Shown: positions 1 to 56,264, counted from the stretch's first letter. The stretch is DNA of 56,264 nucleotides from an uncultured Vicinamibacterales bacterium (GCA_964476725.1 CAYZBZ010000003.1:1849-58112), one strand, 5' to 3'. Made by a program: numbers and translations. Notes: a model not told the origin generated them from the sequence alone.

Positions 1-71
1 CGGTCGTCACGCTCGCATCGCTCGCGCTCATCGAGCCCGCCACGACAAAGGGGGCGGGGCTGGGGCGATAG

Positions 72-133
72 GGGTTCCGGGTTCCGCGTTCCACGTTCCG
101 GGTTCGGTTCCAGGTTCCGGGTTCAAGGGTTCA
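72..133. repeat. Degenerate tandem heptamer array (GGGTTCC-like, about 9 units) between convergent gene ends
   Basis: Read directly: gggttcc gggttcc gcgttcc acgttcc gggttc ggttcc aggttcc gggttca agggttca. The last unit overlaps the stop codon (tca, 131-133) of the minus-strand transglycosylase gene. Confidence 0.85.
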
Positions 134-1168
134 GCGGAGCCGGTCCGCCAGCAGCCCGACGCTGAGCGCGTAGGTGTGGGCGCAGTTGTAGCCGAGCAGC
201 GCGTCGTAGTTGGGATGGAGGAGGAAGCTCCGCTTCCCGACCTGCACAAGCGACGCGCGAGTCGTGCCGGCCGGCAGTGCGGCGCTGCTCATCGTCCGCA
301 GCCCCGTCCGCCGCCAGGCGTTGATTGGCTTGGGGTCGGTCATGATCCGTTCGGCGCGGCACCCCGCGTCCCTGTGCGGCAGGGCGGCGACCTTCGCGCG
401 CGCCGCGGCGGGGATTTTCACTTCCCGTCCCCACGTTCCGCCCGCGGTCCACCCGTGACGCTGCAGGTAATACGCAACCGAAGCGAAGACGTCTGCCTCA
501 GACAACCAGATGTCCCGGCGTCCGTCTCCGTCGAAGTCCTGTGCGTACTCGAGATAGCTGGAAGGCATGAACTGCGGCTGGCCGAGCGCACCGGCCCACG
601 ACCCTTTGAGCCGATCGAGCTCGATGTCGCCTCGATTGAGGATCTCGAGCGCGCTGAGCAGCTCGTTGCGGAACATGGTGCCGCGCCGCTGATCGTACGC
701 GAGCGTGATCAGCGTGGGAATCGTCGGACGCACGCCCGCAAAGCGGCCGAAGTTCGACTCGAGCCCCCAGACCGCGACGAGAATGCGGGGATTGACGCCG
801 TACTGCTTCGCAATGCGCTGCAACAGCGTACGATGCCGCGAATACATTTCCTGCGCGGTCCGCACCGTCTCGCGGGTCAGGCGGCGCTTGAGGTACGCCT
901 CGAGGTCGAGCGTGAACTCCGCTTGCGAGCGGTCGCGCTCGAGAATCTGTTCAACCGGCTGCACGCCCGCCAGTGCCTGGTCGAGGATCTCCGCGCGGAT
1001 CCCGCGGCCGGCCGCCTCGGTGCGAAACGCCGCGAGCCACTCGTCGAACGGAGGAGGAAGCGGCGCGACCGGCGCGATCGGCGGCAGCTCCTGCGCGGCG
1101 TAGGAGGCTGCCCCCCAGACAGTTCCAATGACTACGGCAAGCAGCGTGACGGCAACGCGCAGCATCAC
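131..1168 (-). CDS. mltB: Lytic murein transglycosylase, MltB family, exported
   Basis: 345-aa ORF with an N-terminal signal-like segment (MMLRVAVTLLAVVIGTVWGAASYA). MltB-family strings present: VAVWGLESNFG, GALGQPQFMPSSY, DFDGDGRRDIW, NCAHTYALSVG. Confidence 0.85.
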   Translation of the reverse strand: MMLRVAVTLLAVVIGTVWGAASYAAQELPPIAPVAPLPPPFDEWLAAFRTEAAGRGIRAEILDQALAGVQPVEQILERDRSQAEFTLDLEAYLKRRLTRETVRTAQEMYSRHRTLLQRIAKQYGVNPRILVAVWGLESNFGRFAGVRPTIPTLITLAYDQRRGTMFRNELLSALEILNRGDIELDRLKGSWAGALGQPQFMPSSYLEYAQDFDGDGRRDIWLSEADVFASVAYYLQRHGWTAGGTWGREVKIPAAARAKVAALPHRDAGCRAERIMTDPKPINAWRRTGLRTMSSAALPAGTTRASLVQVGKRSFLLHPNYDALLGYNCAHTYALSVGLLADRLR

Positions 1169-1258
1169 TCATTGTAACAGCCGGCAGGTGCGGATCGTGT
1201 CGTTCCCGCGTTGGAGGTATGGTAGCCCTGGCGCGACATTTAACAGCGGAGACATCTC

Positions 1259-2260
1259 ATGAAGCGAACGCTTGCCTGCGTGATGGTCGGAGTCGCCGGA
1301 GTGTGGACGAACGTCCTCCCGCAGGGTCAGCAACAGCAGCCGCCAAACCCTGACAGCCACTATCAGCTGGGGCCTGACTCTTTGCCGCGCGAGGGCGTCC
1401 CCAGAGGAGAAGTCCGGGGGCCGTTCACGCTGCCAAGCGAGGCGTATCCCGGCACGCAGCACACGTATTGGGTCTACGTGCCCGCGCAGTACGACTCGTC
1501 CGTGCCGGCGAGCCTGATGATCTTCAACGACGGGCAGGCGTTCAAGAACATGGAGGGAGACGCCCGGGCGCCCAACGTGCTGGACAACCTGATCTATCGG
1601 CGGGAAATCCCGGTGATGATCGCCGCGTTCATCAACCCCGGCCGCCGGCCCGATCAGCCGGAGCCAACGCCGCAGGATTGGGGCGACCGCAGCACGAACC
1701 GTCCGACCGAGTACAACACGCTGGATGACAAGTACGCGCGCGTCATCGTCAACGAGCTGATGCCGGTGCTCTACAAGGCATACAACGTCTCGAGAGACCC
1801 GGAACGCCATGGCGTCGGCGGCGCGAGCTCGGGCGCCATCGCCGCGTTCACCGTGGCGTGGGAGCGCCCGGACGACTTCCGGAAGGTCCTCAGCATCGTC
1901 GGCAGTTTCGTCAACCTTCGCGGCGGACATGCCTATGCCGACATCGTCCGCAAGAGCGGCAGGAAGCCGATCCGGATCTTTCTGCAGGACGGGCGCAACG
2001 ACAACCGGGGCACGGGACGCGGGGGGACCTACGACGAAACCCGTGACTGGTTTCTGCAGAACGTACGGCTGATGCAGGCGCTCACGGAGAAGGGTTACGA
2101 CGTGAATTACTCGTGGGGGATCGGCCGCCACGGCCAGAAGCAGGGGGGCGCCATCCTGCCGGACATGTTGCGCTGGCTCTGGCGCGACCACCCGGTCTCT
2201 GTCGACGCAAACGACACGGTAGAGCGTTCGTTCAACGAGCCGCCGAGGAAGAAGGGCTGA
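1259..2260 (+). CDS. Exported alpha/beta-hydrolase of the putative-esterase / enterochelin-esterase-like family
   Basis: 333-aa ORF with a signal peptide and a GGASSG nucleophile elbow (GxSxG). [10 protein letters not shown] and [10 protein letters not shown] segments are typical of esterase-D-like proteins. GGAGA sits 6 nt upstream of the ATG. Confidence 0.7.
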
Positions 2261-2273
2261 CGTTTGATTGGGG

Positions 2274-2314
2274 AAAGTCTGAAGTCAGAAGGCTGAAGGC
2301 TTACTTCAGTCTTT
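2274..2314. terminator. Hairpin between convergent genes (possible bidirectional terminator) carrying the GGCTGAAGG motif in its loop
   Basis: aaagtctgaagt (2274-2285) pairs with acttcagtcttt (2303-2314), 12 bp with 1 mismatch. The 17-nt loop is cagaaggctgaaggctt. The right arm overlaps the stop of the minus-strand gene. Confidence 0.5.
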
Positions 2315-3413
2315 CGAGGACCACCACCCGGTGCGTGCGCGCCGATTCGCGCGCCGCCTCGAGGATCTCCGTCACGATGACGTTGTTTTCGAGCGAGGAC
2401 AGCGCGTTGGGCTTGCGTGTGCCACGGACGACCGCGATCAGATGCGACAGCGAATCGCGTTCGTCCGGCGGGCGCGGCTCCGGCGTCGCGGCGTGTTCCG
2501 GCTCGTTCCCCATCCTGACGCGCAGGCTGTTGCGGCTGGCGATCGCCAGCCCGTGGTCGCCGTACACCTCGAAGTCCTTCCGGTCGAACGGCCAGTTCCA
2601 CGATGCCTGAATGATCCCCTGCGCTTTGGGATACTCGACGACAATCGTCGCTTCGTCGTCGACGCGGCTGTAAATCTCCGGCTTGATCTGCTGGGTGACG
2701 GCCCAGACCGTGAGAGGACGCTGATTGTCCATCATCCACGTCATCAGATTCGCGCCGTAGCAGCCGAAGTCGAACAAGGCGCCGGCGCCGTTCCTGATCG
2801 GATCGGAGAGCCAGGCGAGAAACTCCGGGCCGACGCCGATTTCCTTCGGTCCCCTGTGCCCGTCGAGCGCCACCATCTTGCGGATGTCTCCGGCGGCGCG
2901 CTGCTCCTTGATGAGCGTCCACATGGCGCCGTGACTCGGGTACCACGTCGTTTCGTAATTGACCAGCACGTCAATCCCGCCGCGCTCTGCCGCGCGCTGA
3001 ATCCTGCGCGCGTGGTCCAGGCTCACCGCAAGCGGCTTCTCCATCATCACGTCGATGTGGCGCGCGGCGGCGGCTTCGACCACGGCGGGATGATCGTACG
3101 TATTCGTAAACGACGCCACGGCCTCCGGCTTCGCGCGGTCCAGCATGGCCGGCAGATCGGTGAAGAACACCGACGGGTCGAAGTTGTACCGCTGCGCGTA
3201 CGAGCGCTGCAGCGCGACGTCCGGCTCGAAGATGCCGACGATCCGGATGTCGTCGCGGGCCTGCGCCAACCGAAGGAATCCACCGGCGTGTCCGTGCACG
3301 AGGCCGGCGATTGCCAGCTTGAAGGGGGCCGGCGTCGTTGCCGGCGCCTGGGCGGACAGCAGTGCGAACAGCGGACATCCGAGCACGACCGCGCGAAGCA
3401 GGATGCGGATCAT
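2301..3413 (-). CDS. Gfo/Idh/MocA family oxidoreductase, Sec-exported
   Basis: Listed ORF 2301-3782 trimmed to the in-frame ATG at 3413 (cat at 3411-3413). This gives the signal peptide MIRILLRAVVLGCPLFALLSAQAPA followed by the Rossmann start LAIAGLVHGHAGGF, VGIFEPD and MMEKPLA. The upstream 123 codons are Arg/Ala-rich read-through. Confidence 0.85.
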   Translation of the reverse strand: MIRILLRAVVLGCPLFALLSAQAPATTPAPFKLAIAGLVHGHAGGFLRLAQARDDIRIVGIFEPDVALQRSYAQRYNFDPSVFFTDLPAMLDRAKPEAVASFTNTYDHPAVVEAAAARHIDVMMEKPLAVSLDHARRIQRAAERGGIDVLVNYETTWYPSHGAMWTLIKEQRAAGDIRKMVALDGHRGPKEIGVGPEFLAWLSDPIRNGAGALFDFGCYGANLMTWMMDNQRPLTVWAVTQQIKPEIYSRVDDEATIVVEYPKAQGIIQASWNWPFDRKDFEVYGDHGLAIASRNSLRVRMGNEPEHAATPEPRPPDERDSLSHLIAVVRGTRKPNALSSLENNVIVTEILEAARESARTHRVVVLERLK

Positions 3414-3439
3414 GGCAGCAGCTCCCTGGCCCGCGTGCC

Positions 3440-4306
3440 TCAGAACCGAAGGCCTCGCAGGTACGTGTAACTCGTCTTCAGGCTGTCGAACGGCGCCTTC
3501 GGCACGTCGTGCTCGACGATGTAGTGCTTGATGCCTGCTTCGGCGGAGCGCGCGAAGATGCGCTTCCAGTCGATGACGTCGTTGCTGCCGACGTCGGTGA
3601 TGTCTTTCAGCGCTTCGGGGATCGGCGCCGCACCGGCGTCCGATGGCGGCCGCTTCGACAGCCCCTTCACGTGCACCAGCGGGAACCGGCCTGGATAGCG
3701 GCGGAAATACTCGAGCGGGTCCTTCCCCGCCACTTCGATCCAGCAGAGATCCAGCTCCATCTTCACGAGCGCAGGGTCGCACTGCTCGAGCAGGGTGTCG
3801 TACGGCAGCTTGCCATCCACCGGCGCGAACTCGAAGTTGTGATTGTGATACGCGAACTGGATCCCGGCCTTCTTGCTGAGCTCCCCCGCCCGGTTGAAGA
3901 CGTCGGCGATGCGCTTCCAGCTATCGGGCTGGTTGCGAATCGCCTCGTCGATCCAGGGATTGACCAGGTACTGGTGGCCGATCGCGCGGGCGGCGTCGAG
4001 GACACCAGGCCATTTGTCCCCCAGGCTCGCGTAGTCGGCGTGCGCGGCCGGAGACGTGAGGCCGTTCTTTTTCAGCACGCCGCTCACCTGCTCGGGCGTG
4101 TGGTTGAAGTAGCCGGCGAATTCGACTTCCTTGAAGCCGATGGCTGCGACTTTCGCGATGGTGCCTTCGAAGTCCTTCGCGAGGTCAGCGCGAACCGTAT
4201 AGAGCTGCACCCCGATATCCCGGATCGAGTCGGCGGCGGCGTATCGAGCAGACATCACGGCGGCACCCATGGTCCCAAGAAACGTTCGGCGATTCACGCG
4301 GATCAT
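3440..4306 (-). CDS. Sugar phosphate isomerase/epimerase (xylose-isomerase-like TIM barrel), Tat signal
   Basis: 288-aa ORF with twin-arginine leader MIRVNRRTFLGTMGAAVMSARYAAA. Family strings: GVQLYTVR, IGFKEVEFAGY, FAYHNHNFEF, ELDLCW. It lies 26 nt upstream of the Gfo/Idh/MocA gene on the same strand. Confidence 0.85.
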   Translation of the reverse strand: MIRVNRRTFLGTMGAAVMSARYAAADSIRDIGVQLYTVRADLAKDFEGTIAKVAAIGFKEVEFAGYFNHTPEQVSGVLKKNGLTSPAAHADYASLGDKWPGVLDAARAIGHQYLVNPWIDEAIRNQPDSWKRIADVFNRAGELSKKAGIQFAYHNHNFEFAPVDGKLPYDTLLEQCDPALVKMELDLCWIEVAGKDPLEYFRRYPGRFPLVHVKGLSKRPPSDAGAAPIPEALKDITDVGSNDVIDWKRIFARSAEAGIKHYIVEHDVPKAPFDSLKTSYTYLRGLRF

Positions 4307-4368
4307 GTCGGACTACCTCATCTCGAGCCACGGGTGGTTTCCCGTGGGCTTCGTTGGAAGTATTTCAC

Positions 4369-4404
4369 CACGGAAGAACACGGAATGCACGGAAGGACAC
4401 GGAA
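4369..4404. promoter_or_regulatory. Four direct CACGGAA repeats at helical-turn spacing in a divergent promoter region
   Basis: CACGGAA at 4369, 4379, 4388 and 4398 (spacings 10, 9, 10 nt). They lie in the 216-nt gap between the minus-strand TIM-barrel gene (start 4306) and the plus-strand aldo/keto reductase (start 4523). A 7-bp hairpin ccacggg/cccgtgg sits at 4328-4347. Confidence 0.45.
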
Positions 4405-4522
4405 ACTGTCCTGTGGGGGTCAGACCCCGGATCCGTGTGTCGACCGTTTCGTCAGTGTATTCTGTGGCTCGACATCGGCGGTCTGACGACCTACTCGACT
4501 TCAACTACGGAGAGAGGGGAGC

Positions 4523-5518
4523 ATGAGTCTGCGTACGCGTCCCTTGGGTACCAGTGGTCTCGACATCACCACGGTCGGCTTCGGCGCGTGGGCCGCGGGC
4601 GGCGGCGGGTGGGCGTTCGGCTGGGGACCGCAGGAGGACGCCGCGTCGATCGCTGCGATGCGTCATGCAATCGACCGCGGCGTCAACTGGATTGACACCG
4701 CGGCGGTCTACGGTCTCGGGCACTCGGAGGAAGTCGTCGGGCGTTTCCTGCGCACCCTGCCGGCGGGCGACAGGCCGTTCGTCTTCACCAAGTGCGGGCT
4801 CGTCTGGGACGAGCACAACCGGATGGCGATACCCATCCGCAACCTTCAACCGGACGTCATCCGCCGCGACTGCGACGCCTCGCTCCGCCGCCTCGGCGTC
4901 GAGCGCATCGATCTCTATCAGTTCCACTGGCCCGACGAGACCGGCACGCCGGTCGAGGACTCGTGGGACGCGATGACGCGGCTCGTCGAGCAGGGGAAGA
5001 TTCGGGCGGCGGGTGTATCGAACTTCGCCGTGCCGCTGCTCGACCGCTGCGAGGCGCGCCGGCACGTGGACTCGGTTCAGCCTGCCTTCTCCATGATCAA
5101 GCGCGACGCCGCGGCCGCGCAGATTCCGTGGTGCGCCGCCCATGGGACCGGGGTCATCTGCTACAGCCCCATGCAGTCAGGCATTCTCACCGACTCGTTC
5201 AGCCGGGAACGCGTGGCGAGGTTCGCGGACGACGACTGGCGGCGGCGCAGCCTCGAGTTTCAGTCGCCGCAGCTCGAGAGAAACATCGCGCTGCGCGACG
5301 CGCTGAAGCCGATCGCCGCACGGCACCGGACGACGGTCAGCGCCGTGGCGATCGCGTGGGTGTTGTCATGGCCCGGCGTCACCGCGGCAATCGTCGGGGC
5401 GCGCTCGGCCGAACAGGTGGACGGCTGGCTCCCGGCGGCCGGTCTGGTACTCTCGCACGAGGACCTCGAGGCGATTGCGAGGATGCTCGGAGCCAGCGGA
5501 GAGAACGGAGCCTGTTGA
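4523..5518 (+). CDS. Aldo/keto reductase
   Basis: 331-aa ORF with strong RBS GGAGAGAGGGGAG before the ATG. AKR strings: GTSGLDITTVGFGAW, INWIDTAAVYGLGHSEE, IDLYQFHWPD, GVSNF. Confidence 0.9.
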   Translation: MSLRTRPLGTSGLDITTVGFGAWAAGGGGWAFGWGPQEDAASIAAMRHAIDRGVNWIDTAAVYGLGHSEEVVGRFLRTLPAGDRPFVFTKCGLVWDEHNRMAIPIRNLQPDVIRRDCDASLRRLGVERIDLYQFHWPDETGTPVEDSWDAMTRLVEQGKIRAAGVSNFAVPLLDRCEARRHVDSVQPAFSMIKRDAAAAQIPWCAAHGTGVICYSPMQSGILTDSFSRERVARFADDDWRRRSLEFQSPQLERNIALRDALKPIAARHRTTVSAVAIAWVLSWPGVTAAIVGARSAEQVDGWLPAAGLVLSHEDLEAIARMLGASGENGAC

Positions 5519-5665
5519 TGTGCTCTGGTGGCTCCGTTATCTCTGTGGTAGATATCCAAGAGCATCGTCGCGCTGTTCCGGGCACAGGTTACTTCAAGTC
5601 CCCTGCGGGGTGACTGCACCCGGACGAACGTCCTGTGGCTTTCTGCCGTCGCGGGCCGCCGCGGT

Positions 5666-5671
5666 TACACT
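5666..5671 (+). promoter_or_regulatory. Candidate -10 box (TACACT) 6 nt upstream of the ATG, implying a leaderless or near-leaderless transcript
   Basis: ggtTACACTgtcgccATG. The spacer 5672-5677 leaves no room for a Shine-Dalgarno sequence. Confidence 0.35.
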
Positions 5672-5677
5672 GTCGCC

Positions 5678-7072
5678 ATGGCCAACACCCCGAGCGCGCG
5701 CGGCGTCGAAGCGGCCGTTATCGAGCTCAAGCGGCTCCTCGAGGGGCGCGCAAGCGATGCGGCCGCAATCCGCGAGCACCACAGCCACGGCGAGTCATAC
5801 CATCCGCCCGCCCCACCGGACGTCGTGTGCTTTCCGGCGACGACGGCCGAAGTGGTCGAGATTCTCAGAATCAGCGCACGCTTTCAGGTTCCCGTCATCC
5901 CATTCGGTGCGGGGACGTCGCTCGAGGGGCACGTGCATGCCATACGCGGCGGCATCACGGTCGACCTGCGGGAGATGAACCGGGTGCTGCGCATCGGCGC
6001 GGAGGATCTCGACGCGACGGTGGAAGCGGGCGTCACACGCCTGCAGCTGGCGAAGGCCTTGCGCAACACCGGCCTGGCGTTTCCGATCGATCCCGGCGCG
6101 GACGCCACGATCGGAGGCATGGCGGCGACGAGGGCCTCGGGCACGACCGCCGTGCGCTACGGCACGATGCGCGAGAACGTGCTCGGGTTGACCGTGGTGA
6201 TGGCTGACGGGCGGATCATCACGACAGGCACGCGCGCGCGCAAGTCAGCGGCCGGGTACGACCTGACGCGGCTGTTCGTCGGCTCCGAGGGAACGCTCGG
6301 CGTCATCACCGAGGTGACGCTCAGGCTCCATCCGGTTCCCGAGGCCGTCTCCGCCGCGGTCTGCTCGTTCGATTCCATCCGGGGGGCGATCGACACCGTC
6401 ATCGCCACGATTCAGCTGGGCGTCCCCGTTGCGCGCATCGAACTGCTCGACGATCTCCACATGGACGCGATCAATCGATACTCGAAGATGACGTACTCGG
6501 TCGCGCCCACGCTGCTCTTCGAGTTTCACGGCGACACCGAACGGCACGTCGCCGATCAGGCCGGAACGGTGCAGTCGCTCGCGGCGGAGCGGGGCGGACA
6601 CGGCTTCGAGTGGGCGACGCGGCTGGAGGATCGCGAGCGGCTCTGGCAGGCGCGTCACAACGCGCACTACGCCGCGCTGGCGCTCCGGCCGGGCTGCCGC
6701 TCCTGGTCGGGCGACGTCTGCGTCCCCATATCCCAGCTCGCCGACTGCGTCGTGGACACGAAACGCGATTACGAGAACGCCTCCTTCCCTGTCTGCCTCG
6801 TCGGCCACGCGGGGGACGGCAACTTCCACCTGATCTGCCTCCTCGACCCGTCGAGCCCCGCGGAACTGGAGGAGGCGCGTCGCTTGAACGACAGAATGGT
6901 CGCGCGCGCCCTCGCGATGGGCGGCACGTGCACCGGCGAGCACGGGGTCGGCTACGGCAAGAAGAAGTTCCTCGAGGCCGAACATGGCGAAGGGCTCGAG
7001 GTCATGCGCACGATCAAGCGGGCGCTCGATCCCGACAACCGCATGAATCCAGGCAAGGTCGTGGACGTCTAG
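5678..7072 (+). CDS. FAD-linked oxidase (GlcD / D-lactate dehydrogenase (cytochrome)-like)
   Basis: 464-aa ORF. FAD_binding_4-type strings VIPFGAGTSLEGH and GITVDL, and a C-terminal FAD-oxidase_C ending GTCTGEHGVGYGKKKFL ... LDPDNRMNPGK. Confidence 0.9.
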   Translation: MANTPSARGVEAAVIELKRLLEGRASDAAAIREHHSHGESYHPPAPPDVVCFPATTAEVVEILRISARFQVPVIPFGAGTSLEGHVHAIRGGITVDLREMNRVLRIGAEDLDATVEAGVTRLQLAKALRNTGLAFPIDPGADATIGGMAATRASGTTAVRYGTMRENVLGLTVVMADGRIITTGTRARKSAAGYDLTRLFVGSEGTLGVITEVTLRLHPVPEAVSAAVCSFDSIRGAIDTVIATIQLGVPVARIELLDDLHMDAINRYSKMTYSVAPTLLFEFHGDTERHVADQAGTVQSLAAERGGHGFEWATRLEDRERLWQARHNAHYAALALRPGCRSWSGDVCVPISQLADCVVDTKRDYENASFPVCLVGHAGDGNFHLICLLDPSSPAELEEARRLNDRMVARALAMGGTCTGEHGVGYGKKKFLEAEHGEGLEVMRTIKRALDPDNRMNPGKVVDV

Positions 7073-7084
7073 GGGGACTTCTAA

Positions 7085-7157
7085 AAGGCTGAAGTTCGAA
7101 TGTTGCACGCGTGACAGCGTATGGGCCTTCGAACTTCAGCCTTCTAACTTCAGCCTT
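7085..7157. repeat. 16-bp perfect inverted repeat plus a third partial copy of the AACTTCAGCCTT motif between convergent genes
   Basis: aaggctgaagttcgaa (7085-7100) and ttcgaacttcagcctt (7128-7143) are exact reverse complements around a 27-nt loop. aacttcagcctt recurs at 7146-7157. Confidence 0.8.
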
Positions 7158-7166
7158 TCTCCATGA

Positions 7167-7747
7167 CTACTGCGAGCCGTCGCTCTGCGCCCGCCCGATG
7201 AACAGCTCGGCGACCGACTTCCCAAGCTCGACGCCCGCGAGATTGTCCATCTGGTAGTGAATGCCGGCCCAGATTCTCGAGTCGCCGGCCTCTTTCGCCA
7301 GCGCGCGAGCGAAATCTGCACGCGTCGGGAACAGGTACGCCAGGATCTCGGCGCGAGTGGCCGAGAACGTCGAGTGGTTCGACGGGTAACTCGGGAAGGG
7401 CGGCACCGGGAACAGTGGCACGATCCCCGGATCGAGCTGTGGATGTTCGAGGATCGGCTCGATCAGAATCCGCCGTTGTGGCTGATCAGATCAGCGAGCG
7501 TCTTCAATTCCCGGAGCGTCGCCGGCGTTCTCGGGGGCGGCGGCACGCGATAGTCCTTGCCTGAAGAAATGACCCACGGCCGCCACTTTCCTGCGTTCGG
7601 CTCGATCCGATCGTCCGGCCGCCAGCTCCCTTCGTTCCACTCGGTGTGAGCACTCTGACGTCCGTCACCTCCATTCGGGCCGTTCTCACCGTTTGCCAAC
7701 GCCGGCGACGTCAGCGTGACAGCAAGAGACACCAGTGCCAACAGCAA
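7167..7747 (-). pseudogene. Remnant of a PAP2 / vanadium-haloperoxidase-like phosphatase with an internal deletion and frameshift
   Basis: The N-terminal piece (7463-7747) has a signal peptide plus WRPW...VPPPPRTPATLRELKTLADL. The C-terminal piece (7167-7421, extendable in frame to 7490) has PSYPSNHS and SRIWAGIHYQMD, which are PAP2 motifs 2 and 3. The pieces are in different frames and only tens of nt apart. Motif 1 (KxxxxxxRP) and about 200 aa of expected middle are absent. Confidence 0.6.
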
Positions 7748-7808
7748 CTTCTGCGCGGTCCGACTTGGTAAAGGCGGACGGGCAATCTCGAATGGAGCGC
7801 ATGGAACC

Positions 7809-7837
7809 TTGAGCCTCGAGCGCTGAGCCGATAGGCT
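7809..7837 (+). promoter_or_regulatory. Sigma-70-like promoter TTGAGC-17 nt-TAGGCT ending 7 nt before the GTG start of the ABC ATPase gene
   Basis: TTGAGC at 7809-7814, a 17-nt spacer, TAGGCT at 7832-7837, then atctcct and GTG at 7845. No Shine-Dalgarno sequence fits in the gap. Confidence 0.4.
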
Positions 7838-7844
7838 ATCTCCT

Positions 7845-8594
7845 GTGCACGAGCTCGCGGTGAGGTGTGACGGCCTCGGAAAACGCTACGGCGACGTCGT
7901 CGCCGTGGACGGACTCTCGCTGCACGTGCGGCGGGGCGAGTGCTTCGGATTGCTTGGCCCAAACGGCGCGGGCAAGACGACGACCATCGAGATCCTCGAG
8001 GGCCTGCTCGCGCCGGACGCCGGAGATGTGGAAGTCCTCGGCCTCAGATGGACGACCGACGAGCGGGAGCTGCGACAGAGGCTCGGCATCCATCTGCAGG
8101 AAACGCAGCTCAGCGAGAAGCTGACGGTCGAGGAGATGCTCCGTCTGTTCCGATCGTTCTATCGCCGCGGCCGGCCGATAGGCGAGCTGCTGCAGATCGT
8201 GGAGCTCGACAGCAAGCGCGGCAGCCGCGTCGGCGCCCTCTCGGGCGGGCAGAAGCAGCGCCTGTCGCTCGCGTGCGCGCTCGCCGGCAATCCGGACCTG
8301 TTGTTCCTCGACGAGCCGACGACGGGGCTCGATCCGCAATCACGGCGACAGTTCTGGGAGGTGCTCGAGCGGTTCCGCGCCGCCGGGGGCACTATCCTGC
8401 TGACCACCCATTACATGGACGAGGCCCAGGCGCTCTGCGACCGGGTGGCCGTCGTCGACCACGGCAAGCTGATCGCCCTCGGCTCCCCCCAGGAGCTCAT
8501 TGCCTCGCTCGCCGCGCCGAGGATGGTCGTGCACCACGGCACGCTCGAGGACGTCTTTATGTCGCTGACCGGACGGCACCTGCGCGATGACTAA
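7845..8594 (+). CDS. ABC transporter ATP-binding protein (ABC-2 subfamily)
   Basis: Walker A GPNGAGKTT, signature LSGGQKQRL, Walker B LLFLDEPTTGLD and H-loop TTHYMDE. GTG start. The stop overlaps the next gene's ATG (ATGACTAA). Confidence 0.9.
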   Translation: MHELAVRCDGLGKRYGDVVAVDGLSLHVRRGECFGLLGPNGAGKTTTIEILEGLLAPDAGDVEVLGLRWTTDERELRQRLGIHLQETQLSEKLTVEEMLRLFRSFYRRGRPIGELLQIVELDSKRGSRVGALSGGQKQRLSLACALAGNPDLLFLDEPTTGLDPQSRRQFWEVLERFRAAGGTILLTTHYMDEAQALCDRVAVVDHGKLIALGSPQELIASLAAPRMVVHHGTLEDVFMSLTGRHLRDD

Positions 8595-9654
8595 CACCGT
8601 GATCAGGAGGGTCGACCGCGGCGGCGCACATCATCCGCTCGTCGAGCTCACGCTGACCCGGCTGCGCGAGTTCGTCCGCGAGCCCGAAGCGCTCTTCTGG
8701 ACCTTCATCTTTCCGATCGTCATGTCGCTCGTGATGGCCATGGCGTTCCCGTCGCGAGGGGCCCAGCCCGTCCCCGTCGGGATCGCCGAAGGCCCGGGGG
8801 CTGAACCCATCCGGCAGACGCTTGCGAAGTCGCCTGGGATCATCTTGCGCGACGTCGCGCGTGGAGCCGAGCAGCGCGCCCTGCGCGAAGGGGTCGTCCA
8901 CCTGATCGTCGTCCCGGCGGATCCGCCCACGTATCAGTTCGACGCGGCACGCGCCGAAAGCCGCACGGCTCGTCTCGTCGTCGACGATGCGCTGAAGCGA
9001 GCGGCCGGGCGCGCGGATCCGTGGGTGGCGCGCGAGGAGCCCGTGGAGGTTCCGGGATCGCGGTACATCGACTGGCTGATTCCCGGGATGGTCGCCATGG
9101 GCATCATGAGTAACGGCATGTGGGGCGTCGGCTTCTCGATCGTGCAGGCGCGCATGCGGAAGCTGCTGAAGCGGATGGTCGCCAGCCCCATGAGGAAGAG
9201 TGAGTATCTGCTGGCGCAGCTCCTCGCGCGGCTTCTCTTTCTGGCGCCGGAGGTCGCGGTGCCGCTGGGGTTCGGCGTGCTCGCGTTCGGGATGCCCGTG
9301 AACGGGAGCATCGCCGCGATCGCCGTGGTGACGCTGATCGGGTCGCTCGCCTTCGGCGCGATCGGTCTGCTGCTGGGAAGCCGGGCGCGGACGTTCGAGG
9401 CGGTCTCCGGGCTGATGAACCTCGCCATGCTGCCGATGTGGCTGCTCTGCGGAGTCTTCTTCTCGGCGTCGAACTTTCCGCAGGCGATCCAGCCGGCGAT
9501 CAAAGCGCTGCCGTTGACGGCGCTCGTCAACGCGCTTCGCGCCGTCGTGCTCGAAGGCGGGACGCTGCAAGCGGTCCGGGGAGAGCTGCTCCTTCTCGCC
9601 ATCTGGACGGTCGTGCCGTTCGCGGTGGCGCTGCGACTCTTCAAGTGGCGCTGA
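8587..9654 (+). CDS. ABC-2 type transporter permease
   Basis: 355-aa ORF translationally coupled to the ATPase gene. It has an N-terminal TM, a periplasmic loop and a C-terminal bundle of 5 hydrophobic helices (YIDWLIPGMVAMGIM ... LLLLAIWTVVPFAVALRLF). Confidence 0.85.
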   Translation: MTNTVIRRVDRGGAHHPLVELTLTRLREFVREPEALFWTFIFPIVMSLVMAMAFPSRGAQPVPVGIAEGPGAEPIRQTLAKSPGIILRDVARGAEQRALREGVVHLIVVPADPPTYQFDAARAESRTARLVVDDALKRAAGRADPWVAREEPVEVPGSRYIDWLIPGMVAMGIMSNGMWGVGFSIVQARMRKLLKRMVASPMRKSEYLLAQLLARLLFLAPEVAVPLGFGVLAFGMPVNGSIAAIAVVTLIGSLAFGAIGLLLGSRARTFEAVSGLMNLAMLPMWLLCGVFFSASNFPQAIQPAIKALPLTALVNALRAVVLEGGTLQAVRGELLLLAIWTVVPFAVALRLFKWR

Positions 9655-9716
9655 GGGATGGATGGGGCTAGACTGCGGCCGGCCCTTCGTGACGGCTGCA
9701 AGGGTGAGCTGGACAA

Positions 9717-11675
9717 ATGGGGCGGAATGACCTCTCGCAAACGGGGCCCGAGACCGACGAGCGCTATCGCCGTCTGGTGGAATCATCGCCGGACGCCATT
9801 CTCATCAGCCGGGACAACCGCATTGTTTTCGTGAACCCCGCGGCAGTGCGGCTGTTCGGGGCATCCACCGCCGAACAGGTGCTGGGCAAATCGCCGTTCG
9901 ACCTCTTTCATCCTGAGAGTCACGCGATCATCCGGGACCGCATCCGGCGGTTGCTGGCCGGCGAGACCCTGCCGCTGGCGGAGGAGAAGATCGTGCGCCT
10001 GGACGGAGTCGTGACGGACGTGGAGGTCAACAGCACGCGGCTGCAGGACAGTGATGAAATCCAGGTCATCGTGCGCGATATCACCGAGCGGAAGCGGACC
10101 CAGTCGGCGCTCAGTGACAGCGAGGAACGGCTCACGCTCGCCTTCGCGGGGGCCCAGGAAGGGGTGTGGGATTGGAACCTCGAAACAGGCGCCGTCTTCT
10201 ACTCTCCTCGATGGAAGCAGATGCTCGGGTACGCGGACGAGGAGATCGAGCCGCACATCACAGCCTGGGAGCGACTGCTCCATCCCGACGACATCGCACG
10301 CGCCCAGGAAGTGAACGAACGCGTCGCGCGCGGCGAGCGGACCTACGAGGGAGAGTTCCGCCTTCGGCACAAGAACGGCCACTACGTCGACGTGCTTTCG
10401 CGGGGTTGTCCGGTGCGGCGCCCGGCAGGCGGCCCGGTGGTCCGAATCGTCGGAACCCACCTGGACCTCACCGAGCGGAAGCGGGCCGAGGCGGCGTTGC
10501 GTGAGAGCGAGGAACGGCTCTCGCTGGCCTTCGCCGGAGCCCAGGAAGGCGTGTGGGACTGGAACCTGGAAACTGGCGCCGTCGTGTATTCGCCCCGCTG
10601 GAAGCAGATGCTCGGGTACTCAGACGAGGAGGTCGAGCCACACATCAGCGCCTGGGAGCGCCTCCTCCATCCCGACGACCGGGCACGCGCTCAGGAGGTG
10701 ATCGAGCGCGTCGCGCGCGGTGAACGGACCTACGAGGGAGAGTTTCGCCTCCGGCACAAGCAGGGGCACTATCTGCACGTGCTCTCGCGCGGCTTTCCGG
10801 TTCGCCGCGAGCCAGGCGGGCCGGTCGTGCGAATCGTCGGCACTCACTTCGACCTTACCGAACGGAAGCAAGCCGAGGAAGCGCTCCGCCGCGCGCACGA
10901 GGAGCTTGAAATGCGCGTTCGGGAGCGCACCGCCGAACTGGCACGCGCGAACGCATCGCTGCGCGAGGAGATGGGCGAGCGGGAGGCTGCCGAGCGGGCC
11001 CGCAGGGAATTGCTGGCCCGCCTCGTCTTTGCACAGGAAGACGAGCGCCGGCGAATCGCGCGCGAGATGCACGATCAGTTTGGCGAGCAGTTGACCGCGC
11101 TGGGGCGTGGAATCGGCGTGCTCAAGGACGCGTGCGGCGACCGGGCCGACCTCGGCGGACAGGTCGCGGCGCTGGAGGCGGTCGCACAGCAGCTCGACCG
11201 GGACGTCGATCATCTCGTCTGGGAGCTCAGACCGACCGCGCTCGACGATCTCGGCTTGCGCGCCGCCTTGGCGAACTACGTGCAGGACTGGTCGAAGCGC
11301 GTCGGCGTCCCCGCCGAGCTGCACGCCTCAGGACTGCTGGACGATCGCCTGCCCTCGGAGGTCGAAACGACGCTCTACCGCATCGCGCAGGAAGCGCTCA
11401 CCAACGCCGCCAAGCACGCGCGGGCCCGGAACGTGGACGTCATCCTCGAGCTGCGCGCCAGACACGTCTCCCTCATCATCGAAGACGACGGCGTGGGGTT
11501 CGAGACCGGTGGAGAGGACACGCCCCATCGGGGGTTCGGGCTGCTGGGAATGCAGGAGCGCGCCGCCCTGGTAGGGGCCACGCTTCAAATCGAATCGGCG
11601 GCTGGCAGAGGCACAACCATTCTCGTGCGAATGGCTGTCCGCCCGCCCATCAAGGACACTGCTGATCATGCGTGA
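9717..11675 (+). CDS. Cytoplasmic triple-PAS sensor histidine kinase (HisKA_3 / NarL-partner type)
   Basis: Three PAS units, a coiled coil, H-box RRIAREMHDQFGEQL (HisKA_3) and HATPase strings EALTNAAKHA, DDGVGF, GFGLLGMQERA. No TM segment seen. Confidence 0.9.
   Translation: MGRNDLSQTGPETDERYRRLVESSPDAILISRDNRIVFVNPAAVRLFGASTAEQVLGKSPFDLFHPESHAIIRDRIRRLLAGETLPLAEEKIVRLDGVVTDVEVNSTRLQDSDEIQVIVRDITERKRTQSALSDSEERLTLAFAGAQEGVWDWNLETGAVFYSPRWKQMLGYADEEIEPHITAWERLLHPDDIARAQEVNERVARGERTYEGEFRLRHKNGHYVDVLSRGCPVRRPAGGPVVRIVGTHLDLTERKRAEAALRESEERLSLAFAGAQEGVWDWNLETGAVVYSPRWKQMLGYSDEEVEPHISAWERLLHPDDRARAQEVIERVARGERTYEGEFRLRHKQGHYLHVLSRGFPVRREPGGPVVRIVGTHFDLTERKQAEEALRRAHEELEMRVRERTAELARANASLREEMGEREAAERARRELLARLVFAQEDERRRIAREMHDQFGEQLTALGRGIGVLKDACGDRADLGGQVAALEAVAQQLDRDVDHLVWELRPTALDDLGLRAALANYVQDWSKRVGVPAELHASGLLDDRLPSEVETTLYRIAQEALTNAAKHARARNVDVILELRARHVSLIIEDDGVGFETGGEDTPHRGFGLLGMQERAALVGATLQIESAAGRGTTILVRMAVRPPIKDTADHA
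10080..10853 (+). repeat. Intragenic tandem duplication of a 387-nt (129-aa) PAS unit
   Basis: Unit 1 (10080-10466) starts ITERKRTQSALSDSEERLTLAFAGAQEGVWDWNLETGAVFYSPRWKQMLGY. Unit 2 (10467-10853) starts LTERKRAEAALRESEERLSLAFAGAQEGVWDWNLETGAVVYSPRWKQMLGY. Most residues are identical across the full unit. A third LTERKQ starts at 10854. Confidence 0.9.
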
Positions 11676-12333
11676 AACGGGCGGCCCGCTTCGCATCCTT
11701 CTTGCGGACGATCACGTGACGGTGCGCCACGGGCTCAAGCTGCTGATCGACAGCCAACCCGACATGAAAGTCGTCGCCGAGGCAAGTGACGGGAACAGTG
11801 CCGTGCAGCGCGCCCAGGAGCTGAAGCCGGACGTCGTCGTCATGGACATCTCGATGCCCGGCGTGAATGGGCTCGTCGCGACGCGAACGCTGAAGCAGCT
11901 CCAGCCTTCCACGGCGATCGTCACCCTGACCCGGCATGGCGACGATGCCTATTTGCAGGAGCTGCTGCGGGCGGGTGTGTCGGGCTACGTGTTGAAGCAG
12001 AGCGCCCCCGCTGAATTGCTCCAGGCCATCCGCGCAGCGGCGGCCGGAGGCCAGTACCTGGATTCCACACTCACCGCGCGGGTCACCGCCCGATTCCTGA
12101 CGAGAGAGGGCAAGAGAGTGAACAAGTCCGGCGCCGCGCTCAGCGGGAGGGAATCGGAAGTCCTGCGGCTGATTGCCTCGGGCTACAGCAACAAGGAGAT
12201 CGCGGCGCGACTGGTCCTGAGCGTCAAGACCGTCGAGGCGCACAAGGCGAACGCGATGCGAAAGCTCGGCCTGAACGGCCGTATCGACATCGTGAAGTAT
12301 GCCGTCCTCCAAGGGTGGCTGCATAACGCCTGA
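11668..12333 (+). CDS. NarL/LuxR-family response regulator (REC + HTH_LuxR)
   Basis: ILLADDH, VVVMDISMPGVNG, and C-terminal LSGRESEVLRLIASGYSNKEIAARLVLSVKTVEAHK. The ATG overlaps the kinase stop (ATGCGTGA). Confidence 0.92.
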   Translation: MRETGGPLRILLADDHVTVRHGLKLLIDSQPDMKVVAEASDGNSAVQRAQELKPDVVVMDISMPGVNGLVATRTLKQLQPSTAIVTLTRHGDDAYLQELLRAGVSGYVLKQSAPAELLQAIRAAAAGGQYLDSTLTARVTARFLTREGKRVNKSGAALSGRESEVLRLIASGYSNKEIAARLVLSVKTVEAHKANAMRKLGLNGRIDIVKYAVLQGWLHNA

Positions 12334-12499
12334 ACCTCAGGTTCCGCTCGGTGGAACAAAGGGGCCGGGAGGAAACCCAGCCGTCATTAGGGATCTTCCC
12401 TAGACGCACGGGGAATCTTCCCGATATACATGCCCCTCGGGCCAGGGGTAGATTCGAGACGTGCACTCGACAGTAATTCCCAGCCCCAAGGAGTCATCC

Positions 12500-12937
12500 A
12501 TGGAGAACCCGTCGAAGGTCTTCGCCGGGGCCAGGCGAGCGGCTGGCGCGCTCGACCGCGAATCCCAGCTGCCGGAAGAGTGGCGTCTGGCTCGACGAAC
12601 ACGCGCGAATCTGCTTCTCACCCATGCGGGCGGCGTCATCCAGAGCGTCCTGGAGTTGCTTCAGCCCGATCTCGACGAGCCGATCGCGACCTGGTGCCCG
12701 GGCGAGCGCCTTGTGCTGCCCCCGGCGACCCGCGCCGGGACGATGATTCTCCAGGACGTGGGGGCCCTGGCGAACGAGGACCAGCACCGCCTGCTCGAGT
12801 GGCTCGAGCGGGCTTCGGGCCGGACACAGGTCGTCAGCACGACCGCAGCGTCTCTCCTGCCGCGTGTCGAAGCCGGTGCCTTCATCGACACGCTCTACTA
12901 CCGCTTGAACACGGTCTGTCTGGACGTGACCACATAG
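12500..12937 (+). CDS. Small sigma-54-interaction-domain-like protein (AAA+ core fragment lacking Walker A and GAFTGA)
   Basis: Start moved to the ATG at 12500, which has AAGGAG 7 nt upstream. GTMILQDVGALANEDQHRLLEWLE ... QVVSTTAASLLPRVEAGAFIDTLYYRLNTV parallels GTLFLDEIGEL..Q.KLLRVLQ ... RVIAATN..L...V..G.FR.DLYYRLNV of bEBPs. No GxxGxGK motif, and Walker B DE is replaced by QD. Confidence 0.6.
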   Translation: MENPSKVFAGARRAAGALDRESQLPEEWRLARRTRANLLLTHAGGVIQSVLELLQPDLDEPIATWCPGERLVLPPATRAGTMILQDVGALANEDQHRLLEWLERASGRTQVVSTTAASLLPRVEAGAFIDTLYYRLNTVCLDVTT

Positions 12938-13107
12938 CCGGTTGACCGATTCTGCCGATTGCGCGTCGCGCTTCGGTTCTTGAAACAGCCCTTTATGGCG
13001 CTGCCTGGGGCAGAGCGTACCAGCCTCCGCCAAGGCTGCGGCGGTCCGCCGAAGCCGCGCGAAGGCGGAAGCCCTGCGCTAGAATGGCGGACCATGCGCG
13101 CCCGCAC

Positions 13108-13180
13108 ACCCACGTTCACCCACGTTCCATCTCGCCGGCATCTCGACATCTTTGCTAGAACCTTGGAACCTTGGAACGTT
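13108..13180. repeat. Two short tandem repeats built on ACGTTCC / GGAAC in the 5' region of the dehydratase gene
   Basis: acccacgttc x2 at 13108-13127 and gaaccttg gaaccttg gaacgtt at 13158-13180. A TAGAAT -10-like hexamer lies at 13080-13085. Confidence 0.75.
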
Positions 13181-13199
13181 AGATCCTGGAGGCACCACC

Positions 13200-14582
13200 A
13201 TGAACCGTCGTGACCTGCTGCAGTCGCTCTCGCTGGCTGGCGGAGCTTCCCTGGTTGCTTCCAGGGAGGCGCTGGCCGAGGCTCTCGAGATGACAACCCA
13301 CCCTGGCTACGCGCAGGCGGTGAAAGGCACCGCGCCGATCAAGATCCGCGACATCACGACCATCCTGACCGCGCCAAACCGGATCCGGCTGGTGATCGTG
13401 AAGATCGACACGACCGAGCCGGGGCTGGTCGGCTGGGGCTGCGCGACGTTCACGCAGCGTGCGCTGGTCGTCAGGACGGCGCTCGACCAGTATCTGAAGC
13501 CGTTTCTGATCGGCCGCAACGTGGACGAGATCGAAGACATCTGGCAGTCGAGCTATATGAGCTCGTATTGGCGCAACGGGCCAGTGCTCTTCAATGCCAT
13601 GAGCGGCGTGGACATCGCGCTGTGGGACATCAAGGGCAAACGCGCCGGGATGCCGCTCTACCAACTGCTCGGGGGCAAGGTCCGGCACGGCGCCGATTGT
13701 TATTTTCACGCCAGCGGCAACAGCTTCACCGAGGTCGAGGAGAACGCGCGCAAGGCAATGGAGCAGGGCTTCCGCCACGTGCGCGTGCAGGTCGCAACGC
13801 CCGGTTACGCCAGCTACGGTGCCCGCGGCACCGCGCCCGCGGCGGGGTCAGGCTCCCCCGATGAGGTCGTGGGACCGACCAACCCGAGAGCGGTCTGGGA
13901 ATCGGCCCCTTACGTGCGGATGCTTCCGAAGCTCTTCGAGCACCTGCGCGCCAAGCTCGGCGAAGAGGTCGAGCTCCTCCACGACGTGCACGAGCGCGTG
14001 ACGCTGAACCAGGCGATCAATCTGTGCAAGTCGCTCGAGCCCTATCGCCTGTTCTTCCTGGAGGATCCGTTCCCGCCCGAGGACAACGACCATTTCCGTC
14101 TGCTCCGGCAGCAGACCAGCATCCCGCTGGCGATGGGCGAGCTGTTCAACACGCAACATGAGTACTTGCCGCTCATCAAAGAGCGACTGATTGACTTCAT
14201 CCGGATCCACATCTCGCAGATTGGCGGGTTGAGCCCGGCGCGCAAGGTCGCGGCGCTGAGCGAGTATTTCGGCGTCCGCACCGCGTGGCACGGCCCTGGA
14301 GACGCGTCGCCGCTGGCGCACGCCGCGCAGCTCGCCCTGGAGCTGGCCAGCTACAACTTCGGCGTCCACGAAGGCGGCTCTTTCCCGAAAGAGACGCAGG
14401 ACGTCTTCGTCGGCTGCCCGGAAGTCAAGAACGGCTACATGCTGGCGCGGGAAAAGCCAGGTCTGGGCATCGAGGTCGACGAGAAGCTGGCGGCGAAGTT
14501 CCCGATACCCGACGGGCCGCCGAACTTTGATTACTCGTGGGGGACGACGCGGCGGCTGGATGGGACGGTGATCAGGCCGTAG
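13200..14582 (+). CDS. Enolase-superfamily dehydratase, D-mannonate dehydratase (ManD)/RspA-like subgroup, with a Tat signal
   Basis: Start set to the ATG at 13200 (GGAGG 8 nt upstream), giving MNRRDLLQSLSLAGGASLVASREALA. Core strings: GLVGWGCATF, SGVDIALWDIKGK, PLYQLLGG, FLEDP, HISQIGG, TAWHGPGD. Confidence 0.85.
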   Translation: MNRRDLLQSLSLAGGASLVASREALAEALEMTTHPGYAQAVKGTAPIKIRDITTILTAPNRIRLVIVKIDTTEPGLVGWGCATFTQRALVVRTALDQYLKPFLIGRNVDEIEDIWQSSYMSSYWRNGPVLFNAMSGVDIALWDIKGKRAGMPLYQLLGGKVRHGADCYFHASGNSFTEVEENARKAMEQGFRHVRVQVATPGYASYGARGTAPAAGSGSPDEVVGPTNPRAVWESAPYVRMLPKLFEHLRAKLGEEVELLHDVHERVTLNQAINLCKSLEPYRLFFLEDPFPPEDNDHFRLLRQQTSIPLAMGELFNTQHEYLPLIKERLIDFIRIHISQIGGLSPARKVAALSEYFGVRTAWHGPGDASPLAHAAQLALELASYNFGVHEGGSFPKETQDVFVGCPEVKNGYMLAREKPGLGIEVDEKLAAKFPIPDGPPNFDYSWGTTRRLDGTVIRP

Positions 14583-14664
14583 CACGCATGAAAGCGATCG
14601 GCTGGCTGCGCAGTCGCCTTTCGCCGACAGGCCAATCGGGGTAGCATTCCTGGCATCACTTCCA

Positions 14665-14697
14665 GGTTGGCCTCCGGTCCGGAGGCCAACCGTTTCC
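14665..14697 (+). terminator. Rho-independent-type terminator after the dehydratase gene
   Basis: ggttggcctccgg (14665-14677) and ccggaggccaacc (14679-14691) form a perfect 13-bp inverted repeat, followed by gtttcc. Confidence 0.7.
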
Positions 14698-14723
14698 GAC
14701 TCTGGACTTCTTCAGGAGATTAC

Positions 14724-16370
14724 ATTCTGAAAACCACAACAACCCGTGAGCTCCTGATCTCCTGTTGTCTTCTGACAAGCACGCTCGCCGTTGGGGCGCT
14801 CGCGCAGTCTCTCTCTTCGAATGGACTGCCAATCACCTACGAACGGCTGCTCACAGCCACCGGCGAGCCGGGCAACTGGCTGATGTACAGCGGTGATTAT
14901 CGAAGCCATCACTACAGCACCCTGAAGCAGATCACCGTTGACAACGTTCACCGGCTCCGCGCGAAGTGGGTCTACCAGATGCACCGTTCCAAGGTCGAGA
15001 CCACGCCGATCGTCGTGGATGGTGTCATGTTCGTCACGCGTCCGCCGAGCGACGTGATCGCCCTTGATGCGGAAACGGGTCGTGCACTCTGGACCTTCGA
15101 GCATCGATTGCCAACGAGGGTCTACACCTGCTGCGGTGAGGTCAATCGCGGCCTGGCCATTCTTGGCAGCACGCTCTTCCTCACGACGCTGGATGCACAG
15201 CTCGTCGCGCTCGATGCCGGATCCGGCCGCGTGCTGTGGAAGAAACAGCTCGCGGACCCCGCGCTCAACTACACGGCGACTGGCGCTCCGCTCGCGATCA
15301 AAGACAAAGTGATCGTCGGCATCGCCGGCGCTGAAGGAGGGATTCGCGGATTCCTCGACGCGTACGACGCGAGGACCGGCGAGCGAGCGTGGCGCTTCTG
15401 GACCGTACCAGCGCCGGGCGAGGCAGGTTCGGAGACATGGGCAGGCGATGCGTGGCGGCACGGCGGAGCATCGACGTGGTTGACGGGCTCCTACGATCCG
15501 GAGCTGAACCTGCTCTACTGGGGCACGGGCAATCCGGGTCCCGATTACAACGGCGATGTGCGTCCTGGAGACAACCTCTACTCGTGCTCGTTGCTGGCGT
15601 TGAACCCGGACACGGGCACGCTGAAATGGCATTTCCAGTTCACGCCGCACGACACGCGCGACTGGGACGCCACGCAGGTTCCGGTTCTCATTGATTCGAC
15701 GATCAACGGACGCGCCCGGAAGCTCGTCGTCGTGCCCAGCCGCAACGGCTTCCACTACGTGCTGGACCGTCAGACCGGAGAGTTTCTGCTCGCCACACCG
15801 TTCGTGAAACAGACGTGGGCCAAAGAGATCGATCAGAAAGGGCGACCGGTGCTAAATTCCGGTCAGGAGCCGACGCCCGAAGGCAACGAGTCGATCTGGC
15901 CCGGCGTCGACGGCGGAAACAACTGGATGTCCCCCAGTTACAACCCCGACACGAAGCTCCTGTATTTCAACGCGCGAGAGGAGCGGCGCCGCTTCTTCAA
16001 GACCGACGCTCCTGAATTCCGGCCAGGAGAAGCCTTCTTCGGCGGTGGCGGAGGAGGCGGCGCACGGTTCCGGCCCGAAGAGAGCTGGGGGAAACTCATC
16101 GCCATGATTCCCGAGACCGGAGAAATCCGGTGGGAGCACCGCATCTTGTCGCCGCCGTGGGCCGGCGTCCTCTCCACGGGGGGGAACCTCGTGTTCTCCG
16201 CCACGCCAAGTGGCAACTTCTATGCCCTGGATGCACGGACCGGCAAGGAACTGTGGCGTTTCAACGGCGGCGATCGGGTGTTTGCCAGCCCCATTACCTT
16301 TCTGAGTCGGGGGAAGCAGATGATCACGGTCCCGATTGGGGATGTGTTGATCGCGTTCGGGCTCGACTGA
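14724..16370 (+). CDS. PQQ-dependent dehydrogenase, methanol/ethanol (quinoprotein ADH) family, exported; start codon uncertain (ATT 14724 or CTG 14727)
   Basis: Vicinal-Cys string YTCCGEVNRG and beta-propeller W-motif repeats (ALDAETGRALW, ALDAGSGRVLW, YDARTGERAW, LNPDTGTLKW, ALDARTGKELW). The listed TTG start (14667) lies inside the terminator hairpin. AGGAG at 14714-14718 precedes ATT/CTG, after which LKTTTTRELLISCCLLTSTLAVGALAQS reads as a clean signal peptide. Confidence 0.8.
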   Translation: MLKTTTTRELLISCCLLTSTLAVGALAQSLSSNGLPITYERLLTATGEPGNWLMYSGDYRSHHYSTLKQITVDNVHRLRAKWVYQMHRSKVETTPIVVDGVMFVTRPPSDVIALDAETGRALWTFEHRLPTRVYTCCGEVNRGLAILGSTLFLTTLDAQLVALDAGSGRVLWKKQLADPALNYTATGAPLAIKDKVIVGIAGAEGGIRGFLDAYDARTGERAWRFWTVPAPGEAGSETWAGDAWRHGGASTWLTGSYDPELNLLYWGTGNPGPDYNGDVRPGDNLYSCSLLALNPDTGTLKWHFQFTPHDTRDWDATQVPVLIDSTINGRARKLVVVPSRNGFHYVLDRQTGEFLLATPFVKQTWAKEIDQKGRPVLNSGQEPTPEGNESIWPGVDGGNNWMSPSYNPDTKLLYFNAREERRRFFKTDAPEFRPGEAFFGGGGGGGARFRPEESWGKLIAMIPETGEIRWEHRILSPPWAGVLSTGGNLVFSATPSGNFYALDARTGKELWRFNGGDRVFASPITFLSRGKQMITVPIGDVLIAFGLD

Positions 16371-17821
16371 TGCGAAGGACCTTCCTGATCGCGTGCTGCT
16401 GGATCTCGTGCGTGTTGGCGGCGCCGGCACAAAACACGGCGAGACAGCCACGGCCCGCTCCCTCCAACCTGCCGGAAGCAAATCCGTATTCTTCGGCGGC
16501 GGACGTGGCAATCGGGCGACGGCTGTACAACGGCCGGTGCGGCCACTGTCACGGGCAGGAGGGCGAAGGCGGCCGCGGGGCCGTCTTGAACACGGGGCGG
16601 TTCCGCCACGGCGGCTCCGATCGCGAATTGTTCATGACGATCCGAAACGGCGTCCCCAACACCGAGATGCCCGGCGCGTTCAACCTTCCCGAGATCGAAG
16701 TCTGGCGCATGGTGGCCCACGTGCAGCAACTCGGCCGGCAGGGAGCGCCGGAGCCGATCCTGGGCGACGCCGCGGCTGGCGCGATCATCTATCAGAAGAA
16801 CGGCTGCGCCACGTGTCATCGCATCGACGGACAGGGAGGCTTCCTCGCGCCCGACCTGACCGACATCGGCGCAAGGCGCGCCGTGCGGCATTTGCGCGAA
16901 TCTGTCCTCGACCCGAACGCGGATATTCCCCTCGACTATCGGTCGGTTTCGGTGATCGACGTAAAGGGGAAGAGCGCCAGCGGCATTCATCTGAACGAGG
17001 ACGAGTATTCGGTGCACTTGCGCGATCTGAGCGGAAACCTGCGATCGTTCATGAAAAGCGAGCTTGCAGAGATCACGTTGCCCAGGCCGTCGCTGATGCC
17101 GGCCTATCCCTCGTTGTCGGCGACGGATCTTGAAAACCTGGTCGCATACCTCAGTTCTCGACGACCAGAGGGGAGCAGCGGCAGCGTGGTTCTGAAGCAA
17201 CCGGCCGAGAATGAGGTCTGGACGTTCGATCGGCTCGAGAACGTCGGGGGCCATAAGACGACTGTGCTGGGCGAGCCCAGAGTCATCGATTCGCCCGTGG
17301 GCCGGGCGGTCGAGTTCGACGGCGTCGATGATGCGCTCTTCATTGACAACCACCCTCTCGCGGGCGCCAGCGCCTTCACATGGGAAGCCATCTTCCGGCC
17401 CGACGGTGGCCAGCGGGAGCAGCGGTGGTTTCATCTCAGCGAGCAGGATCCCGCGACCGGCGCCGACACGGACAACCGGATGCTCTTTGAAATCCGTGTC
17501 GCCGATGACACCTGGTTCCTTGACAGCTACAACCAATCGGGCGTCGACAGCAAGGCGCTGATGAACAGGACGGCGCTGCATCCTCTCGGCGTCTGGTACC
17601 ACGTCGCCTCGGTGTACGACGGCAAGGAATTCAGCAACTACGTCAACGGTGTTCGGGAGGGGGCGGCCGAACTGCAGCTTGCTCCTCACGGTCCGGGCCA
17701 TGCATCGGTGGGCGTGCGGATCAACAAGGTGTTCTATTTCAAGGGGGCCGTTCGCCTGGCGCGGTTCACGCGCAAAGCGCTCTTGCCGTCGGAGTTCCTG
17801 AGGCCGCCGGCAAAGCCCTGA
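16370..17821 (+). CDS. Dihaem c-type cytochrome fused to a C-terminal LamG/concanavalin-like domain, exported
   Basis: Start set to ATG 16370, which overlaps the PQQ-DH stop (TGATG). Signal peptide MRRTFLIACCWISCVLAAPAQ. CGHCHG ... NTEMPG and CATCHRIDGQGG ... SLMPAY give two CxxCH motifs with Met ligands. C-terminal FDGVDDALFIDNHPL...FTWEAIF...WYHVASVYDGKEFSNYVNGV matches the Laminin_G_3 pattern. Confidence 0.8.
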   Translation: MRRTFLIACCWISCVLAAPAQNTARQPRPAPSNLPEANPYSSAADVAIGRRLYNGRCGHCHGQEGEGGRGAVLNTGRFRHGGSDRELFMTIRNGVPNTEMPGAFNLPEIEVWRMVAHVQQLGRQGAPEPILGDAAAGAIIYQKNGCATCHRIDGQGGFLAPDLTDIGARRAVRHLRESVLDPNADIPLDYRSVSVIDVKGKSASGIHLNEDEYSVHLRDLSGNLRSFMKSELAEITLPRPSLMPAYPSLSATDLENLVAYLSSRRPEGSSGSVVLKQPAENEVWTFDRLENVGGHKTTVLGEPRVIDSPVGRAVEFDGVDDALFIDNHPLAGASAFTWEAIFRPDGGQREQRWFHLSEQDPATGADTDNRMLFEIRVADDTWFLDSYNQSGVDSKALMNRTALHPLGVWYHVASVYDGKEFSNYVNGVREGAAELQLAPHGPGHASVGVRINKVFYFKGAVRLARFTRKALLPSEFLRPPAKP

Positions 17822-17875
17822 TGCGAAGGAATCGTGCTTCAGGCCGGTGAAGGTTGAGCGTCAGGCTGGGCCGGC

Positions 17876-18325
17876 CTACCCGCCGGTCAGGATGTAGCGC
17901 TCCAGCGACGTGATCGTGAACTGCTGCTCGTCGAGCACGGCACGCACCACGTCCCCGATCGAGATGACGCCCACCAGGCGCCCCTTATCGAGGACGGGCA
18001 GATGGCGTACGTGCTTCTCGGTCATCAGCGCCATGCACTGATCGGCCGTCCAGCCCGGTTCCACGCAGATCACGTCGGTCGTCATGATCTCGCCGACCAG
18101 CGTGTCCTTCGACATCTTGCCGTGGAGCACGACCCTCCGGGCGTAGTCACGCTCGGAGAAGATGCCCTTCACCTCCGACCCCGACGCGTCCGACCCCGAC
18201 ACGACGAGCACGGCGCCGATGTTCCTGGCTGCCATCAGCTCGAGCGCATCGTAGACCGTATCCTCAGGCTTGACGGCGTAGACGTCCGGTTTGGCGGAGA
18301 GCATTTGCCGCACGGTGGTCATCAT
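17876..18325 (-). CDS. CBS-pair domain protein
   Basis: 149-aa ORF with two CBS repeats (VYAVKPEDTVYDALELMAARNIGAVLVV; VICVEPGWTADQCMALMTEKHVRHLPVLD). Confidence 0.85.
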   Translation of the reverse strand: MMTTVRQMLSAKPDVYAVKPEDTVYDALELMAARNIGAVLVVSGSDASGSEVKGIFSERDYARRVVLHGKMSKDTLVGEIMTTDVICVEPGWTADQCMALMTEKHVRHLPVLDKGRLVGVISIGDVVRAVLDEQQFTITSLERYILTGG

Positions 18326-18541
18326 AGTGAGTCCTCCAGGAGCGCGGTGGCGCCTTACGGAGATAGCACCTTTTGCACCTGGGCTGCAAGGACCTCAACG
18401 CGCCGGCCGGCGGGCGTCGCGAACCTCCTTCCCCACCTGACGGCCAGCGTCGATTGCCCGGGTGAGGTATAACAGGGCCATACGGAGAAGAATCTGCCCG
18501 CATCCGCCGACCTCGTCCGTCGCTCTTCGAAGGAGCCTCCA

Positions 18542-19570
18542 ATGACCTCGCCTGACGACACCGCCAACGGTCCGTTCGGTCCCATCTCGCGGCGTTCTGC
18601 GATAGGTTCGGCGCTGCTGGCTGGCGCTGCCTTTCTCGCGCCCGCCAGCGTCGGCGCTCAGGATGGGCGCGTGCCGGGCTCCGCAGCACCGGCGCCGCGG
18701 AAGCGGTACGACATGAAGAAGTCGATCAACCTCTGGGCGTTTCCCTATCCGCAAAAGATGACGCTGGTCCAGTGCCTGCAACTGGCGAAGGACGCTGGCT
18801 TCGACGGCATCGAGCTGAACTACGACCTCGACTCGGACATCTCCCCCAAGGCCGGAACCCCGGAATTCCAGGAGATCCGTCGCGCAGCCGACCGGATCGG
18901 GATCGCCATCAGCGGACTCTGCTCGTTCCTCTTCTGGCCCTATCCGCTGACGAGCAATGACGAGGCGAAGCGCAGCCGGGGCCTCGAACTTGCCGGCCGC
19001 ATGGCACACGCTGCCCACGACCTGGGCACGGAAAACGTGCTGGTGGTCCCGGGAGCGGTGCACATTCCCTGGCGCGACGACCACGAACCCGTCCGCAACG
19101 ACGTCTGCGATCGCCGGGCGCGGGAAGCGGTCGGCGCGCTGGTGAAGACCGCCGAGACGCTGAAGGTCCACCTGAACATCGAGAACATCTTCTTCAACGG
19201 GTATCTCATGTCGCCGATGGAGATGAACGGGTTCGTCGACAGCTTCGACAGCCCGCACGTGCGCGTCCATTTCGACACCGGGAACATCATGCTCTTCCAG
19301 CACCCCGAGCACTGGATTCCAATCCTGGGGCAGCGGATCCGCAACACTCATTTCAAGGAATTCACGAAGAAGGGCACCGACCACTCCCTGGAGTCGTTCC
19401 GGCCGCTCCTGGATGGGACGACCAACTGGCCGGCGGTCATGGACGGTCTGGAGGCTATCGGGTATCACGGCTACTGCACGTTCGAATACTTCCATCCGTA
19501 CGCGCATTATCCCGAAGCCCTCGTCTACCAGACCTCCGACTCGCTGGACCGGATCCTCGGCAGGAAGTGA
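18542..19570 (+). CDS. Sugar phosphate isomerase/epimerase (xylose-isomerase-like TIM barrel), Tat signal
   Basis: RBS GAAGGAG. Leader ISRRSAIGSALLAGAAFLAPASVGAQ. Strings GFDGIELNY, VLVVPGAVH, LNIENIFFNG and HFDTGNIM. Confidence 0.85.
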   Translation: MTSPDDTANGPFGPISRRSAIGSALLAGAAFLAPASVGAQDGRVPGSAAPAPRKRYDMKKSINLWAFPYPQKMTLVQCLQLAKDAGFDGIELNYDLDSDISPKAGTPEFQEIRRAADRIGIAISGLCSFLFWPYPLTSNDEAKRSRGLELAGRMAHAAHDLGTENVLVVPGAVHIPWRDDHEPVRNDVCDRRAREAVGALVKTAETLKVHLNIENIFFNGYLMSPMEMNGFVDSFDSPHVRVHFDTGNIMLFQHPEHWIPILGQRIRNTHFKEFTKKGTDHSLESFRPLLDGTTNWPAVMDGLEAIGYHGYCTFEYFHPYAHYPEALVYQTSDSLDRILGRK

Positions 19571-19600
19571 CACCGATCTGCGGTATATTCCGCGTCAGAG

Positions 19601-20797
<1,197 letters not shown>

Positions 20798-20863
20798 ACG
20801 AGTGGTGGCGGTGCCAGCCGTTTCTTCGACACCCGATCGACTATCGCCGAGCGCGCGACGAAC

Positions 20864-22018
20864 ATGAGCCCCAACCGTTTTCGCTTGTTGATCGTTTGTC
20901 TGCTGGGCGGACTCGTCGCTGACGCCTCATTGGACTCTGACCGGTTGCTGGCGGCTTCTCAAGCTGACGCAGGAAAGGCCTCGATTCAGGAGAGACTGAA
21001 AGTTGTCAGGGCCGACCTCTTCTCCCGCACGGAACACATCAACGAAGACATCCGGGAGCTGAAAGAAATCCTCGCACTCGATCCCCGCTCGGCGGAGGGG
21101 CATCTGCTTTTGGGAATCGCCTACCGAAGCCTGGGTTCCCAGGAACTGATGGGGGAAGCCGTCGCGGAGCTGCGTCAGGCGCTGGAATTGAATCCCGGTT
21201 TTGCTCCGGCCCGCTTCTATCTGGCCCACATCTATCTCGATCTCGGCCGTGCCGGAAGAGCGCGCGAAGAACTGGAAGCCGCTTTGGTGCAGGTCCCGGG
21301 AAATCCTCAATTTCTTGCTTTGCTGGGCGAGGCGGAGCGACAACTGAAGAATCCCCGCCGCTCTGTGGAGGTCACCCGGCAGGCGCTGCAGGCTGACGAG
21401 TCCTTCGCTCAGGCTCGCTACTATCTCGGCCTGGCTCTGTTTGACCTTGGCCGGCGCGACGAGGCCATCAAAGAACTGGAGCGGGTCGTTCAGTCCGGTC
21501 CGAATGTTGTAGAAGCGTATCTCAGCCTTGGCACGGCATATGTCGAGGCGCGGCGTTTCGATGACGCGTTGCAGACCCTCAGCAAGGCGACCCTCATCGA
21601 TCCGTCCCGTGCAGACATTCGGATCCAGCTGGCTCGCGCGTATCGCTCGAAGGGTTTGCTGGTCAAAGCCGACGAGCAGCTCGAGCTCGCCGCGCCAAAA
21701 GGACGGGCGACGCTGGCCCCTTCCTATTACCAGCACCAGCAGGTGGAATTCGATCTCTATCTGGAGAAGGGTCTCGTCAAAATGCAGCGGGGCCAGCTCG
21801 CGGCGGCCGCTGAAGCGTTCAAGAAGGTTCTTGAAATGGATCCGAACCACGGTCCCACCAACCGCTACCTGGCGGAAGTGTATCTGCTGCGGGGTTTGTA
21901 TACTCAGTCCTTCGAGCACGCGGCACGGGCGCAGAAACTTGGATTCCCTCTGCCGGAAGACAAGCGCAAGTTGCTTCAGGAAGGACTTCGCAGGAAGAAA
22001 ACCGGAGGACGGGAGTGA
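20864..22018 (+). CDS. Tetratricopeptide (TPR) repeat protein, exported
   Basis: 384-aa ORF with a signal segment and many 34-aa TPR units (AEGHLLLGIAYRSLG, ARFYLAHIYLDLG, ARYYLGLALFDLG, AYLSLGTAYVEAR ...). Confidence 0.85.
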   Translation: MSPNRFRLLIVCLLGGLVADASLDSDRLLAASQADAGKASIQERLKVVRADLFSRTEHINEDIRELKEILALDPRSAEGHLLLGIAYRSLGSQELMGEAVAELRQALELNPGFAPARFYLAHIYLDLGRAGRAREELEAALVQVPGNPQFLALLGEAERQLKNPRRSVEVTRQALQADESFAQARYYLGLALFDLGRRDEAIKELERVVQSGPNVVEAYLSLGTAYVEARRFDDALQTLSKATLIDPSRADIRIQLARAYRSKGLLVKADEQLELAAPKGRATLAPSYYQHQQVEFDLYLEKGLVKMQRGQLAAAAEAFKKVLEMDPNHGPTNRYLAEVYLLRGLYTQSFEHAARAQKLGFPLPEDKRKLLQEGLRRKKTGGRE

Positions 22019-23673
22019 CCGGGCTCAGATGGCTCGCCCCTTTGCTCTTTGTTCTTGCACCGGCTTCCCTGTCAGGTCAGGCGGGTGAAGCACGGCCCGA
22101 TCATCACGTGCAGTTCACGGATGTCACGGCCAAATCGAAAATCGATTTCGTTCACACGTCGGGGGCCTCTCCTGAGAAATACATGGTAGAGACCTTTGGT
22201 TCTGGTGTCGCCTGGATTGATTACGACAACGACGGCTTTCCTGACCTGTATTTCGTCAATGGCGCCCCCGGCGCCGCCAACGCCCTCTACCGCAACAACA
22301 GAGATGGCACGTTCAGCGACGTCACCCAGAAGGCCGGAGTGGCCGGCAATGCCGCCGCCAGGGGCGTCTACAAAACCGGCGTGGCAGTCGGAGATTTCGA
22401 CAACAACGGCTATCTCGACCTCTATGTCACCGCCTTCGGTCCTAACATCCTCTACCGGAACGACGGAGACGGCACCTTCACGGATGTGACGTCCTCGGCC
22501 GGCGTCGCCGGTGGCGCCGCGGAGTGGAGCACCAGCACCGGTTTCTTCGATTTCGATCGTGACGGGAATCTGGACCTCTACGTCGTCAATTACCTCGACT
22601 ATCGGCTGGACGACAACCCCCACTGTGGACTCCGGAAACAGGGATATCGGATGTATTGCCATCCGACGATGTTCGACGGGTCGGCGGACCGGTTGTTTCA
22701 CAACAACGGCAACGGCACGTTTACCGATGTCTCGCGACAAGCCGGCATCGCCAATCCAGCCGGAAAGGGCCTGGGAGTGACATTCTGCGATTTTGACCGC
22801 GACGGCGACACGGACATCTACGTCGCGAACGACACCGTCCGCAATTTCCTCTACCGCAACAACGGTGACGGCACCTTTCTGGACGTGGCCTACGGCGCAG
22901 GAGTGGGGTTCGACCCCAACGGCAAGCCGCAGGCCGGCATGGGCACCGACTGCGCGGATTTTGACGGGAATGGATTTCCAGACATCTTCGTCACCAACTT
23001 TTCGGAGGAACTGAACACTCTCTACCAGAACCGGGGAGATGGGATCTTTGAAGATGTCTCGGCTAAGGCGGGCCTGGGTTCGGGTTATCTTCCGCTGGGG
23101 TTCGGGACGAAGATGTTCGATTTCGACAACGACGGCGACCTGGACATCCACGTCACGAATGGACACGTCATCGACAACGTCAAGCTGTATCAGTCCAACC
23201 TCACGTATGCCCAGAAGGACTTGCTCTATGAAAACCTGGGCGGCCGGTTCCGGGATGTGTCCGACCAGAGTGGGCCCGCGCTCCAGGCAGAGCGTGTCGG
23301 CCGGGGACTTGCCGTTGCGGACTTCGACAACGACGGGAATCTGGACGTGGTCATTTCCAGCCTGGGACAGCGGCCGGTCGTGTTGAGAAATCAGGGAGTG
23401 CGGGCAGGCAACTGGATCATGATCCGGGCAAAAGGCAGAAAGAGCAACTCGTTCGGTCTGGGGGCAACCGTCAAGCTGGAGACGTCAGAGGGACTGCAGG
23501 TCAGGGAGATCAACAACGTCGCCAGCTATCTCAGCAGCAACGATGTCCGCCTTCATTTCGGTCTGGGCGGGGCGAAGACAATTCAACGGATCGAAGTCCT
23601 GTGGCCGAGCGGCACACGGCAGGTCCTGAAAGACGTCGCCGTCAATCAGATCCTGCTCATCGAGGAACCGTGA
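22015..23673 (+). CDS. CRTAC1-family protein (FG-GAP/VCBS repeats + ASPIC/UnbV C-terminal domain)
   Basis: The GTG start overlaps the TPR stop (GTGA), with GGAGG upstream. Repeated DYDNDGFPDLYFVN, DFDNNGYLDLYVT, DFDRDGNLDLYVVN, DFDRDGDTDIYVAN, DFDGNGFPDIFVTN, DFDNDGDLDIHVTN and DFDNDGNLDVVIS. UnbV-like tail GLGATVKLE ... YLSSNDVRLHFGLG ... IEVLWPSG. Confidence 0.9.
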   Translation: MTGLRWLAPLLFVLAPASLSGQAGEARPDHHVQFTDVTAKSKIDFVHTSGASPEKYMVETFGSGVAWIDYDNDGFPDLYFVNGAPGAANALYRNNRDGTFSDVTQKAGVAGNAAARGVYKTGVAVGDFDNNGYLDLYVTAFGPNILYRNDGDGTFTDVTSSAGVAGGAAEWSTSTGFFDFDRDGNLDLYVVNYLDYRLDDNPHCGLRKQGYRMYCHPTMFDGSADRLFHNNGNGTFTDVSRQAGIANPAGKGLGVTFCDFDRDGDTDIYVANDTVRNFLYRNNGDGTFLDVAYGAGVGFDPNGKPQAGMGTDCADFDGNGFPDIFVTNFSEELNTLYQNRGDGIFEDVSAKAGLGSGYLPLGFGTKMFDFDNDGDLDIHVTNGHVIDNVKLYQSNLTYAQKDLLYENLGGRFRDVSDQSGPALQAERVGRGLAVADFDNDGNLDVVISSLGQRPVVLRNQGVRAGNWIMIRAKGRKSNSFGLGATVKLETSEGLQVREINNVASYLSSNDVRLHFGLGGAKTIQRIEVLWPSGTRQVLKDVAVNQILLIEEP

Positions 23674-23796
23674 GTGCGGCGTATCGCCGCATCACCTATA
23701 GCCACGGCCGAGCAACATTCTGGCGCCGGCGTCGAACGCTCGAAGATCTCGTCCTCAGGAAGTTCCACCAGTGGCCTCACACCGGAGCCTGAATTC

Positions 23797-24879
23797 ATGA
23801 GAATCCGTACGCTGTTCGCGTTGTTGCTCGGCTCGCTGGCGCTGTCAGCCGTTCACGTCGCCGATACGAGCGTGAGCTACCCGGCGAAGGCTGGCGCCGG
23901 CCAGGGGCGGCACATCGTCTTTCTCGCGGGCGACGAGGAGTATCGAAGCGAAGAGGCGCTGCCGATGCTGGCCAAGATTCTGAGCCAGCGTCACGGCTTC
24001 AAATGCACGGTGCTGTTCTCCGTCGATCCGGATGGCACCATCAATCCGAAGAGCTCGAAGTCGCTGTCCGATTCCACTGCGCTCGACACCGCGGACGGCG
24101 TCGTCATGTTGCTCCGCTTCCGCGCCTGGCCGGACGAAGACATGGCGCGGTTCGACAACCTGCTGCGAACCGGGAAGCCAATCGTCGCGTTGCGGACCAG
24201 CACGCATGCGTTCAACGGGTTTCCAAAGGGGAGCCGGTGGGAGACGTGGAACTACAACAACCAGGGTGGTTTCGGAAAGCGCGTGCTCGGCGAGACCTGG
24301 CTCACGCATTGGGGTAAACACAAGGTCGAGGCCACCCGCGGCGGGATCGAAGCGTCGGAACGCGGGAACCCCCTGCTCCGCGGCATCACCAGTATCTTCG
24401 GCGACACGGACGTCTACGAGGCCTATCCTCCGTCTGACGCGACCATCCTCGTGCGCGGCCTGGTCCTGAATGGGATGACGCCCGACGCGGCGCCGGCCGA
24501 CTACCGGAAGGTTCGCGCCACCGACAAACAGGAGCAGGGCATCAACGACCCGCCGATGCCAGTGGTATGGACGCGCCTGAACAAGAACGCCAACGGCACG
24601 GCGAATCGGATTCTGACGTCGACGTTGGGATCGGCGACCGATCTCGAGAACGAAGGACTGCGCCGGCTCGTGGTCAATGCCGTCTACTGGGGACTCGGCC
24701 TCAACGTCCCGGAGAGGGCGGACGTGACCTACGTCGACGAATACGTTCCGTCGTTCTACGGCTTCGACGGCTTTCGCAAAGGGCTGCACGCGTCGGATTT
24801 CGAGCTCGGCAAGAAGGTGCCTGGTGAGCCGCTGCCGAGGCCGGTACCCGGCGCTGGCCGAGGTGGCGGCGAACGCTGA
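23797..24879 (+). CDS. Exported ThuA-like (class I glutamine-amidotransferase-like fold) protein
   Basis: Start set to ATG 23797 (MRIRTLFALLLGSLALSAVHVA signal). HIVFLAGDEEYRSEEALPMLAKIL, VVMLLRFRAWPDE and PIVALRTSTHAF resemble ThuA-domain proteins of Planctomycetes and Acidobacteria. The assignment is from memory. Confidence 0.55.
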   Translation: MRIRTLFALLLGSLALSAVHVADTSVSYPAKAGAGQGRHIVFLAGDEEYRSEEALPMLAKILSQRHGFKCTVLFSVDPDGTINPKSSKSLSDSTALDTADGVVMLLRFRAWPDEDMARFDNLLRTGKPIVALRTSTHAFNGFPKGSRWETWNYNNQGGFGKRVLGETWLTHWGKHKVEATRGGIEASERGNPLLRGITSIFGDTDVYEAYPPSDATILVRGLVLNGMTPDAAPADYRKVRATDKQEQGINDPPMPVVWTRLNKNANGTANRILTSTLGSATDLENEGLRRLVVNAVYWGLGLNVPERADVTYVDEYVPSFYGFDGFRKGLHASDFELGKKVPGEPLPRPVPGAGRGGGER

Positions 24880-25125
24880 CGGGCGGCACTTTTCCTGCGT
24901 GCGCTCGCCTCGAACCTGTTTGGCGCGCACGGGAATCTGGCGGCCCGACGGGATCTGAATCCGTCCGAGGGGGTCCTTCGGGAATGTGCGGTACCAGCCG
25001 TGGGGTTTGTCATTCCACGGCCGTACAAAGACGCGTCCATCCAGCACGACCGCCCAGATGCCGATGAAGCGATGTGGCTCGGTCCCGGCGCGGATGCCGA
25101 GGATCCGGCGGTTCATCGCAGGCAT
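24880..25125 (-). pseudogene. DUF2255-like fragment, probably C-terminally truncated
   Basis: HRFIGIWAVVLDGRVFVRPWNDKPHGWYRTFPKDPLGRIQIPSGRQIPVRAKQV matches the DUF2255 core (..IW.V..G.lyVRs....gWYR.....G.I..gG....V). The frame then runs with no stop antisense through the ThuA-like gene (listed ORF 23845-25125), and the usual C-terminal AY..KY segment is not seen. Confidence 0.4.
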
Positions 25126-25131
25126 CCAGGC

Positions 25132-25667
25132 TTACCGCCGCCCGAGAATGACCGGCACGACAATCGCGGCCACGGCCGTGAGGACCGCGACGAAATACAC
25201 AACGAGGATAGCCCCCGCGCGCAGGACCGCCTGGCTGGCTGTGACGCCATAGCCTCCTGCAAGTCCCTTTCGCTCTCGAACCCAAGACTTCGCAACTCCG
25301 AGACCGTCTCCTGGTCCTGCGTCTTGCTGTTCTTGAGTTCGACATGCAGGCCACCCGCTGGCAGGAGTGACGTCAACGCGAAATACGTCACGCTGAAGAT
25401 CAGGTACAGACGAATCGGCGGAACCCAGCGCGCGCGGCGCCCTTCGATCTGCTCGCGCGTCAGGAACCCGGGCGACAGCAGGAGCTTTCGGATGGACCGG
25501 AAGATCTTGCCGTCCACGTGCAGCACTTCGTGGGTGAGGTCGTGCAGGAAGTCGTGGAGGCGGGGATTCAGCGGGAGCGCCTTCTGTCCGCACTGCGCGC
25601 AGTACGCGCCGTGCAGGTCGGCGCCGCAGTTGTAGCAGACGATGGAGTCGGGCGCGGTGTGGTTCAT
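25132..25667 (-). pseudogene. DUF3667 zinc-ribbon membrane protein, apparently frameshifted near its C-terminus
   Basis: Start is ATG 25667. CYNCGADLHGAYCAQCGQ zinc ribbon and HDFLHDLTHEVLHVDGKIFRSIRKLLLSPGFLTREQIEGRRARWVPPIRLYL are the DUF3667 signature. After about 25240 this frame turns Arg/Ser-rich. An alternative frame encodes a clean terminal TM helix (AGAILVVYFVAVLTAVAAIVVPVILGRR, stop at 25132). The junction lies in the sequence cagccagccagg. Confidence 0.55.
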
Positions 25668-25692
25668 TGGACGATAGGCCGTATTAGCGCGT

Positions 25693-25708
25693 GTTCCGTT
25701 AACGGAAC
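25693..25708. promoter_or_regulatory. Perfect 16-bp palindrome GTTCCGTTAACGGAAC 26 nt upstream of the DUF3667 start (candidate operator)
   Basis: gttccgttaacggaac equals its own reverse complement. It is followed by the small hairpin gtcc-gttct-ggac (25709-25721). Confidence 0.5.
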
Positions 25709-26127
25709 GTCCGTTCTGGACGCCCTCGCCGGTCGCAGACCCGACGCCGAACGCGCCAGCGCCAGGATCGCATAGCCCCGGCGGACGACGAATTGTATCT
25801 GATGATTCCCGGTCGACGCCCTCGTGCTCTTCGCGCTGCGGGATCTTCTGCACGCGTCAGGATCTCGCGACGTTCCGTACCCTGTGGTCCGGATCCCGAC
25901 CGGGTCTGCAATCTTCAAGGTGGAGGAGGACGACCCTGCCGCAATATTGCCCCCGGGCGACAACAGGCCGCGCCGCGAGGATGTCGGCCGGTCGTGGGAT
26001 TCCTCCTTCCCAAATGCGAACACCGGGACGGGATCCGGGACGGCCGCGGCGTCGGCATAACTGCCAACATTGTCAATTAATTACGGCGTTTGCACGGACA
26101 TGGCAGGAGGTTCGCTACGTGGCTCGC

Positions 26128-28572
26128 ATGCTCCACGACCTCCGGCACGCCGCGCGTGGACTGCTCCGGTCGCCCGGATTTACGACGGTCGCCGTCCTGA
26201 CTCTGGCCCTGGGCATTGGCGCCAACACCGCCGTACTCAGCCTCGCCCGTGCCGTCTTCTCGAACCCCCTCCCCTTCGCCGATGCCGAGCGTCTCGTGGC
26301 GCTATGGGAAAGGCGCGGCGGGAGCCGCGATGCGAACATTCCCGTATCCGGTCATGAATACGCCGCGTGGAAAGAAGAGAACCGGGTGTTCGAGCAGGTC
26401 GCGCTCTTTCGCCGTGAGCGACTGAACCTCACCGGCACGGGCGAGCCAGAAGCGATTGAAGCGGTTCGGGTATCCTCCAATTATTTGCCGCTGCTGCGCC
26501 TGCAGCCCGCCCTCGGGCGCGCGTTTGCCGACGGCGAAGACGTGGCGGGACACGATCGGGTTGCGATCCTGAGCGATCGATTCTGGCGCCGTCGCTTCGG
26601 CGCCGACCAGGGCATCGTCGGACAGAACATACTGCTCGACGACCAGACATTCTCCGTCGTCGGCGTCCTGGGTCCATTGCCCCCATCGCTGACGCCGGAC
26701 GTCCTGCTGCCCATCGATGTCCCGGCACAGATCCGGGCTGTCGGCCGGCACAATCTCAATGTGATCGCGCGACTGCGGCCTGGCGTGACGATCGATCGGG
26801 CGAAGTCGGATGTGAACGTAATTGCGGAGCGGCTCGCGCGCCAGATGCCCGATCAGAATACGGGTCACTCGGTAACCGTCATTTCTCTCCGCGAGGATCT
26901 CGTCGGGGAATTCCGTCCGGCGTCGGTGGTGATGATTGCAGCGGTGGCGTTCGTGCTCCTCATTGGATGCGCGAACGTAGCCAATCTGCTGCTCGCGCGC
27001 GGCGCGAACCGACAGAAAGAAATCGCCATCCGGACGGCCCTCGGCGCGGGGCGCGCGCGCGTGATTCGCCAGCTGGTCGTCGAAAGCCTCGTGCTCGCCG
27101 CGCTGGGCGGCGCTGCCGGACTCCTGATGTCCGCGTGGATCATGGATCTCGTTCCGAAGATCCCGGCGGTGCGGATTCCACTGCTCGAAACGGCAAGACT
27201 GAACTGGTTCGGTCTCGCCGTCGCCGCGGGCATCTCGCTCTGCACGGGACTGGCAGCCGGGATTGTGCCGGCGATGCGCTCGTCGCGCGTGCATCCTGGG
27301 TGGCTCCGCGAAGGCAGCCGGATGTCGGACGACCGCGGACGGCAGCGGCTTCGGACGATGCTGGTCGCGTCGGAAGTCGCGTTGACGCTGATTCTGCTCG
27401 TGGGCGCGGGATTGCTGATCAACAGCTTCATGCGCCTGGTGGCCGTGAATCCAGGCTTCGACGCGAGCGGCGTGCTCGTCGTGCCTGTCGACCTCCCGGC
27501 CTCGCGATATCCGGAGGCGCACCAGCGCCGCGCGTTCTACGATCGGCTCATTGCCGGCGTGGGGGGTATAGCGGGCGTGGAAGCCGCCGGCGCGGTCTCG
27601 CACCTGCCCCTCGGTGGCGCGGACAACTGGATGCCATTCGCGATCGATGGCCGCCCGGCCCCGGCACCTGGCCAGGAACTGTACGCGCAGTTTCGCGTTG
27701 CAACGCCTCACTACTTCAACACGCTGCGGATTCCCCTGCGGCGCGGCCGCTTCTTCAATGATGGCGACGCCCGGCAGTCGATCCCCGTGATCCGATGGTT
27801 TCCACAACAGCCTTACCCTGCAGGTTTTAACAAGCCACAGCCTGCTCCGGTGGCGATCGTGAGCGAGACAGCCGCCCGCCAGTTCTTCGGCGGAGAGGAT
27901 CCAATCGGGAAACGCATCCGTGTGTTGTTCAGCCCCGACATCACGATCGTGGGCGTCGTCGGCGACATCAAGCACAACGCGCTGAATCTTCCGGCCTTTC
28001 CTCAGATGTACCTGCCGCATGCCCAGGAACCGTGGAACTCCGTTTCTCTCGTGGTGAAAACCTCTGGTCCCCCGACGCCGCTCGCAGCGGCTGTGCGTGA
28101 ACAGATTCGCGCGGCGGACACCGCGCTGCCCGTTGCCGTCAGGACCATGGATGATGTGCTGGCGGCGTCGACCGGCCGTCCACGGTTGTATGCCGTGATG
28201 ACCGGCGTCTTCGGGGCTGTCGCGCTGGGGCTGGCGGTGGTTGGCATCTTCGGTGTGGTGAGCTACGTCGTGGCGCAGCGCACGCGCGAAATCGGCGTGC
28301 GAATGGCGCTTGGCGCTCAGCGCCGTGAAATTCTCGAGCTCGTGGTTGGGCAGGGCATGCGGCCGATCGCCGCGGGGGTTGGCGTAGGCATCGCAGGAGC
28401 GGCGGGCCTCACGCGGTTCATAGGAACACTTCTGTTCGGCGTCGCGCCGCTGGATCCCCTGACGTTCGGCATCGTGATCGTGTTGTTGACGGCGGTGGGG
28501 CTGACCGCCTGCTGGATTCCCGCGCGGCGCGCCACGCGCGTGGATCCGCTCACGGCGCTTCGCGCGGAATGA
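26128..28572 (+). CDS. ADOP-family permease (duplicated MacB-like periplasmic domain + FtsX, orphan)
   Basis: Start set to ATG 26128 (GGCAGGAGG upstream). N-terminus LHDLRHAARGLLRSPGFTTVAVLTLALGIGANTAVLS is the ADOP signature. Two FtsX-type 4-TM blocks are present (EIAIRTALGAGRARVIRQLVVESL; EIGVRMALGAQRREILELVVGQGM). No adjacent ATPase gene. Confidence 0.9.
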   Translation: MLHDLRHAARGLLRSPGFTTVAVLTLALGIGANTAVLSLARAVFSNPLPFADAERLVALWERRGGSRDANIPVSGHEYAAWKEENRVFEQVALFRRERLNLTGTGEPEAIEAVRVSSNYLPLLRLQPALGRAFADGEDVAGHDRVAILSDRFWRRRFGADQGIVGQNILLDDQTFSVVGVLGPLPPSLTPDVLLPIDVPAQIRAVGRHNLNVIARLRPGVTIDRAKSDVNVIAERLARQMPDQNTGHSVTVISLREDLVGEFRPASVVMIAAVAFVLLIGCANVANLLLARGANRQKEIAIRTALGAGRARVIRQLVVESLVLAALGGAAGLLMSAWIMDLVPKIPAVRIPLLETARLNWFGLAVAAGISLCTGLAAGIVPAMRSSRVHPGWLREGSRMSDDRGRQRLRTMLVASEVALTLILLVGAGLLINSFMRLVAVNPGFDASGVLVVPVDLPASRYPEAHQRRAFYDRLIAGVGGIAGVEAAGAVSHLPLGGADNWMPFAIDGRPAPAPGQELYAQFRVATPHYFNTLRIPLRRGRFFNDGDARQSIPVIRWFPQQPYPAGFNKPQPAPVAIVSETAARQFFGGEDPIGKRIRVLFSPDITIVGVVGDIKHNALNLPAFPQMYLPHAQEPWNSVSLVVKTSGPPTPLAAAVREQIRAADTALPVAVRTMDDVLAASTGRPRLYAVMTGVFGAVALGLAVVGIFGVVSYVVAQRTREIGVRMALGAQRREILELVVGQGMRPIAAGVGVGIAGAAGLTRFIGTLLFGVAPLDPLTFGIVIVLLTAVGLTACWIPARRATRVDPLTALRAE

Positions 28573-28916
28573 GGCCGGATCGACGATGATGCACAACTAA
28601 AAATAGTCGTAGCCCGGGCCCCTCCCTGCGCGTCCCTCTCGAGAAAGTGCGTAACTCCGGTCCATTCGTATCGAATCCAAACTCGGCTTTGCAGAGCGCG
28701 TCGCCCAGAGCTCGGCATTTTATTCACCATGCCCACAGGCACTTGCGCGGATCGGCCAGCGATCGCCGGCAGCAACGAGGGACGGCTCGCCCTCTGCACC
28801 GAGTACAACCATCGCGTTCGAGGTAGAGATTCGACGGAGATGCGGGCGGACACGCCGGCAGAGCTCAACGAACCGATACACGAGGACAACGAATCACAGC
28901 CGAAGGAGGCTATCTA

Positions 28917-29417
28917 ATGAAGCGGGTACTTACAGGAACATTCTTGGCAGCGACGTTCGCCGTCGGGCTTTCAGCCCAGTCGCCTGCGCCACCCCAGACC
29001 CCCTATCCGCAGGCCCAGCCGCCCATGCAGGAATCGAAGGACGCAGCGAAGTCTGTAACGGTCACCGGCTGTTTGAAGGCCGGCGACTCGGCAGACAGCT
29101 TCATCCTGTCCGACCTGAAGTGGAGCGACAAGGTCAAGGCAACAGGCGCGATTGGTACGTCGGGTTCAGCCACGGTGCCGGCCGCGGTCGCGTCGGCAAC
29201 CACGCTGAAAATCATCCCCAGCGCCACGACCAAGCTCACCGAGCACGTCGGCCACACGATCGAGGTGACCGGCACGGTCAGCGATAAGGACAAGGCTGAC
29301 CGTGGCGCGAGCACGACTCCTCCGGACTCCGCATCGCCACGTCCGTCCGCGTCGAGCGGCCCGACCGTGGAAGTGCGCACGGTGAAGATGGTGTCAGAGA
29401 CCTGCACACCGAAGTAG
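28917..29417 (+). CDS. Small secreted protein of unknown function
   Basis: GAAGGAGG RBS. Signal peptide MKRVLTGTFLAATFAVGLSAQS. Low-complexity Pro/Ser/Thr stretches and two Cys residues (TGCLKAGD ... SETCTPK). A terminator follows. Confidence 0.7.
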   Translation: MKRVLTGTFLAATFAVGLSAQSPAPPQTPYPQAQPPMQESKDAAKSVTVTGCLKAGDSADSFILSDLKWSDKVKATGAIGTSGSATVPAAVASATTLKIIPSATTKLTEHVGHTIEVTGTVSDKDKADRGASTTPPDSASPRPSASSGPTVEVRTVKMVSETCTPK

Positions 29418-29488
29418 TCTGAAGGGAAAGAACTCCGAAGTTCCGACGTTTCGGATGTCCGATGTCGGAAGTGGAAAGTCAAAACTCG

Positions 29489-29526
29489 AGAGAGCCAGTC
29501 CGGCATCGGGCTGGCTCTCGTTTTGT
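29489..29526 (+). terminator. Rho-independent terminator
   Basis: gagagccag(tccggcatcggg)ctggctctc stem-loop followed by gttttgt. Confidence 0.75.
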
Positions 29527-29836
29527 CTGCTTCGGTTCCCCTCCGCCGCCGCAGCCGCCATCGTACGCCGCCCTCACGACCAACTGCAACTCTGCCTGGC
29601 ATAAAGCGGCGATTACAATTTGCGCTAAGAGTGCGGGAAACGTAATCGGCTGCGCCCTCGGGTGCGAAAACACGCGGCAGAAGCGGGCAGCCGCAACGGC
29701 ACGTCGATTGCGCAACGTGCGTGGATGCGCTTCCTCGATCTTCTTGCGGCGAACGGCCGATTCCGTGTCCTCTTCGAGGGCGCCGCTGAAAAGGCGATCG
29801 GCGACCATCTCCGGATCGACTGAGCGCCAGGCGGAC

Positions 29837-30409
29837 ATGAGTCATACCACCGCAACGACGCACGAAGAAGAGAAGGCGCACGACTATTACGAGGTGCTCC
29901 AGGTCAGCGCCAGCGCAGAGGTCGAGACGATTCATCGCGTATATCGTTTGCTCGCGCAGCGGTTCCATCCTGACAATCATGAAACGGGCAGTTCGTCCCG
30001 GTTCCGGTTGATCAGTGAAGCGTACGGTGTCCTCAGCAATCCGGAGGAGCGCGCGCGCTACGACATCATCCACCAGCAGCAGAAGCAGGATCGCTGGCGG
30101 CTCGTGTCAACGGGCGGGGACGCGGACAACGACTTCGAGATGGAGCAGAGGGTGCGGCTTACCGTCCTTGAGGTGCTGTACACGAAGCGGCGGATGGAAC
30201 CACGCGAGCCTGCCATCTACTCGCTCGATCTCGAGGAGATGATCGGCCGGCCGCGGGAGCATCTCGAGTTTACGATCTGGTATTTGAATCAGAAGAAGTT
30301 CGTGCAGCGCGACGACAACTCCCGGCTGATTATCACCGCCGACGGAGTTGAATACCTCGAGGCAAACTACCGGGCGAGTTCCCTCCTTCGCCTCCAATCA
30401 GGATCCTAG
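29837..30409 (+). CDS. J-domain (DnaJ-like) protein with a small C-terminal winged-helix-like domain
   Basis: Start set to ATG 29837. HDYYEVLQVSASAEVETIHRVYRLLAQRFHPDN carries the HPD motif, and ISEAYGVLSNPEERARYD follows. The upstream part of listed ORF 29462-30409 has no coding character. Confidence 0.8.
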   Translation: MSHTTATTHEEEKAHDYYEVLQVSASAEVETIHRVYRLLAQRFHPDNHETGSSSRFRLISEAYGVLSNPEERARYDIIHQQQKQDRWRLVSTGGDADNDFEMEQRVRLTVLEVLYTKRRMEPREPAIYSLDLEEMIGRPREHLEFTIWYLNQKKFVQRDDNSRLIITADGVEYLEANYRASSLLRLQSGS

Positions 30410-30831
30410 CGTCGGCACGGACCGATTCCTGACGGCGCTGCATCACGAGTAGCGACGGGCCGCGGTCGTGTCCGACGCCGGCTGGTGTCTGACGACGAGT
30501 TGGTCCGGACCCGCGGCTATCACGAAGCGCCCTGCGCGGTGTGCCTGCCGGGCTCTGGACCACCTCTCTCACGGTGACGTAGTTCTATCGGGCGCTCGGC
30601 CGAGAGCAGCGGCATCGTCCGAACTCGGGACGTGAGAAACATTGCGCTTGACGGACGACCAGCACACGGTCATTGTTCGCCGCAGATCTGCCTGTAGGCC
30701 CAAGGTGAGGAGGGACTAGCGTGGGCGATGACCAGGGGTGCTTGCCGGGCATTCCGTCGATGCGAGTCGCAGGCCATCCCGATGATGGGCCTGAGCGTGC
30801 GCGCACCGGCGAGGCGGTGCCACGGTAGACC

Positions 30832-31550
30832 ATGCGCATTCTCCTCGCGATCCACAACGCCTACACGGATCACACGAGCGGCGCGGCGCTCAGTATGCGC
30901 ATCCTGATGCAATGGCTCAAGGAAGCAGACCATGAAGTGCAGGTCCTCGGCACCGCCCGGTTTGACGCCAGGCCGCCTGGCGATCTGATGCAGCACCTCG
31001 CCGAGCATGGCGTCTCGGCTCGGCGCAGCCCGCCGTCCAAGGCGTTCCTGCGAACCGTCAAGCGCGTCAGCAACCTGGGACCGGGGCGGCCAACGCTCGA
31101 TTTCACCCTCAACAGGGTCCCCGTTCGCATGCTCCTGACGAAGGCCCCCCGAAACACGCCCGCGGATCGTTTCGAGTCCGAACAGTTCCTGTTTCTCCTA
31201 AGCGAGATCCTGTCGAAAACGCCTCCCGACGTGATCCTTACGTACGGCGGCCACCCCATCGTCGAAGAGACAATGCGCCGTGGGCGTGCCGTGGGTTGAG
31301 AAGCACCGCCCTCGAGCCACCGCTGGAATGGGACGATATCGAGGCGCCAGAGGACATGCGGAAGTTCGTCACCTTTGTCAATCCTTCGCTCGCGAAAGGA
31401 TCGATGCTGTTTGCGCGTCTCGCAGACATGCTCGATGACGAGGGTACTATCCTGGCGCGAAACCGCGTCTGCCACAAGCACCGGGCACAGCAGCTGCAGC
31501 ATGACTGCGGTCATGGTCGTTGTCGCAGGAGCGACATCACCGTGAACTGA
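30832..31550 (+). pseudogene. Decayed paralog of the GT4 glycosyltransferase at 34066-35313
   Basis: The first 155 aa (MRILLAIHNAYTDHTSGAALSMRILMQWL ... LTYGGHPIVEETMRRGR) align colinearly with the intact copy, then hit a stop. The next frame resumes at PLEWDDIEAPEDMRKFVTFVNPSLAKGSMLFARLADML after about 46 missing residues. Similarity is then lost. The whole C-terminal catalytic half, including the ESFG..AEAM motif, is absent. Confidence 0.8.
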
Positions 31551-32038
31551 ACGCCGGGAAAGCGGGCGTCCCACGGGCCGGGGCCGTGTTCCCGCCAGCC
31601 GCGGCGCTCCAGCAGTCGCCGCATAGAGGGTGAAGCCTGGCACACGGCCAGGGTGGCTCTGGCTTCGAGTGCCGCCCCATCGTGAGCGTCCAGCAGTGCC
31701 TGAGCCAGACCACGTCCTCGACAATCCGCCGACACTGTCACCCTCGCCAGCGCAGCGATCGGGCCGGGGGAGGACAGTCCCGCGCGCAAGTACACCTCTC
31801 CCTCTTCTACTTCCGCGAGGCTGGCGTGGAGGCTGAGTGAGGCCGCCGCTACGACGCGGTCCTCGTTGAGGACAATCCAGTGGAGCCGCAAGGCGTCCCG
31901 CTCGTCACGCCACTCCCCGCCAGGAAACGCAGCGGGATCCGCTTCATCAGCCGTCCACACGGCCGCGCGCAGCCGGAACATCTCGGCCAGTCGCTCAGGG
32001 GGGCACACCACGAGTCGCGGCGCCCAGCCGGGCGTCAT
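31511..32038 (-). CDS. GNAT-family N-acetyltransferase
   Basis: 175-aa ORF with acetyl-CoA motif VSADCRGRGLAQALL. The ATG overlaps the stop of the upstream BKACE C-terminal fragment (ATGA). Confidence 0.8.
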   Translation of the reverse strand: MTPGWAPRLVVCPPERLAEMFRLRAAVWTADEADPAAFPGGEWRDERDALRLHWIVLNEDRVVAAASLSLHASLAEVEEGEVYLRAGLSSPGPIAALARVTVSADCRGRGLAQALLDAHDGAALEARATLAVCQASPSMRRLLERRGWREHGPGPWDARFPGVQFTVMSLLRQRP

Positions 32039-32870
32039 ACGACCGGGCCCGCAGGCCTGAGGCCCAACAGGCGCCGGGCGTCAGCACAGGACGCGGCCTC
32101 GCGTCCGTGCGCCCGAGCCATCGCGACGATCCGCTGGATCAGGCGCGCATTGGTGGCCGGCTCTCGCTTCGTCTCCGGATCCATCAGATGTTGTCCTCAA
32201 GGCCCACGCGAACATGGCCCATGGCGATGGCGAGCCCGTTGACATGGAACTGGAACCGGCCGATGCCCGCCGCCGCCCAAATCGTGCCCTCGGGCAGCGC
32301 ACGAACCACCGTCGTCAGGTTCGAGGCCGACGCACTCAGCGTGCCGAGCGACCCGAGCAGGATGTTGGCATACACGGGGGGGCCGATCTCTTCGCGGCGG
32401 ATGAGGTACTGGGCGTAGTCGGCCATTCCCAGGTCGAAGATCTCAAGCTCCGGAAGGATATTACGCTCCCGCATGCGACGGGCAAGCTCCCGGATGGTTT
32501 CGGGCGCATTTACCGACGCCTGGGTCGGGAAGTTCATCGAACCCAGCGTGAGGGACGTCATGTCGGGGGCGGCGTCTAGTACGGCGGCTCGCTGCTCGAT
32601 CTCGGTGAAGATCCGACCGCTCGTGGACCCGCTGATGATGACGTCCGGGCAGACGTCCCGGACCGCGGCGAACAGCGCCGCGTTCAGCTCCCGTTCGTAT
32701 GCCGGCGAGCCGTCCGCGTACCGCACGTGCAGATGGAGAATCGCGGCGCCCGCGTCCACGCATCGCCGGGCATCTGCCGCGATCTCCTCGACAGTGATCG
32801 GTACGTGCGGGTTGTCCGCCTTGGTCGGCACCATGCCCGTGAGTGCCGCGTTGATGAGGAGAAACGACAT
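32035..32870 (-). pseudogene. BKACE-family (3-keto-5-aminohexanoate cleavage, DUF849) enzyme split by a 1-nt frameshift
   Basis: The 228-aa ORF 32184-32870 ends GHVRVGLEDNI-stop. The remaining family C-terminus (MDPETKREPATNARLIQRIVAMARAHGREAASCADARRLLGL) is encoded in the next frame, 32035-32184. It starts at an ATG overlapping the stop (aacatcTGATGgatcc), where homologs read GLEDN.W.... Confidence 0.75.
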
Positions 32871-33073
32871 GTTGCGCCTCCCCTTCAGGGTGTGGGAGCG
32901 AGATCACCACCCCGTTCCTGCCGGTGGCTCTTCTCGGAGGTCGAGAAAGCGAAGGCTAGCTGCCTGACGCCTCCGAACGGGCCGCGCGCCGCAATGACAT
33001 GATCGCACAAACGCACAAACCAGCGACGGCGACAAAATAAAACTCTTTACGTTCTCGATAGACCGACACTAGG

Positions 33074-34033
33074 CTAGCAGCCGTCTCGGATGCGTCGCGC
33101 GCACTCCGTCAGGCTGATCGGTACCATTGGCTGCGTGGGGCTCGGCGAATCGATCGACTCGAATGCCAGTCGGATTTTCCGCGCGAAGACTTCCTGGGCG
33201 GGCAGTCGCTGCCGCCCATACTGGTCTCGTGAGACCATCACAATCGGATTGGTGTTGATCTCCCACACCTGAATGCGATCGTCGAGAAGGCCGTAATCGA
33301 TCCGGCCGTAGTCGATGTGGGCGCGGTCGAAGATGTCGCGGAGTTCCTGCTCGTGAGGGTTGGATTCCAGATATTCGTGTTCCTCCTCGATCTTGGACGC
33401 ATCGACAAGGTCTGGCACCTTGATGACCCACTTCTGACTGAACATGAGATGGCGCGGGACAATGCGATCGCCCACCCTGAATGCGGAGTACTTGCGGAAC
33501 AGACCATTCCGGGAGGTATCGCAGAACTCCACTATCAGAACGTCGTCCAGGGACACACCCCTCAAAAACATCCGGACGATTGCCTGATCTAACTCCTGGT
33601 GGTCGTGTAACAAGTTTGTCAGACTGCCAAAATGCTCGTTGGCGTGTCTCACGAAGGCCGGGAAACGCAGGCTGGTCAGCCGATCCGAGCGTCGGTACAC
33701 TGCGAACTGATTGCTGCCCGCCTCGCGCATCTCGCGGAGGAGCGCGTAGCGCCTCATCGCTCGCAACGGATGGTTCAGGAGCCGAATACCCTCCCCAGCA
33801 GCGGCCAGCTGACTCCACACGTCGCCGGCGAGCGCCGCTTGCTCCGATGAGAGCAGCTCGAGGTCCGAGAACACATAACTACCACGCGGTAGGATCGTCG
33901 GAAGGGTCTCGTACGACAGCATCTTCATGCGTGGGTGGGACGGTCCCGCCCACGATTTCAGATAGTCCAGAACGGTGCGGTGATGGTCGACCCTCGCGAG
34001 GTAGTGAATCATCGGTTGGACGCTGCGGATCAC
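33074..34033 (-). CDS. ATP-grasp-like protein (sugar-transfer-associated type)
   Basis: 319-aa ORF. The C-terminal YGRIDYGLLDDRIQVWEINTNP is the ATP-grasp Mg/ATP-site pattern. It is divergent from the GT4 gene with only a 32-nt gap. The subfamily name is from memory. Confidence 0.6.
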   Translation of the reverse strand: MIRSVQPMIHYLARVDHHRTVLDYLKSWAGPSHPRMKMLSYETLPTILPRGSYVFSDLELLSSEQAALAGDVWSQLAAAGEGIRLLNHPLRAMRRYALLREMREAGSNQFAVYRRSDRLTSLRFPAFVRHANEHFGSLTNLLHDHQELDQAIVRMFLRGVSLDDVLIVEFCDTSRNGLFRKYSAFRVGDRIVPRHLMFSQKWVIKVPDLVDASKIEEEHEYLESNPHEQELRDIFDRAHIDYGRIDYGLLDDRIQVWEINTNPIVMVSRDQYGRQRLPAQEVFARKIRLAFESIDSPSPTQPMVPISLTECARRIRDGC

Positions 34034-34065
34034 AGAATACAGCTTCGTCTGGAGTAGGTGCGATT

Positions 34066-35313
34066 ATGCGAATTCTGCTGGCGGTTTACAACGCCTATAC
34101 CGACTCTACGAGCGGGGCCGCTCACAGCATGCGGATTGTGATGCAGTGGCTTCGGGACGGCGGCCATGATAGTCGCGTGCTCTGCACGGCGCGATTTGAG
34201 GCCAAACCGCTCGACGATTTCGAGGCGCATCTGGCGGAGCTGGGCGTACCGTTGCGGCGAAGTCCTCCATCGAAGGTCTTCGTGCGATCGGTGAAGAAGC
34301 CGCGCAACATGGTCGTGGGACGTCCGACAGTCGACTTCGTCCTTAGCGATGTGCCCGTCACGTTGCTGCACACGCGAGCACACCCGGGATCATCCGCTGA
34401 CCGTTTCGAGGCAGAGCAGTTCTTGTTCCTCCTCGACGACGTGCTGGCGCAGTTCAAGCCCGATTTGCTGTTGACCTACGGCGGGCATCCCGTGGTGCAA
34501 GAAACGATGCGTCGGGCACGCCGCCGCGGGGTGATGTCCGTCTTCTCACTCCGCAATTTTGGTTATGAAGACCGTCGGTATTTCGAGCATGTCGACCATG
34601 TCTTCACGTGCAGCCCGTATCTGAGCGACATGTACCGGCAGAACATCGGCCTTCACAGTACTGGGATCGAGTCGCCCATCGAGTGGTCCGAGGTGGAGGC
34701 GCCGGTCGAAACGCGAGAGTTCGTCACGTTCGTGAATCCTGCGCTTATTAAGGGCGCGATGCTCTTCGCGCGGCTCGCCGACATGCTTGGCACCAGGCGT
34801 CCGGACATTCCGATTCTCGTCGTTGCGTCGGCCACCGGCGCCGGACACCTCAATGACATCTCGGGGCTCGACTTCGGAAAGTACCCACACATCATGGTGG
34901 CGCCGCCGACGCCACGTCCCGCGGACTTCTTTGCTCTGACCCGTATTCTCCTCGTTCCTTCAACCTGTCGGGAGTCGTTCGGCCGTGTGGTCGCAGAGGC
35001 GATGATCAACGGTATTCCGCCCCTGGTGAGCGATCGCGGGGCCTTACCTCAGACCGTGTGCGGGGCGGGGCGCGTGCTCCCCCTGCCCTCGTGGCTGAGC
35101 GAAACCATCAAGGAATTGCCGACCACCGCCGAGGTCGAGCCTTGGTTCGATGCCGTTTGCGAACTGTGGGACGATGGCCGCGCGTACTCGCAGGCTTCGG
35201 AACTGGCGCGCGCCACAGCCGAGCGGGTGTACAGCGAAGCGGTCATGCGACAGCGGTATCTCGATTACTTCGGCTCGTTGGAACACGGCAGCGCGCTCTT
35301 CGGCGAAGACTGA
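34066..35313 (+). CDS. Glycosyltransferase family 4-like (GT-B fold)
   Basis: Start set to ATG 34066. 415 aa, with the EX7E-type motif ESFGRVVAEAMINGIPPLVSDRGALPQTV. The listed ORF 33481-35313 is an N-terminal read-through. Confidence 0.85.
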   Translation: MRILLAVYNAYTDSTSGAAHSMRIVMQWLRDGGHDSRVLCTARFEAKPLDDFEAHLAELGVPLRRSPPSKVFVRSVKKPRNMVVGRPTVDFVLSDVPVTLLHTRAHPGSSADRFEAEQFLFLLDDVLAQFKPDLLLTYGGHPVVQETMRRARRRGVMSVFSLRNFGYEDRRYFEHVDHVFTCSPYLSDMYRQNIGLHSTGIESPIEWSEVEAPVETREFVTFVNPALIKGAMLFARLADMLGTRRPDIPILVVASATGAGHLNDISGLDFGKYPHIMVAPPTPRPADFFALTRILLVPSTCRESFGRVVAEAMINGIPPLVSDRGALPQTVCGAGRVLPLPSWLSETIKELPTTAEVEPWFDAVCELWDDGRAYSQASELARATAERVYSEAVMRQRYLDYFGSLEHGSALFGED

Positions 35314-35510
35314 ATTCGCGGGAGTCGCCGCTGGCCGAGACCAAAGTCATCGAGCCGGGAGACTTGCCTCGACAGCTCGGCGCCCCCGTCCACGTGAAAG
35401 TGTTGACGCTGATTGAGATTCCTCGTTGCTCGCCTGCGGCGCGGATTGGCGAAGATGTTGCTAGGGGACCCGCCGTCCCACCCACGCCGACAGAAGGAAA
35501 GAGACTTGGA

Positions 35511-36329
35511 ATGCCAACTGCCATGAACCCTTCAGCCATGACACCGGACCCCAATCCACGGAAGAGATCCTCAACGGCCGCGAAGCTTGTGCAGGCCGCC
35601 GCCCTTGCCGCGTTGCTGGTCCCCTTGGGATCGGTCGCGATAGAAGCAGGACCCATAACGTGTGGCTACAATGGTGCTAGTGGGTTCGGCGGGAGCGGGT
35701 CGACAGGGTGCTCAAACTCGACTGGGGCAAGCGACACGTTCACGTGGTTTGACGGGGGTACCGAGATCTATCGCTTCGAGTTGGCGTTCCAGGGTTTAGA
35801 CCCGTTTACCAGCTTCTCCGTCACAATCGACGACGTTGCCATGGATCTTACGGAGTTCAACACTCGCGCCGCTCTATTTCCAGGCTACGTCCCGATTCCA
35901 CTAGTCGATCCGGACGGTCCACTCGCCACGGCAGGACCGTATCGAGACTTCCAGGTCTTTGCACCTGGTCCCGGCCTATGGGATTCGTATACCTTCTTCA
36001 TCCATTGGACTTACGATTCTCATACCACTGGCTACGCCGCCACCGACGACACCATTGGCGTTCTTCACGACATCGGCAACCCCCTGAACGAAAACTATCT
36101 TCCTAATGGGAACCTCTACGACGAGGACATGTGTATCGAGTTCGACAACTGCGACTACGATGAAGACCCCGGAAACCGGGGCGGCGATACGGATTTCGCG
36201 TCTGTTACCAATACGATCGCACCGGTTCCCGAGCCTTCCAGCTTGATTTTGTTGGCAACTGGAGTGAGCGGAATCCTGTACCGAAGATGCCGTCGGAGAC
36301 AACAGTCTGAAGCGCCACCGCAGGCGTAG
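35511..36329 (+). CDS. PEP-CTERM sorting-domain secreted protein
   Basis: Start set to ATG 35511 (GAAGGAAAGAG upstream), with a signal peptide. The C-terminus VPEPSSLILLATGVSGILYRRCRRR is PEP + TM + Arg cluster. Confidence 0.85.
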   Translation: MPTAMNPSAMTPDPNPRKRSSTAAKLVQAAALAALLVPLGSVAIEAGPITCGYNGASGFGGSGSTGCSNSTGASDTFTWFDGGTEIYRFELAFQGLDPFTSFSVTIDDVAMDLTEFNTRAALFPGYVPIPLVDPDGPLATAGPYRDFQVFAPGPGLWDSYTFFIHWTYDSHTTGYAATDDTIGVLHDIGNPLNENYLPNGNLYDEDMCIEFDNCDYDEDPGNRGGDTDFASVTNTIAPVPEPSSLILLATGVSGILYRRCRRRQQSEAPPQA

Positions 36330-36346
36330 TCCTTCAGCGAGTGCCG

Positions 36347-36380
36347 AACGCCGGGTCGTCTCGACCCGGCGTTTTCGTCT
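36347..36380 (+). terminator. Rho-independent terminator after the PEP-CTERM gene
   Basis: aacgccgggtcg (36347-36358) and cgacccggcgtt (36362-36373) form a perfect 12-bp stem with a 3-nt loop, followed by ttcgtct. Confidence 0.8.
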
Positions 36381-36399
36381 CACCCCCCGCCGCGAACAT

Positions 36400-37603
36400 C
36401 TGGTCGAATCCCCGGACCGCGCCGTCGCAATTCTGCTCCTGGTGACAGGTGCGGTGCTGCGGGTCTGGCAGTACCTCGCCAACAATTCTCTCTTTATCGA
36501 CGAGGTCGCGCTCGCGCGGAATATCATCGACCGTCCGGTGACCGCGCTTTTCGCGAGTCTCGATTACGCCCAGTCAGCGCCGCCGGGATTCCTGCTGGTG
36601 CAGAAGGGCATGCGGTCGCGATTCTCATATTGCTCGCTTCGATCGAAATCCGCCGACGGGGCGTCACGCGCAAGAGAGCATGGCTGTTGGGCGCCTTGGG
36701 CGCTGTTAGCGTCTGGTTCTCCCAGCCGGCCGCCTTCGTGCTGGCCGGCATCGCAGCAGCCTTCGCTTTTCTTGTCTGGAGCGCGCGCGAGCGCGCCGCA
36801 GCCCGAATGCTGACGGCAACGTGGGTTCTGTGGGGGTTGAGCACGGCAGCTGCCGGGATGGTGGCGTTGCGAAGCGTCTCGGCAGGGGACCGGCGGTTCT
36901 TTCAGTGGATTTGGGCCGATGGATTCATGCCGATGCCGCCACAAAGCACGTCCGATCTGCTCTGGGTGTTCAAGAAGCTCACATGGGCTTTTGGAACGTT
37001 CGGATCGGGAATGGGCCAGCTGCACGGTGGGATCAACTACCGCTGGTCACCAGTCTTCATGATCGTCATGCTCGTCGGCTTGTGGGCGCTGTGGAAAAGC
37101 CGGCGTGGGCGTGATATCGCGCTATTCATCGTACTGCCGATCGGTATCACGGCGATCGCGTCCGCGTTGAAGGTGTATCCGTTTACCGGGCGTCTTTTGG
37201 TATTCCTGCTGCCAGGTCTCCTCCTGGCGACCGCCGCTGGCGCTAGTTTTCTTTTGTCTGCCTGGCCCCAGCGCCTCGGGTTCCTAATTCCTGCGGTGCT
37301 GGCGCTGCTCTGTGGCCCTCCGATCTATGCCGCGGCGACAACCCACCCGCCATACTGGTTGCAGCACGTGAGGCCAGTCATAGAGCGCGTCAACGTACGA
37401 CGCTCGCCCGACGACGCCATCTATGTGTATTACGGCGCAGTTCAGGCCTTTCATTACTACGCCAGCCGTTACCACGTGTCCAGGGACGACGTGCTGATGG
37501 GTCGGTGTCACTCCGGCAACCCCGTGAATATCTCCGAGAACTGGATTACCTGCGAGGGAAGAATCGCTTTGGGGTGGTCGTGACCTCGTCCTGGCGGGAG
37601 TGA
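36400..37603 (+). pseudogene. GT-C fold (GT39/ArnT/PMT-like) membrane glycosyltransferase with at least two frameshifts and no canonical start
   Basis: AVAILLLVTGAVLRVWQYLANNSLFIDEVALARNI ... SAPPGFLLVQKG (frame of 36442), then AVAILILLASIEIRRRG ... multi-TM body (frame of 36630), then after CHSGNP a third frame gives REYLRELDYLRGKNRFGVVVTSSWRE-stop (37601-37603). The shifts sit at ggcatgcgg (about 36607) and aaccccgtg (about 37515). The only in-frame starts after the terminator are CTG 36400 and GTG 36442. Confidence 0.65.
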
Positions 37604-37731
37604 TCGTCAGCGATCGGCTGCCGTGTCATCGAGCACGTTCCCAATCGCGCCGAGCCGAGCAACTGATCCTCCAGGTCCCTGGGCATGCTACGGTGTTTTT
37701 AACCCCGAGCCGAAGAGGCATTGATTCTCGG

Positions 37732-40700
37732 TTACACCCCCTTCGACCACTTGACCGCCTCGGCGTGCATCGCCGCCAGATCGGCACGCTTGAGCACGTT
37801 CTCGTTCCCGCCGTCATTCTTGACCTCCTCGAGCAGGCGCAGCGCCGCCAGGTACTCGCGCCGCGCAAGCTGGTCTCCTTTGGCGCGGAGCACAGCGGCC
37901 TTCACGTAGTGCGCTTTCGCGAGCGGAATCTTGAGTCCGAGTCCTTCCGCTCTGCTGATGGCCCGCTCTGCCTCCCGCAGCGCATCCGCAGCGTCACCAA
38001 GCTCGCGCAACGTCTCCGCGCGGCGCACCGCGCACTCTACTGAGAGCGACTTCAGTCCGCGTGTGTCGGCTTCCTGTGCAAGGTCGCCGAGCCTTGTCGC
38101 CAGCGCTTTCGTCGGCTCGACGGCGCTCGCGATCATGGCCAGGTCGGCCTGCGCCAGGAGCGTCAGGCTGCGATCGGATGCACCCTGGGCGGCCTGCGCG
38201 ACCTGCTTGGCTATTCCAGAAGCGCCTTTGATATCACCGCTGTAGTACAGGCGATCAGCCTCAAACCTCAATGTCTGTGTGGCGAGGTTCACGTTCTTCC
38301 ACTCGCCCGCGAGCTTGAGCGCTTCGTCCAGGGGAGCTTTCGCGTCGCTGGTGCGCCCGCTGAGGCTGAGACTGTTCCCGTACCCGCTCAGGATCTCGGC
38401 GAGCCAGACGTCGCGTTGATTGAGTTCGCGAAACACCTTCAATGCCTCTTCTTTCGATTTCACCGCCGACCCGTGTTTCCCCTGGTAATCGAAGATGGTG
38501 CCTATGCCGTACGAGGCGATGGCGGCAGTGCGCCGGTCGCCCGCGCTCCGGCGAAGATCGAGCGCGCGATGGTACTGCTGCAGGGCCTGATCGTACCGTC
38601 CCATCCTCGTGAACGCATCGCCGAGGTTGGCCAGGGTGTCGGCCGCCTCCAGAGGAGCCTTCGCCTTTTCTCTGATCTCGAGCGCGCGTTCGAAATACGT
38701 CTGAGCGTCTGAATACTGGCCCTGGGCCAGGTAGACCGCTCCGAGGTTGTTGAGCGCCCGGGCTTCCAGATTGCGGTCGCCCGTGTCCCGCGTAATCGTC
38801 AATGCTTCCTGCAACAGCGGGAGCGCTTCTTTCGACCGGCCGAACGTGTCGTCCAGAAGCGTCGACAGATCCATGAGCGTGAGGCTCAGGCCCCCCCTGT
38901 CGCCAATCTCCCGGCGAAGTTTCAGGGCTGCCCGGTAACTCTTTTCGGCTTCCGCCGGTTTGCCCAGGGTCTTCTGCACCTCTCCAATCTGGACGTAACT
39001 CGCGGCCATTCCGCGCTTGTTGCCGAGTCGCTGCTTGACCTTGAGTGATTCTTCGTACCGGCTGAGCGCTTCGGTCGGACGATTCAGCCGCATGTAGGCG
39101 ATCCCTATCGCCTGTTGGATGTTGGCGCGCGCTTCGTCGTTCTCGAGCTGCGTCGCCAGGCTCAACGCTTTGTCCAGATGCTCGAGCGAGGGCTGCGGGT
39201 TGCCTTGTTTGATCTCGACACGGCCCAGCGCCAGCAGTCCTTCGACGAACTTGGGGTAGAGCTCCACGACCTTGGCAAAGTGCTCCCTGGCTTGATCGAG
39301 CGCGCCGCTGTTCTCGTGGAGCCCGCCCAAATCGAATCGGATCATCGCGTCGGCCGGCGACGCCTTCACCAGGTTCTCGTAAGACTCGATCGCCTTCTCG
39401 GTGTCGTTCACGATTCCGTAGTGGGTGGCCGCGATGCGGTACTTTTCCTGTGGCGGCAGCGCGTCGCTCAGGCCCATCGCCTGTCGAGAAGCCCGCGCGG
39501 CTTCGTTGTCGTAGCCCAGGGTTGAGTACGCCTGGGCAAGCCCCGAAAAGGCCAGCGCGAAGTTCGGATCTTCTTTCGTGGCGGCTTCGAAGCTCTTCAG
39601 CGCCGCCTGATGGGAGCCCTGCTGAGTGAGCCGCACCCCATCGCTGTAGAAACGGAGCGCCTCGAACGAGTTGGTCGACGGCTTCCACGACGTCGATTTG
39701 AGCTCCGCTAGAATGTCGGCCGATCCGCGGGCCAGGTGCTGCCGCACCGAATCGGCCAGCCGCGGAATCGCGCTCAGCAGGCCGTCCACGTTCGGCGCCG
39801 TTTCATTCAGCAAGAACGTCTGAGCGCCGTCGAGATCTTGCAGCGTGGCGTCAATCCGAATCGTGTTGCCAAAGCGCGTGATCGAGCCCCACAGGACGCG
39901 CCGGGCGCTGGTGAAATCGGCGACGCTGGCCAGTTGTGTCGGCGTAAGCGTTGCGTTCGAATCGATCTGGAGATCCCGCAGCACCTGGTGCAGCCGGTCG
40001 GATGGAACGGTCCGGACGTGCGACGACTGGCCCAGCGTGGTACTCAGCACCTGACTCACGCTCGGTCCCAGAGAATCCAGCGTCGGATCCCCGGACGCAT
40101 TCCTGAACGGCAGCACCGCAACCGACAGCTCGGGCGCCGGAGGAGACACCGTGCTGGTGCCTGTTTTCGCCGCTCCAAACCGATCCTTGAGCGCAAAGCC
40201 CAGTGCGCCAAGCATCAGCACCAGCGCGGCGGCGCCGATGAGCAGAACCGCCGGACCGCGGCTCGTGAGCAGGCCGCGCCAGCCCCGCCTAAGCGGCTCA
40301 ATCGCTGGCGCCCCCCCCGCCGCAACCCGGTCGATATCCCGAACCAGCTCGCTGGCCGTCTGGTAACGCTCCGTGGGATCCGGCTGCAGGCACCGCGTGA
40401 CCAGCGACTCAATTGCCTCAGGGATGCTGGGATCGATCGAACGCAGGCCCGCCGGCGGCTGCTGCATCCGGCCCATCAGCTCCGTAACGCCTGACGTCAC
40501 GCCCGCGTGCCGTCCGCCGAGCAGCATGTCCCGCAGAATCAGTCCGAACGCATAGAGGTCGGCCCGTTGATCGACCGTTTCCGCTTTGGCCTGCTCGGGC
40601 GCCATGTACTCGACGGTGCCGATGACCTGGGCGCCAACCGTCATGGCAAACGCCGTCGCGCCGGAGGTCGACCGCGCGATCCCGAAATCCATGATCACCG

Positions 40701-41490
40701 CGTGATCGGACTCGTCCACCATGATGTTGGCGGGCTTCAGATCCCTGTGCACGACGCCCGCGTCGTGCGCGGCGATGAGGCCGACCGCCACCTGCCTCGC
40801 GATCGACAGCGCCCGATCGACCGGCAGCCGCCCCTCGCGCTTCAGGATGGTCGCGAGATCCGACCCGTGGATGTAAGGCATCGTGATGTACTTGATGCCG
40901 TTGATCTCGCCGATGTCGTGGATCCGGACGACGTGCTTGTCAGTGACCTGGCGGGCAAGCAGCAACTCCCGCTTGAACCGGCGCTCGAGATCCTGCGCCA
41001 TCACAGGGTCCGCGGTGACGTCCGGCCTGATCACTTTGACGGCAACCGCGACCTCGAGCTCCTGATCCCAGGCCTGGTACACCGACCCCATCCCCCCTAC
41101 ACCGAGCAGTCGGATGATGTGGTAACGGGGCCCGAAGTTCTGGCCGACCGTGAGGGGACCGGTCGAGGGGGGCGGCTTACGGCCGGCACCGCCCGGTATT
41201 CCCGTCGAGTTGGCTGGAGTAGACGGGCGGTCGGTCCAGCCCGGGGAAGCCAGATGCGTGGCATCCGAATCGGACGGCGCAGGCAGGCCCGTGTCCTCGG
41301 AATCGGACTGGCCGGGAGGCGTGGGCGTCAGCAGGCTCGTCGCGACGGTCGCCTGAGGCGGCGATTTGCGGCCGCAAACCGGGCAGCGTCCCGCGAGCGC
41401 CGGTGCGGAACTACCGCACTGGGGACAATTCATAGAGCATTGGACGTTCTGGTCGGTGCCCATTATCCCCCAACCGGGCAGCCGGGCCAA
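37732..41490 (-). CDS. Giant Ser/Thr protein kinase: zinc ribbon - kinase - TM - TolB-N-like domain - long TPR array
   Basis: CPQCGSSAPALAGRCPVCG; kinase strings GVGGMGSVYQA, VAVKVI, HRDLKPANIMV, DFGIAR and GTVEYMAPEQ. TM AVLLIGAAALVLMLGALGFAL, then LSVAVLPFRNASGDP, then about 600 aa of TPRs. The true start may be the internal ATG at 41463. Confidence 0.9.
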   Translation of the reverse strand: MARLPGWGIMGTDQNVQCSMNCPQCGSSAPALAGRCPVCGRKSPPQATVATSLLTPTPPGQSDSEDTGLPAPSDSDATHLASPGWTDRPSTPANSTGIPGGAGRKPPPSTGPLTVGQNFGPRYHIIRLLGVGGMGSVYQAWDQELEVAVAVKVIRPDVTADPVMAQDLERRFKRELLLARQVTDKHVVRIHDIGEINGIKYITMPYIHGSDLATILKREGRLPVDRALSIARQVAVGLIAAHDAGVVHRDLKPANIMVDESDHAVIMDFGIARSTSGATAFAMTVGAQVIGTVEYMAPEQAKAETVDQRADLYAFGLILRDMLLGGRHAGVTSGVTELMGRMQQPPAGLRSIDPSIPEAIESLVTRCLQPDPTERYQTASELVRDIDRVAAGGAPAIEPLRRGWRGLLTSRGPAVLLIGAAALVLMLGALGFALKDRFGAAKTGTSTVSPPAPELSVAVLPFRNASGDPTLDSLGPSVSQVLSTTLGQSSHVRTVPSDRLHQVLRDLQIDSNATLTPTQLASVADFTSARRVLWGSITRFGNTIRIDATLQDLDGAQTFLLNETAPNVDGLLSAIPRLADSVRQHLARGSADILAELKSTSWKPSTNSFEALRFYSDGVRLTQQGSHQAALKSFEAATKEDPNFALAFSGLAQAYSTLGYDNEAARASRQAMGLSDALPPQEKYRIAATHYGIVNDTEKAIESYENLVKASPADAMIRFDLGGLHENSGALDQAREHFAKVVELYPKFVEGLLALGRVEIKQGNPQPSLEHLDKALSLATQLENDEARANIQQAIGIAYMRLNRPTEALSRYEESLKVKQRLGNKRGMAASYVQIGEVQKTLGKPAEAEKSYRAALKLRREIGDRGGLSLTLMDLSTLLDDTFGRSKEALPLLQEALTITRDTGDRNLEARALNNLGAVYLAQGQYSDAQTYFERALEIREKAKAPLEAADTLANLGDAFTRMGRYDQALQQYHRALDLRRSAGDRRTAAIASYGIGTIFDYQGKHGSAVKSKEEALKVFRELNQRDVWLAEILSGYGNSLSLSGRTSDAKAPLDEALKLAGEWKNVNLATQTLRFEADRLYYSGDIKGASGIAKQVAQAAQGASDRSLTLLAQADLAMIASAVEPTKALATRLGDLAQEADTRGLKSLSVECAVRRAETLRELGDAADALREAERAISRAEGLGLKIPLAKAHYVKAAVLRAKGDQLARREYLAALRLLEEVKNDGGNENVLKRADLAAMHAEAVKWSKGV

Positions 41491-41584
41491 TCCAGAAAAC
41501 TGGACGAGTCGCCCCCGCCGTCACGCCGTGATCTACAACTCCCACGGAACCATCATCGACGTCGTCGTCCTCTTCTAGCAGGTT

Positions 41585-44155
41585 TCAACGTGCGGCGGGA
41601 GACCCGGCGCTCCCCCGCAGCTCTCTGAGCAGCTTCTTCAAGTGCCGTCGCAGCGCCGTCATCCCTTCCGCCAGTCGTGCAGACGCGTTTTCGAATTGCC
41701 CCATCTCGCCGTGGCGCGCAGCCCGTTCGAGCTCGGCGGCCGCCTCATAGGCGCCCGCTTTCATGAAAAGGCCGACGGTGCCTTTCAGCGCGTGTGCCGC
41801 GGAGGCGACCGCCGCGGTATCGCCGGCCGTCACCGCCCGATGGATTTCCCGCTCCGTCGCAGGTGAGTCGAACAGGACCATGTCGATGACCTCACCGAGC
41901 AGCGCCGGGTCGTTACCGAAGTTCGACAGCAGCGCGGATGTTGCGGCAGAGGGTTTCCTGGGAAGCCGCGGGGCCGGCGCAGCGGATGCACCGCTCATGA
42001 CGTCGATCGAGGCGAGCAACTCCTCGAGCCGAATCGGCTTCGACACGTAGCCGTCCATGCCGGCCTGCAGGCACGTCTCCCGATCGCCTGCCATGGCATG
42101 GGCCGTCATCGCCATGATCGGGACGTGCCGTCCTGGCGCGGCCGACTCCTGGGCCCGGATGGCAGCAGTCGCCTCCAGTCCGCTCATCAGCGGCATCTGC
42201 ACGTCCATGAGAATCAGATCGAAGGCCCCTCGGGCCGCCTTCGCGACCGCTTCCTGTCCGTTGTTCGCAAGCGTCACCGTGTGCCCTTGACGTTTCAACA
42301 GTGCCAGCACCAGCTTCTGATTGGCCGGGTTGTCCTCCGCTACCAGAATTCGCAGCCGCCGCCGGTTGACCGGGTGATCGTCCACGATCAATACGCGGAG
42401 ATTCTGCAGGTCCGCGGACAACGCCGGTTCGCGCTCCGGCGGTTGCACGCCGACTCGGGCAACGAAGTGGAATCGGCTGCCGCGGCCGGCCTCACTTTCC
42501 AGCCAGACGCGGCCGCCCATTAATTCCACCAGTTGCGCCGAAATCGTCAGGCCGAGACCGCTGCCGCCATACCGGCGCGTCGTGGACGCGTCGGCCTGCA
42601 CGAACGCGCCGAAGATCTGCCACTGCTTTTCGGCAGGAATGCCGATGCCCGTGTCGGACACGGTGAAATGCAGGGCGGCGGCGCTGCCACGCGCCTCCTG
42701 GACTTCGACCGTCACGACGACCTCGCCATGCTCGGTGAATTTGATGGCGTTGCCGACCAGATTGAGGAGCACCTGGCGAAGGCGCCCCGGATCGCTGACG
42801 ACCGTCTCGGGCACATCCGGCTGGATATGACACGCCAGCTCGAGGCCTTTTTCATGCGCGCGCGGGGCCAGCAGGCGGACCGCCTCTTCCACGGTTTCGC
42901 GCAAATCGAACGTCACCCGTTCGAGCGACAGCCGCCGCGCCTCGATCTTGGAGAAGTCGAGAATGTCGTTGATGAGGGTGAGCAACGCTTCGGCTGAGTG
43001 TTGAACCGATCTGAGATATTCGCGCTGGCGGACCGTCAACTTCGTCCGAAGCGCCAGTTCCGTCATGCCGATGATGCCGTTCATCGGCGTGCGGATTTCA
43101 TGGCTCATGTTTGCCAGGAACTCTCCCTTGGCGGCTGTGGCTTCTTCGGCGACGCGCTTGGCCACTTCGAGCTCGCGCACGAGTTGCGCCAGCCGTTCGG
43201 CGTTGTCCTGCTGCTCGCGCCTGGCCGCTTCCATTTCCTGGCCGTGCCGCTTCAGCGCATCCTCGGTGCGCTTACGTTCAGTAATGTCGCGGGCATCCGC
43301 GTAGATCGATCCCAGCTCGGAGAACGGCGCTGCATTCCAGAGCAGCCATTTGTACGAGCCGTCACGCGCGCGGTATCGGTTCTCGAAGTCGCTGATGCGG
43401 ACGCCGGTCTTCAGCGCCGACATGGCCGCGATCGTAGACTCGCGATCGTCGGGATGGACGAAATCGAGGAACGGGCGGGCCACCAGCTCCTCGCTCGAGT
43501 AACCGAGCGTGCGCTGCCAGGCGGGATTCACGCGCGTGAAGTACCCGTCGAACGTCGCGATGCATTGGAGATCGAGCGAGATGGTGAAGAACCGGTCGAG
43601 CTCTTCTTCGGCGCGCTTGCGGTCGACGAACAGGCCAATCTGGCTGCCGACGGCGCCAAGCATACCGAGCAGATCCGTGTCCGGCTGACGCACCTCGCGC
43701 GCGAAGAACTCCATGACAGCCAGCACGGTGCTGCCGCGCAGAATCGGAAATCCGAACGCACCATGCAGGCCCGCCCGCTCGGCCGCCGGCGCCCGCGGGA
43801 AGTTTGGATCGTGAACGACGTCGGGAATCCAGGCTGGCTGTGCTGTGCTCCAGACGCGTCCCGGCAGTCCAATGCCCGGGCCGAACACCCGTGTACTGGT
43901 GATCGATTCGAATTCGTCCATGGAGATGGAAGCCGAGTGCCACGTTCCGACGCACTGCAGGACGCCAGCCACCGGATCGATCCGCCATAAGGCGCCGAAT
44001 TCCCATCCCAGGGTTTCGCAGATGGCCCTGAGCATCCGCGGGGTGGCATCGGCCAGCGTGGCTGATTCCGCGAGGGCGCAGGCGGTCTCCGACACCAGGA
44101 CCCACTGCTGTGCCGGCATTCGCATGCCCGGAGGCCGGTCATCCGACGCTGTCAC
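41585..44155 (-). CDS. Hybrid sensor histidine kinase: GAF - PAS - HisKA - HATPase_c - REC - HPt
   Basis: H-box [13 protein letters not shown]; [16 protein letters not shown] and [25 protein letters not shown] ... [14 protein letters not shown] ... YVSKP. HPt [11 protein letters not shown]. The N-terminus has a GAF domain (GLPGRVW) and a PAS domain. Confidence 0.9.
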
Positions 44156-44247
44156 ACCTGCACCTCCCGGTTGAGGCTGCCCAGTATGACAGCTTGCCGG
44201 GCGAAGGAATAAAGAGCATCCTTGAGCGCTTCATCTCGGAGGCGTCC

Positions 44248-45099
44248 ATGAGTCCAACCTCCAGTTCCCGCATTCTCATCGTTGACGACGATCGCGCGCT
44301 GCGGCACGCGGTCAGCTCGTTGCTCGAACGCAACGGCCACACGGTACTGCAGGCCGGCGACGGCCCCGCCGCGCTGGCCCACCTCGCACGGACGGACGTC
44401 CAACTCATGCTGCTGGATATGGGCCTACCCGGCATGACCGGCCTCGATCTGCTCTCGCGGGTGCGCGCAGGCGATCGGCAGCCCATCGTCGTCGTCATCA
44501 CGGCGGACGACACACCGGAGACGTTGCTGGCGGCCATCCGCGGGCAGGCGTATCGCTACGTCACGAAGCCGGTGTCGCCTGCAGCGATCGTGGAGGTCGT
44601 GGGAGAGGCGCTCGATGCGTCGAGCAACGCGACCCTCCCCATCGAGGTGATCTCGGCTCGCCCCGAGTGGGTGGAGATCGTCGCCCCTTGTGTGATCCAG
44701 ATGGCCGATCGGCTGCAATCGTTCATCATGCAGCTCGAGATGGACCTCCCGGCGGACGTCAGGGAGTCCGTCGCGCAGGCGTTCCGCGAGTTGCTCTGCA
44801 ACGCGATTGAATGGGGAGGCAAGCTCGACCCGAATCGCACCGTGCGGATTTCCTGCATCCGAGCGCGTCGCATGCTCCTGTACCGGATTCTCGATCCGGG
44901 CGAGGGATTCAACATCGAGAACCTCGCGCATGCGGCGATCGGTAACAGCCCGGACGATCCGATCGCCCACGCGATCGTACGCGAGGAGAAGGGCATTCGT
45001 CCGGGCGGCCTCGGCCTTCTCATGACGCGTGCGCTCGTGGACGAACTCATCTACAACGAGGCTCGGAACGAAGTGGTGTTCATCAAGTACCTTGACTGA
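44248..45099 (+). CDS. Response-regulator receiver fused to an RsbW/SpoIIAB-like HATPase_c domain
   Basis: Start set to ATG 44248. ILIVDDDRALRH ... LMLLDMGLPGMTG ... YVTKP form the REC. The C-terminus has ELLCNAIEWGG, LDPGEGF and RPGGLGLLMTRALVDEL (GHKL ATPase N and G boxes). Confidence 0.8.
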   Translation: MSPTSSSRILIVDDDRALRHAVSSLLERNGHTVLQAGDGPAALAHLARTDVQLMLLDMGLPGMTGLDLLSRVRAGDRQPIVVVITADDTPETLLAAIRGQAYRYVTKPVSPAAIVEVVGEALDASSNATLPIEVISARPEWVEIVAPCVIQMADRLQSFIMQLEMDLPADVRESVAQAFRELLCNAIEWGGKLDPNRTVRISCIRARRMLLYRILDPGEGFNIENLAHAAIGNSPDDPIAHAIVREEKGIRPGGLGLLMTRALVDELIYNEARNEVVFIKYLD

Positions 45100-45113
45100 C
45101 GTCAGCGCGGTGT

Positions 45114-45260
45114 CTAATCAGGTATGTCGTGACTATTTCTTCCAGCGTCGTTGATGCCGCGAAACCCGGTTTCGTCATCGCCGATAACCTTGTTGAGGGC
45201 GTAGTTCATGCCGACGGCCTCGGGCGGGGTCGCGTAGTGGAAGTTGAAGAACGCGTTTTC
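45114..45260 (-). pseudogene. Short orphan fragment resembling an internal segment of a GH5-like (cellulase-family) hydrolase
   Basis: FFNFHYATPPEAVGMNYALNKVIGDDETGFRG is read on the minus strand just downstream of the DUF2911 stop. I recall the FNFHYA.PP..V..NY.L.K.IG..ETGF.G block from PVC/Acidobacteria GH5-like proteins. Only about 40 aa survive, and there is no start. Confidence 0.3.
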
Positions 45261-45261
45261 C

Positions 45262-45900
45262 CTACTTCCCGACCGCAAACGGCGCCACCGCGATCGTGGC
45301 GTCCCATGCGATCGCGAGCTTGCCGCTGTTCTGCGTGACGTCGGAGAAGAAGATCGTCAGCTGATCGATGCGCATCGAAAGGCTCGGGTCCACTTCCATG
45401 GGCGCGCGGAGGACGTCCTTGTCGGGTGTGTAGCCGGCCGAACCGTAGAGCGCGGTCTTGTCGTCGGGGTTGAATTCCTTCTGCGCCGGCCAGTTCGAGA
45501 AAATGAGCGTCCACGCGCGCTCCTTCAGGTCGACGAGCATGCTGTACTCACCCGCAGGCAGGGTCTTGCCGTCAAAGACCAGCGGCACTTCCGTCTTGAA
45601 ACGCGTCGTCTGATTCGCTCCGACGCGCCACACCGGCGCGGCGCCTGTCACGAGCTTGCCGTAGTCGGCGCCCGTTCCGAAAATACTGGCGCGCTGTCGA
45701 AGCATCGGACGGCTGTAAGTGACCTCAATCCACTTGCCTCCCTGATAGGTGGGACTGCCGTCGGCGTTCTTCGTCCACTGGCCGCCAACCATCGTCGTGG
45801 CCGTTCCGGGAGGGCTGAGGGGGCGCTGCTGCTGTGCGGACAACGCGACGACGCTCGTGGCGACGATCAACAGGGCGAACAAAAGAATCAGGCGTTTCAT
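45262..45900 (-). CDS. DUF2911-family exported protein
   Basis: Strong RBS GAGGAGG. Signal MKRLILLFALLIVATSVVALSAQ. IEVTYSRP ... WRVGANQTT ... LPAGEYSM ... WTLIF match my memory of DUF2911. Confidence 0.7.
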   Translation of the reverse strand: MKRLILLFALLIVATSVVALSAQQQRPLSPPGTATTMVGGQWTKNADGSPTYQGGKWIEVTYSRPMLRQRASIFGTGADYGKLVTGAAPVWRVGANQTTRFKTEVPLVFDGKTLPAGEYSMLVDLKERAWTLIFSNWPAQKEFNPDDKTALYGSAGYTPDKDVLRAPMEVDPSLSMRIDQLTIFFSDVTQNSGKLAIAWDATIAVAPFAVGK

Positions 45901-46120
45901 TATCGGGGTCCTCCTCTACGGACGATGGGCCACCCTGACGAACTCGAGATCGATGGCCCGGCTCATCGACAAGCGTGAAAATACCGCGAAACGCCGGCAC
46001 GAGCAAGCCATCGGCGAAACGCGGACGACGCAGTACCAGCCGGCCCTCGACAACCTGCCGGTGGAAGGACACGGCAGCGCCAGGATCGCGCACGGCGACC
46101 GAGAGACGAGAGGACGCGAT

Positions 46121-46579
46121 CTACTTGACCTGAATCGATTCGATGTAGTCCACGAGGTTCTTCACACGGAGCATCGTCACGCCCCTGTCAGGCTGCAGCG
46201 AGCGGAACACCGGTCCCCACATCGGCATGTCGCTGGTGCCGTGCGAGCTCGGCCACTTGTTCGTTCCGCTGATCGTATTCCGGACGTCCAGGGCGCTGAA
46301 CTTGCCGCCGCTCTTCTTCGCGAGGATCGTCAGGTCCGGCACCTTCGCCTTCAGCGCCTCGGCCGCCGGCCCGGCGCCCCTGGCGTCTTTGCCGTGGCAC
46401 ACGGCGCAGTACGCCGCGAAGTTCTCCTTGCCCTCGATCGAGTCGATCGGGCGCGCCCCGACGAGCTTGATCGTGGGCTTTGGCTTCTCGCCCTGCGCTT
46501 GCGGGGCAGCAGAGAGCGTCAAGCCCAGGCCGAGCATGCCCATCAGAGCCAATCCGGTTTTCCAGTACGCGCGCGTCAT
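46121..46579 (-). CDS. Monohaem c-type cytochrome, exported
   Basis: Signal peptide, CAVCHGKDARG haem motif and a downstream DMPMWG Met ligand segment. Confidence 0.85.
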   Translation of the reverse strand: MTRAYWKTGLALMGMLGLGLTLSAAPQAQGEKPKPTIKLVGARPIDSIEGKENFAAYCAVCHGKDARGAGPAAEALKAKVPDLTILAKKSGGKFSALDVRNTISGTNKWPSSHGTSDMPMWGPVFRSLQPDRGVTMLRVKNLVDYIESIQVK

Positions 46580-46594
46580 GGGGACCTCCTAACG

Positions 46595-47092
46595 TCAGTC
46601 GATTGCCGCATCTGCGTTCTTCTGTCTTGAACCCGGATCCAAGGCAGGTCGTTTTTCGATGGACTCCTTGAGGTCTGCGAGGTCACGGCTGATCACGTCC
46701 CGCACCTTGCCGGCGATGGCCCACCCCAGTGGTGCCAACGACCCGGGAGGAAGCCCGTGGCTTTCGAGAGCGAACTCAATCCGAACCTTGGTGCTGTCTT
46801 CGAAAGGCTCGAACGTGAACACCGTATCGATCCGCGCGCCGGCCTTGTGATGCGTAATGGTATACGTGCGGTTCCGCTCGAACGCCGTCACTTGCATCTC
46901 GGCCGAATCCAACCGGCCCAGCACCTCGCGTGTCTCCAACCACCGCGTCCCCAACTGGAATCCTCCAGTTGTCAGCACCTCGATCTTCTGGATGTTCGAT
47001 ACGCGCTCGGCCCCGTGTTCGAGGTCCGTGAACGCTTCAAACACCCGCTCGACCGGAGCCGCGACCTGTGTGGCCACCGTTACCGTCGTCAT
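46595..47092 (-). CDS. SRPBCC (START/polyketide-cyclase-like) family protein
   Basis: Start moved to ATG 47092 (AAGGAG 8 nt upstream). VTVATQVAAPVERVFEAFTDLE ... is the typical SRPBCC N-terminus. It lies 15 nt upstream of the cytochrome c gene. Confidence 0.75.
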   Translation of the reverse strand: MTTVTVATQVAAPVERVFEAFTDLEHGAERVSNIQKIEVLTTGGFQLGTRWLETREVLGRLDSAEMQVTAFERNRTYTITHHKAGARIDTVFTFEPFEDSTKVRIEFALESHGLPPGSLAPLGWAIAGKVRDVISRDLADLKESIEKRPALDPGSRQKNADAAID

Positions 47093-47193
47093 TGTGTTAT
47101 CTCCTTCCATCGATCGCCTGGGGCCGAAACAGCGGGCCTGATCCGCTTTGGTGGACAGGTTGACTACGCCGTTTGATCAGGTCTTCGTTCTTC

Positions 47194-47361
47194 TCAATAG
47201 GAAAAAGATGACGGGTCCATACCCTCTGCAACCGCGCGTCGCTCGAAGGCTGCGGGACTGATCCGCCCGAGCGCTCATTGTCGACGCCATTGGTTATAGA
47301 ACACTTCGATGTAGTCAGACAAGGCCATCTTGGCGTGGCCGATTTGGTCCCGCAGGTTTAT
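47194..47361 (-). mobile_element. C-terminal remnant of an IS3-family transposase (rve integrase end) with an in-frame stop
   Basis: The minus strand reads INLRDQIGHAKMALSDYIEVFYNQWRRQ-stop-ALGRISPAAFERRAVAEG. Compare the canonical IS3 OrfB end ..A....DYIE.FYN..RRHSALGY.SP..FE. The internal TGA is at 47275-47277. No upstream catalytic DDE region or inverted repeats were seen. Confidence 0.65.
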
Positions 47362-47499
47362 TTAGGTAAGCTGAACTCATCGCCTGGGCATCGTCGAGCG
47401 GCGCCGATGCGCCAGACGCCAATGCGTAACCCTGCGGATCCGTGTGGCGCCTCACCCGCGCGGAACGACGCGCCTGCCTCGGTGTTCCGGGAGAAATGT

Positions 47500-51114
<3,615 letters not shown>

Positions 51115-51116
51115 CG

Positions 51117-52109
51117 ATGGACCTCAGTACGGAGTATCTCGGGATGAAGCTGCCCCATCCGCTGGTGGCCGGAGCGTCGCCGCTGGCCGATGACCTCGAC
51201 GGTATCAAACGCCTCGAAGACGCCGGCGCCGCGGCCATCGTCCTGCGATCGCTTTTCGAAGAGCAGATCACACGGGAGCAGATGTCGGAGTACATCAATC
51301 TCGACAGCCACGGAGAATCGTTCGCTGAGGCCGCCAGCTACTTTCCCAGCCCCCACGCCTTCGCCCTGGGCCCCTTCGAGTACCTGGATCACGTACGACG
51401 GGCGAAGGAAGCGGTCCGCATTCCCGTCATGGCGTCGCTGAACGGCGCAACGCCAGGCGGCTGGATCGAATACGCCTGTCTGATGGCGCAAGCCGGCGCG
51501 GACGCGCTGGAGCTGAACCTCTATCGCATCGCGACCGACCCGGAGACGACCAGCGCGGGAATTGAGCGCCAGGTTATTGAAACGGTACGGGAGGTGAAAA
51601 AGGCCGTCACGATCCCGGTGGCCGTCAAACTGTCCCCGTTCTATACCGCGTTCGCCCACCTCGCCAGGGAGCTCGACCGGACCGGTGCCGATGGGCTGGT
51701 CCTCTTCAACCGTTTCTACCAACCCGACATCGACGCAGAGGAGCTGACCGCCACGCGCACGCTTCACCTCTCGGATTCCTCAGAATTGCGCCTTCGCCTG
51801 CACTGGATGGCGATCCTCTCCGGGCGCGTCCGGGCGTCGCTTGCGGTCACCGGCGGCGTGCACACCGCGCTCGACGTCGTCAAGGCCACGATGGCCGGTG
51901 CACATGTCACGCAGATGGTATCGGCGCTCCTGATGCACGGGCCTGTGCATCTCCGAACGGTGCTGGACGACCTCGCGGTGTGGATGCAGGAGCACGAGTG
52001 GGACTCGCTCGCCGAGATGCGGGGCAACATGAGCCTCTCCAGGGTTCCCGACCCCGACGCGTACGAACGGGCGAATTACATGCTCATGCTGCATAGTTGG
52101 CGAGCCTGA
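51117..52109 (+). CDS. Dihydroorotate dehydrogenase-like (class 1 DHOD fold) protein commonly paired with PFOR
   Basis: 330-aa ORF starting 3 nt after the nifJ stop. LGMKLPHPLVAGASPL, VMASLNG, ELNLY and VAVKLSPF strings indicate a DHOD-like TIM barrel. Confidence 0.8.
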   Translation: MDLSTEYLGMKLPHPLVAGASPLADDLDGIKRLEDAGAAAIVLRSLFEEQITREQMSEYINLDSHGESFAEAASYFPSPHAFALGPFEYLDHVRRAKEAVRIPVMASLNGATPGGWIEYACLMAQAGADALELNLYRIATDPETTSAGIERQVIETVREVKKAVTIPVAVKLSPFYTAFAHLARELDRTGADGLVLFNRFYQPDIDAEELTATRTLHLSDSSELRLRLHWMAILSGRVRASLAVTGGVHTALDVVKATMAGAHVTQMVSALLMHGPVHLRTVLDDLAVWMQEHEWDSLAEMRGNMSLSRVPDPDAYERANYMLMLHSWRA

Positions 52110-52241
52110 CGCGCCGCGGACGCCGCTGAGCGTCCAGACACGATCGCGGTCGCGAGACGCGCTTCCCGCTCCTGCGACTGTCCGATTTCCAGGTGAGTCG
52201 ACCTGGCCCCTCCGAGGTCGGCTCCCCCACGCGGCCGCCTC

Positions 52242-52761
52242 TCAGCGAGTCGTCTCCTTCTGATCGTTGATTTCCATGAGCCAGTGGCGAGGAGCGCAGC
52301 GCTCCCCGCACTGGCATTCGTCCACGTCGTGCCGCCGTCGGTCGACTCGATCACACGCATCGCCGTCCCGATCGGCGCTTCGTTGCCGACGTACATCGTC
52401 GTGTTGCTCGCGTAAGCGAGCGTCGCGTTGAAACCCGGCCACGGTGCGGCCACTACGGTCAGGACTCGATTGTTGAAGCTCGCGCCGCCGTCGTTGGTGA
52501 ACCAGAGATTGCCGCTGATGCGCGCGGCGTCGCGAGCGCGGTGTTGAAGTAGGTCAGGGCGGGGTCGAAGAACTCGGCGATCCCGGTCCATCCCACGAGC
52601 CATTTCGACTGCGTGTTCGGCGGATTCCTGACGTTGCGGAGGATGAACGAGTAATACACGCTGCCGAGGCTGACGAGATCGTCCGCCTGGCTCCAGCCCA
52701 CGCCGAACCCGTCGCCGCCGAAGACCTGGTTGTATGTGCCGCTGGCCGACGACGTGCTCAT
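52242..52761 (-). pseudogene. Frameshifted fragment of a BNR/Asp-box beta-propeller (sialidase-like) protein
   Basis: Frame 1 (52761 to about 52545) reads GTYNQVFGGDGFGVGWSQADDLVSLGSVYYSF ... WLVGWTGIAEFFDPALTYFNTALA. Frame 2 reads NLWFTNDGGASFNNRVLTV ... MRVIESTDGGTTWTNASAG, with the Asp-box SxDxGxTW. Only about 165 aa survive, and the 3' end is undefined. Confidence 0.5.
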
Positions 52762-52890
52762 CGGCCATCATAAGACCGATTCGATACGTATCACGCTGGC
52801 GGCCATGTTCCGCGGGCGGGTGTTGCCGCGTAAGGTCGAACTGGGAGTGAGTGAACCTTTGCAGGCCTCTATATACTCTGACCGCATTCA

Positions 52891-54024
52891 ATGAAGCGAT
52901 TCGTGCTGTTGCTCGCCCTCTGTGTACTAGGCAGAGAATCCACTCAGGTGATGGCCCAGGACGAATCCCCGGCGTCTGGCCGCTCCGGTCCGCTCCCGGT
53001 ACAGCGGACGGGGCAGGACGTGTACCGCGCGGCCTGCCTCACCTGTCATGGCCCGGACGGCACCGGCTCGCCGAAATCGGTGATCGGCTTCGACGTCCCC
53101 CTGCCCGACTTCAGCGACTGTGCCTTCTCGACGGCCGAACCCGACCCGGATTGGCGCGCCGTCGTGCATGAAGGTGGCGCCATTCGCGGCCTTGACCGTC
53201 ACATGCCGGCCTTTGGCGACGCGCTGTCGCCGGACGATATCGCGCTGGCGATCAGTCATCTGCGCACGTTCTGCAAAGAGCCCGCATGGCCGCGCGGCGA
53301 CCTGAACTTGCCTCGCGCGTTCTTCACCGAGAAGGCGTTTCCCGAAAACGAGTCTGTCTGGGCCACGACGTTCACGGGTCGCGGGAAGAAGTCCGTCGGA
53401 AACGACCTGATCTACGAACGGCGGCTCGGAGCCAGAAATCAGATCGAACTGGTCGCGCCCGTCAGTGTCCAGCAGGGGGCCGCGGGCGAGTGGAGCCGCG
53501 GGCTGGGGGACCTGGCTCTCGCGTTCAAGCGCACGGTGTATGCCAGCATGCGGACAGGGCGGATTGCGGCGGCCGGCATGGAAGTCATCCTGCCGACCGG
53601 CAAGGAGGAGCTCGGCCTCGGGAATGGGTACACAGTCTTCGAGCCGTTTGCGATGTGGGGCCAGATCTTGCCCCGCAGCTCGTTTCTGCAGATGCACGGC
53701 GGCGTGGAACTGCCCTCCGATTCCACTCGCGGCACCAGAGAAGCGTATCTGCGCACGGCCCTTGGGACCACCTTCGCACAGCACCGGGGCTTCGGCCGCG
53801 CGTGGTCGCCCCAGCTCGAAGTGCTGTGGGCGCGTCCGGAGCGGGGTGCTTCAGAGTGGGATGTCGTGCCGCAGGTGCAGGTGACGTTGTCGAAGCTCCA
53901 GCACGTCATGGTCGCCGCTGGTGTACGGCTTCCGCTCAGTCAGCGAGAGGAGCGACCCGCGCAGGCCCTGGTCTACCTGCTCTGGGATTGGTTCGACGGG
54001 GGTTTCTTCGAGTTCTGGAAATGA
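52891..54024 (+). CDS. Fusion protein: N-terminal monohaem cytochrome c domain + C-terminal MetA-like outer-membrane beta-barrel domain
   Basis: Signal peptide MKRFVLLLALCVLG. CLTCHGPDG haem motif with DRHMPAFG Met segment. About 250 aa of amphipathic strands follow, including GLGDLALAFKRTVY, AAAGMEVILPTGKEELGLGNGYTVFEPFAMWG, QLEVLWARP and VQVTLSKL. Aromatic C-terminus LWDWFDGGFFEFWK. Confidence 0.7.
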   Translation: MKRFVLLLALCVLGRESTQVMAQDESPASGRSGPLPVQRTGQDVYRAACLTCHGPDGTGSPKSVIGFDVPLPDFSDCAFSTAEPDPDWRAVVHEGGAIRGLDRHMPAFGDALSPDDIALAISHLRTFCKEPAWPRGDLNLPRAFFTEKAFPENESVWATTFTGRGKKSVGNDLIYERRLGARNQIELVAPVSVQQGAAGEWSRGLGDLALAFKRTVYASMRTGRIAAAGMEVILPTGKEELGLGNGYTVFEPFAMWGQILPRSSFLQMHGGVELPSDSTRGTREAYLRTALGTTFAQHRGFGRAWSPQLEVLWARPERGASEWDVVPQVQVTLSKLQHVMVAAGVRLPLSQREERPAQALVYLLWDWFDGGFFEFWK

Positions 54025-55697
54025 GCCTCATGAAGCGCGCCCTGTGCCTCGCTGCTGCGGTTTGGCTGTGCGCGGTCCTGTTCGCGACATTGCGCGCCGA
54101 CACGGCCCAGTCGCCCGGCGCCACGTTGTCGCCTCGACGCAACGCGCACGCCGACACCTCCATGTTTGCCCACTCCAGCGAATGCCTCGCGTGTCATAAC
54201 GACCTCGTCACGCCGAACGGGGAGGATGTCTCGATCGGTGCGAACTGGCGGGGCACCATGATGGCGAATGCCGCGCGCGACCCGTATGTGCAAGCCAGCG
54301 TGCGCCGAGAGACGATCGACCACCCGCTGCGCGCCGGGGACATCGAAGACGAGTGCGCCTCCTGCCACATGCCCGCGAGCCAGAAGATCGCGCGCGCGGC
54401 GGGCGGGAAGGGACAGGTCTTCGCCCATCTGTCGCGCGCCGCGGCTGGCGCACCGTCGGACCTGGACGATCTGGCGATCGACGGTGTGTCGTGCACGGTT
54501 TGTCACCAGATCGCGCGCGACCGCCTTGGCACGCCGGAGAGTTTCAACGGGAACTTCGTGGTGGCCGCGCCGCTCGCCAACGGCAAGCGGCGCGCCTTCG
54601 GCCCGTCCGAGCCTGACGCCGGGCGGCGTCGCATCATGCATTCGGTGACGGGATTCGAGCAGGAGCAAGCGACGCATATTCGTGAGTCGGAGCTGTGCGC
54701 CACCTGCCACACGCTCATCACGGACGCGATAGGTGCGGATGGCCGGGTGATCGGCTCCTTGCCCGAGCAGATGAGCTACCAGGAGTGGCGCCACAGCGCA
54801 TTCCTGCAGGAGCAGCGCAGTTGCCAGTCGTGCCACATGCCGCGGGCGCAAGGTCCTGTGCGCATCGCCTCGGTGCTCGGTGACTATCGCGACAGCCTCT
54901 CCCGCCACACGCTCGTCGGCGGCAATGCGTTCATGCTCAGACTGCTGAATCGCTACCGGGCCGAACTGGGGGTCGAGGCGACGTCGGCGGAACTGGAAGC
55001 CACGGCGCGGGCGACCGTTCGTCAGCTCGAACAGGAGACGGCGACCGTAGCCGTCGAGAGTGCCGCCCTGGGCAAGGGCACGCTGGCGGTTGATGTCGTG
55101 GTGAGGAATTTGACGGGACACAAGTTTCCGACCGGGTATCCGTCGCGTCGCACGTGGCTGCACCTTGTCGTGCGAGACACGCAGGGTCGTACGCTGTTCG
55201 AGTCCGGACGCGTGACCGAGGCGGGACTCATCGAAGGCAACACGAGTGACGCGGCCGACGACACCTTCGAGCCGCACTACGAGGAGATCACGAAGCCTGA
55301 CGAGGTGCAGATCTACGAGTCGATCATGGGAACACCGGCCGGGCTGCCAACCACCGGCCTGCTCCGGGCGACCCAGTACCTCAAGGACAACCGGCTGTTG
55401 CCGCGGGGGTTCGACAAACGGACGGCGTCGGCGCAGATCGGGGTCTTCGGCGGTGCAGCGGCCGATGAGGACTTCACGGGCGATAGCGATCGCGTGCGTT
55501 ACCGTATTCCCGCCAGCGCGACCGGACCAGTGACCGTCCAGGTCGAACTGCGGTACCAGGCGATCGGCTACCGCTGGGCTCAAAATCTTGTGTCGTACGA
55601 CGCGCCCGAGCCCAGGAAGTTCGTCGGCTACTACAACAGTCTCGCCTCGTCTTCGTCCGTCGTGGTCGCGCGGGTCTCACGGAGCGTGGGGCCCTGA
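54021..55697 (+). CDS. Exported pentahaem c-type cytochrome
   Basis: The ATG overlaps the upstream stop (ATGA at 54021-54024). Signal MSLMKRALCLAAAVWLCAVLFA. Five CxxCH motifs: CLACH, CASCH, CTVCH, CATCH, CQSCH. The C-terminal half has NLTGHKFPTGYPSRRTWL. Confidence 0.85.
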   Translation: MSLMKRALCLAAAVWLCAVLFATLRADTAQSPGATLSPRRNAHADTSMFAHSSECLACHNDLVTPNGEDVSIGANWRGTMMANAARDPYVQASVRRETIDHPLRAGDIEDECASCHMPASQKIARAAGGKGQVFAHLSRAAAGAPSDLDDLAIDGVSCTVCHQIARDRLGTPESFNGNFVVAAPLANGKRRAFGPSEPDAGRRRIMHSVTGFEQEQATHIRESELCATCHTLITDAIGADGRVIGSLPEQMSYQEWRHSAFLQEQRSCQSCHMPRAQGPVRIASVLGDYRDSLSRHTLVGGNAFMLRLLNRYRAELGVEATSAELEATARATVRQLEQETATVAVESAALGKGTLAVDVVVRNLTGHKFPTGYPSRRTWLHLVVRDTQGRTLFESGRVTEAGLIEGNTSDAADDTFEPHYEEITKPDEVQIYESIMGTPAGLPTTGLLRATQYLKDNRLLPRGFDKRTASAQIGVFGGAAADEDFTGDSDRVRYRIPASATGPVTVQVELRYQAIGYRWAQNLVSYDAPEPRKFVGYYNSLASSSSVVVARVSRSVGP

Positions 55698-55760
55698 GGT
55701 GCCACTTCTTTGAGGCCTTCGATTGACTCGGCAACGACTTCGACGTCATCCTGCCTCTAT

Positions 55761-56264
55761 ATGAACACCGAGAATACCAGCGAGTGGGGCTCACGCAGTC
55801 ACATCCACGTGCTCGCGCTGATGGCGGCAACCGCCCTCGGCATCTATCTCTGCTACCGGATGGCCCTGCCATTCGTGCCAGCGCTGACCTGGGCGCTGGC
55901 GCTGGCAGTCTTGTTCATGCCGGTCCACCGGTGGCTGGAGTCCACGGTGAAACACTCCAACCTGGCGGCGTCGGTCTCCGTCCTGGTGATCGGCCTGATC
56001 GTGGTCGTGCCTGCGACGTTCGTGGGGCAACGGCTCGTCTCGGAAGCCGTGACAGGTGCGGACACCATCAGGGCCAGGGTCGAGTCCGGGGAGTGGCAGC
56101 CCGTCCTCGCTGTCCACCCGCGCGTCGCGCCCATCGCCCAATGGATCGAGCGGCGGATTGACCTGCCGGGAACCATCAGCACGATCGCTGCCTGGCTGAC
56201 CAATGCCACCGCGTCCTTCGTCAGGGGCTCCGTGATTCAAGCGATCGGCGTGCTCCTGACGTTC
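55761..56264 (+). CDS. AI-2E family (PerM/UPF0118) transporter, 5' partial (runs off the window)
   Basis: The frame is open from ATG 55761 to the window end. MALPFVPALTWALALAVLFMPVHRWL ... SVSVLVIGLIVVVPATFVG is the typical AI-2E N-terminal TM pattern. Confidence 0.7.
   Translation, partial: MNTENTSEWGSRSHIHVLALMAATALGIYLCYRMALPFVPALTWALALAVLFMPVHRWLESTVKHSNLAASVSVLVIGLIVVVPATFVGQRLVSEAVTGADTIRARVESGEWQPVLAVHPRVAPIAQWIERRIDLPGTISTIAAWLTNATASFVRGSVIQAIGVLLTF

Follow-up and report, generated by a model that had tools for sequence, protein, structure and literature searches.

A plus-strand gene pair lying at 52891-55697 of a 56,264-nucleotide stretch of DNA from an uncultured Vicinamibacterales bacterium (GCA_964476725.1 CAYZBZ010000003.1:1849-58112; the window) encodes a fusion of an exported cytochrome c with a 12-stranded outer-membrane beta-barrel (ORF1, protein P1; 52891-54024; 377 aa) and, overlapping its stop, a pentahaem cytochrome c that is also exported and ends in an Ig-like beta-sandwich region (ORF2, protein P2; 54021-55697; 558 aa). 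The pair is uncharacterised and widespread, and no description of such a fusion-plus-pentahaem arrangement was found in the literature searched. Tentatively, and a little short of an even chance, it is read here as a periplasmic redox module that is tethered to the outer membrane and coupled to a gated channel for small molecules. Both ORFs are real, far above chance, because they have >3,700 (ORF1) and >7,600 (ORF2) clusters of full-length homologues at 90% identity.

The N-terminus of ORF1 (MKRFVLLLALCVLG...VMA, followed by QDE) is hydrophobic and Sec-signal-like, and a signal peptide is predicted at aa 1-22 (MKRFVLLLALCVLGRESTQVMA, then QDE; 52891-52956), with the cleavage after VMA placed by eye. 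The N-terminal sequence has no canonical lipobox, and aa 19-36 show a pLDDT <50 in the AF2 model. A class-I monohaem cytochrome c domain follows (aa 39-128; 53005-53274), helical and modelled with a pLDDT of about 85-92, in which His53 and Met105 are the axial ligands and Cys77 and Cys128 form a conserved pair. Its haem-binding motif, C49-L-T-C-H53 (53035-53049, read as TGC CTC ACC TGT CAT), is the only CxxCH of ORF1, while Met105 comes from RHMPAFG, M105 and P106 being conserved in at least 90% of the family alignment. The Sec signal, the single CLTCH and the MPAF-type Met ligand named in the original prediction are all present in the sequence, as are the segments GLGDLALAFK and EVILPTGKEELGLGNGYTVFEPF and the C-terminal FFEFWK. 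Furthermore, C128 is invariant in both clades of the family, and a Cys77-Cys128 disulfide is probably formed. The only Pfam matches of ORF1 are Cytochrome_CBB3 (PF13442, aa 39-123, E 5.9e-9) and Cytochrom_C.

The proposal that about 250 aa of ORF1 form a small outer-membrane barrel is borne out by the AF2 model (mean pLDDT 88.9, pTM 0.82; barrel part mostly >90), where DSSP and Foldseek define a 12-stranded beta-barrel at aa 154-366 (53350-53988), with strands at aa 154-162, 168-179, 183-195, 201-219 (kinked), 224-234, 249-260, 264-275, 284-293, 304-316, 322-332, 339-348 and 358-366. Residues in many of these strands alternate so that one face is polar and the other apolar, and invariant charged residues occupy the polar faces; in fact, the lumen-facing E176, E186, K213, E310 and D366 are invariant across both clades, and so is the linker that precedes the barrel. 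The best Foldseek match of the model is FapF (E 1.5e-10, TMt 0.67), accompanied by the COG4313 channel Pput2725 (E 9e-6), and every other match at E<1e-4 is an outer-membrane barrel. The lower matches comprise KdgM, NanC, PcoB and the autotransporter beta-domains of BrkA, Hbp, invasin and intimin. The guess of a MetA-like barrel holds for the relatives, 15 of 35 aligned sequences matching PF13557 (Phenol_MetA_deg; best E 4.4e-7), but not for ORF1 itself, which is too divergent for this model of COG4313 channels and gave no match at E<=1 in the Pfam search.

One further element relates the barrel to these channels, and a second may do so. A PTG motif (P235-T236-G237; 53593-53601), with P235 conserved in at least 90% of the family alignment and G237 invariant, lies at the base of the beta5-beta6 loop, right after strand 224-234 (L234-P235-T236-G237), and FapF and Pput2725 have it at the same position (PMC5557850). 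The 25-aa linker EPAWPRGDLNLPRAFFTEKAFPENE (aa 129-153; 53275-53349), a candidate lumen plug placed just before strand 1, is near-invariant and more strongly conserved than any other part of the family, G136, N139, K148, P151 and E154 being invariant in or next to it. In the solved structures of COG4313 channels and FapF, a conserved segment before beta1 enters from the periplasm and blocks the barrel (PMC4493636, PMC5557850); the N-terminal domain of FapF is periplasmic (PMC5557850) and the COG4313 lumen measures about 10-12 Å (PMC4493636). By analogy with these homologues, the linker of ORF1 is most likely folded into the lumen as a plug from the periplasmic side, and the placement of the cytochrome domain with respect to the barrel is taken from them as well. 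ORF1 ends in an aromatic tail, DWFDGGFFEFWK (53989-54021), a candidate beta-signal or periplasmic contact; in this terminal region W365 and W376 are invariant, and D366, D369 and G370 are conserved in at least 90% of the sequences.

The second gene had been predicted to encode a 558-aa exported protein with five CxxCH motifs, and this was confirmed. ORF2 starts with an ATG within ATGA, its N-terminus is hydrophobic and signal-like, and it has exactly five CxxCH motifs (C55, C112, C158, C226 and C268), all invariant in 48 aligned homologues. Motif 1 (C55-H59) is found at 54183-54197; motif 2 (C112-H116; 54354-54368) pairs in the alignment with haem 2 of MccSep, the catalytic one (PMC13510729); motifs 3 (C158-H162; 54492-54506), 4 (C226-H230; 54696-54710) and 5 (C268-H272; 54822-54836) were aligned both with the homologues and by hhalign. 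Mature ORF2 has no Cys outside these motifs, and neither ORF2 nor the signal-peptide-like N-termini of its homologues carry a lipobox, no conserved lipobox Cys being present in the latter. The invariant histidines H101, H219, H258, H296, H367 and H419 are enough for five bis-His haems; judged from the sequence, P2 may, like c552, do no more than carry electrons, in which case it would not be an enzyme.

The AF2 model of ORF2 has a pLDDT of 78.6, rising to 85-97 in the C-terminal Ig-like beta-sandwich (aa ~341-556; 55041-55688), where DSSP assigns strands from residue 341 on. Its single significant Foldseek match is the structure 5ZE8 (E 2.7e-14, TMt 0.65 over the whole chain), to whose Ig-like domain ORF2 also has a profile match (E 1.8e-5). 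Moreover, hhalign against a MccSep homologue gave a probability of 96.7%, with haems 2-5 and the active-site loop aligned. The NCBIfam model ExtKL (NF040886) matched with E 8.9e-10, a partial match covering aa 201-397 with 37.7 bits against a cut-off of 250, and weak Pfam similarities to MtrC domain II/IV and c7 fell below threshold. At the level of profiles, ORF2 is a homologue of MccSep/ExtKL, the periplasmic polysulfide reductase of Geobacter. The loop G366-H-K-F-P-T-G-Y373-P-S-R-R377 (55116-55151) is, by hhalign, homologous to the MccSep active-site loop GHSIPDG-U-PTPNR (PMC13510729), and Tyr373 aligns with the selenocysteine position. Residues G366, H367, K368, P370, Y373, P374, R376 and R377 are invariant in the 48 sequences.

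The stop of ORF1 and the start of ORF2 share the ATGA read at 54021-54024, and the translational coupling deduced from this overlap is matched by a median gap of -4 nt between the homologues in 71 related loci (<=30 nt in 66 of them), the start codons having been called heuristically. An ORF2 homologue lies directly downstream of the ORF1 homologue in 77/80 and 50/52 related loci from several phyla. Adjacency across Acidobacteriota is kept there and beyond, but it is limited to one clade: a deeper fusion clade of 28 loci (Binatia, Ignavibacteria and others) has no ORF2 partner, and one locus inside the paired clade, L047, holds a solo ORF1 copy; therefore P2 is not obligatory for the function of P1. 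The paired and solo clades are only about 32-39% identical. At the related loci no neighbours besides the pair itself are conserved, no third cytochrome is conserved near it, and linkage to other conduits is not systematic; further cytochromes with four or more haems occur within 8 kb at 6/80 loci, and in one contig the pair adjoins a cluster of NapC/NirT, MtrA-like and MtrB_PioB genes. Among soil Acidobacteriota the pair is found very often, and the fusion extends to well over 500 bacterial species, with soil Vicinamibacterales MAGs carrying it especially often. The hosts, mainly soil Acidobacteriota, probably have an aerobic lifestyle.

In the favoured reading, P1 would form a 12-stranded FapF/COG4313-type barrel in the outer membrane, with the conserved segment before strand 1 entering the lumen periplasmically as a plug, while the His/Met class-I cytochrome c domain upstream of the plug would face the periplasm, probably pinned by the Cys77-Cys128 disulfide. 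P2, a putative soluble periplasmic five-haem cytochrome with the fold of MccSep/ExtKL and Thermochromatium tepidum c552, would dock on P1, and translational coupling would have it made in fixed proportion to P1. The one haem of P1 would exchange electrons with the haem chain of P2, and the chemistry would act on a small substrate entering or leaving the periplasm via the gated barrel; the most likely reaction or ligand site would be the MccSep-homologous haem 2 together with the Ig-domain loop of P2 (Tyr373, Arg376 and Arg377). The earlier suggestion of redox chemistry coupled to uptake via the barrel comes close to this scheme. Several points speak against it: the 28 P1 homologues of the deeper clade, and L047, work without P2; a His/Met cytochrome fixed at the outer membrane would still have to be linked to the inner membrane by a soluble component; MccSep-type sites act on anions, but the substrates of COG4313 channels are hydrophobic or amphipathic; and P2 may be a bis-His carrier of the c552 kind rather than an enzyme.

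This last point, together with short extracellular loops and a probably plugged barrel, would also suit an unlikely alternative in which nothing passes through the pore and the barrel only tethers the P1 haem and a P2 relay to the inner face of the outer membrane, feeding or draining other outer-membrane or periplasmic redox systems. The contig with the NapC/NirT cluster and the few loci with multihaem cytochromes nearby point the same way, but such linkage is not systematic, a lipid anchor would be much cheaper, and the invariant charged lumen, the plug and the predicted-extracellular PTG/GLG loop, all kept at about 32-39% identity, exceed what an anchor needs. It is still less probable, and indeed quite doubtful, that the haem redox state of P1, set by P2 or by the periplasmic cytochrome pool, controls the release of the plug, so that the barrel opens and closes with respiratory status. 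Nothing separates the plug-like linker from the cytochrome domain, a conserved Cys pair marks their junction, the fusion is kept with or without P2, and in FapF the periplasmic coiled-coil domain regulates plug and channel opening (PMC5557850); yet this is pure analogy, no precedent for haem-gated outer-membrane barrels was found, and the tight coupling to a five-haem enzyme-like partner in the main clade is left unexplained. Display of the cytochrome domain at the cell surface by an autotransporter-like barrel is the least credible proposal and can be regarded as highly improbable. The order of N-terminal passenger, linker and C-terminal 12-stranded barrel is that of type Va systems, in which an alpha-helical linker runs through the pore to a surface passenger, and the Foldseek matches include the barrels of BrkA, Hbp, invasin and intimin, but these rank well below FapF and COG4313, with which the PTG motif also agrees and whose N-termini are periplasmic. 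In addition, ORF1 and 35 relatives have no Pfam Autotransporter (PF03797) match, a haem-loaded and probably disulfide-bonded folded domain is a poor passenger, and the obligatorily coupled P2 has a Sec signal only, its relatives being periplasmic (PMC13510729).

The original prediction knew of no described fused cytochrome-barrel and had overlooked Cyc2, a single polypeptide with a signal peptide, one haem and a fused barrel (PMC8406198). Like ORF1, Cyc2/Cyt572 of iron oxidisers combine a single N-terminal CxxCH with a C-terminal outer-membrane barrel and are widespread in environmental bacteria, and ORF1 has the signal peptide, the single CXXCH and the length (>=365 aa; 377 aa in ORF1) of Cyc2, which are generic features. 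The defining ones, however, are missing from ORF1: the motifs PXFAR[Q/K][T/Y], expected 5 aa before CXXCH, and PXL, expected 4 aa after it (PMC8406198), are absent (...RTGQDVYRAA-CLTCH-GPDGTGS), the family consensus around the haem motif being GxxxYxAACxxCHGxDG. Cyc2 consists of a short haem peptide and a 16-stranded OprO/OprP-like porin, whereas ORF1 joins a ~90-aa class-I His/Met fold to a 12-stranded COG4313-type barrel and, in most family members, is coupled to a pentahaem partner, unlike Cyc2. With both motifs and the 16 strands absent, the assignment of ORF1 as Cyc2 was rejected. A Cyc2-like function as metal oxidase or extracellular electron-transfer conduit, with electrons or Fe(II)/Mn(II) crossing at the barrel and the fused haem as the first redox site linking extracellular substrates to the periplasm, is also improbable, less so than haem gating and more so than a plain anchor. 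The shared general logic, an acidic lumen (E176, E186, E310 and D366) and a similarity to the copper channel PcoB that would suit cations, a His/Met haem suited to electrons from Fe(II), and a solo clade in which one haem and a barrel can suffice all favour it. However, a plugged lumen of about 10-12 Å cannot contain a cytochrome fold, cofactor-free tunnelling across about 25 Å of membrane is not feasible, no surface cytochrome partner is predicted, P2 has no lipobox, and Fe(III) formed in the periplasm would precipitate.

A bolder view of the fusion, which we consider unlikely, is that it represents a new class of minimal 'haem-capped' outer-membrane channel, in which a periplasmic cytochrome c is wired to a FapF/COG4313 plug and either the haem acts as oxidant or reductant of a small redox-active substrate leaving the pore (candidates are a sulfur species, Fe(II)/Mn(II), or a shuttle of the quinone or humic type) or its redox state gates the pore, the main clade adding a Tyr-containing MccSep-like pentahaem enzyme. 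If true, that enzyme would provide new haem chemistry where its relatives use selenocysteine.

Returning to the favoured module, its two halves resemble different known systems. COG4313/PF13557 channels (Pput2725, PDB 4RL8; SphA, TcpY) and FapF (PDB 5O65) are 12-stranded barrels like that of ORF1, but the cytochrome domain has no counterpart in their described members: the N-terminal part is a periplasmic coiled-coil in FapF and only about 14 residues in COG4313 channels, and their substrates, unfolded amyloid subunits and hydrophobic or amphipathic molecules, show no obvious redox character. MccSep (ExtKL, GSU2937-2936), a pentahaem selenoprotein polysulfide reductase that is periplasmic and catalytic by experiment, belongs to the ext cluster of Geobacter, which also encodes ExtI, a porin that reportedly takes up selenite (PMC13510729). 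Like ORF2, it has five CxxCH motifs and a C-terminal Ig-like domain and is encoded beside an outer-membrane barrel gene, but its Sec/Cys in the GH-x-IPDG-[U/C]-P loop (PMC13510729) is replaced by the invariant Tyr373 in the 48 ORF2 sequences, and its distal haem-2 ligand C239 is absent in ORF2, where hhalign places a gap (PEQ--MSY vs PSQCATIY). ORF2 is also about 130 aa longer, and its hosts are mainly soil Acidobacteriota and not sulfur reducers; its partner barrel is 12-stranded and haem-fused, that of MccSep being the stand-alone porin ExtI. The ExtI porin has about 21 strands. The low-potential c552 of T. tepidum (5ZE8) shares with ORF2 a five-haem helical domain followed by an Ig-like domain with an H-x-x-P-T-G loop, but has Ala at the position of Tyr373 and a chain of 435 residues, of which the solved model covers 385. 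We know of no coupling of c552 to a barrel-cytochrome fusion.

The juxtaposition of a barrel gene and a multihaem cytochrome gene is shared with MtrCAB, PioAB and Geobacter Pcc, and the pair had been proposed to form a porin-cytochrome module across the outer membrane. This was not supported, as a 12-stranded barrel of the COG4313/FapF kind, whose lumen of ~10-12 Å is plugged from the periplasm (PMC4493636, PMC5557850), cannot sheath the ~90-aa cytochrome domain. Neither ORF1 nor 35 relatives have a MtrB_PioB Pfam match. Transmembrane electron transfer by the pair is disfavoured by a barrel protein with one haem only and by the lack of any predicted surface-exposed or lipoprotein cytochrome partner, and a place for ORF2 in a transmembrane conduit by its relatives, MccSep and T. 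tepidum c552, which are soluble periplasmic proteins (PMC13510729). An Mtr-like wire is unlikely because the COG4313-type lumen cannot hold a haem domain: in the known conduits a barrel of 20-26 strands, a protein of its own, encloses a deca- or octahaem wire and makes contact with surface cytochromes, while the ORF1 barrel is too narrow and the haems of the pair are unable to span the membrane. A redox station below a channel is a likelier role for the pair than that of a transmembrane wire.

ORF1 (52891-54024, forward strand; P1, 377 aa) and ORF2 (54021-55697, forward strand; P2, 558 aa) overlap by the sequence ATGA. By sequence reading, the N-terminus of P1 is hydrophobic and signal-like and is followed by a single CxxCH motif (C49-H53) and the methionine of RHMPAFG, while P2 likewise starts with a signal-like stretch and contains exactly five CxxCH motifs. 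The original prediction had named the overlap, these motifs and several ORF1 strings, all of which are present in the sequence. In Pfam and NCBIfam, P1 matches only a class-I cytochrome c domain (PF13442, aa 39-123, E 5.9e-9) and P2 shows only sub-threshold multihaem similarities, the best being NCBIfam "ExtKL" (E 8.9e-10, 37.7 bits, with a cut-off of 250 bits). Full-length homologues form thousands of clusters for each ORF, mostly from Vicinamibacterales and named "cytochrome c" or "hypothetical protein". Promoter/terminator, Rfam and repeat scans across the region gave nothing informative.

The surrounding genes are a pyruvate:ferredoxin oxidoreductase (POR_N, POR, EKR, Fer4, TPP_enzyme_C) and, directly 3' of it, a dihydroorotate-dehydrogenase-like gene (PF01180, E 2.2e-12), which together occupy 47278-52109 on the forward strand upstream of the pair and appear unrelated to it. 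Two minus-strand frames between the latter gene and ORF1 (52459-52761 and 52076-52891) contain the Asp-box-like strings STDGGTTW and TNDGGASF and have no Pfam match; judged from these strings, the frames at 52076-52891 may represent a frameshifted or degenerate BNR-type gene. Starting 64 nt past ORF2, an AI-2E family transporter (55761-56264, forward strand), assigned from a sub-threshold PF01594 match (E 2.9e-4, 20.6 bits vs a cut-off of 34.3), continues beyond the end of the window.

The proposed fusion of a cytochrome c to a small barrel is borne out by the AlphaFold2 model of P1, built on an alignment of 35 sequences. The model is confident (pLDDT 88.9, pTM 0.82) and comprises a helical cytochrome domain (aa 41-125) and 12 long beta-strands (aa 154-366), many with alternating polar and apolar faces. 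The best Foldseek matches in the PDB are FapF (E 1.5e-10, TMt 0.67) and the COG4313 channel Pput2725 (E 9e-6), followed by KdgM, NanC, PcoB and autotransporter/intimin barrels. Since a PDB sequence search with P1 matched cytochrome c domains only, the FapF/COG4313 relationship could be recognized only through structure prediction. The suggested membership of the Phenol_MetA_deg/MetA-like family stands in part: 15 of 35 members of the P1 family match PF13557 (best E 4.4e-7), but the P1 of the window itself does not. Moreover, FapF and Pput2725 share with P1 a PTG signature at the same position, the base of the beta5-beta6 loop (P235-T236-G237 in P1). In the solved FapF and COG4313 structures, the segment preceding strand 1 enters the lumen from the periplasmic side (PMC4493636; PMC5557850), and the FapF plug is controlled by a periplasmic N-terminal domain (PMC5557850). 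The best-conserved part of the whole P1 is the 25 residues preceding strand 1, EPAWPRGDLNLPRAFFTEKAFPENE, and the invariant charged strand residues (E176, E186, K213, E310, D366) are located on the polar, lumen-facing sides. A Cys77/Cys128 pair, conserved in homologues both with and without P2 downstream, probably fastens the cytochrome domain to the beginning of the linker. Some shorter barrel-domain matches (~260-300 aa) in a representative search resembled stand-alone barrels; several begin at an internal MPAFG or within the cytochrome domain and are truncated gene calls, so that the fusion is the rule.

In the model of P2 (48 database sequences; pLDDT 78.6), the haem region is helical and the C-terminal beta-sandwich is well predicted. 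Foldseek gives it a single significant PDB match, 5ZE8 (E 2.7e-14, TMt 0.65), which is the Thermochromatium tepidum pentahaem cytochrome c552; sequence profiles agree with this assignment. Geobacter ExtKL has been renamed MccSep, a periplasmic selenoenzyme with pentahaem and Ig-like domains that reduces polysulfide (PMC13510729, 2026); its haem 2 is His/Cys-ligated and is reached by the selenocysteine of the Ig-domain loop GHSIPDG-U-PTPNR (PMC13510729). An MccSep homologue from a Nitrospirota MAG (locus L083) aligns with the P2 family in hhalign (probability 96.7%, E 3.9e-10), with haems 2-5 and the active-site loop in register. This homologue (L083:1-1000, minus strand) has an in-frame TGA within the loop GHRIPDG-U-PSTNR and is a selenoprotein of the PMC13510729 family, its C-terminus being cut off by the end of the locus. 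The P2 loop reads GHKFPTG-Y-PSRR, with Tyr373, Arg376 and Arg377 invariant in the 48 sequences: the position of the MccSep selenocysteine is occupied by Tyr373, the haem-ligating Cys falls in an alignment gap, and the cysteines of mature P2 are confined to the haem motifs. From these alignments, P2 is therefore assigned to the MccSep/c552 superfamily as a member without the features that define MccSep. Its counterpart of the active-site region is strongly conserved, and its invariant histidines would suffice for bis-His ligation of every haem; P2 may be an enzyme or a carrier. A possible selenocysteine in a P2 copy from a MAG labelled "beta proteobacterium" (L045:9149-10756, plus strand) was rejected, as its two in-frame TGA codons lie within garbled sequence and are frameshift debris, not a SECIS-type site; they look like indel errors or a pseudogene.

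Among the best 80 GTDB species loci, P2 lies directly downstream of P1 on the same strand in 77, in agreement with the predicted conservation of the pair; the other three are two contig ends and one genuine solo copy (L047). The hosts are mostly Acidobacteriota, with Gemmatimonadota, Rhodothermales/Balneolaceae, Verrucomicrobiota, Myxococcota and one betaproteobacterial MAG. The median distance from P1 stop to P2 start is -4 nt, and the gap is at most 30 nt in 66 of 71 cases. No conserved neighbour besides P2 was found in these 80 loci, the next commonest family reaching 14/80, and further multihaem genes occur within 8 kb of the pair in only six. Members of the 14-locus family are hydrophobic membrane proteins of only about 150-200 aa, usually encoded on the same strand as the pair and upstream of it, at about 0.5-1.5 kb upstream of the ORF1 homologue in loci L003, L010, L011, L014, L019, L024 and others; no homologue adjoins the pair in the window. 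In the genome of locus L002, a two-component system and a second, solo ORF1 paralogue (46% identity) precede the pair, and its 84-kb sister contig carries, after the pair, genes for a small cytochrome c, a cytochrome of the NapC/NirT type, a multihaem cytochrome resembling MtrA and an MtrB_PioB porin. Long matches (560-750 aa) resembling Rosetta-stone fusions of P1 and P2 were dismissed as Arg-rich frameshift chimeras from error-prone assemblies.

Co-conservation does not extend to the fusion as a whole. A scan seeded with a single distant P1 member retrieved a clade of 28 loci at 32-39% identity without P2 (L084-L105, L107, L119, L127, L128, L136, L137), from Binatia, Thermodesulfobacteriota, Methylomirabilis, Ignavibacteria, Cytophagia and Deferribacteres, and no neighbour is conserved across this clade. 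P2 is present in 50 of the remaining 52 loci of the same scan; hence, the cytochrome-barrel fusion is the older, self-sufficient unit, and P2, tightly coupled to it, was added within a particular clade. The only recurrent neighbour in nine Ignavibacteria/Bacteroidota solo loci is a divergently oriented gene of about 320-375 aa with an N-terminal LDGGGTKT motif, which by eye resembles a BadF/N-acetylglucosamine-kinase-type ATPase.

By homology, the cytochrome domain of P1 would be on the periplasmic side and the barrel would form a narrow, plugged and possibly gated channel. The dimensions do not support the suggestion that the module moves electrons across the outer membrane: the COG4313 lumen without the plug measures only about 10-12 Å (PMC4493636), by analogy the P1 barrel cannot sheath a haem domain, and a single periplasmic-side haem cannot take electrons over a membrane of about 25 Å. 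The simplest interpretation is a redox station tethered to the outer membrane, in which a small substrate would go through the barrel, chemistry would take place at the P1 haem and/or the haem-2/Tyr373 site of P2, and electrons would be exchanged via the P2 haem chain and then soluble carriers. Localisation, a P1-P2 complex, haem ligation and substrate are all what we infer from these comparisons.

Other, less probable readings address parts of the same evidence. The barrel might be a pure anchor, a role that would hardly call for the conserved pre-strand segment and the invariant charged residues facing the lumen. A redox-gated channel would fit the FapF plug and its periplasmic control domain, and in the paired clade it would have to accommodate P2. 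Autotransporter-like display finds an echo in the Foldseek list, below FapF and Pput2725. A last alternative is a cation oxidase resembling Cyc2. Cyc2 is a known fused cytochrome-porin (PMC8406198), overlooked in the claim that no fused cytochrome-barrel had been described; P1 is not Cyc2, as it lacks both signature motifs, PXFAR[QK][TY] and PXL, and has 12 strands instead of 16.

Acidobacteriota, Vicinamibacterales included, rank with the most abundant bacteria of soils, and little is known of their respiratory and extracellular redox capacities. The P1-P2 module is widespread and unannotated, being present in more than 570 species-level genomes and thousands of 90%-identity clusters. If passage through the barrel is coupled to periplasmic haem chemistry, the module would be a second independent cytochrome-barrel invention after Cyc2 and would supply a genetic marker for a redox process in soil that has gone unrecognised. 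Furthermore, the newly characterised MccSep family gains a branch that bears Tyr and presumably differs in chemistry. Present conduit screens demand large porins together with cytochromes of 10 or more haems (e.g., PMC13264449) and would thus miss this module.

All the domains belong to known families, namely class-I cytochromes c, COG4313/FapF barrels and MccSep/c552 cytochromes, and cytochrome-barrel fusions are already represented by Cyc2; the present combination is different, and no description of a cytochrome fused to a COG4313 barrel, or of a fused porin-cytochrome in Acidobacteriota, turned up in the literature searched. A parallel in arrangement is the Geobacter ext cluster, where ExtI, a porin for which selenite uptake has been reported (Jahan 2019, as cited in PMC13510729), adjoins the periplasmic MccSep (PMC13510729).
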